From a virus: 64,000 nucleotides of DNA. Below, one piece after another: positions 1 through 64,000 of the stretch. The DNA is taken from the IMG/VR virus record IMGVR_UViG_3300042558_005646. One strand, 5' to 3'. Below the pieces are notes generated by a model, which saw only the letters and a list, made by a program, of their open reading frames with translations, searched no databases and had not been told where the DNA came from. Within the stretch, counting starts at the first letter, position 1; each line of letters begins with the position of its first letter. A program made the position numbers and the translations under genes.

Positions 1-450
1 TACTTTGAGTTTATGAAAGATATAACAAGAAGTCATAGTCTTTCCAGCTCCAGTAGCAAGAGCAAGCATTCCACGTTGATTTTTAAGAGATAAGTCTCCT
101 GAAATCATTTGATAATCACGAAGATCTTTTCCCATAAAATCACAAGTTATATTGTAATCTCTAATGGGCTTTTCTCTTTTATCAGAAAATTTATATGTTA
201 CATTCAATTCATCAAAAAGACGAGCCACACGCATAGTAAGACCAGTAGGAAAAGATTGATTTCGCTTCACATAAAGAGAAATTCTTCCATCCCATTGACC
301 AGTTTTATACTTTGCAGACCATTCAGAATCAGGTACTTTATAGGAAAGTTCATTCCTTAAAGCTTCTTGATAAGGGAAGGGTAATTTTCCCATAGGATCG
401 TCGTGGTTTATGATGACACTTTTATCATTGTAAACTTCAACTTCTACCAT
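1..450 (-). CDS. uvsW: UvsW-like superfamily 2 DNA helicase, N-terminal 150 aa (runs off the left edge; absent from the ORF track)
   Basis: Hand translation from ATG at 450 gives MVEVEVYNDK...LSYKVPDSEWSAKYKTGQWDGRISLY...FPTGL...LRDYQ...GMLALATGAGKT, open to position 1. It shows the Q-motif LRDYQ, Walker A ATGAGKT and the WDGRI...PxGL N-terminal signature of T4 UvsW-type helicases. Confidence 0.85.
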   Translation of the reverse strand, partial: MVEVEVYNDKSVIINHDDPMGKLPFPYQEALRNELSYKVPDSEWSAKYKTGQWDGRISLYVKRNQSFPTGLTMRVARLFDELNVTYKFSDKREKPIRDYNITCDFMGKDLRDYQMISGDLSLKNQRGMLALATGAGKTMTSCYIFHKLKV

Positions 451-457
451 AATAACC

Positions 458-466
458 AGTATACCA
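458..466 (-). promoter_or_regulatory. Candidate extended -10 promoter (TGgTATACT) for a leaderless helicase transcript
   Basis: The minus strand reads TGG TATACT GGTTATT ATG: -10 hexamer 7 nt before the start codon, with no Shine-Dalgarno. Confidence 0.5.
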
Positions 467-472
467 TTAAAG

Positions 473-510
473 AAACAACCATTTTGTTGATGTCAACAAA
501 ATGGTTGTTT
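473..510. repeat. Perfect 18-bp inverted repeat with a 2-nt spacer
   Basis: AAACAACCATTTTGTTGA-TG-TCAACAAAATGGTTGTTT. The arms are exact reverse complements and lie in the gap between the 144-aa gene and the helicase. Confidence 0.95.
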
Positions 511-527
511 TGTGAAAGAAAGCAGTC

Positions 528-962
528 CTAACGATGATTCATTGCGTTGAATTTGTTAACTGCAATTTGAATTTGCTTTGGTTTCTTACCTACAAATGTT
601 TCCAATGTAGAAAGAACAAGCATATGTATCTTGTCAACATCTTCTTCAGATAATTCAATGCCTTTTTGAGCACATCCTAAACGAATGTATCTTACAAATT
701 GATCAACAGCATCATCCTGTGAGAATTCGCCATCTTGAATTTTCTTTAAGCCTTCAATCCAAATATCTAAAATTCCGTCTGCTTTTTCGCCCAATTTACT
801 GCGCAATACAAGCTTTACAACTTCAAGAGTTTGTAATGCAGCTGAACTTTCAGATTTAGATTTTGCCAAGAAAAAGAAAACTACACTGCCCAAAATAAAA
901 CAAACTACATAAATAATAATTTCATTCTGGGTTGATTTCAATAAATTAGTAAGAGATTCCAT
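528..962 (-). CDS. Single-pass membrane protein, possible LL-H-type holin (144 aa)
   Basis: N-terminal hydrophobic helix IIIYVVCFILGSVVFFFLA followed by KSK, then a helical soluble domain with KGIELSEEDVD. This layout resembles LL-H family holins; the resemblance was judged by eye. Confidence 0.4.
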   Translation of the reverse strand: MESLTNLLKSTQNEIIIYVVCFILGSVVFFFLAKSKSESSAALQTLEVVKLVLRSKLGEKADGILDIWIEGLKKIQDGEFSQDDAVDQFVRYIRLGCAQKGIELSEEDVDKIHMLVLSTLETFVGKKPKQIQIAVNKFNAMNHR

Positions 963-964
963 AG

Positions 965-1183
965 TTAGCAGTCCTTTGCGATTACGCTGTCATCATCATC
1001 AGATGCATTAGGATCAAGATCCATATTTGTAGTAGCAGGAATCACTAGTTCATCTTTAATTTGTGCAGTGACAGTTTCATCTTTCTTTTCATCAGCCCAA
1101 ACAAGATTAGTTGCATTTACTTCTTCGCCTTCAGCGCTTGTAAAATTTTCAATCTTACCTGTTGCTCTTTTTACCATACTCAT
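965..1183 (-). CDS. Small acidic hypothetical protein (72 aa)
   Basis: ATGA overlap with the dnaJ stop and a 2-nt gap to the next gene; acidic tail DDDDS. Confidence 0.7.
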
Positions 1184-2163
1184 AACATTTGCCTCCTTTT
1201 TCTAGAATCAACATATGATTTCAAAAATAAGGTTTCCTCTTCAGAAATATCTTTAGGAACCTTATACATTATTTTGAGATGTAAGTCAGAATATGTATCG
1301 TTTGAAGTTGGAATTCCCTTATTTTTGACAATATGTACATAACCATTTTTAAGACTAGTATTGAACTTAAAATTTAATTTGTTTCCGTTAACATGTGTAT
1401 ACTTGAACTCTGGATCAATCAATGCCATAACTGGATCAATTTCAAATTCATGAATTAAATTCAAGTTGGCATCAATCTCATATTTATCTCTCGGTTTGGT
1501 AATTACTTCTACGATAAGAGGACCTGGTGCTTGATGAATATCACCATGATTGCCTCTGCCATTAATCATTGTAGAACGATATACATGGCCTTTATTGATA
1601 GTTAGATCAAAGTTTTCATAAATCTTTACATGACCAGAACCATTGCAGTAATTACAGAAAGACTCAAACTTTTCACCACGCCCATAACAATCCTGACAAG
1701 GCCCAGCATAATTTCTTACATGCATGAACCCTAAATTTTGAATAATGTAATGTTCACCTGATCCCATACAGGTCATACAAACGTTTACATTTCCTCTACC
1801 ACCTGCCCCAGAACAAGCACCACATGGAGCTAATCTTTCATAATTCAGGTTTTTAACTACATTTCTATAGATTTCTTCTAATTCAAGTTCAATTGTTGCT
1901 GTAATTGGTGTGTTTAAATTACGTCTAAATGCATTTTGCGGCGTATTTCTGAAAGGATTAAATGGAGGTTCAAAATGCGGCTGTTGAGGTGGGGGATTTA
2001 ATATATCTTCATAAGCTTGAGATATTTCTTTGAATTTTTCTTCAGCGTTTGCTTCTTTATTGACATCAGGATGATATTGTTTTGCTAACTTACGATAAGC
2101 TTTTTTAACATCATCTAATGAGGAATTCTGAGGTAAACCTAGTACATCGTATGGGTTTGGCAT
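1180..2163 (-). CDS. dnaJ: Class A DnaJ/Hsp40 co-chaperone (327 aa)
   Basis: J-domain (NPYDVLGL...[16 protein letters not shown]), four CxxCxGxG motifs ([32 protein letters not shown]) and a C-terminal peptide-binding domain ending VPKDISEEE. Confidence 0.95.
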
Positions 2164-2169
2164 AAAATC

Positions 2170-2175
2170 ATTATA
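2170..2175 (-). promoter_or_regulatory. Candidate -10 element for leaderless dnaJ
   Basis: TATAAT GATTTT ATG. The hexamer overlaps the upstream TAA stop; no SD. Confidence 0.45.
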
Positions 2176-2845
2176 CTAATTTGGATAGCATATTAGTAAT
2201 TTTATTGGAAGGGCATACTGCATTTTCACCAACTCCAATATCAGCATGTTGTCCTGTTACACCCATTATTGTACCTATAACTAAATTATCAGTGCCAATG
2301 ACCATTCCGCCTGAAGAACCTTCTAAAATGTCTGCATCTACAAAAATGATATCATTCCAAGCTGGCATATTAGGATCATTGATAGTTTGGTGTACGTTCG
2401 AAACTCTACCAACTGTAGCTGTGTCGTGAAAGCCTTCTGGAGATCCGATAACAGCAACTATATCTCCTACCTCAACGGAATCGCTATTAACAAGCCTTAA
2501 TTCAGGAATGTTGTCAGGTACTCTTTCAATTCTGATTGCTCCTGAATCAATATTTGGATCAGATATCAAAAAAGTTGCTGGAATAAAATTTTTATTATCA
2601 AATGAAACTAATATTTCAGTTAATGTTTCATCGTTCGGAACTACATGTCCAGCAGTAATTACAATGTTATTACCAATATAAAAACCACTGCCTGACCAAT
2701 TTTTTTTACCAGATCTTACGTAGATAGAACAAGAAGATTGAAGGCCCAGTTGTATTGTTTTTTTAACTGGATCTTCAATCTTTTCTGTGCTCTGGCTAGT
2801 CTTTATCAAACCATCCAAATAATTTACGTCTAATTTAAAATTCAT
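2171..2845 (-). CDS. Trypsin-like serine protease (S1, HtrA-type catalytic domain, no PDZ, no signal peptide; 224 aa)
   Basis: Catalytic triad motifs VITAGHVV (His), DPNIDSGAI (Asp) and [11 protein letters not shown] (Ser); also AVIGSPEG...TATVGRVS, typical of HtrA-like domains. Confidence 0.9.
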
Positions 2846-3300
2846 TGTATTACTTTGTACAAAATGTCTTTTTCATCAATAGTTCCAAATCTTCTACTAT
2901 CATCAGATTCATTAAGATTGTCTCCAACTAAATAATAATGATCTTTTGGTACTTTCAATTCCATCATATAAACGTCATCTAAACTTTTGTATTCCAAGAT
3001 TGAATGATAAGAGTTATCAACTATAAGTTGAAAAACTCCATTTTTTTTCATCATGTAGTAATAGTATTCTTCTGGAGTATACAATATTCTTTTAACAATC
3101 AAACTTCTATCATCACTCAAAGCTACTACGATATCGCTTTTTTTAAAATCTTTAGTTCTTTTTGCCAACAATATTTGTCTATTTTTATATGTAGGCATCA
3201 TTGAACGACCAACAACTACTACTAATTTGTATGGCTGACAGTAAGCCAATAACAATAGAATACAACCAATTACCAAAGAAACTAATAATCTCTTTTTCAT
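2842..3300 (-). CDS. lepB: Signal peptidase I family peptidase (S26; 152 aa)
   Basis: N-terminal membrane anchor, box B GRSMMPT (catalytic Ser), box D IVKRI (catalytic Lys), box E GDNLNESDDSRRFG. SD GAGGTG 4 nt upstream; ATGA overlap with the next gene. Confidence 0.92.
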   Translation of the reverse strand: MKKRLLVSLVIGCILLLLAYCQPYKLVVVVGRSMMPTYKNRQILLAKRTKDFKKSDIVVALSDDRSLIVKRILYTPEEYYYYMMKKNGVFQLIVDNSYHSILEYKSLDDVYMMELKVPKDHYYLVGDNLNESDDSRRFGTIDEKDILYKVIQ

Positions 3301-3362
3301 GCTTCACCTCTTGTAATAAAAGGAGCTGAAGACATTTCTTTTTTTTAGCTTTTTGCTCGTAG

Positions 3363-4325
3363 TTAAGATTTTTTAACAGTAATAGTTGACCAATCAATAT
3401 TTGCAAGTTTAGGAACTCCAGGTCCCCAATTCTGTTCGTCTCCAGGTTGAACATGAACATTTTGCAAACTTGAAATATTTCTTAAAGCAACCATCATGTC
3501 TTCTTGACAGAATTGATTTCCAAATTCAGGAAGAAGATTTTGATTCTTTAAGCCTGCTTTTATCAATGCGCAAATACCAGCAACAAATGGAGATGCTTGA
3601 CTTGTGCCTGACATTTTACAATAGTTTCCATTCAAGTGAGTGGAATAAATATTAGTGCCAGGAGCAACAATATCTACTGTAAAATCTTTTGATGTGAAAG
3701 TGGCAAGATTTCCACTTTCATCTAAAGCAGCAACAGCAATTACTTCATCGTATCTAGCTGGATAATTAACTGCATGAGAATCATTTCCAGCTGCTGCAAC
3801 TACAACAATACCCTTTGACACCGCTTCTTTGATCAAATCATGAATAAATGATGGAGGCTCAGATGGAGCTCCCAAGGACATATTAATAATGTCTACGTTT
3901 AAGTCAATTGCTTTTCTCAAGCCTGCTGCTATAGTGTCATAGCTTCCACCGCCACTATTATCAAGAACTCTAATAGCATAACATTTTGCTTTGGGAGCCA
4001 CGCCAACTACGCCAAAATCATTATCAGAACCAGCAATAATTCCAGCTACGTGAACACCATGTCCACTGCCTTGATCATTAACACTTGCGTCAGCAGAGCA
4101 GTTTACAGCTTCTTCTAATTTCCAAGCCTCAACCAAGTCAGGATGTTCTGAGAAACCTGTATCTAGAATTGCTACTTTTATACCTTCACCCTGCTTTGAA
4201 ACTTGCCAAACATCTTGAATGTTTGCTAGAGACATACCCCAGTTTTGGGTTTGAGACAGTGCTGCAAACGGAACCGATACAACTTTTAAGTCTTCTTCAG
4301 GAATAAATTGAATTTTGTCTTGCAT
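3363..4325 (-). CDS. Subtilisin-family serine protease (S8, intracellular-subtilisin-like; about 320 aa)
   Basis: VAILDTG (Asp), GHGVHVAGII (His), AAAGND (oxyanion Asn), SGTSQASPFVAG (Ser). Start moved from GTG 4334 to ATG 4325 because GAGGTG lies 6 nt upstream of it. No signal peptide or long prodomain. Confidence 0.95.
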   Translation of the reverse strand: MQDKIQFIPEEDLKVVSVPFAALSQTQNWGMSLANIQDVWQVSKQGEGIKVAILDTGFSEHPDLVEAWKLEEAVNCSADASVNDQGSGHGVHVAGIIAGSDNDFGVVGVAPKAKCYAIRVLDNSGGGSYDTIAAGLRKAIDLNVDIINMSLGAPSEPPSFIHDLIKEAVSKGIVVVAAAGNDSHAVNYPARYDEVIAVAALDESGNLATFTSKDFTVDIVAPGTNIYSTHLNGNYCKMSGTSQASPFVAGICALIKAGLKNQNLLPEFGNQFCQEDMMVALRNISSLQNVHVQPGDEQNWGPGVPKLANIDWSTITVKKS

Positions 4326-4343
4326 TTTGTTCACCTCGATACA

Positions 4344-4349
4344 AGTATA
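4344..4349 (-). promoter_or_regulatory. Candidate -10 element for the protease/DnaJ cassette
   Basis: TATACT TGTATC GAGGTG AACAAA ATG in the short gap between the 2857-aa gene and the subtilisin gene. Confidence 0.4.
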
Positions 4350-4378
4350 TTATTCTTTATATAATTTTCCCAATTCCT

Positions 4379-7300
4379 TTACACAATGTAAAGAACTTGA
4401 CTTTCTATTGGTGTTCCGTAAGTTGTTCCATCATAAGGTTTGACTATGAAAGATATTGCCATATTTCTTAAAACGACAGCTGGATTAAGCAAACTACCTT
4501 CAGAAATTTTATTTGAAACACCATTTGTCCATTCAAACCATTCAATAGTAGAAAGATCAGAACTTCCATTGAAATTATAATATGCTTGCAATGAACTATT
4601 TGCTGATATTTTATTGTCAATAATGGTATTCAAGGATTTAATTTGAACGTCGTACACATAAGGAGCAGATAAAGATCTAATTACAATTGGTTCAGAAGTA
4701 TACATGATTCCATAATCAAAATTGTCATTTGGCTCTAATGTCACATAAACGATATCATTAATCTTAAAATAATCATTAGCTGCATTCAAATCTGATTTTC
4801 TTTGAACCAATCTATCTCTGTAGTTTGGTGAAGAGTCCAATTCTATGGTTGTCGTCCCTCCACCTGAAACTCTAGTTCTGTACCATCTTGTTTTTGGCTT
4901 GTATTGCTTGTTGTCAGATAAATAATTGTAATCAACGTAAATTCTTGATGAACTAGCAATTTGGGTAGAAGATCCGACAGAAGCAAATGAAACATCTGAT
5001 TTCAATGCCAAACTTTCAGCCTTTAAGGATGGAATGTTTGTATTTAAGTAATGAGAGTAAACATTTGAATTAGGCACTGAATTTTGTGTGAATTCAAAGT
5101 TGTAAGTACTTGATGCTGTTGAAGCATATGTCTCAACTTTAAGTCCTAATCTATAATCAGAACTTTGCAAGATAAATACAGTAATAATATCGCTAGAAGA
5201 TTTATTAGTGTCAAATATTATTTTTCCATCATAACGATCTAATTTATATCCGCCACGAACTATTTCATTGTTGATTAAAACTACAATTTTACTATCTTCA
5301 GGCCATCTTCCATTTATAGCAAAATAGTTCTTATAGTCGGTAGAAACAGTGCCTTCTCCAAAAGCCTCATATCTTGTTCCTATTCTGCTTATAGAAACTT
5401 GAACAAGATTACCAGACAATACTTCTTGTCTGAATGTTATTGTTCCATTTACATTGTCGATTGTGTAAAGATTTGAGGTAAGAAGTGAAGAGTTTAAATA
5501 GACTTCAACTGTATCTGTCAACGACCAAGTAAATCTTTCATTATTGTTATAGACAAAATATGTAAAATTGTTATTTACTGACTTGATGCAAGTAAGTTTT
5601 TCAAAAGAAGCTACATTTGTATATTTATAAGATCTTTGTCTAGAAGAAATTATCCCATTATTATTTTTAATAAGTTCTTCATAATCATTCCAGTTTGTAC
5701 TATTACCCTTACAAATACCCCAAGTCAATTTTGCTTTATCGGTGTCAGAATAATCAGTTGAAAGAATGTATTCAAAGATATCATCAGTTGAAGTAAGAGC
5801 AGTTGTAAAGAAATAGTTTACAGCTGGAGAAACTTCTATGTAATACAGTTGGCTGACATACGGAGAAACAGGAAGGCTTGTAACATTATTCCATCCTTCA
5901 GTCATATCAATTTGGAAATTTAAGTTTGTAATTTCTTTATTGAGAGTAGATGTTGAAGTAAGAGTAATCCAATCACTATAGTTCTTTTTATCAGAAGAAT
6001 ACTTGTATTTGACTGTGCAGGCACTATCTACACTCTGACCTGTAGAAACCGTGTACGCAGTAGTAATTGACTTAATAAATTTAGGAGTGTCAAATTCTAC
6101 TTCTTTCTTCCAATAGCCAGCAAATAATGAATTAACTCCGCCGTGCAATAAAGAAGTAGTTATTCCAGCCCAGTATGAAGAACTAGCATCAAAATAAAGA
6201 CCACTTGTATTTTGAACTAATTGTCTTAAGTTTCCAGAGTTTATCTTATCATCAACACCAAAAGCAACTAATTTCGTACCTTGATTTCCCCAGCTATAAT
6301 TTATATTGTTTTCTAAACTTAAAATAGATACTGCATTATCGTTGTCAGCATCAGAAACAACGAATGTCAATGGAATATATAAACTGGCTAATCTTTCCAT
6401 CATATACTTTGAAACCGTAGTATTTGCTGGAATTGTGTCTGCTAACCCATTCCAATCTTGTCTCAAATATACAACAACTGAATCTGTGCTACCAATTGAT
6501 GAAGTGAAAGATACTTTGCCTGTTGATGGTATTACAGTAAATCCTGAACCCAAAGTAGTTCCATTTTTGACAACTTCAGCATATGGATAGTCTGTTGTAT
6601 TCCAAGTGAAAGTATTAGTTCCATCAGTAGAAAATGTAAGAGTTGATCCTGTAGAGCTTCCTGTTTTTGGAACTAGATTTAACTGCTTGTTGCTTTCATT
6701 CTTATATCTTGTCTTGAGCAAATCAAGTCTTATCAAATTTTCATCTGACAAGTAATCCTTGTAAGTTGAAATCAAAGATGTGTCTGCAATACCTGAAATT
6801 GCTGCTGGTTGCTGTCCAATTAGAGCGTACTCAAGGCAGTCATACAAGTTGCTATTATCGCCATCATATTTCAATGATCCAATGATAGAAGTGATTGCGA
6901 TTCCAGAGTTTGTAAACCCGCTTCCTGTCTCGTGCTTTATGCTAGTGCCAAATGTCCAAAGATCTGCAAAAGAAAATTGAGCATAGTATTGTTGATTAGT
7001 TCTAGTAAAAATATTTGTAATCAGATTGTTGAAATCGTTTGAGAATCCTGATGACATCTTCATAGAAGCAGAATTATCAAAAACGTTTGATATTACAAAT
7101 TTAGGCTTTAGATATAAGTAGCCATCATCACTAGAAATAACACCTTTGCTTTTTCCACTATCCCAATTAACTTCAGTGTTATTGTAATTACCAATAGGAA
7201 CAATAGTTTCTATTGGAGCATAAGCATTGTCATAATGTGCTTGAAAGAAGAAGTCATAACTTGTACTAATTCCTGTCCAAGTTATAGCATTTGCACTAGT

Positions 7301-10300
7301 ATATCCATATCCAGAATAAGGATTACTTGTAGATGCTTTTTTCCACTTAAAGATTGGAATAGAACTTGCTGTTTCTTTAATAACAAGGGCTAAAGTTGTT
7401 GATCCTGTTCCTGGTATATCTAATGCACTAATAAGATTGAAACTTGTAAATCCACCAACATTTACACTTGAAGATGTGATAGGACTTGAAGCAGCTAATT
7501 GAGTTTGTGGCCTTATATTGGCGTCAACAGAGTAAACATAAGCAGTAAGAGTTGTATTTGCAAGACTGTCATTATATGAAGAATTTGCAATGTTGTCTTG
7601 TTCTCTAATTGACAGGAATGCAGATACTTTTGAAATTGTGCTTGCAGTTGAAGATGTAGTAAATGTCTGCGCTAAATATCCGACTGAAGAACTATCATTA
7701 TTTATAAATCTGATGTCATTTGAAGGCTTGGATGCAAATAGTACTGGACTATATCCTTCACTTGTATTTTCACCAGTTCTATACCAGCAATCACCATCAT
7801 CAAGTGTGTACCAAATTCCATTATTACTACAAGCAACTAAAACATTTTGAGTGATGCTGTCAAATGTAGAAGAAAAGACTTGAAGATCATAAACACAAGT
7901 TGGAAGTGTACCAATGTAGTCTGATCTTTCAAAAGAATTTCCCTCATCAAAAGATCTGTAAACTCCATCATTTGTTCCGATGTAAATTTTAGATTTGCCA
8001 GGAGTAGATCCAATAGCGGCTTCAGTGTCAATTGCATAAGAGAAACAATGTAGTCCTCTCAAATATCTGCTCTCAACAATGAAGTCAGAAGAATTTAAAT
8101 CATCTGGATAAGAATATTTCCAATTTCTTACTTTTAAAATACCATCATTAGTAAGAATAAATAATGGATTTGCATATTCTGATTTCTTTGTAAGTGAAGG
8201 AACGCTATATGCTTGAAAAGATTTATAGAATTTGTTTACGCCTTCAGGATTTCCAGCATTGAACATTTTTCTCGGAACAAGGAATGAAGAGAATGTTGAA
8301 TATTGTGTGCTATTTGTCATAACATAATATCCATCGTCTCCTGCTGCGTGTAAACTTTCAAATTCAGATACAGTTCCAGCACTATTCTTTGTATACGTAC
8401 CTTTGAAAAGTCCATTTACATTATTCGAAGTAAGTTTTAGGAAGTCAGATAGGAAAGTAGTAGAACCAAGCTTAATACTTAATCCATCACTAGTTGCAAA
8501 TGCTTCAAATAAAGAACCATTCCAGAAACCAGTGAGATATGCATTTTGTCTTGCTGATGAAGTTTGTTTTTGCCAAGTTGTGTCAAACTTCCAAAGCCCA
8601 TTAGAAGCGCCAACAATTATTTCAAGATTCGGATTATATGAAATATAACTGGTATCAAAAGCACTGTCTAATGTGCTTTCAAGCTCCCAATATCCAGTAT
8701 ATTTCCAAACACCCTTTTCAGTAATTATTCTTGTACCTGTGCCATCTTTTGTCAAACCAATAATTCCCTTGACTTGGATTGGATCACTTTCAAAATCATT
8801 TACTGTTGGAATTAATTCTGTTCTGTTTTTGAATGATGAATTTAAACTATCAAAACTAGCATTACTTGAGAAATTATTAATTAATAAAGTGTTCTTAAGT
8901 CCTCTTGTATCTGTTTGTGATATAAATGGCGCAGTAAAGTCAAATATAGTTGAATTTATTGATTTGATTTTTCTTGCTAACTCTTGAATATTGGAATTAT
9001 TTTCAGATGCCAAGTTGTATGTCTGATTTGAAATTGCAAGATAAAGATCATCTTCCAATCCAGAAACAATCTCATTTTTAATACCATATACTTCTGTACC
9101 AACATCAAATGTAGTAGTGCTTGTAAGTCTTGCTACAGATAATGAGATTTCTGAAGGAAAAGAAGTATTATCAATTGATTTTATTATGGCAATTTCATAA
9201 TTATTGCCATTCTTCAATTCTATCAGAGAATAATTTTCTATATCTTGATTGACATATATTTTAGTGTCTGTATTTGAGTTTGCTCTAGCTAGTAATGCAA
9301 TAGGTTTTTTTGTTTTATATAGTGGAACAAATGTTGAAGAATGAGGTTTTGTTCCAGCATCCGATATTGTTGGAAAATCATGAACTACAGACAATTTTAC
9401 ATTATCAATATCTTTTTTAAGTACTGATTGGGTAAATGTTATTTTGCCTTCAGACGCATTGGAATAAAATGGAATTGTACTTGGTTCATTGTTGATATAA
9501 GTAATTATTCTTGTGCTATCAGTTTGTGTATTATTCCAAGGATTTGTTGTGAAAGTATTGAAACTTCTTTCATAGAATAGCTGATTACCAGGCACATATG
9601 AAGTTCCAATTGATACCATTTGATAAGGATAATTTAAGGAAAAGCTAGTTATTTGATTATATTCTTTATCAAAAACTGCAAACTCTGTATCATTTTCGCT
9701 AAATGTATCATTGGCTCTTTTCCATCGATAATCAAGAGAAAGAGTGTTTGAAATATTTACATCTTGCCAAAGAAGTTCTGTGCTAATGAAAATGCCGTTG
9801 TTTGTTCCAGCATATAATTTTCCATAATTTGAAGTATCATCATAACTATAAAGAGCATTTACTGATCCTTGGAAGACAGGTTCCCAAAATAATTCAGTAT
9901 ATGCTGTTGTAGATCCAAAAGATGTTTCTTGTAGTCTTGCAATTCCATTTGAATGACCAACTAAATAATCAGTTGGAAATGTAGTTGAATTTCTTTGAAC
10001 TACGCAATTAATGATATTACTAGAACCAGCCCCAGTAGGAGTTGAATTTTGATATATCTTAAGTCTCTGAACTTCCCATACAACATCAGAAGTTCCAAAA
10101 TTAAACGCATCTTCAACTACAAGGTGCCAAGAGCTATCAGCATTAATTGTTCCGCTTAAGACGTAAACAGTTTTCCAATTGATGAATTCAGCGTTGACAT
10201 CTAATTCAGTTGATCTTGTCCAACTTCCAGCAGATGCAACATAAATTCCATTCTCTGATTTAGTTGTTTGGTTCTTAACTAAAACAATATTACCAGCACT

Positions 10301-12952
10301 TACAGATACACCATCAATTATTTGTGTTCCTGTTAGTGAGATATCCCCAGTAGTAGCACATAAAGCATTACTAAAAGAAGTAGTAGGTTGCGAGAATGGA
10401 AGAGACCAATACTTACCTGTAGCATCTTCAATATACTTTGCAGTGTGAGTTATAAATGCTTGATAATCATTCCACCAGATAATATTATTTTTGTAAGTGC
10501 CATCTTGAATCCAATAAATTCCCTTTACTGGCTCGTCAAATATTTGTAATAATTGGCTAAAGTCTCCGTAGTAAAGTCCTTTAGTGCTTGTACCTATTGC
10601 TCCAATGTATAACGCTCTTTGAATAGTGACATCATCTTCAGCATTTTCAACAAAAGTAGTTTTTTGAACAGATATTTCTTCAATTCCAGAAAGATTATAG
10701 ATATTAGTTATTGCAGTACCTGAGCTATTATAAAAACTTGAAATTTCACTCCAATTCCAATTTTGATAAGCTGTATTGTCTGGAATGATACTGTAATAAA
10801 CTTTATCGTTTGTCAAACCATATTGATAAGTTTGATAAGATCCGTCTGCAGTTTTATCAGAAGAAATCTTAAAAGCACTTATGGTTTTTGCTATTCCGCT
10901 TTCTGTTATAGGAAGTTTTAATTCAGACCATACATCCTCAGTATCTTTATAATAAACTTTCCCTAAAGTTGTTGATGCATAAACTTTCTTAAAATAATTT
11001 TCATTTGTCGGATAAATTATATTGTCTTGTAGTGATAATATTTTTCCAAAATCATTTTGCCAGTTTGTAGTTTGTGCTGTGTTGCTATTGATATTAAATT
11101 GAAACAAACCCCTAGAAGAAGCAACATAAATTAAATTTAAACTAGAAAAAATATTTGCACTTTTATAGAAGAAGCATAAACTATCATTGTATTGAATGGA
11201 CGAATTTGTATTCTGAGGATATAAGTATGATTTTCCGATACCTGTTACTAAGAATTTATCAGGAACGAAAGTCAAAGTTTCTTTATATCTATTCTCGCTA
11301 AAATGGTTTATTCTTAAGTTATTGAGTGATATTTTACCAGTTGATATACTGTCTGCAGATAAACTATTGATAAAATCATTTGAAAGTGAATTTCTAATTT
11401 CTTCTTTGCGAGAGATAATAATTACTCTTAAATCTGAAAATGTGAAGTTATCATAGTTAGGTATTGAACTCTTGAGGAGTATTGTTCCAGAATACGGATT
11501 GATTTCATAATTTACTGGTTCAATAAGATTTTCTGACAAATAAACTTTTGCATCATTATATTGAAAATCTGTCCAAGAAAAATAATTGTACTTATCTGTA
11601 GTAACTCCAAGAGCGTCAGTAAATTGATAAATCGTGCCATCTGTCAAACTTATATAACTTTCAAAGACTAATGAACTTGAAAGCAAAGCTTGATTGACAT
11701 CTATAGCAAAAAGAGTTTTGTCAGTAGAATATGGCAAATATACTTCTATTTTAGAAGTTGCCTTTATATTTTGATATAAATATAATTTATTTGTTTCACT
11801 TATTGAATAATCTGAAGTAGAAAGTATAGTTCCATCGAGTTTTACAACAGGAGTGCCGTATCTTGTCAAAGATTCGTTAAAAATTGATCCATCAGACTTC
11901 TTGAGTACAAAAATATTGGTATTGTCATAAGAAAGACTTCCATCATTATTTGATGCAAACAAGACTAGATAATTTCCTAAATCTATTTTGGAAGCTGAAT
12001 TAATTTCTCCCAAATGTTTGTGTTTGAGGTATGAAAGTTGAAGTTGTCTTTGAAATTCTCCTGAAGATTCATTTATTTGATTTCTTCTTTCTTCATATAT
12101 TATTTCTGAAATAACATTATAATCAGTATATGTTGGGTCTGCTTTATAAATTACAGTTGCAAGATAGACTGCATTCGAATATGTGTTGTATTTAGCATCA
12201 GGAATTAATGGGCAAGTAATATTACATACTTCATCAGATAAAGTAGATATTCCAGACTCAGCCCAGACATAAAAAATATTACCAATTGTTTGCCTAAAGT
12301 AATATGGTTTTTCTGTCTTTGCTGCATATTTATCAATGATGCCATCGCCTGTGCTAACTTTTATGCACTGTTTGAAAGCATTTTCAAAATATAAATTACT
12401 TGTATCTAATGTAAAGTTTGACGATGCAACACTGCCAATCCATAAAGTTTTTTGATTTACTGTGCCTGAACTTACATAAACAACAAAGTTATCAGAATAA
12501 TCTGAAGAAGAATTAAGTAAAGAATGTCTAGTCCATGAGCCAGAGGCGACAGTATAAACGCCATTTTGAGAAGATGTGGATTGATTTTTCACTAATACCA
12601 AATCACCAACTACTACAGAAATACCATCTATTGTTTGAGTATTGGATAAAGTAATATTTGTAGTTGTAGCTGCTAAACAAGTTATAGAAAAATTAAGATT
12701 CAATAAAGCAAGTTTTTGACCATATTCGCTTGATGCACTAGAATTGTATCCATCAAGAAGCAAAATTTGATCAGCTCTACTATCTTCTAACTTTGTTACA
12801 TTCCACCCATTGATGATTCCAGGCCCAAAGAAAGAGTATATGCCTGAAAAATTGGTTTCAGCTGTAAGCATATTTTCATAGTCATAACCTGGATACCAAA
12901 TATCGCCAAACGATGAATATAAAAACTTGTAAATTGATGTACGATTAGCCAT
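4379..12952 (-). CDS. Giant multi-domain virion protein, probably tail fibre or baseplate appendage (2857 aa)
   Basis: Two copies of the phage fibre module xATTxNITLxxxQxIDGxxVxxGxxVLVKNQxxxxxNGxY; BNR-like propeller motifs (IYIGTNDGVYRSFDEG, NNGIWYTLDDG); six ~40-aa beta modules; two C-terminal Ig-like repeats (RWYRTR...VTLEPND; IEWFEW...FIVKPYDG). No signal peptide. Confidence 0.7.
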   Translation of the reverse strand: MANRTSIYKFLYSSFGDIWYPGYDYENMLTAETNFSGIYSFFGPGIINGWNVTKLEDSRADQILLLDGYNSSASSEYGQKLALLNLNFSITCLAATTTNITLSNTQTIDGISVVVGDLVLVKNQSTSSQNGVYTVASGSWTRHSLLNSSSDYSDNFVVYVSSGTVNQKTLWIGSVASSNFTLDTSNLYFENAFKQCIKVSTGDGIIDKYAAKTEKPYYFRQTIGNIFYVWAESGISTLSDEVCNITCPLIPDAKYNTYSNAVYLATVIYKADPTYTDYNVISEIIYEERRNQINESSGEFQRQLQLSYLKHKHLGEINSASKIDLGNYLVLFASNNDGSLSYDNTNIFVLKKSDGSIFNESLTRYGTPVVKLDGTILSTSDYSISETNKLYLYQNIKATSKIEVYLPYSTDKTLFAIDVNQALLSSSLVFESYISLTDGTIYQFTDALGVTTDKYNYFSWTDFQYNDAKVYLSENLIEPVNYEINPYSGTILLKSSIPNYDNFTFSDLRVIIISRKEEIRNSLSNDFINSLSADSISTGKISLNNLRINHFSENRYKETLTFVPDKFLVTGIGKSYLYPQNTNSSIQYNDSLCFFYKSANIFSSLNLIYVASSRGLFQFNINSNTAQTTNWQNDFGKILSLQDNIIYPTNENYFKKVYASTTLGKVYYKDTEDVWSELKLPITESGIAKTISAFKISSDKTADGSYQTYQYGLTNDKVYYSIIPDNTAYQNWNWSEISSFYNSSGTAITNIYNLSGIEEISVQKTTFVENAEDDVTIQRALYIGAIGTSTKGLYYGDFSQLLQIFDEPVKGIYWIQDGTYKNNIIWWNDYQAFITHTAKYIEDATGKYWSLPFSQPTTSFSNALCATTGDISLTGTQIIDGVSVSAGNIVLVKNQTTKSENGIYVASAGSWTRSTELDVNAEFINWKTVYVLSGTINADSSWHLVVEDAFNFGTSDVVWEVQRLKIYQNSTPTGAGSSNIINCVVQRNSTTFPTDYLVGHSNGIARLQETSFGSTTAYTELFWEPVFQGSVNALYSYDDTSNYGKLYAGTNNGIFISTELLWQDVNISNTLSLDYRWKRANDTFSENDTEFAVFDKEYNQITSFSLNYPYQMVSIGTSYVPGNQLFYERSFNTFTTNPWNNTQTDSTRIITYINNEPSTIPFYSNASEGKITFTQSVLKKDIDNVKLSVVHDFPTISDAGTKPHSSTFVPLYKTKKPIALLARANSNTDTKIYVNQDIENYSLIELKNGNNYEIAIIKSIDNTSFPSEISLSVARLTSTTTFDVGTEVYGIKNEIVSGLEDDLYLAISNQTYNLASENNSNIQELARKIKSINSTIFDFTAPFISQTDTRGLKNTLLINNFSSNASFDSLNSSFKNRTELIPTVNDFESDPIQVKGIIGLTKDGTGTRIITEKGVWKYTGYWELESTLDSAFDTSYISYNPNLEIIVGASNGLWKFDTTWQKQTSSARQNAYLTGFWNGSLFEAFATSDGLSIKLGSTTFLSDFLKLTSNNVNGLFKGTYTKNSAGTVSEFESLHAAGDDGYYVMTNSTQYSTFSSFLVPRKMFNAGNPEGVNKFYKSFQAYSVPSLTKKSEYANPLFILTNDGILKVRNWKYSYPDDLNSSDFIVESRYLRGLHCFSYAIDTEAAIGSTPGKSKIYIGTNDGVYRSFDEGNSFERSDYIGTLPTCVYDLQVFSSTFDSITQNVLVACSNNGIWYTLDDGDCWYRTGENTSEGYSPVLFASKPSNDIRFINNDSSSVGYLAQTFTTSSTASTISKVSAFLSIREQDNIANSSYNDSLANTTLTAYVYSVDANIRPQTQLAASSPITSSSVNVGGFTSFNLISALDIPGTGSTTLALVIKETASSIPIFKWKKASTSNPYSGYGYTSANAITWTGISTSYDFFFQAHYDNAYAPIETIVPIGNYNNTEVNWDSGKSKGVISSDDGYLYLKPKFVISNVFDNSASMKMSSGFSNDFNNLITNIFTRTNQQYYAQFSFADLWTFGTSIKHETGSGFTNSGIAITSIIGSLKYDGDNSNLYDCLEYALIGQQPAAISGIADTSLISTYKDYLSDENLIRLDLLKTRYKNESNKQLNLVPKTGSSTGSTLTFSTDGTNTFTWNTTDYPYAEVVKNGTTLGSGFTVIPSTGKVSFTSSIGSTDSVVVYLRQDWNGLADTIPANTTVSKYMMERLASLYIPLTFVVSDADNDNAVSILSLENNINYSWGNQGTKLVAFGVDDKINSGNLRQLVQNTSGLYFDASSSYWAGITTSLLHGGVNSLFAGYWKKEVEFDTPKFIKSITTAYTVSTGQSVDSACTVKYKYSSDKKNYSDWITLTSTSTLNKEITNLNFQIDMTEGWNNVTSLPVSPYVSQLYYIEVSPAVNYFFTTALTSTDDIFEYILSTDYSDTDKAKLTWGICKGNSTNWNDYEELIKNNNGIISSRQRSYKYTNVASFEKLTCIKSVNNNFTYFVYNNNERFTWSLTDTVEVYLNSSLLTSNLYTIDNVNGTITFRQEVLSGNLVQVSISRIGTRYEAFGEGTVSTDYKNYFAINGRWPEDSKIVVLINNEIVRGGYKLDRYDGKIIFDTNKSSSDIITVFILQSSDYRLGLKVETYASTASSTYNFEFTQNSVPNSNVYSHYLNTNIPSLKAESLALKSDVSFASVGSSTQIASSSRIYVDYNYLSDNKQYKPKTRWYRTRVSGGGTTTIELDSSPNYRDRLVQRKSDLNAANDYFKINDIVYVTLEPNDNFDYGIMYTSEPIVIRSLSAPYVYDVQIKSLNTIIDNKISANSSLQAYYNFNGSSDLSTIEWFEWTNGVSNKISEGSLLNPAVVLRNMAISFIVKPYDGTTYGTPIESQVLYIV

Positions 12953-12957
12953 ATTGT

Positions 12958-15900
12958 CTATAAACTTGGATTGAATTTGATGCTAGCATCTCCTATATCA
13001 AGTTGTACGGCAAAATCATAGACCATAGATGGAGTTGTTCCTACACTTGTAAGAAAAATTCCAAATCTAATTTTGCTTGATGCTTCTGATAATTCGAATG
13101 TTTGATTAGGCGAAATTACTGTGTAGTTAGCAAAATTAAATGTTTCATTAGTGTCATCAGAAGTTGTGTATCCGTACACGATGCTACCATTGTTTTTTAA
13201 TTCGTTAGAGGATAATAATCCTCTTTTAATCATTGGAGCATCAGTGTCATAATTAGATGTATCAAACATTCTTGTGAAGAAATAGCTGCCTGTTGATGAA
13301 GTGTAAGAAATAGTCAAAGACAGCAATTCTGGAGTGACATTTGGAGTAGCAGTTATCAACTCTACTTTGTATTGCAACCATTTTCCTGAATATGCAGATA
13401 AATCTACTGACAGTGATTGTGTAGTTGTTTGTGCAAGACTGTCATTGATTGTGGACAATGACTGAGGATCTCCGTATGATGCAGCAATACATTCTGCTCT
13501 TGTATTGCCAGTTTTTACATAAATATTAACTTGTGTGCCGTTATCTAATGAAGAATCTGGGCTTGATGGATATTTATTTAAAATTAAGGCAACAATCTGT
13601 GTCCACGTAATAAGTGTTGGAACATAAATTGGCTGAACTTCATAAATTCCATACTCTCTGATTTTACGGTCAGGAGCGTAAACTGGGTAAGTTCTTGAAG
13701 GGGGAACATAAATCCCCTTCCTAGATAGCGAGTTGTCAGCATTCTTTTGAATTTGATAGATAACGCCTGAATTATTAGTCGTAGATAAATTCTGGTTATT
13801 AGAATTAGTATTTGTCGTTGTTGTGGGTGTAGTATTTGCATTTGTTTGACCCTGTGTTGGATTATTATTCTGGTTGTTCTGAGTATTTCCAGTCACAGGA
13901 TTGATTGTTGTATTTGAATTTGAGACAATAGTAGTGTTGGTGTATTGAATAAATGAACTTGTGTTATTTGCTGTATTTGCCACCTGTATCATTCTGTCAC
14001 TTACTAATGGAAATCCAGAAGCATGAGCTGGAAGAGCTACGCCTTGAATGTTGCCTGCTTCATCCTTGAATCTAGCATAAATATATCTACTGTTGTTTTC
14101 ATATGGAGTTGTAGTAAATTCATAAACACTACCATCCATTCCAGCACCGTAGAATGTATTTCCAATTGCAGTGACAGATTTTATTTTACTTGAGCCGTAG
14201 AATTGCGAAGATGGAATTGCTTCAAATGTTTCTCCAGCTGCTTTTTGCCACAATAATTTAAAAGTAGTTCCAGACCCAACATTATTAGTAGTTTGAAGCT
14301 TTATCTTGAGTAAATCGCCTTCTGTTGTATTAAAAGCGTTTGTTGAATAAAGAGTCGTTAAATTTGTAGATTGATTATAATTACTTATTTGTAGAGTATC
14401 ATTAACAAATAAATTATACCCAACACTACTATCAATTCTAAATGATAATGCGCCATCTTTTGAAGCTAACACTGCCCCTTCAAATGAAACAGAACTATTT
14501 GTAAAACCTGTTGGAGGGATAAATGAACTTCCAATAGCTCCTGTGTAATTTATTGCTTGAGTTTGACCTCTATATGCAACAAAATTGTAGCTTTCAATGT
14601 CTCCTAAATCTGTCCAAGTAATACCAGATCCAGTGTAAGATCTCCAAGTAGAGTTTAGTTGATTTGTATCATAAGAATATGAAACTATTTTTTTAAAACC
14701 ATTTATTGACTTAAAATATCCATAAGTTCCATTATCAGCGCTAATAAAAATATAGTTGCCATTTGGGTCATCATAAATATAATGAATATGGTCAGCATAA
14801 GTGTCATAAAGTTTAGACCAAGAATTAGCTGTTGCATTTGTAAACGATAGCTCCCAAATTTGGCCTCCTCTAAATCCTGCTACAACTGAATTTCTTGTAA
14901 TTGATTTTGCAAGATACTCAACATTGTCAAAGTTTGAGGATAATGTTTGTACCCATTCAGAATTGTAATATTTATAAACTGCAGACGCTGCACTTCCATA
15001 ATCTCCACCAACACCTACATACAAAGTGAAATCTTTAGCCGTTAATGCAGATACTTGGTCATATGAAAATGTCTTGATTTCTGTTATGGATTTACCATTG
15101 TACTGATAAACTGAGCATATACTTGTAGAGCCTTTAGTTGATCCAAGGAATAAATTATTTCCCAATGATGTTATAGAAACAATAGGCTTTAGTAATTTAT
15201 AATTGGTTGTTGACAAAGGATCTTTGGCATTTAATACACTCCAAAACTCTCCATTAAAAGATGTGAAAACAAGTCCATAGTTTGTTCCAGCGTAAGCTCT
15301 TCCATTGTAAACATGAATACAAGTAATTTGATATTTTTCGTTTACAAGTGATTCATTGAGAATTTCATATATAGCACCGTCTTTATAAACGAACATTTTG
15401 TGATTTGCTGCAATAAGAACTTTGTCATTGAATGTTGCAACTGCTGTAATTTCAGAAGAAGCATTTCCTGTTTTTTTGGACCACAAATATGCTGCATTAG
15501 TAAGATCAATATTTGTAAAGGTAGTTTCACCAGCAGAAAAATCTATGAATCCTTTTGCATCTGCATTTGGAAAAGATGTTGCATCTCTAAAATCTGAGAA
15601 TCTTGATATTTGTGCTGATACTACATCTGAAAATTGATCATAAGCAGCAATAGTTATGTCCCCACGTTGATCAATCGTAAAATAATCTCCCTGATATGCA
15701 ATACGGGCAGCATACAAAGAAAGTGGTGTTGTAAAAGTAAAGTTTAAATAATCTGTTGTTTCTGAATCTGCAATATTTTCAACAATATCTTCCCAGTCAG
15801 ATGTTTTGGTTTTTTTTACTTGCAGGATATAAGTCTTGGTATTCTTAGCAGTTGCACCAACAATTAAATTTGTAACAGTTGGATAAATATTGTTTGTAGA

Positions 15901-16803
15901 GTTAGTTAGATCTTCATAAACTGGATCAAACTTTTTATAGATGTAATTTGATTGATCATTGCCAATAACTTCAAATTTTGAAAGATCAGAACTTCCGCCA
16001 TAAACAGATACCTCTTTAAGTGGAATTTCAAATAAATCAAGTAAATAATCTTTAGAAGACAATTCCGCTGATGCTGTATTGAATGCTGTAATTTTATAAT
16101 ATGGTGAAGTATTTGCTATTCTAATCCAAGTTGTATTTGTAGAGTCATAATATGCAAATTCAGAAGATGTATTTGTGAAATTAGCAATATCTATAGTAGC
16201 CTGCCCAACAACGGCTATAGGTAAGTTGTCTAATGTTATATGAATCCAGTAAGTTGTATCTGCTGTTAAAGTAATTCCAGTATTTGTAAAGGAATATGAA
16301 TCAAAAGAAGTAGTCAAATCATCAAATTGTATTGATGAAAAACTGCCAAGCGATGCAGAAGGAGCATCATTTGTGGAATCATGAGTATATAAAGCAACAT
16401 TAATTCTGTCGCCAAGATTTACAATGCTTCCAGTTTTTTTGAGTTTCAAAAATATTGTTGAAATATTTTGTGCTTTATCGGAAACAATCTTAAATGCATT
16501 TATAGTTTTAGAAAATGAATAAGATGTAGTTGTGTCAGTGTATTCGGTAGTTATAGAAGAATATCCAGTGCCAGAAAAATAATGCACTTTAATTCCTGGA
16601 TCTACATCATTTGACTTTCTGTTAAGTATTAATATGCCTTTTGGTGGGACAGTATCATAAATTACGCTTGCATTGGGATAAAATTCGGATTTAACAAATA
16701 CATCCGTAGTTTCATCTTCAATTTCATAACCTATCGAAGTACCATTGTTGAGAGCTTCGTTCCAATACTTTGGATCGAAAAATCCGTTATTATCATACCC
16801 CAT
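12958..16803 (-). CDS. Virion structural protein with jelly-roll, beta-propeller and PA14-like domains (1281 aa)
   Basis: Propeller blades ([42 protein letters not shown]); PA14-like [30 protein letters not shown]...IKLQ...FKLLWQK at about 14195-14660; N/Q/T-rich linker at about 13790-13930. Confidence 0.65.
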
Positions 16804-18310
16804 AATTTGATATTATAAGCGGTTCAAAATTTGCAACATAATTACTTGAGCTATCTCGTAATGCTGCAGCTCCGCCATCCCCACTATAACCAACTTTGAC
16901 TATACTGTTATAATCAATTTTATTGTAAAGAGATAATTTTACATCTGTGGCAAATGTAACTCCCAAACCAACTGCTGATTTTATAGGAGTGAATTGACCA
17001 TTGATAGACACAAAAAATGTTTCGATGCCTGTTGAAGGAAGCATAGGTCTAGATCTATTTTCTGTAAATTTTAAATAAATATCTTGCCCATCTTTATCTA
17101 TATAACTATTTGATCTATCTAAAGTTGGAGCAGTTGTGTCAGTTAAATTATTGACTGCTATGATAGGACTAGAAAGTGTTGCAACTTTATTGGCATTTGA
17201 AGTTCTATCAGTTATAAAATTAGATACAGGCTGGTTATAACTTACAGACACAATATCTTCAGGGCCAAAATATGAAGACATTATCAGCGAATAAAGAGTT
17301 GTTGCAATCCCAGCATACAATAAAGCAGTTGCACCAACACTAGATATAGTTTTTGCTACACTAGAGTACGAAACTCCAAATCCAGTGGGTGATGCTGGAG
17401 TTGTAGTTGTTGACATTCTCACATAAACAATATTTCCAGAAACACCAGTACCTGTGTATGCTTGAGTAATTCTCGGTAAAAAAGTAGTGCTTGTAAGATT
17501 AGTTACTGCACTTCCAGCAAATGAAACAGCGTAAGTTAGGCCTGTACCAGTGCTATCTTTAATTTTGAAAAAATCAGATACTGGTTGAGTGTATGTAAGA
17601 GTGACTGGATTTGTTCCATCATTTACACCCAATCTTGAATTTAAGTCAAGAACTAAGACTTTACCGTTTGTAGCGCTTGTAGGGTCCAAAACATATGCGT
17701 TTGAAATTGCAATTCCAGAACCATTTTGGCTAACCGCAAAACCACTTATGCTTGAAGTTGGAAGAAGGGGTGGAGTAGCTTCTGTGTAATAAACGTAAAC
17801 TTTTGTTCCGTCTGTACTTGTAGTTGAATAATTGTATACAGGAGGGTTGGCTTCTTTGGTAAGATTTGAAATACCAACGCCTGTAAATGATGATACAAAT
17901 GATTTTTGTGTATCGTTGTCGGATAATTTTGCGACTGTGCTGCCAAAACCAGTAGCATTGTAAGATACAAAGACTGTTTGTGCAGTTAAAGCTACTCCAC
18001 TTCCATTATACGAAGAATCTACAATTCTGTTTGCATCTGATAAAATTAATTGTAATGTCTTCGGTGAACTGGCATCAACAAAAGTTGATGATGGGGTGAT
18101 TGTAGTTGCAATAGCTCCAAAATTTTTACTTACGGAAAATCTTAATTCCAAACCAGTAGCAGGCTCTAGTCCTGTGCTATCTATATCTTCAAAGTTTAAA
18201 TAAATTCTTTTACCATCAAAAGAAGTATATGATAGATTGGTCAAGCTTGTAGATATTCCAGGACTAGCGCCACTGAAAGCTATAAATGTATTTCTCAAAT
18301 TTTCACTCAT
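16793..18310 (-). CDS. SwmB-type repeat protein, about 4 Ig-like repeats (505 aa)
   Basis: Repeats of the form DGxxIYLxFxE...PxxxxxxFxVSxNG...LxLxL...VxVSYxQP...xxDxxxNxxAxF, matching the SwmB/SWM repeat pattern by eye. Confidence 0.65.
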
Positions 18311-21276
18311 TATGGGTTGATATTTCCGTAGTGTCCGCTCAAGAACAATTTGCCTTTATAACTAATTGCTGTCAACGGCCTGATAACGCCATACAGATTA
18401 TAATTACCAGCATTGTCAAAAATCTTTTTTCTTGCAAAATTGATGTCTTCTAGGTACCAACTTTCTGAATCTGATTTGTAATAGAAAATCTTGCTTTGTC
18501 TGTCGTCAGGATTTTCTGAAATTTTGTCGCTTATAAAACCATCTGTAGCACAATATAATGTTCCATCGTGATAAGTAAATAACCTAACACCACCAGTTGA
18601 AGGAAGTTTTACAGACTGATTGAAATCAACAACTTTACAATTTGTTGGGACATAAATTTCACCTATAATAAATGAAACTCCTGAGTAGCCAACCAATGAA
18701 TCTCCAGCATTGTTATCAATTTTTCCAAATTGTATAAATGGATGGTCGTAATCAAAGCTATTTGCTGTTGAATCTAAATACTTAGAGCTGTATGTGTCAA
18801 GAGAAATAAAGTTTTTCTTTTCTAAAAATGGATTTTTTTGTTGACCCAAGTAAATTTTTATATCACGGTCTTCAACTATCCATCTTATTCTTGAAAGTTT
18901 ATTATTGATATCAAAAACATCTTCAATCGATTGAATTTGAATTAAGTCAATAATAATCTCGTCAGGTCTATCAGCATTTTCAGGAAGATCTACAAATTCT
19001 ATTTGCAGCCTTCCAACAGTACCTTTCCAAATAGGCTCAATCTTGTATTGAATATAATCATCAGACGAATGCAAAGCTGTCTCAGCACTTATATTGAAAA
19101 TACCTCCATCATAAGCCCAATAAGCTTTTATTTTTCCAAGACTTAATACTTTTGACTTTGGTTTAGCTTTTACTCTAATTGAAATTACAGAATCTAAATC
19201 AACATCAATGCTTAAATTATCAACATAAATTGATGGATTTCCTGTTAAAGCGGGAATAATCTTTAGAACATATTTGTCATAAGGATCATTGAAGACATCA
19301 TAATTTGTTTCAGTTGTAGCAGATAAATTACTAACAAATTGACCAATAGTCCAAGACTGCACACTAGAGGAGACTACTCCGTTTGAAACACTATAAAATT
19401 GCCAGTCTGCTACCAATCCAGTTGTGACTAATGCTTTTTCAACAAGATTCAATCCACTAGAAAGCTTTAATGTTGATGAATTAAACTCGATTGAATATTG
19501 TCCGTAAAGATCTGCAATTTGAAAACCTTGATATCCAGAAAGTGAATTTGTAGGGATTTGTTCAGAACTATTTAATGTTGTTTCGTTTCTCAAGTCAGAT
19601 GATGTTGCAGCTTGGCTAGAATTCAAGTTGATAACTTCAGCTTCAAAAGTATAGCTTGGCTTTGTTATCAAAAAATTTCCAGATGACAGATAATCTGTGT
19701 AATTCAAAATATATCTGTTGCCAGTGTTGATGTATCCAGTTTCAATATAGAAACCGAGCTTAGTACTTCCAGAAACAATATATTGAGTAATGTTTACAAG
19801 GGATGGAGTATTATTAGCACCATTGTAAACATAAATTCCATTGAAAATACTATTTGTGCCTGAAGCAGTCTGATCTTTAAGTAGAAAAAGATCATTTACA
19901 ATCAAATCATATCCATCAAGAGAAGTAAAATTATTCCAAGTTGTTATTGATTCCCAAGATGCACATTTGACATTAATAAAATTTTGACTTGGAAGATTAT
20001 CTCGTAAAAGTTGTTCCCAATCAGATCCTTCAGAAATTTCATATAATCTAGCACCATAAGTTGTAGCTCCAGTAGAAGATCTTGTATTGCCTTTGACTAC
20101 TAAAAATTCATCAAATTGCGCTGGATTATTTTCTACATGAAATCTTGCAATTGCCACATTTTCATCATTTCTTGACAAAGTATTGTTGTCATATGAGTAA
20201 AATTGTGCTGGAGCTGGATCATTCATAAAAACTTCATCAAATAAAATTGATGTCCAACTTTCATCTATTGTTGGGTTGGAAAGTGGAACTTCAGAGTAAG
20301 ACCAAATTTCAGGCTTTTTATCAATTCCAGCTAATACTTGATTTTTACCAACGGCCAAGCATCTAACTCCAAAATCTGTTGCCTCATAATCAGTAATATT
20401 ATTTGCAATCAATGTTGAAGTTTCAAGAGTTTCAGTTTCTGTTTCCTTGACAATGACTTCCTCAGTAATTAAGTTTGTAGGCTGTGATAAAGAAATATTT
20501 AGCGATCTAGAGTATCTATGAACTTTTTTATTCAAAGCTCCAAGAAAAAGCTTGTTATAAGCAGAAACCATTGAAAGAATTCCACCTGTATTTGCTGCTA
20601 ATTCACCTAATGGGTAAACTTGTTCCCATTGACTTCCATTATATGCTGTACTTAATTTTGATCTAAATAATCTTGGTAATTGATCTGAAGCAACATACAA
20701 ATAAGGTTCAGTTTCATGTTCAAACTTATGAGAAATCATTGTAGAAGCAGAAAGATCTACACTATTGTCTTGAAGAATGAATACTGGACCACTAATATAT
20801 TCGCCATTGTAGAACCAGATTTTTCCTGATACGCCAGAAAGATAAATTCCACCATCAGAAGCAACCATAGAAGTAATTGCTCTTTCTGCTTGATTTTCAA
20901 GATCAATAATTTTTTCAAATGAGACAAGATTTGCTATATGAATTGAAGCGTAATATCTTTCCAAAACTACATTTACAATAGAACCATCTACTGGAGTTTC
21001 AAAAATAAGATAATTATTATAATCATCAACTCCATAATTTACCGAAGAGTTGACAAACAATTCATCATTTGAACTTACTTTATAAACTCTACCTAAGTCA
21101 TTTGTATTTGTGCCGACTAACTTGAATGCAGTCCCGGCAGTGTAAGCTGGATCAAGACTATCTACTAAGGAAATATTTGTAAATCTTTTCTTTGATATTC
21201 CAGAGAAGTATAATATTTTTTCGCTATCATTAGGTCCTTTCCAAGAACAACTAGCTGTAAAAATTGTCGGCACCAT
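18310..21276 (-). CDS. Virion structural protein with a discontinuous beta-propeller and a putative carbohydrate-binding insert (988 aa)
   Basis: Blades [31 protein letters not shown] and [15 protein letters not shown], then C-terminal blades [15 protein letters not shown] and [12 protein letters not shown]; one degenerate fibre module; TAATG coupling at both ends. Confidence 0.55.
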
Positions 21277-24200
21277 TATACTTTTGGTCTCCTAATTGCA
21301 TTCCACTTAACTTCAGGTTGAGTTATGTTATTACCAAAATCTCTGAATTTTATTTCAACTTTCTTAACTCCATCGCTTTCGCCTGCAAAATCTACCTTGA
21401 CATATGGAGAATAAGGTATCCATTCTGACCAATCACCATTACCTGTGTCTAAAAGTCTTCTTATTTGAAAATCCTTAATACCTGTAACTATGTCAGTACC
21501 ATCTATCTTCATCCAAGATTGAGGAAGATTAGATATAATGGTTTCTTGATTGGTTTTTGGATCAAAGAAATTCACTGTTCCATAAGGTGCTTGAGTATCT
21601 ACTAGTGCTTGAGAAGTAGCAACAAAAGTTAATGGATTGGATTCTGAAATATTTCCCATGTAATCCATCAATTGAACCCAAATTTTTCTTTGTCCAGAAA
21701 ATCCAATATTTTGATTATCGAATGCTGTATTCTTTGGTCCAAGGGCATAATAATTTAAGTGACCATACAGATATAAATAGTATGAATTTTCTGTGTTGAC
21801 TATAAATTTATCCCAAGGAAGCCAAGGAGTATAATTTATAAATGAGTTATCAATTTCTTTTCCTACTCTAAAAGCAAGAATTCCAGACTCATTATCCTCT
21901 GCTTGAATAGATAACTGCACCATTCTCAAAGTAGACTCTGTAGCAACCAGAATATTAGGAACATCTCCAGAGTATAGTGGTGGATTTACATCTACTTGAG
22001 ATGGACTACTTAATTTTGTTGAATAGCTAGAAATATTTCCATGAGATACTGCTCTTACTCTATATTGAATTGAGTTTTTATGAGTCAAATTCTTAGTTTT
22101 TTCTTCATATCTAACGTGAAGTTTATGCCAAAGATTGTTTGCTCTTCTGTATCCTGAAAATTCTGCATTTTGTATGAAATCTACATCAGAAAGTTCTATT
22201 CCATTTGCTCTACCCAATGCTGAATTAAATGGAACTGTTATAGCCACCCAAATCACATCAGATTGTGTTATGTTTTGGTTCCAATCTGAATCTGCCAACT
22301 GAACTTGGATAAGATTATTATTCGGACTATTATTGAAGCCAGCTACAAATGGATTGTATAAAACAGATTTCCAAGAAGTAAGTGGATTGCTATAATCTGG
22401 CAAAGATCCTAAATTCTTAAAAAATCTTATCTTAAGTTCGTTCATTGGAAATGGTTTGTCGTATCCATTCCAATGTAGCTTGAATTCAAATAATTTTGGT
22501 TTTGTTGTTGTGATAAAGCTTGATATTTCACCAACAGTAATAGATTTAAAGAATGTAGTGCTTATAAATTTATCAACAAGATTGCCATTAAAAGTTACTT
22601 GTGATTTGTACCAATTAGTGTCTGCATTTACAGTTCCGCCAGTAATTCTTAACGGGACATTATAATTTGTGGAAGTTAAAGCAAATCCAGAAACAGACTT
22701 GACATAAACTCCATTTTCAGTATTGTCAATTTGATCTTTGACAAGAATTTTACTTCCGACTGCCAATGAAGAAAGTGCAGTGCCATCAATTGTCAAAGAT
22801 GTAATATTTGCAATTGTTATATTTGAGCCTGTTGTTGTTAAGGAGATTGTATCTGGTGTTGGTTCTACTGCTGTAAATAATAAATCAGATGTGCTCAATG
22901 TAATTGGATCTGGAGTAGAAAGATACCATTTTGTACTTGCTATTGTAAAGTCTTGTGGAATTCTAACCATCATACCTGAGTAAACTTCTGCGCTAGTATC
23001 CATTTCAGGAACTCGTGCTAATCTCCAGGTTGTTGTAGCAGTACCAACTCTTGTCTGATAATAAACTCCATTATGTGCAGTTGTTCCTTGACCAGCAACA
23101 AAAATATAATCAGTAGTCGAGGTAACGTATCCGCCATTCAAGACTAACGTTCCCGCAGTACCAGCAGAAAGCACATTTGATGAATATGTTGGTGTATTTG
23201 GTAAAGCACTGAAAGTATAATTGGTAGCATCTAGTGTAAGTTTTGGTAATGTGTTGGCTGTTTCATATTGATAATCAATTAAATCAGTCAAGCCACTTAA
23301 TAATTTCTGACCTAAATAATGTTTTGAATTTGTAGACCCTTCGTCGCTCAATAAGAATGTCTTAATTGTGCTATCGTTGTCAAATTGTTCTTTATAAAAA
23401 TTAGGAATACCAGACCATTTAAGATCTTGGAAGTAAGTAGATCCATCATTATTATAAGAACTTTTACGAACACCAAATCCAACAAAATATCCTAATCCAG
23501 ATGTGTTTGAATTAATAGGCAAAAGCATATCAACAGCACCAACAAGATTAATACCATTACCTGTTATCTCTTTGACTAATAAATAAGTGCCGGTATAAGT
23601 CTTATTCTTAAATCTACCAGTGAATGAATTTGGAAGTTGTTCAGTAATTTCAAAAACAAATTTTGTGACATCAGCTTGTGGTTGATAAGATCTTAAAACT
23701 TGTCTTCTTAATTTATTGTCTTCGCTTCTATATGAAACAGAAATTTCATTTTTTTCACCGCTAAACTTTACTAAAATTGTTGGAGCATTTAGTGGAGCAT
23801 CAGTATAAGCAAATCCATCATCACATCTTACACCGAAAGGTCTATCCCAATTTACTGTCAAGCTATTTTGAGTATGGGACCTATACGAAGACACTGAGCT
23901 GAATGCTACGTAAACATCATCTGATCCGTGCTTAAATGCAAATTCAAATCTGCTTCTGTTGCTTAGTGATGGTTTATATAATTGAAGTTCATAGTGCAAA
24001 GGAACAGAATATGAATTGGTGCTATCAAGTTTATCTACTTCATATAAAATAGAAGTGATGTTTGTAGTGAAAGTTACATCAGAAGGAGCATCAGTAAGAA
24101 CAATAAATTCTTCATTAACAGCATCATTCCATCCATATTCAATTTCAGTTACTGGAGCATTGATAAGTGAAATATCATCATTGGTACAGTCGCCAATATC

Positions 24201-25631
24201 TGCAGAGAGCTTTGACTTACCTTGAGCTAAAAATAATTCTTCAACAACTAACCCACCAGAGAATGTAGACCCAGTTGCTTGTGAAATTTGATAGCCAAAA
24301 GCACTTCCGACTGACGAACTGCCAAAAGATGCCAAGATAGCATTACCTAGCAAATAACTCTTTCTTGAAACTACTGATTGATCTAAATATGGTGTGAAAT
24401 ATGTTTCAACCATGCATAAGTTTGTAGTACCCATAGAAGAGTAATACATTTCCATCAAACCGCCAGATTGAAGCAATGGAAGAATACTATGAGGCAGAGT
24501 GGTTATTTGTTTATTTGCGCTATCTGAACCATTAATTCTAGTGTAAAGATATGCTATTGGATTATCATTATTTGGAATATCTACTCTACAAACAATTTCA
24601 TTTCCATTTGCACTAGTATCAGGAGCAGAGTAAAGTTTTAAAAATGCTTGTGATGTTACAGCAATTCCTGATGTTGTAAATGAAAATCCAGCTTGTGTGT
24701 AATAGTCTGTCTTACTTGTTGATGGTGTAAGCTTGGTTTTACTGTAGAAAAATACACCTTTGCCATAACTTGCACTAGTAAGACCAATATTTGCACCTAA
24801 TGATAAAGACGAAGCATTGTAGTTTCCATCAAAGTATCTATATGCAGTGAGTGTTGTTGATGCTATGGATGCTGATGGTATAAGAGTTCTTTTGGTAGTA
24901 TTTTTCGCTGAGTATGCATCATAAGTTCCACCAGTGTTTGAAATTTCATAAACACTAGCTACATATCTGCCTATTCCAGTTGTTTCAGTTTGAGCAGATA
25001 CTTGGTTGCCACTTACAAAAGAAAGAAGTGTATTTTTTCCAACATAACCAGATTTAGCACTTGGTATCTCTGGAAAATCAGGATTTACAGGTATTTCGCC
25101 TTCCCATCTAATCTGATCAAAAATACCATAACCCATTGGATACTCAATATCAGTACCATTTGGGCCTTCTAATATGGCTTTCATATAGACAGTAGAAAGA
25201 CCACCAGATGCGCTTAAAGGCCAGTTGTAGACCTTAAACAACCCAGTTCCACCCGCAGTAGGGGTAGCCATAGTTCCTTGGTTTAATGTATTGTCAAAGA
25301 AATAGAGTGGGTTGAGAGTGTATTCATAATCATAAGTTGGATCGAATACATAAGAGTTTGAAGGCCAAGTTTGGATTGCGACAGTTGCTACAGGATCAAA
25401 TTCTGGATCATTGGATAAATAAAGAGTTTTGATTCTGCGTAAATATGTTAATTCACGAGTGCCACTATCTCTTACTTCAAAGCTAAAAGTAAGAGTATTT
25501 CTATTATTATCAAGCGTAGGATCTTTGGAATAAGAATTACTAGTGTAAGGCTGACCTAGATTAATAAATTCAGATTGTAGATATCCGCTTGTAAGATTGT
25601 TTGGTAAAATTATTGTAACGTTATATGGCAC
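21276..25631 (-). CDS. Virion structural protein with two fibre modules and C-terminal Ig-like repeats (1451 aa)
   Basis: GTG start with GGTGG 6 nt upstream; modules FVAGQGTTAHNGVY and ILVKDQIDNTENGVY; C-terminal repeats GQRKIWVQLMDYMGN and DGVKKVEIKFRDFGN. Confidence 0.6.
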   Translation of the reverse strand: MPYNVTIILPNNLTSGYLQSEFINLGQPYTSNSYSKDPTLDNNRNTLTFSFEVRDSGTRELTYLRRIKTLYLSNDPEFDPVATVAIQTWPSNSYVFDPTYDYEYTLNPLYFFDNTLNQGTMATPTAGGTGLFKVYNWPLSASGGLSTVYMKAILEGPNGTDIEYPMGYGIFDQIRWEGEIPVNPDFPEIPSAKSGYVGKNTLLSFVSGNQVSAQTETTGIGRYVASVYEISNTGGTYDAYSAKNTTKRTLIPSASIASTTLTAYRYFDGNYNASSLSLGANIGLTSASYGKGVFFYSKTKLTPSTSKTDYYTQAGFSFTTSGIAVTSQAFLKLYSAPDTSANGNEIVCRVDIPNNDNPIAYLYTRINGSDSANKQITTLPHSILPLLQSGGLMEMYYSSMGTTNLCMVETYFTPYLDQSVVSRKSYLLGNAILASFGSSSVGSAFGYQISQATGSTFSGGLVVEELFLAQGKSKLSADIGDCTNDDISLINAPVTEIEYGWNDAVNEEFIVLTDAPSDVTFTTNITSILYEVDKLDSTNSYSVPLHYELQLYKPSLSNRSRFEFAFKHGSDDVYVAFSSVSSYRSHTQNSLTVNWDRPFGVRCDDGFAYTDAPLNAPTILVKFSGEKNEISVSYRSEDNKLRRQVLRSYQPQADVTKFVFEITEQLPNSFTGRFKNKTYTGTYLLVKEITGNGINLVGAVDMLLPINSNTSGLGYFVGFGVRKSSYNNDGSTYFQDLKWSGIPNFYKEQFDNDSTIKTFLLSDEGSTNSKHYLGQKLLSGLTDLIDYQYETANTLPKLTLDATNYTFSALPNTPTYSSNVLSAGTAGTLVLNGGYVTSTTDYIFVAGQGTTAHNGVYYQTRVGTATTTWRLARVPEMDTSAEVYSGMMVRIPQDFTIASTKWYLSTPDPITLSTSDLLFTAVEPTPDTISLTTTGSNITIANITSLTIDGTALSSLAVGSKILVKDQIDNTENGVYVKSVSGFALTSTNYNVPLRITGGTVNADTNWYKSQVTFNGNLVDKFISTTFFKSITVGEISSFITTTKPKLFEFKLHWNGYDKPFPMNELKIRFFKNLGSLPDYSNPLTSWKSVLYNPFVAGFNNSPNNNLIQVQLADSDWNQNITQSDVIWVAITVPFNSALGRANGIELSDVDFIQNAEFSGYRRANNLWHKLHVRYEEKTKNLTHKNSIQYRVRAVSHGNISSYSTKLSSPSQVDVNPPLYSGDVPNILVATESTLRMVQLSIQAEDNESGILAFRVGKEIDNSFINYTPWLPWDKFIVNTENSYYLYLYGHLNYYALGPKNTAFDNQNIGFSGQRKIWVQLMDYMGNISESNPLTFVATSQALVDTQAPYGTVNFFDPKTNQETIISNLPQSWMKIDGTDIVTGIKDFQIRRLLDTGNGDWSEWIPYSPYVKVDFAGESDGVKKVEIKFRDFGNNITQPEVKWNAIRRPKV

Positions 25632-25688
25632 TTGTAACCACCGCTAAACAGGGAATATTAAAATATTCTTTGCCAGCCGTTTTGAACC

Positions 25689-26654
25689 CTATAAAAGTTG
25701 AAAATCAAACTGGAAAGGTATTGATTTTTGTACAGTTAAAGGGCAATGTACGTCGAAATACATAAATCCATCTACATAATCAATATTATTAAATCTTCCC
25801 TGTTTGTAGAAAGTGAATGATGCAGAATAGACCGAAATGTCGTTAGTTGTATCAGCAGAAACAAAATACATATCTACATAAACTGGAGCTTTGACTGTAT
25901 CCAACCCATTAGGAAGATAAACCTTGAGCTGTAATTTTGGAGATATGTCGCCAGTTGATAATGTATTTTCAATAACAGTATTACAAACAATCTTGAAATA
26001 AATTGTTTTTGAAGTTGGCCCCAATCCAGTATTGTAATAGACAATATCATCAGTTAAAGAATTTGTATCAATTAATGCTGGAACAGTTGATATAACTGGG
26101 TTTCCTTGTCTTACTGGTCTTGGAGTAGAAAAGGCAAGATCATCATAGCTTCCAATTGAAAATTCAGGCATTTTGCAAGTATCATCAATGAGAAATGAAT
26201 TAGTTGCAGTGAAAGATCTAAAACTCTGCGATTGAAAATTATTTGCAAAAGAACTTAATTCAGAAACTTTGATAGTTTGTTCTGATTTATCAAGAATGAG
26301 TAGAAGAGTATCATTTGATTCAAAACTATATTTGGTAGTTTGAAAATCAATTACATAATCTTTGTTGCCTCTTGAAAAAATAATATAATTATTGTGAATT
26401 TCTACAATTGAATCAAACTTAAACTTGACAGAAATAAATTGAATATAAGAGATAACTTTTTCAAAAGAAATTTCTAATATATTTTCTGACAATAAAATGT
26501 TAGCCACAGTTTGTTTTTTCATCAACAATCTGGCGCTTAAATCATTTTTACTAACTAAATAATTTTTGTCTGCAGAAATAAACTCAAAAGATAAATTATT
26601 TTCATCATCAATTATATTTATTATTGGTTTGTTATTATCTATTTGGATATTCAT
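25689..26654 (-). CDS. Hypothetical protein in the tail gene block (321 aa)
   Basis: Long ORF 3 nt downstream of the previous stop; no recognisable motif. Confidence 0.75.
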   Translation of the reverse strand: MNIQIDNNKPIINIIDDENNLSFEFISADKNYLVSKNDLSARLLMKKQTVANILLSENILEISFEKVISYIQFISVKFKFDSIVEIHNNYIIFSRGNKDYVIDFQTTKYSFESNDTLLLILDKSEQTIKVSELSSFANNFQSQSFRSFTATNSFLIDDTCKMPEFSIGSYDDLAFSTPRPVRQGNPVISTVPALIDTNSLTDDIVYYNTGLGPTSKTIYFKIVCNTVIENTLSTGDISPKLQLKVYLPNGLDTVKAPVYVDMYFVSADTTNDISVYSASFTFYKQGRFNNIDYVDGFMYFDVHCPLTVQKSIPFQFDFQLL

Positions 26655-26657
26655 ATT

Positions 26658-29600
26658 TTATTCCGATACCAAGATGTTGTCATTTGCAATAATTCTCATA
26701 CCTTTAGGATGAAATAATTCGTTGTTATCCCCCCAAGTAGACAAAATAGTGCCTGAGTTATTTACAAGGTGCAATCTTGAATTTGCTCCATAATTTATTA
26801 CATCATCAGTAAGTGCATAAAAGTTTGATAAATCTGAAGCTGGTCCAGGCAAAGCTTTTACTACATCATTATTAAAAGTAAGCTTTGTTTCAATATATCC
26901 ATTTGAAACATTATATACTTGTAATTTTCCAGTATCATTTGAGTCTATTGCTGGGCTTCCCAATAAAACATTTCCATTAGATAATAAGTAAGCTGACCCC
27001 AATTTATTATCATAGTAATTAACTATGTCTGAACTTATAGCCCATTGTAATGTTAAGTCAGTGTCATTTTTATAGCATAGAACTGATCTTGAATGAGGTT
27101 GGGCTAATATTATCAAAGAATTTATTTCATCGTACTGAACAGACACTGGATTGTAAATATTTGCAAAATGAATGGGCCCTTGCCACAAATCTAAAATTAT
27201 GTCATCAGATTGAGCATTTGGTCCGTACATAACAGAAGAAGATATAGTTCCATCTCCATTATAGTCCGTTACTGTATTTACAGTAGTTGTAGAAACTGCT
27301 AGTCCAGCTGCAATAGAAGATGTCCCTGTTATTGATGTACTTATACCCGCAACAAATTGTTCGGTTCTGTTTACAGATGATACTGTTGATGTTGGAATCG
27401 TAGCTGATAAAATTGTATTTGTATTTATAGAAAATCCAGAGTTTGTGAAGCAGCCTTTATCAAGTCTTATCTTTTTGGTAAGCGAATTTTTAAGTGCGAC
27501 AGATAATGCACGTCCTTCAACAGTGTCATCTATAGTAAAAACATAAGTTGAAGAATTGTCAAAAATTGGATCAAAATATTCACCTGAAAGTCTAGTGTCA
27601 TCCCCTCTCACAGATATATTGTCGTAATTAATGTAAATTTTTGTCAAATCTACAAAAGATATATTCTGAGAAAATGCAATAAATATTTTTCTTGTATCTG
27701 GATTGAATGAAGCTGATAATGCTACAAAATCTCTTGACAATAATCTTAATCTTATGTTGCCTTGAATTACTTTTGTAAAATTACCATCAATATCTGTCAA
27801 AATAATTCTATCGTTTTTGGTATCACAAATTATATTTCCACCATTTGGCAAAGATTGATAATCGGATGGATTGTCCAAACCATAATTTGTTGATTTCAGG
27901 AATATTTGATTTGGAGTTAAGTAATTTCTTAAAGTCCCAGCATCTATTCCGTCTTCAACTGTTGTTTCTAAAACATTACTAGCTGCAGAAATAAGATTAT
28001 TATTTCTAAGATACACCCAATTACCTACTTTAGATGTATCGTAAATTTTTAGGTAATTTGTATCGTCTGGATTTGTAACACCATACCCAGCATTTTTATT
28101 GTAATAAACATCACTTACCCAACCAAATTTTTGATTTGAGGTGTCAGTTAAGTTTCTGTCATATGCTCTAGTAGTGGCACTGCCAACAGTTGAATAATTT
28201 ATCTTGAGATTATTAACTGTAGGTGCAAGACTTTGGAATTCATTTGAATACAAAGAAAATAATACATCAAGATATCGTCCAGTACTAGAATTGGTGTTAG
28301 GCGTAGCTATAATAACATCAGATTCGGATACTGTCTTAAAATTATAGAATAAATCTGAACTTGTGTTAGATCTACTTTGAATTGTATATTTTGTGCCTGT
28401 AGGAACATCTATATCATATTGAATTTGATTGTATTGAGTATTGATATCGCCTGAATCAAATCTCAATAAAAAATTAGCATTTTTGTAAGTGTATAAATCG
28501 TTCCAAGTAAAGACAGATGATGATTGATCGTTTGCATTTCTTCTTGCTAATACTAAAGAATCATTATTTCCTGATGGATTTATCTGAGAATCTGTTGGAG
28601 TAATAAGCTCAAATTTAATTTGCTTTTCAGCATTCCAACCTTGATCAGTGGAGAAATAAAAACCAAATCCCAAAACAGATGACTTTAGACTATTATCACC
28701 AAATGTTGATAAATTCACAGATGAATAAGTGGCAGTTGAACCAGTAAATCCGTAAGTAGTATCATCAAAAATCTTAGTATTTGTTACTGGCGAGATATAT
28801 ATAGTTGATGCACCAGTGCCAGTATTTGGTGCAAAATTTATTTGTTGATCGTACAATAATCCTGGATCAGTATTACCATTGCCAACAACAAGGAACATAT
28901 AAATTTTTCCAAGTGCTGCCCCAGTTTCGCCCAATCCAGCTGAAAAGCCAAAACCTACTTTTGAATTATAGTCAAATGATTTTGGTTGATCAAATAAAGT
29001 ATATGCAAATAAACTTGTGTCTACTTTAACTTTATTTGAAGCATATGTTGTTGTAAATACAAGTCCAGTATCCCAATTTCCAGTAGTATCAAAAATACTT
29101 GATACTGGTTGAGAAAGAGTTGTGTAGTTTAATGGTGTGTCTATAGTGAAACTACCAGTAGTCGCAGATCCCGAAATATTCACATTACTATAAAATGAAT
29201 TTACGGATGATCCCAATGAAGAAGCTACTGTTTTGGCTTGCAAGAAATCATTTTTTACAACGAATGATTTATCACCAACAAAATTGCTTGATGTTACACT
29301 TCCACTTATACCCAGTCCTGAATTGTAAGGCGCTGTATCATAAATAGTTGCCAAAGTATACTGACTAGGCACAGATGAAGTTTGTTTGAAATTTGCTGAA
29401 TTTCCAGTTGCAGCATTTGTTGATGTGTTTGGATAAATGCCTGGAACATATGTGATAGTATTTATCTGAGTAGAGTCAATAAAAGTAAATCCAACTCCAC
29501 CAGTCTTTTTCAAAGCTACTAACATTTGCAATCTATTTGCAATTGACAAATCAGACATTTTATCATTTGCATCATTATTCACAACTGCCAACAAAGCTGT

Positions 29601-30323
29601 TTCTAGTTGATCATGAGTAAGATTGCCTTTACCTTCTAATGATGAGTGGTTGATAGTGGGTAATCTTGCAGAGTTGAGTACACCTGAAGTAATTTTTGAA
29701 GCGTCTACTGAAGAAATATTTTCGCTTGTAATTTGATTTTTAACTTCGCTAGTTAAATCTATGGGTGATGGGTTGCCAGATCCACCAATGTGTTTATGAT
29801 TTTTTATTAAATATGACAGAGATGAAAATAATGTAATATCTTGTCTTGTAGTTTCAAACAAAGATATAGCATTGGAAGCAACATTGATTTCTAAATATCC
29901 TAACGAAATATAATTAACACTATCATTTATTTCAGTTAGGGAAGTAACAAAATCAACGTCGCCTGTTATAGCAGTGTTGGCATTTTCATAAGCATAAACA
30001 TAGACTTTAGAAATTCCTACGTTTGTTGGAATAGTTGGCAGAGTTACATCTTTTGAAGATGATGTTTTGCCAGCTTTATAAGAGACAAAACCTTTACCTG
30101 AAGTAATAGTTATTTTTGTTAATCTAAATTCATTTGAGTAAGTTTGTATACGCCAAGATGGGATAGATGGATCGTCTTCAATAATTCCATTCTTGAAAAT
30201 TTGATATAGGTTGTACATTTGATTTTCAATAGCTTTAAAACGTAGCTCATCTAAATCAATGTTTTCTGATAAATCTTGGTTTGGTTCAATATATCCAAAC
30301 CCATAAATTGGTGTATTTCCCAT
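26658..30323 (-). CDS. Tail/baseplate-associated protein with an N-terminal anchor domain and a C-terminal beta-propeller (1221 aa)
   Basis: N-terminus parallels the 2857-aa protein (TPIYGFGY; HKHIGG...PIDL); DASKITSGVLNSARLP fibre-like motif; NHL-like blades PSDYQSLPNGGNIICDTKNDRII, SAYLLSNGNVLL and HPKGMRIIANDNILVSE. Confidence 0.6.
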   Translation of the reverse strand: MGNTPIYGFGYIEPNQDLSENIDLDELRFKAIENQMYNLYQIFKNGIIEDDPSIPSWRIQTYSNEFRLTKITITSGKGFVSYKAGKTSSSKDVTLPTIPTNVGISKVYVYAYENANTAITGDVDFVTSLTEINDSVNYISLGYLEINVASNAISLFETTRQDITLFSSLSYLIKNHKHIGGSGNPSPIDLTSEVKNQITSENISSVDASKITSGVLNSARLPTINHSSLEGKGNLTHDQLETALLAVVNNDANDKMSDLSIANRLQMLVALKKTGGVGFTFIDSTQINTITYVPGIYPNTSTNAATGNSANFKQTSSVPSQYTLATIYDTAPYNSGLGISGSVTSSNFVGDKSFVVKNDFLQAKTVASSLGSSVNSFYSNVNISGSATTGSFTIDTPLNYTTLSQPVSSIFDTTGNWDTGLVFTTTYASNKVKVDTSLFAYTLFDQPKSFDYNSKVGFGFSAGLGETGAALGKIYMFLVVGNGNTDPGLLYDQQINFAPNTGTGASTIYISPVTNTKIFDDTTYGFTGSTATYSSVNLSTFGDNSLKSSVLGFGFYFSTDQGWNAEKQIKFELITPTDSQINPSGNNDSLVLARRNANDQSSSVFTWNDLYTYKNANFLLRFDSGDINTQYNQIQYDIDVPTGTKYTIQSRSNTSSDLFYNFKTVSESDVIIATPNTNSSTGRYLDVLFSLYSNEFQSLAPTVNNLKINYSTVGSATTRAYDRNLTDTSNQKFGWVSDVYYNKNAGYGVTNPDDTNYLKIYDTSKVGNWVYLRNNNLISAASNVLETTVEDGIDAGTLRNYLTPNQIFLKSTNYGLDNPSDYQSLPNGGNIICDTKNDRIILTDIDGNFTKVIQGNIRLRLLSRDFVALSASFNPDTRKIFIAFSQNISFVDLTKIYINYDNISVRGDDTRLSGEYFDPIFDNSSTYVFTIDDTVEGRALSVALKNSLTKKIRLDKGCFTNSGFSINTNTILSATIPTSTVSSVNRTEQFVAGISTSITGTSSIAAGLAVSTTTVNTVTDYNGDGTISSSVMYGPNAQSDDIILDLWQGPIHFANIYNPVSVQYDEINSLIILAQPHSRSVLCYKNDTDLTLQWAISSDIVNYYDNKLGSAYLLSNGNVLLGSPAIDSNDTGKLQVYNVSNGYIETKLTFNNDVVKALPGPASDLSNFYALTDDVINYGANSRLHLVNNSGTILSTWGDNNELFHPKGMRIIANDNILVSE

Positions 30324-30550
30324 TACTTAATTTCTTGTGGCTTATAATCTGATGTTACTTTTTCAACGCCCCAGTTTGCATATCCCCAGCGTAAAACATC
30401 TTGCTCTTCTATTATATTATTTTTATTGACGTTAATAACTTGTAAGGCCTGAGTTACATTAGACCTCAACGTCAAACCTTGTTGCATATTAATAGTGTTC
30501 TGTCTTATCTGATCATTTATCACAAAAGATAGAGATTGAAATAATGGCAT
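30323..30550 (-). CDS. Small hypothetical protein (75 aa)
   Basis: GGGGGAG SD-like motif upstream, TAATG overlap downstream; contains RWGYANWG. Confidence 0.7.
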   Translation of the reverse strand: MPLFQSLSFVINDQIRQNTINMQQGLTLRSNVTQALQVINVNKNNIIEEQDVLRWGYANWGVEKVTSDYKPQEIK

Positions 30551-30551
30551 T

Positions 30552-33452
30552 TTATACTCCCCCTAAAGAAATTGGCATATTAGTTCCTCTTACATTTGCT
30601 GTTATTAAGTTGTTATTTTTATCGTAAGAATAATCTATACTTTGATACACATATTGATCAGTAAAGTTTGCATTTTGTCCTTGGAAAACATTTATCATAA
30701 ATTTTCCATGAAATGTAAGTGGCTTTGTAACATAGCATGAAAAAGATATTGCGCTTATTGGAGTCTTGGAAACTAGCTCAACACTATCAGTAATTCTTTT
30801 CAAGACTTGTTGATCTGGAATTTCATTTCTTTGAGTAGCCCAAATTAAATATTTTTTGAAGCCTACATATGGTGCTTGTGTTGCATCAAAAGGAGCTTTA
30901 GCTAGATATTTTAGCAAGCTAAGTTGAGCCTCAATGGGAACATCTTGCAAAGAAACGGAAGCAGGTGAGTATCTTTCATCAGCTAAGAATCCTGTTATAG
31001 CTGTACCAAATACTCTGACTCCTGCAGCTAGGTTTTTGATATCAGTAGTAATAGTATATTCATCAACTAACAATCCATGCAAATCAGTTTGAAACTTTGC
31101 CAAATAATTCTGTGGATTTGATTCGTTGCTTTGAAAAAGATATTGAGTGCCAGCTGGATTTAAGCCTGTAAATTTCAGATCTTTATCTATGTAGTTATTT
31201 CGACATTCCAATATAAATCCATACTTTTCTGCCCATCTAAAAGTTGGTAAAGAATATGGATTGTTTAGTCTTTCTAGAAGTTTTCCAAGTTTGTCATAAA
31301 TTTTATCTAATGGATTAAGCTTAATAAGATCTTGATTGTTAGTGGAGCTGCTATTTAATCTCAAATCAATTCCACTTATTACTCCACCCGATAATGAATC
31401 ATTGTTATTTCTAAAATAATATGACCAAAAGCCAGAACTAGCCATAATAGAATCAATAGCTAAGTCATGTCTCATTCCAGCTAGCAAGATGTTTTTATCA
31501 AAGTAAATATTATCAAGTATAAATGATGCTAAATCCTGACATGTAAGAGTAAAAGTGCTGTCATTTCCTTTTCTGGAATATGAAGAATTTGTAATAAAAC
31601 CTTGAAAATAAGTGCTTAAGCTTCCTTGAACATAACCAGCATCTATTGTTACTACCAACAAATTGTTTTCAATAGCGTTGATAAATTTGTATCCTTCTTC
31701 GGAATCTATGTTTTTTAAGGTTATTGTTGCAGATTTTGTAATTCTAGATAAATTTGATAAGACTGCTTGACAACTAACAGACCAAGAATCAACCCATCCA
31801 GTAACATTTCCAACTTCATAAAAAAGTTGATTTAGTACAGGATTAACAAACTTGTAATCTGTTTCTCCTTTATTGCCTGAATTTAAATTTGCTACTCCTT
31901 CAGCAGCTAATATTCCAGGATGAGGTACTTCAATTTGTAAAAATGCTGGACCTTCAATTGTTGTATTATATATGAGTTTTAAATAAACTGTTTTTTTGTC
32001 TTTGTCTGCGCTTGTGTAATTTGGAAATTTTATAGGAACTATATCAGAAAATTGATTTGCGTCTAATCTAAAGTCCTTAAAATATGAAATGTTTTTATCT
32101 TTTGGATTTGATTCATTAAATCCAGTAGACCTTGGAGATGCATTTATCATATAAGCTGATTTTTCAAAATGTTTTTTTACTACATCGACAAACGCTTTTA
32201 CATCTGGAATTTTTGACCCAGAATACTTGAACTCAGCAACAATATAGTTTTCTTTAGAATTCGCTGGTTGATCATTATTGTAATTATTAAAAATAATTGC
32301 TGAATATCTAAATTTGAGATTGCAATTGCTCATCGTCATAACTATTGAAGTGGCTGGATTAAAATAAACTTCTCTTCCACTAAAATTTATAATAGTGTTC
32401 CATTTTGTGATGTCAGGACTAAAACCTATAAGCATGTTTGGTCCTGCGAAATGCACAAACAAATCATAGGATGACATTGTAGTTGAATCTAGTACTGGAG
32501 CAATTACATCAGTTTGTATCAAAAACTGATTTGTATCTGGATCATAAATTTTTATGACAGGTTTTTTATTTAATTCAAAAATAATGGCCATACTACATAT
32601 AAAATCATTATTTTTATCTGGTATCCCACCAGCTACAAGTACTGTGATAGAAGATGTTGATTCTTGAAAATTTGATATTGAAAAATTTATGTGAAATCCA
32701 TTGTTGCCTAAAGTTCCTCTAGCCAATATCGGTTCTTTGTTGCCATCTGGATTTACAATTTCCGCATTTGTTTGATATACAGCATCAAAAGAAGTTGGAA
32801 AATATCTCATTATTTGCGTAACTGTTTTTATTGAAGTTACTTCTACTTGAGCTCCATATGTTGGATCTTTTATTGTTCTGAGTGTTCCTGTATTTTTACC
32901 CTTGATTGCTGGACCAATATATTTATAAGCCTCTTTTGTAACTGGGGATAAGTCTGGATTGACAGTATTCCATATGTTGTAAGTGACCAGAGTATTTCCT
33001 TCACCTGTAAATGGAATTTTTGGAAATTGAGGGGTGCTTTGATCTACAGGCGCTGTAACAGTACCAGTAGTGGGAGATCCAATAAAAACAGGATCGTAAA
33101 GTTCTTTTGAAGGACCTTTGAGTAAGTTTAAGAATGGATCAACTTCGTCAGGAGCAATTGAGCCCCAAGCAAAAGTGCAAGATGATGCACTTATAGATGT
33201 ATTTACTTCTGGAATTCTAGCATTTTGCAGCGATGACAAAACTTTAAGTCTAGTGCTATATTTTGGTTCAGAATTACCTTCACTATCAGTGTACGTAGGG
33301 TTGAAGTCGTAGTTTAATACAGCTAGATTATCTTGAGCTTTTGTCGCAGAAGAAGCTGAGTATTCTCCAGAAAAAAATCCACTTTCTGGTGCATTCAAAA
33401 TACTTAAAGTAACATTTGTTTTAAGTTGTCGTGGATCTGGGGAAAGGTTCAT
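30552..33452 (-). CDS. Probable baseplate hub / tail-tip hub protein (966 aa)
   Basis: C-terminal half reads SATITLKN...VVTIDAGY...YFQGFITNSSYSR...FTLTCQDLASFILDN...IKNLAAGVRVFG...IDYSYD, the layout of gp27/gpD/Mu gp44-like hubs. Its position directly after the largest tail gene fits. Confidence 0.55.
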   Translation of the reverse strand: MNLSPDPRQLKTNVTLSILNAPESGFFSGEYSASSATKAQDNLAVLNYDFNPTYTDSEGNSEPKYSTRLKVLSSLQNARIPEVNTSISASSCTFAWGSIAPDEVDPFLNLLKGPSKELYDPVFIGSPTTGTVTAPVDQSTPQFPKIPFTGEGNTLVTYNIWNTVNPDLSPVTKEAYKYIGPAIKGKNTGTLRTIKDPTYGAQVEVTSIKTVTQIMRYFPTSFDAVYQTNAEIVNPDGNKEPILARGTLGNNGFHINFSISNFQESTSSITVLVAGGIPDKNNDFICSMAIIFELNKKPVIKIYDPDTNQFLIQTDVIAPVLDSTTMSSYDLFVHFAGPNMLIGFSPDITKWNTIINFSGREVYFNPATSIVMTMSNCNLKFRYSAIIFNNYNNDQPANSKENYIVAEFKYSGSKIPDVKAFVDVVKKHFEKSAYMINASPRSTGFNESNPKDKNISYFKDFRLDANQFSDIVPIKFPNYTSADKDKKTVYLKLIYNTTIEGPAFLQIEVPHPGILAAEGVANLNSGNKGETDYKFVNPVLNQLFYEVGNVTGWVDSWSVSCQAVLSNLSRITKSATITLKNIDSEEGYKFINAIENNLLVVTIDAGYVQGSLSTYFQGFITNSSYSRKGNDSTFTLTCQDLASFILDNIYFDKNILLAGMRHDLAIDSIMASSGFWSYYFRNNNDSLSGGVISGIDLRLNSSSTNNQDLIKLNPLDKIYDKLGKLLERLNNPYSLPTFRWAEKYGFILECRNNYIDKDLKFTGLNPAGTQYLFQSNESNPQNYLAKFQTDLHGLLVDEYTITTDIKNLAAGVRVFGTAITGFLADERYSPASVSLQDVPIEAQLSLLKYLAKAPFDATQAPYVGFKKYLIWATQRNEIPDQQVLKRITDSVELVSKTPISAISFSCYVTKPLTFHGKFMINVFQGQNANFTDQYVYQSIDYSYDKNNNLITANVRGTNMPISLGGV

Positions 33453-33458
33453 ATATTA

Positions 33459-33464
33459 ATTATA
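33459..33464 (-). promoter_or_regulatory. Candidate -10 element for the leaderless hub-like gene
   Basis: TATAAT TAATAT ATG; no SD. Confidence 0.5.
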
Positions 33465-33487
33465 AAATTTAAAGTGATGTTATACCT

Positions 33488-36400
33488 TTACCCAACTATT
33501 TGAGTAATTGGATAAATAGTAAGATTTGTAATAATTGGATACCCGTCAGGTCTAATAATTGTAAAAGATTGTCCAGATGGCTTGATATTAGATGCTAATA
33601 TGACTGAATGATTTCCACCAGCTGCAATATCATATGCTCCTATAACTCCAGCATTTGACAGAATTACATTTATTGGTACACCACTCTTAATATTTTCATT
33701 TCTAGAATTCGTATAGCTTTGTGCAAATCCCAAAGCTCCAAAAGAATTGTCTCCATATGGATAAAAATTATCTTGAGATAAAGCCAAAAGTCCAAGTGCT
33801 CCTGTTGAAACTTTTATATATGATTGCCCAGGATTTCTATAAGATGCCACCTGATATCCAACATTGAAAACAGGTATTTCATTAGTAGCGAAGCCATATG
33901 AAATAATACTTCTTTCTTCTGCTGGATCTTGAGAAGAAGCTATAATAATTATATTGTTCTCATATGTTGAGATATCATAAGCATATCCCCACCCTCTTAA
34001 ACTTGACAAACCACTAAACCAAACTATTTGATTATCTATGTCAAATGATATTCCAGTAACAAATCCCAAACCGTTATTAAATCCAACTTCTACTTTAAAA
34101 GGATTCAAATAATTTGTACTTCCAATATATTTATCAGGATTTGGATCTATATTGACTGGATAGAATCCTAAATTAGAAATTCCTAATTTATTAACATATC
34201 TAGATCTACCACTAACCCAAACTTGTTTATTGTCTATAAATGCAAGTATATAAGAGTTGCAAGATACATCAGCCAGACTGTTACTGGAAGCATAACTAAA
34301 TCCATTATTAGTATTCGATTTTTCCAATATTGGTTGAAATGAAAATATATTTGTCAAAGGTAAAGATTGACCAAATATTCCGTTTACATTGGAGCCACAA
34401 ACTAGTAAAACTCTTTTATTAATTGATGTGTCTTCAGCTATAATAGCCGAACATAAATCTCCAGCAGATACTTTGATTACCTTGTATTTTGCTGCCAAAG
34501 GAACCAAAGTAAGTGAATTCAACTGTGAAATGTTGGATGGAAATCCAAGCTGACCGTTGCTATTTGATCCACTTGCGTATAATTTTCCATCTATATCTAC
34601 CACAAAAGTATGGTAAAGACCAGCTTCAATGATTGTGTATTGTTTTGTATCATCTATCAACTGAAATCCATATCTATCAGGTGTATTACTTCCACTTGCA
34701 ATTGCTCCGTATAATGCTTGACCTGAAGAATATAGTTTATTTGCTAAAGGATTAGGTAGAACAGTAACGTTTACATCTACCGTATATCTTTGACCTAAAT
34801 TTGTTGCTGGGGTTGATGCAAGTTTTTGACTGTCAAATACTACAAGGCTAACAGTAAATATTCCAACCATGTTGAATTGATTTACAAATGTAGAATTAAA
34901 TCCAGACTTTACACCATTTATAGACCATTCGAAGGTTATATTTTTGGTATCTTCAGGATCATAAGATCTGGTTCCATCAAAGGTAAAAGTATCTCCAACT
35001 TTCAATTCAATATAACCAGTTATTCCTGGCTCATTACCCAAAATAGCAATTGGATTTTGATTTGCTAATGGCGGTGGTGGATTTGAGATGATAAACAGAG
35101 TTTTTGACACAGGATCTGATTCTAATCCCAAATTATCAAAAACAGATAAAGTTACTGTGTGATAACCAATTGAGCTAAATGATGTAGATAATGTTGGTGT
35201 GTTTGAATTTTGATTCACTCCATCTACAAGCCACTTATATCCATTTATAAATTGATTATTATCTGGATCATAACTTCCATTTGAAGTAAATAATACTGGA
35301 GTATTTATTTCAACTTGTGTAATACCTGGTGGCGTTGTGTCTAATACTGCAATTGGTTTATTATTTTTAACAATGTAATCTAGTGTTGCAGTATTACTAG
35401 CTCCCAAGTTATCGGTTACAGTTAATGAAACTTTATAAGTACCTGGCTGTGAATAAACTGTGTCCGTATTTACAAGACTTGATCTACTACCATTGCCAAA
35501 GTCCCATGAATAAATAAGTTCGCCACCAATATTATCAGGATCGTAACTTCCAGCTCCTGAAAAACTTACTGTCACTGGTGCTTGTCTTGTATTTGATTCT
35601 GGGTTTGCTCTAATTACTGAAACGGGTGGAATATTTTCTGGGTTTACCTTAACACCAATTGATGCAACATCACTCCAATCTCCATCATCATCTCTGACAC
35701 GTAAAGTTACAACATATGGAATAAATCTTGCTGTTGTAAATGTGTAAGTAAAAGTTTTGGTTATAAAAGGTGTGCTAGAAATACCATTCAAATACCATTC
35801 ATAATCAACTACTGTTCCATCCAAGTCATAAGAGTTTGAATCAAAAACAACAGTAAAAGGAGCTATTCCAGAAATAGTGTTATTGGATGGGGCAGTGTTT
35901 GTAGATATTACTGCAAATGGTTTTCTATTTAAAATGCTTACAACTTGAGATGATGTGTTTGATAATCCCATGTTGTCATAAACGGTTAAAGATGCTGTGT
36001 AATTTCTTTTACCCTTATTGTAAGATTTCTGCGGAGATTTTTGCAAAGGATCTCTTGTTGTAAAACTTGTTTCATCACCAAAATCCCAATCCCACCTGAC
36101 CAAATTATTTTCTGGATCTGTAGAATTATCTGAAAAATTAATTACATCAAAAGTAAAAGCATTATTTGGAGTAAATGAAAAAGATGATACTGGAGGCTGA
36201 TTATTTATAATTATAATTTTTTTAGAGTTTAATGTTTCTAAACTTTGGCCAGCTCTATTATCCGTCAAGGTAAGTTTTGCAGTAAATGTTCCAACCCTAT
36301 TGTAAGAATGTAAAATTGGGCCTGGAGTTGCAAATTGTTTTGAAGTTCCATCACCAAAATCTATTTGATATAAAACAATATTTCCATCTGGATCATACGA

Positions 36401-39400
36401 TCCAAGTGTGTCAAAAGTAAAAGTATCATTTATCACTCCAGAACTTTTATCAACATTTAAAATAGCAATGGGCAAAACATTATCAGCTGGTGTGACAATT
36501 ACTAAAACACTGGTTGTATTAGTGCCACCTGAATCATCTGTTACAGTTAGGTAAATTGTGTAAGAACCTTCTACTGTAAAATTAAAAGTTGCGTTTGGTG
36601 TGTTTGCAGAAAGTCCATTTGTTGTTGACCAGTTATATGAAACTATGATTCCATCTGGATCATAAGATGTATCACCGTTAAAAGTTAAACTGCCTGGAGC
36701 TTTAACGCTTAGAGACGTATAAGTAATGACTGCAACAGGATTTCTATTTGTAATTGTAATTTGTAAATTAGCTGTTGATGTGTCTCCGATATTGTCTGTT
36801 ACTGTCAAAGAAGCATTATATACACCAGGTTTAGTGTAAACATGGCTTTCTCTTGTACTGCCTTGAAGAATTTTATTTCCATCTCCAAAGTCCCAATTAT
36901 ATTTAGTAATACTCCCATCTAGATCATATGAATTATTACCAAAAAAGTTGACTTGTGTTTGAGACAAAGTTGGATTAGGAAAAGCTGATAATTCAGCCAC
37001 AGGTAAATTATTTTTAATATTTACTTCAAATATATAAGTATTTGTAAGATTTCCGTCATCTGTAACGGTGAGTTTAACTGGATATATACCAGATCTTGTA
37101 AATCTATGTGAAACAACTTTTTGATAGGTTTGAATATTGAAAAACAATGACGAATTAGCTTCAAATTCCCATAGCCATGAAACTATTTTTCCATCTAAAT
37201 CAGAAGAAAGATCAGTAAAGTTTATCACTGCTGGTGCCAAAATATTATTGATATCAACATTGAATAAAGCTATAGGTGGTTTGTTTGCAGGAGGTGAAAC
37301 AATTGTAATTTCGATAGAAGATGTAGCTGTTTTAATTTCTGTACCGTCAGCCAATCCATCATCACTTACAGTTAATCTAATTGTATACGTTCCAGGTAGA
37401 AAGTATGTATGAGTTGGGTTTTTAAGCAAACTATTTGTCGTCGAAAAAGTTTGTCCATCTCCAAAATTCCAATCCCATTTTGTTATAAAACCATCTGGGT
37501 CTATAGATATTTCGGTAAATTTTGCCTGTAAAGGTGTGAAACCAATTTGTGAACCAGAAATATTATTTATAATTGGAGGTAAGTTTATTAGTGGAGCAAC
37601 TATTACATTTTTTGTGATAGAACTAAATTTACCGCCGCTATCAGTTACTTTCAAAGTTACTTGATATGTACCAGCTATAGAATATGCGTGTGTAGGATTT
37701 TGAACAAGATCTGTAGAGCCATCACCAAAATCCCAACTCCACAAAGATATTATCCCATCAGAATCAGAAGATAGATCAGTAAATTCTACAATCAACTTTC
37801 TATTTTGTTGAGAAAAATTAAAGTTTGCAATGGGCGGATTATTTCCTGGAGGAGCAACTGTAATTTCAATTGTTCCTGAGACTTGAAGTCCTCCAGAATC
37901 AGTAACAGTAAGAACCACTCTGTATTTGCCAGGATCTGCATAAATGTGTTCTGGGTTTTGAACGTCAGCTGTTTGGTTATCTCCAAAATTCCAGCTCCAA
38001 GCAACTAATGGTCCTTCATCATCACTTGAAGTATCAGTAAATTTTACTTTTAAATTTGGACTATACGATGTTTGAGCCCAATTAAAAGATGGAGATGGTG
38101 GATTGTTGACGGTACCATCCACTGTAATAGTGGGTCCTATAAACTTACTTGAAATTCTTAGTAGGTTATCTCTTATAATCAAAGAAGGTGTAAATTTACC
38201 AGCTCTTGTGTAATCATAAGTAAAAGATTGATTATCGAATTTTATTGCAGTATTATCATCACCAAAATCCCACTGATAAAGTTGAATAAACGATCCGTCA
38301 TTAGCTGGAGAAGATTGATCCGTAAATGTCACACTCAAAGTAACTGAACCTGAAATTGGAGTGCCTGAAAATTTTGCTTGTGGCAATAAATTATTAACTG
38401 GCGCTGGGTTGACTGTAATAATTACTGTCGCTGGATCACTGCTAAATCCATTTGCATTGGTCACAACTAAAGATACTTTAAATTGTATAGGATCAGTTGT
38501 ATTATTTATAAATGTATGAGTTGGATTTTCTTCAGTTGACTGAGTATCGTCGCCAAAATTCCAAACATAAGTCAAAGCGCTTCCACTTGGATCGTAAGAA
38601 TTTGTTGATAAGAAACTTACAAATAATGCTGATTGACCACTGGTAGGATTTGCTGAAATATTAGCAATAGGTTTTGTATTTGTGATTGTATCTGTATTTG
38701 TGGAATCTGATGTATTGATACATTCAATATCAAACTTTCTTACGCCAAGTATTGATGCATATGGATTCAATAAAACAGCTTCTATGTTACATTTACCAGT
38801 ATCGTAAGCTACTATAACTTTTCCATTGTATTCTTGTTTTTTGCAACTTATTAAGGCTGGTTTGTGCTTAGGGACAGATGCATTAAATTCACTAGAAGAA
38901 TCATAGTATGTTATGATGTTTTTTCTATTTGATAATTCCAAGACCAATGGATCGTCAAGTCTTCCTTTTATCAAATGGAGCGTTTCATTGCGTTTCAAGT
39001 TCATGTCAACTGAATGCATAGCATGCTCAAAATAATAAATATTTCCATTGCACCAAAAAACAGATCTATGAAGACCCAGTTTTTCATCGTAATCTGATGT
39101 AAGACCATAAATATTGTAATCAGAATTAATTGTGTTTCCAGATAAAACGTCTAAGTCCAAAAGAGTATTTCTATCTTGAGCTTGGTAATTGGAAATTATT
39201 TTTAAATTTATTTTTCGTGGTGTCGCACTCATCGAATATGCAACAGCGTATTCTCTTGATGAAAGTTGCACAATTGTTGGGAAAGATGAATGAGCAGTAC
39301 CCGAAGAAGCTATTGGTTCTAATAATCTAAAATCTGAAGTAAATGTTGGTGCAACTCCATCTATGAAAATTGTCTTGTCTGTAAGTGGCGCAGTTATATT

Positions 39401-42400
39401 TGTAATATTAAGTGGTATTGATCTAACTAAAATTGCACCAGGATCAGCATAACCCACATTGAACAACTGTGCAGCTTGGTCAGTAATCAAATATGAATTT
39501 AGTTTTGTTGATTTAAATGCTTTTGATAATGTTGAAAAATTTGCATCAACTTTTGGTTCTCCTTGTATGTATGGATGCCAAGAAGCTTGATTTCTCATGT
39601 CAGTATTTGCTGATATAAGAGAATCATAATCGTGAGAGCTTGTTGAATTCTTTACTGAATTTCTTTCAGTCAACAAGAATGTATGAATTCTTTTTGTTTG
39701 ATTTATATGTAGTTCTGAAGAAATGAGAAATGGGAATTCACCTTTTAAAGTAATTCCTATACCTGTATTTACATTAAAACCCACAGGATATTTTTCGTAT
39801 TGTGTAGTGAAAAAAGAATCAGTTGTAATCACTGCAGTTTGATTTTCTTCACCAGTTTTTGTACTTGGAACTGTGTAAGCAATAACTATAGCTTGTTCAA
39901 ATCCTGATTCGCATGCAGTAAGATTTGTTGCTATGTTTGTTTTACCGCCCTTGAAAGATGTTCTTTCTCTTTTAGCTTGAGATAAATTCCTCACTGAACT
40001 TCTAAAATCTGATGGTGTTGGAAAATTTTTAGATTTTTCGAGTTCAATAAAATGGTCTCTTCTATTTTTTCCGTAAACACTACCAGTCTCGTAAAAACCA
40101 ATAATATCTGATTCAGAAGATCCTTTATTTTGTTGTGAAAATACTTCGATCAAGTTAGCTTTTCTTACATCTTCTACAGAACTTTTTCTTGGTGGCAAAA
40201 TAAGGCCATGTCCAGGAGCTCTTGCTATCAATCCACCTCTTAAATGCAACACTGATTCTTGTGCTGATCCATCTTGATTTCTCAAAGATGTATTGCCAAA
40301 TAAATCAGGCAAACCTGGAGGAAAATCACCATTAATTCTATGGAATATTGTTTGAGCGAGAATTATTCTAAGTTGATTTAAATCTATATCAATTGCTTTT
40401 TGATAAGTAGTACCACTGCCTGTAGTTTTTCCATTTGGTAAAGCTAATATGCCTCCACCAAATATCCATGAAGCATACCCAGTATCTGGATTCAGATACT
40501 CAGGATCCAGTTTATTGGTATAAATTCTATTACCAGTGATTGGGTCAACTGGATAAGATTTATTTGATTTTGTTGCAATCCATCCTGGGTGTCTTATAAC
40601 ATTGGTAGCTGAGTTATTTGTATCCAGCCATGATGGTGCAACATATTGATCAATTTTGTTAACATCGTTGCAAAAATCAGCAATAGATTTTGGAAATGGT
40701 GTCCAGTAGTCTACAGTTTCTGACTGTGTATGTTGCCATTCAATATCTCCCTCTTCTTCATCTCTAGCATCAGTGTTTTGTTGCCAAAATCTTCTCGTAA
40801 AATATTCAGTTGTAATTTTAGAAGAAGCATTGAATCTAGTTTTAGCTTCAAATGTATTATTGTTTCCTGAAATTACAAAATTAGCTTTAGAATTAGTTCT
40901 TGTTAATTTAGTCTCGCCCAATTCAATGAGAGGATTATCTAATTCAATTTTAGCAATTCTTGAAACTCCATAGTATGGACCATTAGTAGCTTCATCTTCT
41001 GGATAATCATCTATAGCATTTACTTCGTTTTGATTTGGGTCACGTGAAACTATATTTGTAAATAATGATGTGTCAAGAGGAAAAGTAAATTCCAATAACC
41101 TTGTTGGAACTACTGTAACCAAAGGGGCATTAGGAGAGAAAAAAGTGTAAACTCCGTTATTTGAAACAGCTATTCCAGCATAATTTGGTGGTGAATTCTT
41201 ATCAATCTTGGCGTATTCTAATGTAGCTCTAAATTTATTTTGTTGAATTTTGTCAATTTTCTTTATTTTTATTACACATGATCTAAAAGCATCATCTGTT
41301 TTTTTATCTAAGAATCCCAACCTAATGTTGCTTCCAGAAGGAAATACAATATTTCTGTCAAAACTACTTGGTAAAATAATTGTTATGTAATTCAATCCAT
41401 TGTCATTCAAACTGAAATATTCGTTAAACTTATAAGTTTTTCTAACCTTTGTTGATGGATTTTCAATAATAACACCATCATATGGATTGTTGTTTTGTTT
41501 TAAAAATTGAATTGGATTTGTAAAAATATTCAAATCTCCATCAGTATATTGTGCAACTGTTTTGCCCAAAATATCTGTTTCATCAGGGAATCCAGGATCA
41601 AAATCATAAACTTCAAACTCTTCAGTATATTCGCCTTTTTGATTTCTCAATAATAATTCATCTATAGACTTACCTGCTGTTAAGTCATTTTTTGGAATGT
41701 AAAGGTCTAATGTCCTAAAGTAATCAGGAATTATATCTTTTCTATTACCATTATCATCGTAAGTAAAACCATCAAGAGCATTAAATGGAGAAGCTAGTTT
41801 AATTTTTCCATTAAATACTCTTGGTCTTCCATAAATTATATTAGTACCACCTGAACTTGGAAATGCAGATGTATTTACTTCAAAGTAATCAATATTGGTT
41901 GATTTACTATCTGATAAATAAATTATTCCTGAGTTTTGGATTTGCTTCTTGACAACTTCGTTTATCCAAGTTTTTGATTCAATGCCGCTTTTTGGTTTAG
42001 TAATTATGAAATCATCACTAGGTTTATTTTCAGCAGACAATAGACCAAACGAGCTTACACTTAATGGTTTGGAAGTAGTGTAAGCATTAAGTCTAGGATA
42101 AGGAGAATCTTGATTATCTACATTATCGATTTTGTTATCAGGATTGCAAAGATCGATATATAAGTTTTGGAATGTAGATGAATTAGTTTTAATACTCCAA
42201 GTTTTTTTGTTAGTTAATGTAGTATTTTGTAAAGTTGTTGGGCCTTTGGAAATTTCTTCTATAGTAAATATGCCAGATTGTTGATCGTTATTCTTAGATT
42301 TAAGTTGTAAATTTAAGTATCTATAACCTGATAAGTTTTGATTGCCATAATAATTAGGCTCATTTCCATCGCCTAGAAAACTTCTTATATTTGATGTGCC

Positions 42401-43897
42401 AGGAATCAAATATTCTTTTTGCTGAAATAAAGTTAAGGCAGGGAACTTCCAACCTCTCAATGGTATGGGAATTGAAAAGGAACTACTAGGTAGCTCTAAT
42501 TCAGAAATAGTTAATTCTTGATTTAAAAAATTTACATCTTCGCATCCATCTGCTCCCAGAATGTACTTAGTTGGATAATCCATATGATCAGTCGGAGAAT
42601 CAAGATCGTCAAAAATTTCTTTTGATTTTGCTCCATCCAACATTCCAAAAATCCACTTTTGAGTATTGTCAAAAGTTATAGATTTTGAATCCCTTTGTGT
42701 TGGTCTTCCTAGTATATATGTATTTGCTTCAACTAAGGCCAATCCAATTCTATCATAAGTTTGAGAACTTGAAATCTTACCTGAATTTGTTTCAACTGTT
42801 TCAAATTGTGCTTTATTATATTTTATTCTCTTGTACTGCTGTGGCCAACTAGTACTTCCAAACCCAACAAGATAAGCTGTCAATGGGTCTGTATGATTTG
42901 TTTTCCAATCATAAACTTCAGCATCAAAAGTAACAGTTCTAGTTGGTTCTCCCGAATAATTTATGTATGCATTTGAAATATTATTATAATATTGATCATA
43001 AACTGTATTAACAGAAAAGTTGCTTAGATCAACTGAAACAGTATCAGTTTTAGCTGTAATTTGACTCTTGGCATCTGATGCTAAGCCATATGTTGCTATA
43101 TAGCCACTATTTGATAAGTTCCTAGCCCATGCGTTTAAAACTTTTCCAGCAGTGTAGTTCATTCTTCTAGAAAGACCAAATGAAATTGGAACTGACTTAG
43201 AAAACTCATTAACTTGACCTTTACTATTTACTGCAGTCAACTTGATTCCCATGGTTCCCGATGAACTAGGTCTTATAAGTTCGAACCAATTAAGTGTCGT
43301 GTATCTAGGAAATTGTCTGACAGTATTTTTGTCAAATTCTTTTTGAACTACAAATTCATCATTGCCACAACCTGTCCTTGAAGGCTCTGTCTTAATTTCA
43401 GATGGAAAAAATTCTTCTATACTTACATATTCGTCTAAAGGCGCACCGTAAAAAACAGTACCTTCAACAGATCCAGAAACAATCTTAAAATTTCCTTCTC
43501 TAGGAGATTGTTCATAATTGAAGTCAACTACTTCTAGAACAAATGGTCCTGACATTCTTGTTGTTGATTGAAATTCATTTCGTTTTTCTAAAGTGAATGA
43601 AAAAAGAATATATACTTTTTTGGCAACTTCATCATAAACCACCAATCCCTGATTGATGTCAGCTCCACCACCAGGATATCTAAAAGCTGCCTCTACAGGA
43701 GGGTTATTAAGAACAGCTCCATTGAATGTAAAAGCATCATGAGAAAAATTTACAGCAGCACTAGTGGCAAAATCTTGTTTTCTTTCATTGAAATTAAACT
43801 CAGTTCCAGGAATTACCCCAAGCACAATTTCGTAATTGAATTTGAACTTTCCAATAAAACTTGTAGTTCTCGATCTATTTGTTTTATAAGTTGCCAT
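33488..43897 (-). CDS. Giant virion protein: about 1740-aa unknown N-terminus, 14 PKD repeats and a C-terminal RCC1/BLIP-II propeller (3469 aa)
   Basis: 14 tandem NxxPxA...SxDxDG...WxFGDG...HxYxxxGxYxVxLxVTD repeats; RCC1 motifs IEAGLYHTFVVDIDGKLYASGSNSNGQLG, VSAGDLCSAII and IAAGGNHSVIL. Confidence 0.85.
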   Translation of the reverse strand: MATYKTNRSRTTSFIGKFKFNYEIVLGVIPGTEFNFNERKQDFATSAAVNFSHDAFTFNGAVLNNPPVEAAFRYPGGGADINQGLVVYDEVAKKVYILFSFTLEKRNEFQSTTRMSGPFVLEVVDFNYEQSPREGNFKIVSGSVEGTVFYGAPLDEYVSIEEFFPSEIKTEPSRTGCGNDEFVVQKEFDKNTVRQFPRYTTLNWFELIRPSSSGTMGIKLTAVNSKGQVNEFSKSVPISFGLSRRMNYTAGKVLNAWARNLSNSGYIATYGLASDAKSQITAKTDTVSVDLSNFSVNTVYDQYYNNISNAYINYSGEPTRTVTFDAEVYDWKTNHTDPLTAYLVGFGSTSWPQQYKRIKYNKAQFETVETNSGKISSSQTYDRIGLALVEANTYILGRPTQRDSKSITFDNTQKWIFGMLDGAKSKEIFDDLDSPTDHMDYPTKYILGADGCEDVNFLNQELTISELELPSSSFSIPIPLRGWKFPALTLFQQKEYLIPGTSNIRSFLGDGNEPNYYGNQNLSGYRYLNLQLKSKNNDQQSGIFTIEEISKGPTTLQNTTLTNKKTWSIKTNSSTFQNLYIDLCNPDNKIDNVDNQDSPYPRLNAYTTSKPLSVSSFGLLSAENKPSDDFIITKPKSGIESKTWINEVVKKQIQNSGIIYLSDSKSTNIDYFEVNTSAFPSSGGTNIIYGRPRVFNGKIKLASPFNALDGFTYDDNGNRKDIIPDYFRTLDLYIPKNDLTAGKSIDELLLRNQKGEYTEEFEVYDFDPGFPDETDILGKTVAQYTDGDLNIFTNPIQFLKQNNNPYDGVIIENPSTKVRKTYKFNEYFSLNDNGLNYITIILPSSFDRNIVFPSGSNIRLGFLDKKTDDAFRSCVIKIKKIDKIQQNKFRATLEYAKIDKNSPPNYAGIAVSNNGVYTFFSPNAPLVTVVPTRLLEFTFPLDTSLFTNIVSRDPNQNEVNAIDDYPEDEATNGPYYGVSRIAKIELDNPLIELGETKLTRTNSKANFVISGNNNTFEAKTRFNASSKITTEYFTRRFWQQNTDARDEEEGDIEWQHTQSETVDYWTPFPKSIADFCNDVNKIDQYVAPSWLDTNNSATNVIRHPGWIATKSNKSYPVDPITGNRIYTNKLDPEYLNPDTGYASWIFGGGILALPNGKTTGSGTTYQKAIDIDLNQLRIILAQTIFHRINGDFPPGLPDLFGNTSLRNQDGSAQESVLHLRGGLIARAPGHGLILPPRKSSVEDVRKANLIEVFSQQNKGSSESDIIGFYETGSVYGKNRRDHFIELEKSKNFPTPSDFRSSVRNLSQAKRERTSFKGGKTNIATNLTACESGFEQAIVIAYTVPSTKTGEENQTAVITTDSFFTTQYEKYPVGFNVNTGIGITLKGEFPFLISSELHINQTKRIHTFLLTERNSVKNSTSSHDYDSLISANTDMRNQASWHPYIQGEPKVDANFSTLSKAFKSTKLNSYLITDQAAQLFNVGYADPGAILVRSIPLNITNITAPLTDKTIFIDGVAPTFTSDFRLLEPIASSGTAHSSFPTIVQLSSREYAVAYSMSATPRKINLKIISNYQAQDRNTLLDLDVLSGNTINSDYNIYGLTSDYDEKLGLHRSVFWCNGNIYYFEHAMHSVDMNLKRNETLHLIKGRLDDPLVLELSNRKNIITYYDSSSEFNASVPKHKPALISCKKQEYNGKVIVAYDTGKCNIEAVLLNPYASILGVRKFDIECINTSDSTNTDTITNTKPIANISANPTSGQSALFVSFLSTNSYDPSGSALTYVWNFGDDTQSTEENPTHTFINNTTDPIQFKVSLVVTNANGFSSDPATVIITVNPAPVNNLLPQAKFSGTPISGSVTLSVTFTDQSSPANDGSFIQLYQWDFGDDNTAIKFDNQSFTYDYTRAGKFTPSLIIRDNLLRISSKFIGPTITVDGTVNNPPSPSFNWAQTSYSPNLKVKFTDTSSDDEGPLVAWSWNFGDNQTADVQNPEHIYADPGKYRVVLTVTDSGGLQVSGTIEITVAPPGNNPPIANFNFSQQNRKLIVEFTDLSSDSDGIISLWSWDFGDGSTDLVQNPTHAYSIAGTYQVTLKVTDSGGKFSSITKNVIVAPLINLPPIINNISGSQIGFTPLQAKFTEISIDPDGFITKWDWNFGDGQTFSTTNSLLKNPTHTYFLPGTYTIRLTVSDDGLADGTEIKTATSSIEITIVSPPANKPPIALFNVDINNILAPAVINFTDLSSDLDGKIVSWLWEFEANSSLFFNIQTYQKVVSHRFTRSGIYPVKLTVTDDGNLTNTYIFEVNIKNNLPVAELSAFPNPTLSQTQVNFFGNNSYDLDGSITKYNWDFGDGNKILQGSTRESHVYTKPGVYNASLTVTDNIGDTSTANLQITITNRNPVAVITYTSLSVKAPGSLTFNGDTSYDPDGIIVSYNWSTTNGLSANTPNATFNFTVEGSYTIYLTVTDDSGGTNTTSVLVIVTPADNVLPIAILNVDKSSGVINDTFTFDTLGSYDPDGNIVLYQIDFGDGTSKQFATPGPILHSYNRVGTFTAKLTLTDNRAGQSLETLNSKKIIIINNQPPVSSFSFTPNNAFTFDVINFSDNSTDPENNLVRWDWDFGDETSFTTRDPLQKSPQKSYNKGKRNYTASLTVYDNMGLSNTSSQVVSILNRKPFAVISTNTAPSNNTISGIAPFTVVFDSNSYDLDGTVVDYEWYLNGISSTPFITKTFTYTFTTARFIPYVVTLRVRDDDGDWSDVASIGVKVNPENIPPVSVIRANPESNTRQAPVTVSFSGAGSYDPDNIGGELIYSWDFGNGSRSSLVNTDTVYSQPGTYKVSLTVTDNLGASNTATLDYIVKNNKPIAVLDTTPPGITQVEINTPVLFTSNGSYDPDNNQFINGYKWLVDGVNQNSNTPTLSTSFSSIGYHTVTLSVFDNLGLESDPVSKTLFIISNPPPPLANQNPIAILGNEPGITGYIELKVGDTFTFDGTRSYDPEDTKNITFEWSINGVKSGFNSTFVNQFNMVGIFTVSLVVFDSQKLASTPATNLGQRYTVDVNVTVLPNPLANKLYSSGQALYGAIASGSNTPDRYGFQLIDDTKQYTIIEAGLYHTFVVDIDGKLYASGSNSNGQLGFPSNISQLNSLTLVPLAAKYKVIKVSAGDLCSAIIAEDTSINKRVLLVCGSNVNGIFGQSLPLTNIFSFQPILEKSNTNNGFSYASSNSLADVSCNSYILAFIDNKQVWVSGRSRYVNKLGISNLGFYPVNIDPNPDKYIGSTNYLNPFKVEVGFNNGLGFVTGISFDIDNQIVWFSGLSSLRGWGYAYDISTYENNIIIIASSQDPAEERSIISYGFATNEIPVFNVGYQVASYRNPGQSYIKVSTGALGLLALSQDNFYPYGDNSFGALGFAQSYTNSRNENIKSGVPINVILSNAGVIGAYDIAAGGNHSVILASNIKPSGQSFTIIRPDGYPIITNLTIYPITQIVG
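33580..34745 (-). repeat. RCC1/BLIP-II-like repeats (beta-propeller); boundaries approximate
   Basis: Several xxAGxxHxxxL / GxNxxGQLG-type blades at the C-terminus of the 3469-aa ORF. Confidence 0.75.
34760..38680 (-). repeat. Array of 14 PKD (Ig-like) domains; boundaries approximate
   Basis: Counted 14 repeats from NTKPIANI to TVDVNVTV. They are diverged at the DNA level. Confidence 0.88.
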
Positions 43898-46800
43898 TTA
43901 ACTTCTTAGGAATCTATCTAACATAGTTTGTACAGTCTGCTGGGTTTCCTTACGCAGCTCTTTGATCTTCTCTTCTGTCTTTGCTTCTATGTTAAAAATT
44001 TCTTGAATTATTTCTTTTTTGATAGTATTGAATTCATTTTTCGTAATGACATTGGATACTAAATTATTTGTTACATTTTCAATTTTCTTGACAAACAACT
44101 CTTCTACTTTGTTTTCAACTATTTTTTCAGTTTTTTTCTGTTCTTCTTTTTCTGAATGATAATTATTGGAAGTAAATGTCTGCCTGTTATCTATTTTGTA
44201 ATAGTTTTCTTTTTTCTCTTTATAGACATCTATTTTTATTTGTGATGTATTATTTATGATACGATTTTGAATCTGCTCGATTTTATGTATTTTCTGAGTG
44301 ACTTTTCTTTCGTTTGTTGTTTTTTGAACATTTAATACATCTAAGAGTTGAAAGAAATTATTAACTTTTCTATCTTTACTTGTCTTAGAAATTTTCTGAT
44401 CATTATAAAAATTCATCATGTCAAAGAAATTTTGTTCAACTTTGTAAGAATTTCCCTGTACTTTGATAGTTTCTTTACTCATTTTATCGATGCGTTTTGA
44501 AATACGAGCAAATTCTTTTTCAGTTCTTTTTTCTTGTTTTATTTGCTGAGTCAAATTCAATTCAGTAAATAAATTTGAAATATTTTTCTTATTACTTTCA
44601 AAACTATAACGATTGAGAATATTTGTATTTTGCTCAGTCTCTAACAGGTTTAAACTCTGAATAAATTCTTGCATCTGGACCTTTTGAGTCTTATTCGTAA
44701 TTTGAACTACTGAATTGTTTTGAACAGAATTTGTAATGTTAATATCTTGTAAGGTTTCTCTAATTCTTTGTCTTTGCGAAATGTTGCTTATTTTGCTTTC
44801 AAATTTATTAAATGATTGAATATAATTTTTACTCAAATTAATAGCTGTAATAAAGTCTTTTTGATCAATTTTACTTAAACGATTTTCATAATTATTTTCT
44901 TGAAATACATTGTTTACATAATTCAAATTTTTAACTATTTGATCTATATTCTTAACTTGAGATACTTTATTTATTTGTTGAATGCTTGTCTTGAATTCTT
45001 TATAATTTTGAGAGATTAAATTCAAATCTTTAGTAATTTGATTGATATTATTAGTATTAGAAATCTTACTAATATTAGTAGCAGTTTCTTGAGTAACATT
45101 TACTGAATCCAAAATTTCAACATTCTTAATTATGTTTGAAATTCTATTGTATACTTTTCTTTCTTGCGCTATCTTTGTCAAATTGATAACATTCAATAAT
45201 TCTTTATTGTCAAATTTAGAAATTTTTTGAACAACATTTGAAATTTCATTTATATTTGAAATTTTAAGATTTTGAATTTCTTTGGAATTTGTAAGATTTA
45301 TCAAATTGGAAACTTGATTTATTTTACTTTCGTTGACGTTATTCAATAAAGTAATTTGCTTAATTACATCAATGTTTTCTTGGGATAAGTTGGATACATT
45401 TGTAAGCTGAGATAATTTTTCAAGATTATTGCTTACCAAATTAAATTGAGAGACTTTGATATTATCTAGTTTAGATATGTTTATTTTGCTTAGATTATCA
45501 ACAGTAGTTTGCTTGATATCTTTGGTCGCATTTATAAGATTTTTTAATTTTTCAATTTCTGAGTTGAATTCTGTTTTACTAAAGTTTGTTTCAAAGCTAG
45601 ATATAGCATCAATATTTTCTGAAATTTGATTTACATTATATTTTGCCAATCTAGTAACTTTTCTTACAAAATTTTCTTGTTTTTTGAATTCTTGAATGAC
45701 ATTAATATTCTTGATCAAATCTATTTTTTCAGTTAAATTTTCAGTATTGAAGTTTGATAACTTTTCCACAATATAATTTACATCTAATTTATTAATTGTT
45801 TTATTTATTTTAGAAACATTTTCTATTTCTTGTACTTTTTTCTGATCTACATAAATTGATGAAAACTTTGGATTTACAGATAGGGTGTTTAAGTTTTCTA
45901 AAACGCTTGAAACTTGTTTAAAGCTCTGAGCTATTCGAGTAAACGATTTTGATTCTGATAAATTAAGAATAGAATTAAATTCTTGTAAATTTTTTGAAGA
46001 TATTTTATTATCTATATTATTTACAATTTGATTTTCAGTATTGTTTATATCGATAATATTTTTTGATAAAGAAATTAAGTTCTTTATATTTTCAACAGTT
46101 GAACTTGATACTTTGGATATTTCAAGATTACTATTCTTTGAAAAATTTATTACATCAACCAAGTTTTTGATATTATTTGTGTTGATGTTGCTTTGTCTAA
46201 GAACTGTAAATAAATTATTTAATTTTTCTTCATTAGAAACTAGGGACAATAAAGATCTTACAGTTTGATTGTTGGAAATATTACTTATTTTATTAATTAC
46301 AATGTTTGAATATTCATCGACATAATCTGTGTTATTAAGAACGTTTTTAATTTCACGAGCTATATAATTGTTTGTTTTTTCTTGAATATGAACTACACGA
46401 TGGTTGACAAAAGATAAATTTTGTTGAGTTATATTCAAGTCATTTTTTATCTTAGAGATTTTACTTTCAACATACTGATTGCTATTCTTGATTGTTTTCA
46501 AGACTGCATATTGGAATTCATAATCATTTGCAGTGTATTCGTAGTTGACATTTTTGGTCAAATTAAGAATATTTTTGTAATGATTATTTTTATGAGTTAC
46601 ACTATGTCTGTGAATGTTTTGATAAGTGTTTCGTAAATTTATTTCTGTTTGTTTTATTTCTTGGACAGTGTCGTTGAAAAAATTTAGATTTTGAATAAAT
46701 TCTCTATATCTATTTTCAATGTGTCTGTAGAAATTGTAAGAAGTAGATAAATTTTTCAGGTTGGTTTCATACACCGTTTTATCTGATATATTTAAAATTC

Positions 46801-47872
46801 TATTAAATTCAAAACTTAAGTTCTTGCTATGTTGATTGATTATTTTGAAGAATTGATTTTCAACATTTGGAGACAAATTCAAACCTTTTAAGAAACTTTT
46901 ATAAATATTATCAAAATCAATTTTACTAGAATCAGAAAATTTATTTACATTATTTACTATTTGATTTAAAGTTCTATTATTATTATCAACAAAATTAAAA
47001 TCAGTTTTATTCAAAGATGTAACATTATTTGTAACGTTTGAAGATCTTATTTGTGATTGTATTTTATTATAATTTTGTAAATTTAATTGATTGATGTTTG
47101 TCGTAGAATTATTATTAACAACAACATTATTTGATGGATTTTTATTTGAAAAAGAAATATCTTGCAAATATTCGTTGATAGAATCTTTGTTTGAATTACC
47201 TGGTCTTACTTCAAATTTTTTTTTTACTTTAACTTCGCTTGGATTTAAACCGAGTTTTTTCAAACTTTCATTTATCAATGCTTCGTTTGCATTTATAGAC
47301 TCTGAACTTTCGGTGTCGTCATAAAATTGTCCAAGACCTCCAGAGCTTACTCCAGTTGTAAGCATTTCCATGAATCTAGGGTATATCTGAAAAAAGCCAT
47401 TCATAACTTTTTCGTCTACAAATTCAAACTGTTCTAAATCTAATATCTTAATTGTATCATCAGTTTTTAATGACTTTAAATTCTGTAAAGCAATCATAAA
47501 TTCAATTTGATCGTCATTCAATCCTAAAGCACTATAATCAATTAATTTTTCTCTTTTTTCTTTTATTTTGGTTGGATAAATAATATCAGGATCAATATTT
47601 ACTTTATTTAACTCAATATTTTCTGAGTAGTTTGTGTGAAAAGGATTAATTCTATAAAGTTTTCTTGGCAAAATTTTGATAGAAACATCTGGGACTTTAT
47701 AATCATCAGGGTCTTCAGTCGTGCCAGCAGTATGCAACTCTTTCTTTATATTAAAAGAAGTTGCTTTTGTGGAAGGTAAATACTGAAAATAACAATTTAA
47801 CTCTGCAGATGATACGAAAGCATCTGAAGCAATTGAAATTTTATCATATTCGATAAAATCAATATCTGACAT
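43898..47872 (-). CDS. Asn/Ile/Lys-rich helical protein, tape-measure candidate (1324 aa)
   Basis: After about residue 230 there is almost no Gly or Pro and no Cys or Trp; ~20-25-aa pseudo-repeats (KLSNFNTENL, NISKLDNIKV, KISKFDNKEL, RLSKIDQKDF). It lies directly upstream of the tail-tip block, abutting it as TAA-ATG. Confidence 0.4.
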   Translation of the reverse strand: MSDIDFIEYDKISIASDAFVSSAELNCYFQYLPSTKATSFNIKKELHTAGTTEDPDDYKVPDVSIKILPRKLYRINPFHTNYSENIELNKVNIDPDIIYPTKIKEKREKLIDYSALGLNDDQIEFMIALQNLKSLKTDDTIKILDLEQFEFVDEKVMNGFFQIYPRFMEMLTTGVSSGGLGQFYDDTESSESINANEALINESLKKLGLNPSEVKVKKKFEVRPGNSNKDSINEYLQDISFSNKNPSNNVVVNNNSTTNINQLNLQNYNKIQSQIRSSNVTNNVTSLNKTDFNFVDNNNRTLNQIVNNVNKFSDSSKIDFDNIYKSFLKGLNLSPNVENQFFKIINQHSKNLSFEFNRILNISDKTVYETNLKNLSTSYNFYRHIENRYREFIQNLNFFNDTVQEIKQTEINLRNTYQNIHRHSVTHKNNHYKNILNLTKNVNYEYTANDYEFQYAVLKTIKNSNQYVESKISKIKNDLNITQQNLSFVNHRVVHIQEKTNNYIAREIKNVLNNTDYVDEYSNIVINKISNISNNQTVRSLLSLVSNEEKLNNLFTVLRQSNINTNNIKNLVDVINFSKNSNLEISKVSSSTVENIKNLISLSKNIIDINNTENQIVNNIDNKISSKNLQEFNSILNLSESKSFTRIAQSFKQVSSVLENLNTLSVNPKFSSIYVDQKKVQEIENVSKINKTINKLDVNYIVEKLSNFNTENLTEKIDLIKNINVIQEFKKQENFVRKVTRLAKYNVNQISENIDAISSFETNFSKTEFNSEIEKLKNLINATKDIKQTTVDNLSKINISKLDNIKVSQFNLVSNNLEKLSQLTNVSNLSQENIDVIKQITLLNNVNESKINQVSNLINLTNSKEIQNLKISNINEISNVVQKISKFDNKELLNVINLTKIAQERKVYNRISNIIKNVEILDSVNVTQETATNISKISNTNNINQITKDLNLISQNYKEFKTSIQQINKVSQVKNIDQIVKNLNYVNNVFQENNYENRLSKIDQKDFITAINLSKNYIQSFNKFESKISNISQRQRIRETLQDINITNSVQNNSVVQITNKTQKVQMQEFIQSLNLLETEQNTNILNRYSFESNKKNISNLFTELNLTQQIKQEKRTEKEFARISKRIDKMSKETIKVQGNSYKVEQNFFDMMNFYNDQKISKTSKDRKVNNFFQLLDVLNVQKTTNERKVTQKIHKIEQIQNRIINNTSQIKIDVYKEKKENYYKIDNRQTFTSNNYHSEKEEQKKTEKIVENKVEELFVKKIENVTNNLVSNVITKNEFNTIKKEIIQEIFNIEAKTEEKIKELRKETQQTVQTMLDRFLRS

Positions 47873-47878
47873 AAATTA

Positions 47879-47884
47879 ATTGTA
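47879..47884 (-). promoter_or_regulatory. Candidate -10 element for the leaderless 1324-aa gene
   Basis: TACAAT TAATTT ATG; no SD. Confidence 0.5.
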
Positions 47885-47891
47885 AAAGAGA

Positions 47892-48521
47892 TTATTTCTT
47901 TTTGAATCTATGGTGATGAATTTTAGTAGTCAATTCGTTTCTTGTTTCTTTTGGATGTTCAAGAGCAGTTCCAAAATCTGGACTACCTTCAGAATCATCA
48001 TAAAGAGAATTATAGTAATCTTCTATCTCTTCATCAGCTTCTTTGACCATATCATCTTCTGCAATCTTGATAAACTTAGCACTAGTGTGTGCATTCAATG
48101 TAGCAGATTCTCCAACTAACAAAGATACTACATAGTCATCAAGTTCTGCTAAAGCTTGTTCTCTAAGTTGAATTTGTTTTTCTAAAGAAGCAACTTCTCT
48201 TTTCAAGGATTCTTGAGCGTCTACAGTTGACACTTCAACATTTTTTCCACCAATATTGCCGAACAGAGGAGTGTCATAAGCTCCTCTAATATTCTTAATT
48301 TCATTTAAGTCTGATAGCTTTATTTTGAGTAATTTTAGAAATTTGTCAAGTTTTTGTCTTTTACCATCAAATGTAACATCAACAGCTATCTGCTTATAAG
48401 TAGGATATTTTTTCTCTATTTGTGTAATTTCTTGCTGAACTTTAGATTCATTTTTATCAAAATCAGCTTTTGTCAATTTTGGAGTGTATATTTCTGTTTG
48501 AGCTAATACTTTCTTAAACAT
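47892..48521 (-). CDS. Hypothetical coiled-coil protein (about 209 aa)
   Basis: Start moved to the second ATG (MFKKVLAQ) because GGAG lies 6 nt upstream; heptad segment LKREVASLEKQIQLREQALAELDD. Confidence 0.75.
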   Translation of the reverse strand: MFKKVLAQTEIYTPKLTKADFDKNESKVQQEITQIEKKYPTYKQIAVDVTFDGKRQKLDKFLKLLKIKLSDLNEIKNIRGAYDTPLFGNIGGKNVEVSTVDAQESLKREVASLEKQIQLREQALAELDDYVVSLLVGESATLNAHTSAKFIKIAEDDMVKEADEEIEDYYNSLYDDSEGSPDFGTALEHPKETRNELTTKIHHHRFKKK

Positions 48522-51219
48522 TTGCATCTCCAGGTTTTTCAGAATCTAACTTATCAGATTTATCAAAGGGTGATCCTGTATTAACTTGATTTGGGCTTGT
48601 AGGTAATTTTGTCAATCCTGTGTTTGTTGGAAGCTTCATCATAGGAGAAATTTTGTCAGGATTTTTCAATAAATCCATTTTTTCATAATATTCTTTTCTA
48701 AGTTTATCCAAAGCTTGTTGTTCTTCTGACCTGATTTTACTAACTTGAGCTAAAATTCCATTTGGAGAAGCAATAATATTTGCCATAGGAATTCCTAATT
48801 TTTTCAAAGTGTTTAATTGTGTTTGTAGAGGTTTGAGTTTTTGCAGAAGTTGTCTTTTTCTCATCATGTGTTCTGCAATATTTTTCATGCTCGACCACTC
48901 AGCTTTCTTTGCTTGAATTTCAATAAGATCTTTTTCCAAAGCAGATAAAAGTCCGCTAGCTTGAGCTTGTTGAGCCTGATCAAGATTCTTAGTATTTTTC
49001 AAAGCATTTCTGAGTAAGTTAACATTAGCTTTGAACTGATTTTCAATTTGAGTGCAGAAATTTAAGAAATCTTTGAGTTTTGCTTGAAAGTCTACTGGCA
49101 AATCTCCAACTGTTGTTTCAGGCTGTCTTGGATTACCTGTTTGAACTGCTTGAGATTCTGCAGCTTGTAAATTATCTTCCTTAATACGAAGCTGCTCCAT
49201 GAAGTAAGTTCTTTGAACTGCAAATCTACCAAAAGCTGAAGCATCAGCATCTGAAATTCCCAGCGCAATCATTGTCTCTCTATTATTAGATAAAATTAAT
49301 TTACCTTGGTCTGTAAGGTTTCCATTGTTGTCAAAGAACATAGAACTCTGAGGAGCGTTTCCACCTACTATGTTAAGCTCTAAGAATACTTGTATCAATG
49401 TATTTTTAAGGCCAATTACTACAGGTCCTATCAATTTAATCAAGCTGTCCCAATCAGATTCAGCTAACACAGCCGCTGCTCTTGGTGCTAGTATAAATGT
49501 TGCTATTACAGTACCTACAGAAACAATTATATTTACAGCTTGAGTTATCTTGGCTGTTAATTCGTCTCCGCCAGGTCTAGTAATACCTTGCTGTGGGCTT
49601 TTTTGAGATTTCTTCACAAGACTGAAAGAATTTTGATTTGTATTTCCATTTTTCAATGAAATATCTTGATTATATGCAGTTTTTGACTGACCAGACAATG
49701 AAACAATGATATTGCTGAATACGTTTTCTAAATCTTGAGTTGTCAACTTTCCTTGAATAATTAACTGGTATATTTTTTTAATACCATTTATCAACGAATT
49801 GAAAAAATTTGTTATCTTGGTAATAATTCCTTTCAATTTAAGTTTATTTAAAACATTAGTAATGCTATTAAGTGTATCAGTTGCTGTTTTACCTATACTA
49901 TCTAAAATTTGCTTGACAAAATTTCCAGCAAGTTGAAGTTCTTGGGGAGTGGGTTTATTTGCTGCTGGAGCTGTTGCAGCAGCTGGAGCTGTTTGCGCAT
50001 AAATATGTCTTGTAATATCTGGACTAGCTAATTTTAAAAATCTATATTGCTCATTAGAAAAGGGTTGTCTTCCCTCATTTTGAGTAGGAAATACGTTCTC
50101 TCTTTCAATTTGTTGTTCTGGATAAGTAATTCTTGGATTAGTAGGATTAGATTCTGCGCCAAAAATTGAATTGAGTTGATTTAATAATATACCACCAGCT
50201 TTTAAATCATAGAACATGTCTTTAAGAGCTCTATACAAAGGATTGCTCAGTAGTAATTTGAAACCAGGACCAATAAAATTTATAAGCATTTTTTCTAACT
50301 GAAGATTCATTTCTTCAGTTTTCATCATGTCATAGATAGCTCTTTGCATGTTGACTTTTTCTTGTGCATTTCTTAGAGCATCTCTGCTTTTCTGGAATCG
50401 TCTTCTTATTTCTTCATCTTGATCAGGAAGGCTTGCTTGTGAAAGCATAATTAAGTTATTGAAAACTAATTGTGAATCTGGATCTTTTGATAAATAACCA
50501 AGATTAACTTTTGGTTGTTTACCAGCTACAGCATCTCCTAAGACGGAAAAAATATCTACAGTGGGATTTAATTTTTGATATTCACAAGCTAACTCAATAA
50601 TTCTCTTTGTATTGGCGCCTTGAAGTTTTTGACCATAATGAGCTAAGTAAAAATTTATTAAATCTTTTACTTTTGCATAACAAGATCTTGATTGCTGGAT
50701 ACAAAATTCTAAGATTCCAATAGTTTCTGTGAAAGGAAGTTTTAATTCATCAAGAAATCTGTAAAAAACTTCTCCTATATCTTTGTCAGACATATGAGGT
50801 TTTAATCTTGCAATTATCTGATCCTTTTGAGAAAGAAATGGCGCATAAGCTTCAGCTCCTTCACCAACTCTTTCGGCTCCTCCAGTCAAGTAATCAGTAA
50901 TCATGCTAGCTGGATCATTTCCAGAACTAGAAGAACTTGATCCTGATGATGGTGTTGAAATTTTCTTAGTAAATTCAAACATCTTTTCAGGATCACTAAG
51001 TATAGTTTTGACTTCAGGATGATTCATGATAGATTTTTTATCAGCTTCATTTGCGGCTTTGGCCAAAGCTTTTAAAATGTCATCAACCGTATTATATGTT
51101 CCAGCAGTAACCATTCTTTTTTCAAGAATCATTCCACTTGTAACAATATTAATATTATTATTGTCAATATTTTCAGTTGTAATAGAAGCTGTTATGCTAT
51201 CATTGAATACAAATTTCAT
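48514..51219 (-). CDS. Large alpha-helical protein with hydrophobic segments, possible internal/ejection protein (about 901 aa)
   Basis: Start moved to ATG 51219 (MKFVFND), 5 nt after the upstream stop. Helical and coiled-coil character, S-rich and A/P-rich linkers, hydrophobic stretch AVNIIVSVGTVIATFILAPRAAAVLA. The function is inferred. Confidence 0.5.
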   Translation of the reverse strand: MKFVFNDSITASITTENIDNNNINIVTSGMILEKRMVTAGTYNTVDDILKALAKAANEADKKSIMNHPEVKTILSDPEKMFEFTKKISTPSSGSSSSSSGNDPASMITDYLTGGAERVGEGAEAYAPFLSQKDQIIARLKPHMSDKDIGEVFYRFLDELKLPFTETIGILEFCIQQSRSCYAKVKDLINFYLAHYGQKLQGANTKRIIELACEYQKLNPTVDIFSVLGDAVAGKQPKVNLGYLSKDPDSQLVFNNLIMLSQASLPDQDEEIRRRFQKSRDALRNAQEKVNMQRAIYDMMKTEEMNLQLEKMLINFIGPGFKLLLSNPLYRALKDMFYDLKAGGILLNQLNSIFGAESNPTNPRITYPEQQIERENVFPTQNEGRQPFSNEQYRFLKLASPDITRHIYAQTAPAAATAPAANKPTPQELQLAGNFVKQILDSIGKTATDTLNSITNVLNKLKLKGIITKITNFFNSLINGIKKIYQLIIQGKLTTQDLENVFSNIIVSLSGQSKTAYNQDISLKNGNTNQNSFSLVKKSQKSPQQGITRPGGDELTAKITQAVNIIVSVGTVIATFILAPRAAAVLAESDWDSLIKLIGPVVIGLKNTLIQVFLELNIVGGNAPQSSMFFDNNGNLTDQGKLILSNNRETMIALGISDADASAFGRFAVQRTYFMEQLRIKEDNLQAAESQAVQTGNPRQPETTVGDLPVDFQAKLKDFLNFCTQIENQFKANVNLLRNALKNTKNLDQAQQAQASGLLSALEKDLIEIQAKKAEWSSMKNIAEHMMRKRQLLQKLKPLQTQLNTLKKLGIPMANIIASPNGILAQVSKIRSEEQQALDKLRKEYYEKMDLLKNPDKISPMMKLPTNTGLTKLPTSPNQVNTGSPFDKSDKLDSEKPGDANV

Positions 51220-51224
51220 AAAGT

Positions 51225-51401
51225 TTATTCTGCTTTTGTAATTTTGAATGTAGATGTTGAACAGTGAGGACATTTACCTTGAAGTGCATGTCTACTACTT
51301 TTCATTACAATTTTCTTTGGTGCTGTAACCATAACCATAGTTCTGCACTTTACACAATACATATGATGTGTGGTTCCTGCGTTTGTAATTTCTGAACTCA
51401 T
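51225..51401 (-). CDS. DUF5679-like small zinc-ribbon protein (58 aa)
   Basis: AAGGAG SD 9 nt before ATG 51401; MYCVKCR...MKSSRHALQGKCPHCSTSTFKI matches the YCVKCK...MKNGRxAxxGxCPxCG pattern of DUF5679. Confidence 0.75.
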   Translation of the reverse strand: MSSEITNAGTTHHMYCVKCRTMVMVTAPKKIVMKSSRHALQGKCPHCSTSTFKITKAE

Positions 51402-51478
51402 TTTTAGAGACTCCTTTAATAAGATTTCAAAAAGTATTGTACAAATACCTTTAAACTCTGAACAATTTATAAGCAAAT
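51402..51478. promoter_or_regulatory. Divergent control region between the two structural gene blocks
   Basis: This is the only strand switch among real genes. The minus strand has TTGTTC-N18-TACAAT (51465-51436), and an imperfect palindrome GTATTGTACAAATAC overlaps it. Confidence 0.5.
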
Positions 51479-51823
51479 ATGCCTAGATACGAATACTTGT
51501 GCGAATGTGAAACTGAACCTAAAACATTCACAATTTCTCTTTCCTTTAATGATTACCAACCTGTAATTCCTTGTCCTTGTGGCAAAGGAGAAGCAAAAAG
51601 ACTTTTTAACACTTTTTCTGTTCAAGAAGGATTGACTGCTAAAGAAAAACAGTTTGGCACATCAGTCAAAAGAAAGCAAATGAGTGATTTTGTCAAGGAA
51701 CAAAAATCAATAAGAAAAGCTTCTTATGATCCCAATTCGAGAGAATCTAAATCAAATGAGAATTGGACGGGAAAAGAAGGTTTGGACGGTATAACATCAT
51801 TACCAATAAACAAAAAGGATTGA
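51479..51823 (+). CDS. FmdB-family zinc-ribbon protein (114 aa)
   Basis: MPRYEYLCEC...F...CPCG...AKRLF matches the FmdB MPxYEYxC...CPxCG...R pattern, with CxC rather than CxxC spacing. Confidence 0.75.
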   Translation: MPRYEYLCECETEPKTFTISLSFNDYQPVIPCPCGKGEAKRLFNTFSVQEGLTAKEKQFGTSVKRKQMSDFVKEQKSIRKASYDPNSRESKSNENWTGKEGLDGITSLPINKKD

Positions 51824-51827
51824 AAAA

Positions 51828-52616
51828 ATGAATGAGAGCGTAAATCAAGAGCCAGAATCATTTATAGTGCAGAATGTTACTCTTGGTCCACACTATGTAA
51901 GTGATATTAGATTAAATTTTGGACCATTGCAAGCTATTGACCTTACTTGGGAAGACCCAAAAGTAGTAAAAGCTTCAAAAGATCTAAGAAATTCAATTAG
52001 ATTGGGATTATTGAAGAAAATTTCTCCTGAACAATTTGATAATATTGAAGAAAAAGCAGCTATTAAGGGTAAGAAAGAATTACTCAAACAACAGAATAAC
52101 AATAATCTTAGAACTGTTGATGTAGATGGAAAAACTATTGAAGCTGAAAGCATTGATGCAGAAAAAGCATATGCAAATAAAGAAAATTCTGTGACCACTG
52201 CAGGATATGCCAATGACTCTCTTTCTTATGCTATGGCACTTGATATTGCGCAAACCCAAGCTCAACTTCAAGGAGATGATTTATCAGTCGAAGAGTTCGC
52301 TGAAAGAGTTCAGAAAAACCCTGCTATCATCAATCACCTCTTAGCACAACAAAAAAACTTGGATGCTAATAGTTCAGTATCTGGAGTAGAAACCAGAGGA
52401 CGTGCATTTGTTGCTGAACCTCCTGGAGATGCAGTTAGAGGATCTACAGTAAGAGAAGTTGAGATGACAAACTACAATCGAGATAGAAGAGTAGCTGGAG
52501 CAGACTTCAATTATCTTGACACTCCAGAAGATGACGGCTACGATTCAATTGCAGATGCTATTGATTTAGAAGCAGATATGGCAGATGGAGAAGAGGGCTC
52601 AATCAGAAGAGTTTAG
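51828..52616 (+). CDS. Hypothetical acidic protein (262 aa)
   Basis: AAGGA SD 8 nt upstream; compact N-terminal domain followed by an acidic, probably disordered region. Confidence 0.8.
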   Translation: MNESVNQEPESFIVQNVTLGPHYVSDIRLNFGPLQAIDLTWEDPKVVKASKDLRNSIRLGLLKKISPEQFDNIEEKAAIKGKKELLKQQNNNNLRTVDVDGKTIEAESIDAEKAYANKENSVTTAGYANDSLSYAMALDIAQTQAQLQGDDLSVEEFAERVQKNPAIINHLLAQQKNLDANSSVSGVETRGRAFVAEPPGDAVRGSTVREVEMTNYNRDRRVAGADFNYLDTPEDDGYDSIADAIDLEADMADGEEGSIRRV

Positions 52617-52634
52617 AAAATTTAATCTAGACTG

Positions 52635-52672
52635 AATAAAGGCTATCCAGTCGGATGGCCTTTATTTTTTTT
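52635..52672 (+). terminator. Intrinsic terminator, possibly bidirectional
   Basis: AATAAAGGCTATCC-AGTC-GGATGGCCTTTATT stem-loop (one G:U pair) followed by a T-run; A-rich on the 5' side. Confidence 0.8.
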
Positions 52673-52681
52673 GGAGAAATT

Positions 52682-53791
52682 ATGGCAAACGATTTTTCGG
52701 CTCAATCATTTACAAATAGTACGTTAGTTTACTACAACACACAACCATCATATCCTGGAATATTCATTGAATGGGAAAGAACTGGTGCAGAAAATGTTGC
52801 CTTTTACAAGATTCAAAAAAGTTCAAACTTTGAAGGCACATACACTACAATAGCAACAGTAGATTATCCCACAAACGAAGGGGTTGACACTAATGGTTCT
52901 CCTTCAGATTATTACAGAATCCAAGAAGTAGATTCTAACGGAAATGTACTCTCTACATCTTCACCAATGCTAGGAGATGAATTACTCGTAAAAAGCTCTT
53001 TAAGATATGAATTAGAGCACCTTTTGAACATTCCTATCTATGATGAAGAAGTAATTTTTAGAAGAAGTAGAAGTGTTGGATCTGTAGCCTTTCCTTTTTG
53101 GAATTCAGTACCAAAACCAGAAGTTAGAATTAGTGGGCCATCAAACCAAGGCGATAGAGATCCAATGATTCAATTGTCAGAAACAGTTCCAATTTATTCA
53201 ACTATCAATACAACATTTGATCCTATTATCAAAAATAGAGATGGTTATGAATCTCAATACACTAATGGAAACAATTATCCAGATGGTTTGAGAGTCAAAT
53301 ATGACTTTATGGGAAATATCTATTTTATTGACGCAAATGGCGATCCTGTAGAAATTCATAGCTATGACAATGTGTTAGTTTCATACAGCATAAAAATGAT
53401 TACAAATGACCATATGAATTCTAGTCTTTACATGGCATTACAAGCAATAAATTCACAACCTGGTGCAAGTAAATACAGAACAGTATCAGCAGCACCTTAT
53501 TTTTATGACCCAGCTTTAGTCTATGGAGCAGCATATTATATATTGAGAAGTCTGCTTACAAGTCTTACGAACAGGCAAAGAAGATTACTTATTGAAGATC
53601 CAGATGCAAGGATTACAGATGATATAAGGCAATCAGCTACTATGTACAAAGAAGATTTTGAAAAGATGTTAGAAAAATTACCAATTGCTACATACCCAGG
53701 AATAAGAGCCGTTGTTGTACCAGAGTTTAATATGCCAGGAGGAAGAAGTAGATTTTTCAGATATATCTGGAATATTGGTACTGGAGGGTAA
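52682..53791 (+). CDS. Putative neck/head-completion protein with an N-terminal Fn3-like domain (about 369 aa)
   Basis: GGAG SD supports ATG 52682. Fn3-like IFIEWERTGAENVAFYKIQKSS...YYRIQEVDSNG; C-terminal helical adaptor-like ITNDHMNSSLYMALQAINSQP...ALVYGAAYYILRSL. Confidence 0.45.
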   Translation: MANDFSAQSFTNSTLVYYNTQPSYPGIFIEWERTGAENVAFYKIQKSSNFEGTYTTIATVDYPTNEGVDTNGSPSDYYRIQEVDSNGNVLSTSSPMLGDELLVKSSLRYELEHLLNIPIYDEEVIFRRSRSVGSVAFPFWNSVPKPEVRISGPSNQGDRDPMIQLSETVPIYSTINTTFDPIIKNRDGYESQYTNGNNYPDGLRVKYDFMGNIYFIDANGDPVEIHSYDNVLVSYSIKMITNDHMNSSLYMALQAINSQPGASKYRTVSAAPYFYDPALVYGAAYYILRSLLTSLTNRQRRLLIEDPDARITDDIRQSATMYKEDFEKMLEKLPIATYPGIRAVVVPEFNMPGGRSRFFRYIWNIGTGG

Positions 53792-53935
53792 TTTGTTTAT
53801 TTGCTTAATGTAGCAAATATTTAATTTAAAATTTTAATTAATAAATTTCTTAATTAAAATATCTTTTAATATAATCTTTAATATTAAATCTTAATTCCCA
53901 TTATTAATGGGTGTAAAAAAACAGAAAGATAAAGG
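53792..53935. other. Extremely AT-rich intergenic region with hairpins and degenerate repeats
   Basis: TATTTGCT-N6-AGCAAATA hairpin (53798-53819); no G on the + strand over 53814-53908; ATCTT(T)nAAT repeats; TATAAT at 53870; palindrome CCCATTA-T-TAATGGG (53897-53911). Confidence 0.7.
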
Positions 53936-53941
53936 GTGGAA

Positions 53942-54358
53942 ATGATGAACAGAGTGATAAAGGTATTGGACGACATCAAGACAAGAGTAGCACAAGTAAA
54001 CCCAGAATTGAGCGACAAGATTAATAATGCAGTCTTTGATATGGGTGAAAGTGATTCTTTGATGGATGAAGGATCACTAAACAGAGATGTAAGTCCAAAA
54101 ATAGAATCTTTCGCTAGACCAAGACCAAACGTGTCTGTAGTTGGAGACGATGGAACAGTGCATAGTTTTGCCGTAGAAATCAAAGCAAAGCACAATGGAC
54201 CAATTCCAGATACACAGCTTATGTCTAAAATTCTTCAAGCAGTCGAAGATCATTCAGGAAACACAAGAGATTTTGCAGCTGGAGATGCTCCTGAATCAAA
54301 TTCTTTTGAGGTAGTTAGCTTCAAATACGAAAGAAGAGACGACAAAAAGAAGCAATAG
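53942..54358 (+). CDS. Hypothetical protein (about 138 aa)
   Basis: ATG preceded by AGGGTGG; N-terminal IKTRVAQ motif. Confidence 0.75.
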   Translation: MMNRVIKVLDDIKTRVAQVNPELSDKINNAVFDMGESDSLMDEGSLNRDVSPKIESFARPRPNVSVVGDDGTVHSFAVEIKAKHNGPIPDTQLMSKILQAVEDHSGNTRDFAAGDAPESNSFEVVSFKYERRDDKKKQ

Positions 54359-54362
54359 ACTG

Positions 54363-54368
54363 TAAAAT
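54363..54368 (+). promoter_or_regulatory. Candidate -10 element for the leaderless double-zinc-ribbon gene
   Basis: TAAAAT TATTTC ATG; no SD. Confidence 0.4.
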
Positions 54369-54374
54369 TATTTC

Positions 54375-54923
54375 ATGGACGAAGATCAGATCAAGGCTCT
54401 CAGAGCATCATTTACAAACCCTCATCGAGAAGATTTGCCCAAGCCTAAAGTAAATAAGTTTGGGCATACAGTGCTTGGAGATGAAATGGAAATGTCTGAT
54501 CAAGAAATTGAACTCAAAATCGATGAATCTGGGGCATTAAGCGCTGAACCAAAGCAAAGTCTTTTTGATAGTCCAAAATTTCAAAAATGGGCAGAAAATC
54601 AACCTATATTGAAGACTTCTGAGCGTGAAGAACAAGTGTTGGAAGCTCAAGTGGAAGAAAAAAGTTCAATAGTTCCAAATACAGTCAATATTGCAGATTT
54701 GATTTCTGAACTTGACGAGATGGATGGCACTACTGAACGTAAGCAAATTGAAAAGCGTCAAATGAAAAATTGTGCAAATGAAAAATGCTTATATGCTTTG
54801 CCAATTGATGCTAAATTTTGTTTGAAATGCGGCACTGCTCAATTAGCTAAGTTCTGTATAGAATGTGGTTTTCAGTTTTTAGCAATGGAGAAGTTTTGCC
54901 CTGATTGTGGGAATAAAAGATAG
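54375..54923 (+). CDS. Double zinc ribbon (DZR) protein with an acidic N-terminus (182 aa)
   Basis: C-terminal CANEKC...AKFCLKCG...KFCIECG...EKFCPDCG, four Cys pairs. Confidence 0.85.
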   Translation: MDEDQIKALRASFTNPHREDLPKPKVNKFGHTVLGDEMEMSDQEIELKIDESGALSAEPKQSLFDSPKFQKWAENQPILKTSEREEQVLEAQVEEKSSIVPNTVNIADLISELDEMDGTTERKQIEKRQMKNCANEKCLYALPIDAKFCLKCGTAQLAKFCIECGFQFLAMEKFCPDCGNKR

Positions 54924-54957
54924 GTAAAGGACTTCGATACCTAGTATTTTCTTTATT

Positions 54958-55638
54958 ATGGAACGCTCTTGGTATCATATAGCAAAAGAATGCACTGCCT
55001 TACGTAAAAATGTCTTAAGAATAGATTTATGTATCTTTATTGATGAAGAAAAAGCATTTTCAAATGAAGATTACTTAAACTCAACAATCAAATCAATTCT
55101 TACTTCAGCTATAATTAATGGCTTAGACATTGTGGGAATATTGTCTCCTAGAAGTCCAGCGGTAGGCCTGAGAGCAAAACAAATGGCAATTGAACAACAA
55201 ATGGATATCAATGTTGTTCCTGGTCAGACATACATTTGTACTGGTAAAGAAGAATTATATATTTACAATTTGGCAAAACCCGTACCAGCAAATTTATCAA
55301 TAGACAAAGCTTGTGGATACGTGCATGACAACAATGGTTTTGTATTAGCCACAAATGTTAATTCAAAATTGGGACAAGTCTTAAGCAAACTTCAAGGCAG
55401 CAAGTTTGCTCCTGATGGAGTAGAAATTTTTAATGCTAAATCTGGTGGATATAGAGATATCGATATTGATTTTCCTAGATTTGTAAATTCTGGATCAACT
55501 TCAGCAGCAGATTTAGATGATTCAAATGTTTTTTCTCTTTTACCAAGAAAAACAGCTCAAGAAATGGGATTGATACAGGGAGATCAAGGTATTGATTATA
55601 CTCCCAAATATTTAAAGCCGAACACAGGAGTAGTATAA
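54958..55638 (+). CDS. PHP-fold protein lacking metal-binding residues (226 aa)
   Basis: The PHP scaffold motifs are in order (RIDLCIF, GLDIVGI, VVPGQT, GFVLATN, DGVEIFNA, SGSTS), but the His/Asp ligands are replaced. Confidence 0.7.
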   Translation: MERSWYHIAKECTALRKNVLRIDLCIFIDEEKAFSNEDYLNSTIKSILTSAIINGLDIVGILSPRSPAVGLRAKQMAIEQQMDINVVPGQTYICTGKEELYIYNLAKPVPANLSIDKACGYVHDNNGFVLATNVNSKLGQVLSKLQGSKFAPDGVEIFNAKSGGYRDIDIDFPRFVNSGSTSAADLDDSNVFSLLPRKTAQEMGLIQGDQGIDYTPKYLKPNTGVV

Positions 55639-56132
55639 TGCCACGTTCTTATTGCACAACTAATGATGTCAAACAATACCTTCCACCAAATGTAGTTACA
55701 GAAGGTGACAATCCAATTCCAAACTTTAGAAATCCTACTCCAGAATCAGCATCAAATATTGATTTAGATTTCTTCATTCAACAAGCTTCTGCAGAAATTG
55801 ATGCAAATTTGGCAACTATGTATGATGTTCCATTGAAGCAAGTCAATATTGGTGGAGACGTTTCATATCCACACCCTGTGCCAGTTATTTGCGCAATTCT
55901 GTCTGCACAAATGTACTATATGCAAGCATTACAGGGTGCTGATCCTCAATACTCTGAAGCGCAAAAATCAAGATTTGATTTTGCACAAAATGAAATTGTA
56001 AGAATTCAAAATGGTGAAATCAGATTATTTGGTCAAAGAAATACTCGTGGAGATAGATTTGTAAGATCTACTTTAAGGGGTGTTGTCAGCAATCCTACAG
56101 AAGGCAAAAGATCAAAGGGTCAAAATCAATAG
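55638..56132 (+). CDS. Mu gp36/DUF1320-like head-tail adaptor (164 aa)
   Basis: YCTTNDVKQYLP...IQQASAEIDANLATMYDVPL...ICAILSAQMYY...AQNEIVRIQNGEIRL matches the gp36 pattern. Confidence 0.8.
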   Translation: MPRSYCTTNDVKQYLPPNVVTEGDNPIPNFRNPTPESASNIDLDFFIQQASAEIDANLATMYDVPLKQVNIGGDVSYPHPVPVICAILSAQMYYMQALQGADPQYSEAQKSRFDFAQNEIVRIQNGEIRLFGQRNTRGDRFVRSTLRGVVSNPTEGKRSKGQNQ

Positions 56133-56141
56133 GTGAAATAA

Positions 56142-56918
56142 ATGCTTGAAAGAGTTTATGATACTTTGAGGGGCATATTATTTTACGAATTGCCAAAAAA
56201 TGCCAAAGGCGAAGCAGTAATATTTGATCGTCCAGTTTCAGGATTTTATATAGGTGAAGCTGCAGTAAGACCAAATGCAATTTCAGTTATTTTTAAAGGT
56301 GCAAGTTCTCCATTAAAAGATATATCCTTTGGGCTTCAAGAATTTGAACATAATGTGAGCATCGAAGTAAATGTTGGTGCTGACAATATCGAAACAACTG
56401 AGAGAGTAACTCAAGAAGCTACAAGAATAATCCTTTCTATATTAAGAAAACATAGAAGAATTTGGGTTGTAGATATGTGTCCTATTTGTGAAAAATTTAC
56501 ATTAACTCCAGCTCACTTTGTAGCAGACCATAACCCAATCCTAAGTTCTTATGTAACAACAGTTACAAATGAATTTAATACATTGTGGTCAGAAACTCAC
56601 CCAGCTTCAGTTGCAGCACCAGCACTTCCTGATTCAGGCAAATCAGCAGAAGCTTTTATCAGAATGTATAACGATGTAGGAGTTGGAACTACTGTAGCAA
56701 ATTTACCTACAAAAGCTAGAAATAACATCTTAAGGATGCAAGCAGATAGCGTTGAACCTATACGAATGCTTTATGATGTAATTTGCAACGATAATAAGTC
56801 TTCTGATGATGCAACTGGTAAACAACTTTTTAGAAGCGGAAATATTACAATCACTGCGAAAGAACTTGTAAGACAAATTTATTTTGGTCCAGATAATGTT
56901 CCTACAACAGCCTATTAA
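56142..56918 (+). CDS. Tail-terminator/completion-like protein with an internal Cys2His2 insertion (258 aa)
   Basis: AGGTG SD; follows gp36; scaffold VYDTLRGIL...EFEHNVSIEVNV...ATRIILSILRKHRR...FRSGNITITAK; insert begins CPICEKFTLTPAHFVADH. Confidence 0.5.
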   Translation: MLERVYDTLRGILFYELPKNAKGEAVIFDRPVSGFYIGEAAVRPNAISVIFKGASSPLKDISFGLQEFEHNVSIEVNVGADNIETTERVTQEATRIILSILRKHRRIWVVDMCPICEKFTLTPAHFVADHNPILSSYVTTVTNEFNTLWSETHPASVAAPALPDSGKSAEAFIRMYNDVGVGTTVANLPTKARNNILRMQADSVEPIRMLYDVICNDNKSSDDATGKQLFRSGNITITAKELVRQIYFGPDNVPTTAY

Positions 56919-56923
56919 ACACA

Positions 56924-59900
56924 ATGAGTCTAGTATCAAAAAAAGGTCTTGAATTTATAATTAATCAAATTGGAAAAGCAAAATATGCTTATGAAGATTT
57001 GGTTGGAGACTTAAGTTCGAATCGTGGATATTATTTAGACTATGAAAGAATAGTCATCAAGTTTAGAGGATCAACAATATTTCATGATTATGACTTGGCT
57101 GGTAAAACTCCTCAAGGATTAACCACAAAACCATATCAAACTTTTGACACAGAGGAAAACATTTCTTTTGGTTTTCAAGGTGGCAAATACATAGTTGATA
57201 ATAAGATTGCTAGTTTTGGAAATACTGGTGGTTGGACTCCTCAATATTACAATCCGCCTGCCACAGAAGGATGGGGAGTGTGGGATTACAATGCATGGCA
57301 ATATTACATCCCTACTTATAACTCAGCAGGATTAGCAAATACAAACTATATTATTTACAATATCAATTCAGAACCTGGTGATGGTTCTGATAGACAAGAT
57401 TATGATTATCCTGTTCGCTGGGATGGTTCTTTATATCAAAGGGTAAACCTTTTCAACTCATCAAGATGGATTTCTTTAAAAAATACTGGTAGCTCTTCAA
57501 ATAATGAAGCACACTTAATAATACCAAAAACTTATTTTGAAGGATTACAATTTATAAATCCATACACAAATACTCCAAAAGACTTAGGTATAGCTTCACA
57601 TACTTTTCTAAAGACAGAAGGTATTGGATCAACATTTAATTTGGCTGGTAGTATGGCAGGACTAGCCTTAACTTACCTTGCTTACAATATAAGTGAAGTT
57701 TCATCTACTGGATCAACAATTGGCAGAAATAAAGATCATTACCTAGTAAAAATTAAACTTCCCACCACATGGACTGAAAATTATTGGTATCACTTAGCAT
57801 TTTACTGGGATACTCATGATACAAATTTCTTAAACTCTTACCCTGTGTATTCTTCAGGTACAGCCCTTACATTTAACTCTAGTAATTTCATTTCATCTTG
57901 GAATGTTTTTCCAAGAAAAACATATTTTCAAAAAGATATTAAAAATTATATAACTTTTGATAAAACTGGTGTCAACGATACTAACGTTTATTTATTTTCA
58001 AAAAATAAAACAAATCAAAAATATTTTGATGGAGATTATGTAGAAGTCACAGAGCCATACAGATATCTTTATCCACAAACCTTTTCAGCTTATGGTGATA
58101 CAAATTCTCTGTCAAACTATGTTAGCTTAGGTGCTAATCAGTATTTGCCAGTAATTTTAGCTTCAAAAAATATAATTTCTGGCAATCAATACGAAAATGG
58201 AGATATAGACTTTTATTTATTTTTTGGAAAAGCTATGCCTCAAGAATCAGTTCCTGTTGATTGGAAAGATTTTACAAACTATCCGAGTATTGATAGTGAT
58301 TATGATGTTGTAGCAAAAATGATTTTGTCTTATCCATCATTGAAAACAGCAGGGACAATTAAAAATAAAACTTCAACAACATATAATCTCAATAATTCAT
58401 CAATAATTTATATTGAAAGAACTGCAGATAATTTTGCTGTGCCTCCAATTGGTGATAGTGATTTGATTACAGAAACACTACAAGATGTTATCTCCCTTAC
58501 AAATCTTACTAGAGCAGAAGATTATAAAAATATTTATGATAAAGTTTCATCAGATTTAGTTGCTCCTTTTACCAATTTTAGATCTTATGGAACAAGCAGT
58601 TATGCTGATTTTAAAAATAATAGTTTTAAGAAAAGCAAACTATTACACAACTTATTAAAATATCCAATATCACCATCATTAAAATCTAATTTTCAAACTA
58701 CCATTGGATTAGGCAAAATTTCCATATCTGCAGGAAGTAATGTGATAATAGGCAACTTGACAAAGTTCAATTCAGAAATTACTGAAGGTGATTATGTCTA
58801 CAGTTCTGACAATAAAATTCTTTATGGACAAGTTTTGTCAATTATTTCTGATACATATCTTACTTTAGAAGAAAATTACAAAAGTTTAGTCAACAACCAA
58901 ACTTATGGAATTAAGAACAGTCCTCTAGAAACAGAGCCAATAAATATAGAAGCTGATGAAAATGGAGCAAATGCTATGGTTTCATGGCTTTCTATTCCTC
59001 CAACATCTATTGTTTTTAAGTATGATCAAAATGGCTTGCAAATTAAGGATTTCAATTTTGATATAGATTGTGAGTTTGAATTTTATCAAGAAATTACAAA
59101 TGTCCCAGATTTATTAGATCAGGAAACAACAGGCACCAAACTCGCCAAAGACTATTCATTTACTATATTATTTTTAAATAATAAAAGTGATAAATTTATC
59201 AAAAATATCAAACTAAATTCATCAAAATTCCTAATTACTGATGATGAATATTTAAACAGACAAAAGAAAAACTTGACTGTTTCAGGTTATTACAAGCAGG
59301 GAACAAAAGCTGAATCAGACGTAAATGCCCCTGGAACGTTCAATTCTATTGACGAATATAGATTATATGGGTCTGCTGCAATTATTCCCAATATGCAAAT
59401 GGGAGAAAGCAGAACTATTTTGACCAAACTTGTACAGCCAGAAGATAAAACAAAACAAACAAAAACTGATTTTATAAATACGTTAAAATCTACAAATCCA
59501 TCTATATCACAAACAGAAATACAAGAACAAGTAAGTGAATATGAATTAACAAAATCTTTTTATTCACCAAACTTAAACCAATTTCCAAACACTTTTTCAT
59601 CAATAAAAGAAATTGGAATGACAGTGTCAAACTATGCTTACAATAGATCAAATCATTGGATATCTAATTATGATGAAGTTGTGGGTAATGAAAAGCAACT
59701 TAAAACTTACACTGCTCAGAATTTATTTGACCTAAGATCTGATTCTTTTGTAGTTTCTATTGCTGGTTATTCAACATCAGATTCTTCTATCAATAGTTTA
59801 GAAAATATATATAAACAACAATTAACAATTTCAGATGCCTCAAATATCAATCAAACAACTATAGGTAATTACAAGAGTGTTAATTACAATAGATTTGCTT

Positions 59901-61627
59901 TTAAAATTACTCCAAATGATTATCAATATATCAAGTCTCTCAAGATAAGGCTTCAAAGTTTAGCCAAGTGGTTAAATAATGAAGCCTACTTAGAGTGCAG
60001 TATTTGGGATAATTATAATAACTTACCAAACTCTAAATTAATAACAGGATCAAAAATTTACTATTCATCAATTGAAAACATTTTAAATGATATTTATTTT
60101 TATGTAAATTACGAGTTGACAAAAGATAGAACATATTGGATAGTCTTTGAATCAAATACAAATCCTCCAAGTTATGATGTCAAAACACAAGGATTGGTAA
60201 GCGTAAGCGGAACTGCTGTAAGTGGTCTTTATAATCCAGCAAATAATACAGCAGCTAATTTTAATAAATATCAGAAATATGCATCTATTGGTTTTGGCAG
60301 CACAATAGAAAATAATATTTCTACTTGGTATGAAATTTCTTCAATTGGTTCTTCAACAGCTTTAACTCTTGCTGGCAATGCTGGAACAAGTGATAATCAA
60401 TATTATGTTGTGAAGTATGACTTACGACTTCAAATACAAGAAACATCAACTCCATCAAGTACCAATATGGCATTTTATGATGGTAATTCTTGGACAATAG
60501 CTACAGGGACACCATATGTAGTATTTTTCGATCAAGATGATGAAATTTATGCAAGTTTCAATAGAGATTATTTTGGCTCATCTTTGATAATGCCACAACC
60601 AAATAAAACAAGAGCCAACAATACGGATTACTATTTAGACGAATATTGGACAGTAAATAATCAAACACTATTTACTCCATCACAACTTTATATATATCCA
60701 AGATCTTTCAAGGCAAATTTAACATCAATTGGCGCAACAGGAACAATCGGAACAAATTTACTTTATATTCCTCAAGAAAATTATGATCCAATAGTTATGG
60801 TTGGTATAGCTGTTACTTCATCAGTTATAGCAAGTGGTACAGCAGTCACAAGTTTAGTTTATGATAGAAATACTAGTTTATATCAAGTATATTTGAGTAG
60901 TAATTTATCAGGAAGTGCAAATACATTCTATTTTGGCGACAATGTAAATAGACTTATAAATAGAGCCAATGACATTCATATGTATTTCAAATATTACGTT
61001 GATAATCATTTGACAACAAAATATATAAAACTTGAAAAAACCCCAACTTGGATTACTCAATGGTATAAAAAGTCAACCTGGAATTACCTTGAACTTGATA
61101 AAAATGATATGAGCGACTTGGCGTCAGCTCATCAAAAACTAGATATCAGTAATTTCTCAGGATTGGGTCAAACTAATTATTTCAATGGTTTTATTATTGG
61201 AGATTTTACTGCTTTATCTTCCATAGGTTCTACTTTTGATTTCAAGATAACAACAAATGGTGGGGTTAAGTTGTTTATAAATAATGAAGAAAGACCTTAC
61301 ATAAGTAATTGGAAAAATATTACTAATAACATATTTACTACATCATATGTAGCAACAGGAAGTTCGCAACCAATATTATTTGAACTTCAATTTAATAATT
61401 ATCAAAACGAACACAGCTTAAAACTTGAATGGAAAAAAACAGGAACGTCTATTTGGCAAAATATAGATACATCTTTTTATCAAGATTATTCTGCATATCC
61501 TGTTTTGATTGATAGTAATAAAATTCAGAAGATAACATACTTAGCAGTAGGAAAAACATTAGAAGAGATAGATGATCAATATAATGGTTTTCCTATAACT
61601 GACAAAATTGTGATTAGGAGCAAATAA
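56924..61627 (+). CDS. Large virion structural protein with jelly-roll and C-terminal PA14-like domains (1567 aa)
   Basis: N/S/T/Y-rich beta-type composition; PA14-like FNGFIIGDF...FDFKITTNGGVKLFINN...FELQFNNY...LKLEWKK at about 61120-61480. Confidence 0.6.
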   Translation: MSLVSKKGLEFIINQIGKAKYAYEDLVGDLSSNRGYYLDYERIVIKFRGSTIFHDYDLAGKTPQGLTTKPYQTFDTEENISFGFQGGKYIVDNKIASFGNTGGWTPQYYNPPATEGWGVWDYNAWQYYIPTYNSAGLANTNYIIYNINSEPGDGSDRQDYDYPVRWDGSLYQRVNLFNSSRWISLKNTGSSSNNEAHLIIPKTYFEGLQFINPYTNTPKDLGIASHTFLKTEGIGSTFNLAGSMAGLALTYLAYNISEVSSTGSTIGRNKDHYLVKIKLPTTWTENYWYHLAFYWDTHDTNFLNSYPVYSSGTALTFNSSNFISSWNVFPRKTYFQKDIKNYITFDKTGVNDTNVYLFSKNKTNQKYFDGDYVEVTEPYRYLYPQTFSAYGDTNSLSNYVSLGANQYLPVILASKNIISGNQYENGDIDFYLFFGKAMPQESVPVDWKDFTNYPSIDSDYDVVAKMILSYPSLKTAGTIKNKTSTTYNLNNSSIIYIERTADNFAVPPIGDSDLITETLQDVISLTNLTRAEDYKNIYDKVSSDLVAPFTNFRSYGTSSYADFKNNSFKKSKLLHNLLKYPISPSLKSNFQTTIGLGKISISAGSNVIIGNLTKFNSEITEGDYVYSSDNKILYGQVLSIISDTYLTLEENYKSLVNNQTYGIKNSPLETEPINIEADENGANAMVSWLSIPPTSIVFKYDQNGLQIKDFNFDIDCEFEFYQEITNVPDLLDQETTGTKLAKDYSFTILFLNNKSDKFIKNIKLNSSKFLITDDEYLNRQKKNLTVSGYYKQGTKAESDVNAPGTFNSIDEYRLYGSAAIIPNMQMGESRTILTKLVQPEDKTKQTKTDFINTLKSTNPSISQTEIQEQVSEYELTKSFYSPNLNQFPNTFSSIKEIGMTVSNYAYNRSNHWISNYDEVVGNEKQLKTYTAQNLFDLRSDSFVVSIAGYSTSDSSINSLENIYKQQLTISDASNINQTTIGNYKSVNYNRFAFKITPNDYQYIKSLKIRLQSLAKWLNNEAYLECSIWDNYNNLPNSKLITGSKIYYSSIENILNDIYFYVNYELTKDRTYWIVFESNTNPPSYDVKTQGLVSVSGTAVSGLYNPANNTAANFNKYQKYASIGFGSTIENNISTWYEISSIGSSTALTLAGNAGTSDNQYYVVKYDLRLQIQETSTPSSTNMAFYDGNSWTIATGTPYVVFFDQDDEIYASFNRDYFGSSLIMPQPNKTRANNTDYYLDEYWTVNNQTLFTPSQLYIYPRSFKANLTSIGATGTIGTNLLYIPQENYDPIVMVGIAVTSSVIASGTAVTSLVYDRNTSLYQVYLSSNLSGSANTFYFGDNVNRLINRANDIHMYFKYYVDNHLTTKYIKLEKTPTWITQWYKKSTWNYLELDKNDMSDLASAHQKLDISNFSGLGQTNYFNGFIIGDFTALSSIGSTFDFKITTNGGVKLFINNEERPYISNWKNITNNIFTTSYVATGSSQPILFELQFNNYQNEHSLKLEWKKTGTSIWQNIDTSFYQDYSAYPVLIDSNKIQKITYLAVGKTLEEIDDQYNGFPITDKIVIRSK

Positions 61628-62481
61628 TGGGAATGAATTATGCGTCAGCAATCACAATGAATAACTTAGTTCTAGCTTTAGATCAAACTGCATCAACTGT
61701 AGACATGGCACTTTCATCTCAAGAAAACGCATTGTCTACAAACTCAATAGAAAGAAATTTGCAACTTTTATATGGATTGTCAGCTATAAAATCTCAAAAT
61801 AAAAATATGGTCTTAGATGTTTTGAGCTTTGGAAAAGGACTTGTAAAAACATCACTATCAGCATCTAATATAGAATTGCCTAGTGGTAATGAGCAGGGAT
61901 ATACAATTCAGCAAATTCTAGGCAATATTGATACAATGTCTGATAGTTATATTTTTGGAAAAATATTTTTGACATCAGACGAAAATAATGGTGAAGAATT
62001 AGTTTTTAGTATTGCACGTCCATCAAGCGATCCAAATGGTAGTCCCTTAATTATAAGCAAAGATATAGATATTGACACTGCAGAAGAAATTATTAGAACA
62101 TCTAAAGAATTATCATTTACTGCAAATAAAACTTATCAATTAGAAATTTATAAATTTATTGCTGATGTTTCTTTTTATGATGGCACTATTAAAAACTCAA
62201 GAGTATTTTTCAAACTCATTGATCAAAGATTCCCAAGAGGATACTTTGGATACACAGAAGAAAATATTTCAAAGATTGTTACATCTTCAATCATAAGAAA
62301 TTATGCTTCAATTTCAGAACAATATAATACGCAAAAAAATTTAACCAATGAAATAATTTCAAATTGGGTTGGAAGCTCTAGTTGGGAGCCAGATTTTAAG
62401 TCTTTTTGGCAAGCTTCATATCAAGTTTTACCAAGTAGACTTTTATCTTATTTATCAACTGAGCTGAGTATAACAATATAA
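61627..62481 (+). CDS. Hypothetical structural-block protein (284 aa)
   Basis: TAATG coupling at both ends. Confidence 0.75.
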   Translation: MGMNYASAITMNNLVLALDQTASTVDMALSSQENALSTNSIERNLQLLYGLSAIKSQNKNMVLDVLSFGKGLVKTSLSASNIELPSGNEQGYTIQQILGNIDTMSDSYIFGKIFLTSDENNGEELVFSIARPSSDPNGSPLIISKDIDIDTAEEIIRTSKELSFTANKTYQLEIYKFIADVSFYDGTIKNSRVFFKLIDQRFPRGYFGYTEENISKIVTSSIIRNYASISEQYNTQKNLTNEIISNWVGSSSWEPDFKSFWQASYQVLPSRLLSYLSTELSITI

Positions 62482-64000
62482 TGGCAATTTCATCAAAAGT
62501 AGAAGAAATAGTACTCGAACTTACAAAAACTGTTGGGAATATTTACGATGCCTTGAATTATGGCATTGGAGATGTAAATATCCCTGGATCTTCTATATTT
62601 GAAATAAATAATTTATTATCTATGGCAAATTCTGGATATCCATATTTTGGAATACTAGAAACAGCTCCATTAGGTTGTGATGTAACTTATGATATAGCTT
62701 ATGATCCATATTATGTAACAGTTAGAAGTGGACAGGTTGCATACAACGGATCAGTATTCAATCTTCAACCGCAAAAAATTCCTCTGAAAAAAGAATGGTC
62801 TACTAACTATTCTTCAGGAGGTTTTGGTTCAAGTTATAAATATGGAGTCACTCTTGGTTTACCTATTGCAGAAGTTCAAAAAGCATCCCAAACATGGACA
62901 ACTACTGTAAGTACAACTTGTTTATCAGGTACAAATATTCTATATGTAAAAGACACTTCAATTGCTATTAATTTAGGATTTCCACTTCAAGCTTTTGTTG
63001 GAAACTACTTAATTACTTTTTCAAAAGTTACTGATGATTTACTGGGACTGATTGTTGATCCATCTTATTACAACGGATCTTCTTTTGGAACTTTGCCAGC
63101 AACTTACTACTTGGATAACCCTGTAACATTTTTATTTCAACCAAGAGTCAAGTTCATTACAGGTTTTCCTGTTCTAGAATCTAATGAAAATGTATCCACT
63201 TTTGATTACTTCCCACCATTACCGCAAAGTTGGATTCCAATAGGTAAAGTTATGGTCAAAAATCCAGAAAATCCACTAGTAGTAGATTCTGGAACTGGAT
63301 TGACTAGAACAGTAGTAGATATGCCCACAGACATATCTACATATCAAATATTGGGAGAATCTTCAGATAAGAGCTTGATAATTCAAAGTTGTATTGAAGC
63401 AAACAATGCTTTACAAAGCTTTAAATATAACGACTATGTGAGAAATACTGTATCGTCTGTCTACAGATACTTGACAACAATCTCCTCCAATTCAAGCTTA
63501 TCAAATAGAGAGTTGTTGGCAACACAACCTTTCAGAAAAACAGAATTTTATTCTAAAGGAACATCTTTTAGTGGATTGGAGAGATTTGAATTACCATACA
63601 ATTTTTCAAAAGCTTACTATGAAACAATAGGATCAGATCTTCAACATACTTTTGCTGTTTTTAGAGGAGATTTGATTACTTATAATGCAGCTATTGGCAG
63701 TGATAACACTGCTGCAGCAACAGGACTAACAAATTTGGTTATTCCTTGCTCAAATTATATTTCATCTTTATCTTCAGGAACTCAAATTTACGGAGTGACT
63801 ATAGTATATAATATTTCTACTGATGAATATGTTGAAAGCATTCCAGTATATAGTAACTTAATTTCTTCAAATTACACTTCAAATAATTATTTAGTTGAAT
63901 TAAGTTGGTCAGGAGCAGGAATTACGAATCCACTGTTCTATAACGTTTATAAAAAGCCGCAATTGAGTAGTGATTTGATAGAAAGAAAGCTAACAAATAC
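62481..64000 (+). CDS. Virion structural protein, N-terminal 506 aa (runs off the right edge; absent from the ORF track)
   Basis: ATG overlaps the previous TAA. Hand translation MAISSKVEEIVLELTK...YVTVRSGQVAYNG...WIPIGKVMV... stays open to 64000. Confidence 0.8.
   Translation, partial: MAISSKVEEIVLELTKTVGNIYDALNYGIGDVNIPGSSIFEINNLLSMANSGYPYFGILETAPLGCDVTYDIAYDPYYVTVRSGQVAYNGSVFNLQPQKIPLKKEWSTNYSSGGFGSSYKYGVTLGLPIAEVQKASQTWTTTVSTTCLSGTNILYVKDTSIAINLGFPLQAFVGNYLITFSKVTDDLLGLIVDPSYYNGSSFGTLPATYYLDNPVTFLFQPRVKFITGFPVLESNENVSTFDYFPPLPQSWIPIGKVMVKNPENPLVVDSGTGLTRTVVDMPTDISTYQILGESSDKSLIIQSCIEANNALQSFKYNDYVRNTVSSVYRYLTTISSNSSLSNRELLATQPFRKTEFYSKGTSFSGLERFELPYNFSKAYYETIGSDLQHTFAVFRGDLITYNAAIGSDNTAAATGLTNLVIPCSNYISSLSSGTQIYGVTIVYNISTDEYVESIPVYSNLISSNYTSNNYLVELSWSGAGITNPLFYNVYKKPQLSSDLIERKLTN

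Follow-up and report, generated by a model that had tools for sequence, protein, structure and literature searches.

The question raised by this locus is what three different serine proteases and a DnaJ, encoded in adjacent genes behind a giant ORF, do for the phage that carries them, and whether they work as one unit. In the window (the whole analysed stretch of 64,000 nucleotides, from the viral record IMGVR_UViG_3300042558_005646), these genes encode an S8 subtilase, an S26 type I signal peptidase, an S1 HtrA-like protease and DnaJ. The first-pass annotation had described them as adjacent, co-oriented, abutting or overlapping genes with intact catalytic or functional motifs, and had read them as a dedicated folding, maturation or quality-control module for the neighbouring giant virion proteins. 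The description of the genes holds: all four lie on the minus strand with Pfam or NCBIfam matches, their family scores in profile searches far exceed chance, and each is a member of a known family; 62 nt separate S8 from S26, the S26 and S1 genes share 4 nt, and 7 nt lie between S1 and DnaJ. Their catalytic motifs are invariant across 15-28 homologues. Of the proposed module, function, conservation and a plausible proteostasis role stand, but a single dedicated module is not supported. We prefer, tentatively and with a probability of roughly 0.45, to regard the cluster as a conserved island of accessory protein-handling genes, arranged in two expression units, whose four enzymes most likely act in different places.

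The contig, 121 kb long, represents part of an uncultured freshwater jumbo phage of ~360 kb. Genome G000, 27% complete, shows collinearity with a 358-kb relative, and the two ends of that relative's contig are joined in G000. Wherever a related phage locus was examined, at ~25 sites with 46-94% identity in S8, all four genes occurred together, and the order S8-S26-S1-DnaJ-orf-orf-UvsW-orf-Hsp70 is retained in IMG/VR and ENA loci, at identities down to 26% for S26 and 27% for DnaJ, and also within a clade of 45-46% GC. With dN/dS values of 0.04-0.12 against close relatives, this deep conservation supports four functional genes under purifying selection. The first-pass annotation had reckoned with the possibility that the genes never co-occur in related phages, or that each is a recent independent host capture under relaxed selection; co-occurrence at ~25 loci and purifying selection show that neither applies. 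At the same time, these genomes are collinear as a whole, and the adjacency of the cluster genes is indistinguishable from that general pattern.

The S8 gene (3363..4325, minus strand; 320 aa) matches Pfam Peptidase_S8 (PF00082) with 198 bits. Its start is the ATG at 4325, directly after a GAGGTG ribosome-binding site, and is preferred to the GTG at 4334 chosen in the first reading, which falls within that site. The protein has the Asp-His-Ser order, oxyanion Asn and subtilisin fold of the family, since the triad D55, H89 and S242 and the oxyanion N181 are invariant in 28 sequences, and the AF2 model (pLDDT 87.6) matches subtilisins with a TM of 0.91 and Z of 39-41. A hydrophobicity scan gave no signal peptide, and Pfam finds the catalytic domain only, with no I9 prodomain; there is an N-terminal extension of 23 residues, in which F7 and P9 are near-invariant. 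Structures that align with the model from residues 1-3 onward are limited to unprocessed pro-subtilisins (Z 41) and the precursor of an intracellular subtilisin (ISP), 2x8j, the latter over 292 residues starting at residue 3, whereas mature subtilisins align only from residue 24. In the model, where the extension has a pLDDT of 60-80, it is predicted to lie across the active site like the short pro-peptide of ISPs and to superpose on the extension of the ISP precursor (PMC6220982). The short extension, together with the missing signal peptide and I9 prodomain, makes the enzyme resemble an intracellular subtilisin precursor.

In common with the Bacillus and Planococcus ISPs (PDB 2x8j, 2wv7, 6f9m), the phage enzyme has an S8 domain with no signal peptide or large prodomain, and its extension bears a hydrophobic-hydrophobic-Pro motif ~46 residues ahead of the catalytic Asp; the LIPY/F motif of ISPs acts as an inhibitor (PMC6220982). 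Unlike the ISPs, it is phage-encoded and has F7-I8-P9-E10, which fits the ISP motif [LVI]-[IFLV]-P-[YFH] at two of four positions, and since positions 1 and 4 are outside the published pattern, we term it ISP-like and do not class it as an ISP; its identity to ISPs (~37%) is not above that to secreted subtilisins. Judged by the model, it appears to be a subtilisin that stays inside the cell and inhibits itself. Its translation starts from a Shine-Dalgarno site of its own, where the giant-gene operon ends, and the product would be a self-inhibited precursor, with the F-I-P extension occupying the active-site cleft until its removal.

Two conserved blocks, AAGAGC and AGCTCTTCTT, lie in the spacer between S8 and S26 (3301..3362, minus strand), as does the Shine-Dalgarno sequence of S26 (AGAGGTGA). 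When single sequences are folded, this Shine-Dalgarno sequence pairs with the CT-rich block, which we take as a lead only, the spacer fold having no covariation and a consensus energy of just -1.56 kcal/mol. The S26 gene itself (2842..3300, minus strand; 152 aa) scores 78.6 bits against TIGR02227, above the curated cut-off of 47, and boxes B, D and E of signal peptidase I (S26A) are present: S33-M34-x-P36, K70-R71 and G126-D-N..S..D-S-R.F-G are invariant in 12-16 sequences, and the Ser/Lys dyad is intact. The hydrophobicity scan gives a basic N-terminal stretch followed by a hydrophobic segment of 18-20 residues, and the protein should, from this sequence, have an N-in membrane anchor with its active site facing outward. 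An active site outside the cytoplasm could not reach cytoplasmic virion proteins, which argues against a single module for the giant virion proteins. S26 would be expected to cut Sec signal peptides, those of phage-encoded exported proteins among them, and classic signal peptides of the AFA|Q type are present on at least four proteins, candidate clients that are encoded in one relative only (the 358-kb one), in regions outside the window's contig and some with raised G+C.

The score above cut-off, the single N-terminal anchor and the invariant SM.P, KR and GDN..S.DSR.FG boxes are those of a LepB/SipS-type signal peptidase, while the phage enzyme differs from its bacterial counterparts in being very short (152 aa), phage-encoded and translationally coupled to an HtrA-like gene. 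In another phage group (L049 and L051), an S26 that is 39-40% identical is found two genes after a GH108 endolysin, at a locus without S8, S1 or DnaJ. Only 5 of 50,697 GenBank phage records match S26, all of them short and unannotated, and we suspect that these are host DNA. A phage-borne signal peptidase would show a virus investing in the host export pathway, and both this enzyme in a phage and the conserved S8/S26/S1/DnaJ combination appear to be undescribed.

The S1 gene (2171..2845, minus strand; 224 aa) encodes an HtrA-like protease domain (Trypsin_2, PF13365, 73 bits), and its start overlaps the S26 stop (ATGA), an overlap kept in most relatives by which its translation would be coupled to that of S26. 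The triad H67, D100 and S178 (G-x-S178-GG) is invariant, and the model matches the protease domains of HtrA1, Mtb HtrA and DegP with Z of 23-24 from model residues 16-25 onward. Fold and triad are thus those of HtrA/DegP/DegQ (S1C), but the PDZ domain of that family is missing (the protein ends with the protease domain at residue 224, with no PDZ match, and scores 80 bits against TIGR02037, whose cut-off is 416), as are signal peptide and membrane anchor. What it has in addition is an N-terminal leader of ~18 residues ending in K-T-S-Q, a motif conserved in all orthologues.

Within the first 45 residues of proteins, the pattern K-x-[AS]-Q occurs 4.5-5.3 times as often as expected (26 against 5.8 expected in genome G001, p ~6e-10; 6 against 1.1 expected in G000). 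The S1 leader closely resembles that of a GH108 muramidase ORF, about two dozen other proteins carry it, and the window genome's own GH108 gene lies ~23 kb from the cluster. This enriched leader, common to S1 and the muramidase, suggests from sequence that S1 is virion cargo; most likely it marks proteins loaded into the particle, where it would be trimmed by a separate head-maturation protease. The 358-kb relative has a domain of this kind within an ORF of 1379 aa (phrog_18299, E 4e-20), and S8, S26 and S1 have no match to any head-protease PHROG. Capsid-targeting leaders are cut by a prohead protease in T4 (internal proteins, by gp21) and in phiKZ (head proteins, by gp175). The leader described here is likewise short, conserved, N-terminal, with a fixed end motif and found on unrelated proteins beside a separate head protease, but its motif is K-x-[AS]-Q and not x-x-E, and it is a putative capsid-targeting leader. 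If true, an HtrA protease tagged in this way would be a new type of virion cargo.

The DnaJ-type co-chaperone (1180..2163, minus strand; 327 aa; Pfam DnaJ, DnaJ_CXXCXGXG and DnaJ_C) has the domains of class A, that is, a J domain with HPD, four CxxCxGxG zinc-finger repeats (HPD and repeats invariant in 15 sequences) and the C-terminal domains. Unlike the Gly/Phe-rich linker of class A, its linker (~residues 56-85) is rich in Pro, Gln and Phe and contains no Gly, and its 197 bits against TIGR02349 are below the equivalog cut-off of 377. A GTATAAT -10 element (2170..2176, minus strand) lies 6 nt upstream of its ATG, which implies a leaderless transcript, and is conserved ahead of DnaJ in relatives, including L016 with 46% GC. 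The arrangement GTAYAMT-N6/7-ATG is seen at DnaJ, UvsW and Hsp70, and genome-wide at 16 annotated starts against ~0.7 expected. The earlier claim that the cluster has its own -10 elements is therefore retained for DnaJ only, as generic sigma-70-like promoter matches in positions 1-5200 (19 observed, 22.8 expected) are not above chance.

On these sequence signals DnaJ is the start of a separate transcription unit, composed of DnaJ, orf72, orf144 and a terminator. The acidic 72-aa orf72 (965..1183, minus strand) overlaps the DnaJ stop, is conserved in relatives and has no family match. The last gene of the unit, orf144 (528..962, minus strand; 144 aa), is also conserved and has no Pfam or PHROG match; the hydrophobicity scan indicates one N-terminal transmembrane segment, the rest being helical. 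The unit ends at a terminator-like hairpin (474..509, minus strand) with a perfect 14-16-bp stem followed by a T-rich run, found also in L003, L007 and L010 and missed by the consensus terminator scan because its stem is AT-rich. Then follow a GGTATACT -10 element (458-465, minus strand), 7 nt ahead of the UvsW start codon (ATG at 450), and the 5' portion of the gene for a UvsW-type helicase identified by family match (within 1..465, minus strand; 588 aa in full). The phage Hsp70 lies outside the window (L015:2408-4099:+; Pfam HSP70, 538 bits), ~2 kb further on and 3 kb downstream of DnaJ, whose promoter class it shares; the small ORF before it has no informative relative. DnaJ would be the co-chaperone of this Hsp70, and the pair would give the phage its own Hsp70 system. 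Since GrpE had no Pfam match in four records, including an 89%-complete one, nucleotide exchange would be host-supplied or unnecessary.

DnaK and DnaJ have been reported in freshwater jumbo phages (PMC12619734), and a review predicts that jumbo-phage DnaJ helps folding and assembly (PMC7824862). Lak megaphages have DnaK and DnaJ-like genes side by side, with proteases absent. As in the Lak megaphages, the "moraphages" and phage RB43 with its J-domain protein Rki (PMC12619734; PMC7824862), a large phage here has its own J-protein, sometimes with its own Hsp70; unlike in those cases, DnaJ is located directly behind three serine proteases, and the cited DnaK/DnaJ literature (PMC12619734; PMC7824862) makes no mention of subtilisin, HtrA or signal peptidase. 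A Bacteroidota host, as predicted for the moraphages, is hard to square with the strong GAGGTG ribosome-binding sites of our phage.

Directly upstream of S8 lies a 2857-aa giant ORF (4379..12952, minus strand) with no family match, presumed to be a virion or tail-fibre-like protein; most relatives keep it in this position. The label "giant tail genes" given in the first reading has in its favour one baseplate-hub match (in a 966-aa ORF) and PKD, PA14 and Ig-like domains, which is a slight basis. Were all four genes one folding, maturation or quality-control module for ~15,000 aa of upstream giant virion proteins, DnaJ (with Hsp70) would fold these proteins while S8 and S1 would trim or clear them. 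The genes of tail-fibre chaperones classically follow directly on those of the fibres, and the position of the cluster matches this placement: the S8 ATG at 4325 sits 53 nt past the stop of the 2857-aa gene at 4379, with no terminator between, in most relatives. The predicted role of jumbo-phage DnaJ in folding and assembly (PMC7824862) also agrees with it, and the conserved block S8-S26-S1-DnaJ, with its deep four-gene adjacency and S26/S1 start-stop overlap, could still reflect a shared function. We nevertheless find a single module unlikely: DnaJ has its own conserved promoter, of a class common to UvsW and Hsp70, the active site of S26 is expected outside the cytoplasm, S1 bears a cargo-type leader shared with the muramidase, and adjacency is confounded by whole-genome collinearity. 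In L017 a 6.5-kb block of opposite-strand genes separates the giant gene from S8 and the cluster. Nor are relatives of S26 and S8 in other phages beside giant structural genes, as the related S26 of L049/L051 is by an endolysin, and the closest S8 in a cultured phage is located among replication genes.

Host takeover or counter-defence, in which the proteases would degrade host regulators or defence proteins (S8 in the cytoplasm, S26 in the envelope, S1 at entry after ejection from the particle) and DnaJ with Hsp70 would neutralise chaperone-dependent defences, draws on the S1 leader, which suggests delivery with the virion, and on the promoters of DnaJ, UvsW and Hsp70, which resemble host-sigma-70 -10 elements and fit early or middle expression. 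A counter-defence role of phage heat-shock proteins is raised in the moraphage paper (PMC12619734), and a weak NCBIfam match to an anti-phage S8 family (IteS) indicates that S8 enzymes occur in such conflict. It is a doubtful explanation, as the analysis found no target, no defence-system neighbour and no inhibitor-like partner, S8 and S26 are Shine-Dalgarno-led genes that end the structural operon, outside the -10 class, and nothing connects S26 with defence. A set for envelope entry and exit, with S26, S1 and orf144 processing exported phage proteins and cutting envelope proteins during entry or lysis, and S8 and DnaJ as unrelated neighbours, seems to us distinctly improbable. The S26/S1 overlap in most relatives, the structural match of S1 to HtrA proteases, which are normally envelope enzymes, the endolysin near S26 in L049 and L051, the leader that S1 shares with the GH108 muramidase and the transmembrane segment of orf144 point towards it; against it, S1 has neither signal peptide nor anchor, the window genome's GH108 gene is ~23 kb off, and orf144 belongs to the DnaJ unit and not to the S26-S1 unit.

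An island of accessory genes in two expression units remains our preferred reading. A bolder version, rather unlikely in our estimate, is a phage-run network spanning compartments, with a private Hsp70/DnaJ, a self-inhibited cytoplasmic subtilisin, an own signal peptidase and a particle-loaded, PDZ-less HtrA. As parts of that same unlikely network, S26 would allow phage envelope proteins to be exported even once the host is shut off, and S1 would be loaded together with the muramidase through the K-x-[AS]-Q leader and ejected into the host envelope at infection; if true, this would be a virion-delivered envelope protease, seemingly undescribed. Should the enzymes turn out to be housekeeping copies of an ordinary kind, the result amounts simply to a sound annotation of an uncultured jumbo phage. 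Jumbo phages are known for scattered chaperone genes, and the jumbo-phage surveys consulted make no mention of a conserved set of three unrelated serine proteases beside phage Hsp70/DnaJ. In lake metagenomes, hundreds of variants of the S1 gene, 86-90% identical, were found, so the lineage is abundant there and the role of these enzymes, whatever its nature, would be ecologically common.

The four family assignments in the cluster on the minus strand of the window are strong, judged from sequence. The observation of the first-pass annotation, that three different serine proteases lie beside DnaJ, is confirmed. In transcription order the cluster comprises a 2857-aa ORF (4379-12952), the S8 subtilase (3363-4325; Pfam Peptidase_S8, 198 bits), the S26 type I signal peptidase (2842-3300; signal peptidase I family TIGR02227, 78.6 bits with the cut-off at 47), the HtrA-like S1 protease (2171-2845; Trypsin_2, 73 bits, with NCBIfam matches of HtrA type), DnaJ (1180-2163; all three DnaJ Pfam domains), a 72-aa acidic ORF, a 144-aa membrane ORF with one N-terminal transmembrane segment and, last within window positions 1-4400, the start of a UvsW-type helicase gene. 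The start codon of S8 is the ATG at 4325, preceded by the ribosome-binding site GAGGTG; the GTG at 4334 was rejected as a start, as it falls within that site. S8, S26, S1 and DnaJ all fall into known families, as members or variants; what is new is that the genes are combined in a conserved way, that a phage carries a signal peptidase, and that an HtrA protease bears the leader.

The order S8, S26, S1, DnaJ, small ORF, membrane ORF, UvsW, small ORF and Hsp70 is present in every related locus long enough to contain it, and it is also held where S26 and DnaJ identity is only 26-30% and G+C is 45-46%. Two lake contigs from ENA (L016 and L017) form this 45-46%-G+C sister clade with the whole gene order kept, the remaining lineage having 32-34% G+C. 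Catalytic and functional residues are invariant in the homologues of all four genes, and dN/dS against close relatives is 0.04-0.12 for S8, S26, S1 and DnaJ; together with the kept order, this excludes recent capture with relaxed selection, so that the objection that the genes might never occur together, or be such captures, is not borne out. An apparently truncated DnaJ in another phage locus (L011) is not a natural deletion, being due to a 100-N scaffold gap. Homologue searches with S26 and S1 gave matches from this phage lineage only, and no cellular donor was identified.

The contig of the window has 121,334 bp and a CheckV completeness of 27%, while a 358-kb relative (G001) is rated at 89%. 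The two are collinear and the contig ends of the relative are joined in the window's contig, therefore the latter is one part of a jumbo-phage genome of about 360 kb, whose G+C is about 33%. When 50,697 GenBank phages were searched by DNA, nothing related to the region turned up, and no cultured phage is similar to this one in DNA sequence; the only matches were short ones to DnaJ, presumably from contaminating host DNA or from dnaJ genes that are not related. Variants of the lineage are very numerous in freshwater metagenomes.

The interpretation of the first-pass annotation, that the four genes are a dedicated module for the adjacent giant tail or virion proteins, is partly supported: a functional, conserved cluster is supported, one dedicated tail-protein module is not. 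In L017 a 6.5-kb block on the opposite strand, encoding a Ser/Thr protein kinase and a PP2C phosphatase (L017:1496-7683, minus), is inserted between the giant gene and S8, and in the cultured phage with the closest S8, that gene is surrounded by replication genes. The label "tail" itself is based on one baseplate-hub match and adhesion-type domains in the giant ORFs.

Neither a signal peptide nor a prodomain was found in S8. Its AlphaFold model (pLDDT 87.6) has the subtilisin fold; the alignment with mature subtilisins begins at model residue 24, and the N-terminal 23 residues are also covered by unprocessed pro-subtilisins (Z about 41) and by the precursor of the intracellular subtilisin of Bacillus clausii (alignment of 292 residues, starting at residue 3). 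In this extension F7 and P9 are near-invariant, and it is similar to the LIPY/F motif that inhibits intracellular subtilisins (PMC6220982), although the pattern is not satisfied. From the model, we infer that S8 would be a cytoplasmic, self-inhibited protease.

The dyad boxes of S26 are invariant, and its N-terminus, basic and then hydrophobic, is like that of single-anchor signal peptidases, from which the active site should be outside the cytoplasm. Literature searches found no description of a phage-encoded signal peptidase, and such genes are all but missing from GenBank phages: among the 50,697 records five match, all short and unannotated, which we suspect to be host DNA. In a different, low-G+C phage group, two loci (L049:4742-7702 and L051:4652-7696) carry a GH108 endolysin, a leader-tagged ORF (K-L-A-Q or R-I-A-Q), an S26 that is 39-40% identical and lies two genes after the endolysin, and a 414-424-aa ORF without assigned function, with no S8, S1 or DnaJ near the S26. 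Textbook signal peptides are carried by at least four proteins of the 358-kb relative, which also encodes a DUF1559 pilin-like protein; these exported-protein candidates were not found in three fragmentary records, none of which covers that region. Both S8 and S26 are preceded by strong Shine-Dalgarno sites, and S1 is coupled to S26 through an ATGA overlap. Strong Shine-Dalgarno sites and the DUF1559 pilin-like gene of the relative are so far the only hints to the host. The spacer between S8 and S26 (window 3301-3362, minus) contains conserved AAGAGC and AGCTCTTCTT blocks, and in folds of single sequences its CT-rich block is able to base-pair with the ribosome-binding site of S26; as no covariation supports it, an RNA structure in this spacer was set aside.

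S1 is modelled as an HtrA protease domain (Z 23-24) that lacks a PDZ domain. Its leader, the first 18 residues, ends in K-T-S-Q (window 2792-2803), an end motif kept in all orthologues with variable flanks, and the leader of a GH108 muramidase ORF matches it closely. Within their first 45 residues, proteins of the lineage show the pattern [KR]-[TVIALSF]-[AS]-Q at 4.5-5.3 times its frequency elsewhere (in the 358-kb relative 26 occurrences where 5.8 are expected, p about 6e-10; in the window's own contig 6 where 1.1 are expected). Proteins of T4 and phiKZ carry leaders, and by this analogy S1 would be particle cargo. Carriers of the class K-x-[AS]-Q include S1, the GH108 muramidase ORF and several proteins starting M-W-Y-K/R-x-A-Q. 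A separate head-maturation protease domain occupies residues 82-242 of a 1379-aa ORF in the 358-kb relative (L021:3855-7994, minus; PHROG match, E 4e-20), and since its long remainder is without a match, this ORF may be a protease-scaffold fusion. PF03420 (T4-type prohead protease) matched nowhere, control genomes included, so that search is uninformative.

DnaJ and Hsp70 are a textbook pair, and an Hsp70/DnaK of 563 aa (Pfam, 538 bits) is encoded about 2 kb outside the window, past its position 1, on the coding strand of DnaJ (L015:2408-4099, plus, equal to G000:C1:92332-94023); it is kept in all relatives reaching that far. No Pfam match to GrpE was found, and no informative relative of the ORF preceding Hsp70. 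A MerC-family membrane protein gene follows next after Hsp70. DnaJ, UvsW and Hsp70 share a GTATAAT-like element 6-7 nt upstream of the ATG, without a Shine-Dalgarno site and kept across relatives (window 2170-2176 and 458-465, both minus, and upstream of L015:2408, all of the GTAYAMT class). Genome-wide in the 358-kb relative, GTAYAMT-N6/7-ATG occurs at 16 annotated starts against about 0.7 expected, by which sequence excess the elements are predicted to be a real promoter class for leaderless transcripts; matches of a generic sigma-70 promoter scan were not above chance. A perfect hairpin with a T-run lies 3' of the membrane ORF, and given this and its own promoter element, DnaJ would head a separate unit, regulated like Hsp70. 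As its rule requires G+C-rich stems, the scan for terminators gave no match. DnaK and DnaJ-like genes also occur together in Lak megaphages, without the proteases; phage DnaK and DnaJ have been reported from freshwater "moraphages" (PMC12619734) and, as sporadic genes, from jumbo phages (PMC7824862).

The pilin-like protein of the 358-kb relative (L026:2190-3086, minus; N_methyl and DUF1559) is of type IV and neighbours a small secreted protein (L026:1765-2073, minus), both genes having a G+C of 0.39-0.45, above the phage mean of 0.34. This pair may have been captured recently from the host and may hint at its identity, DUF1559 being typical of Planctomycetota and Verrucomicrobiota.
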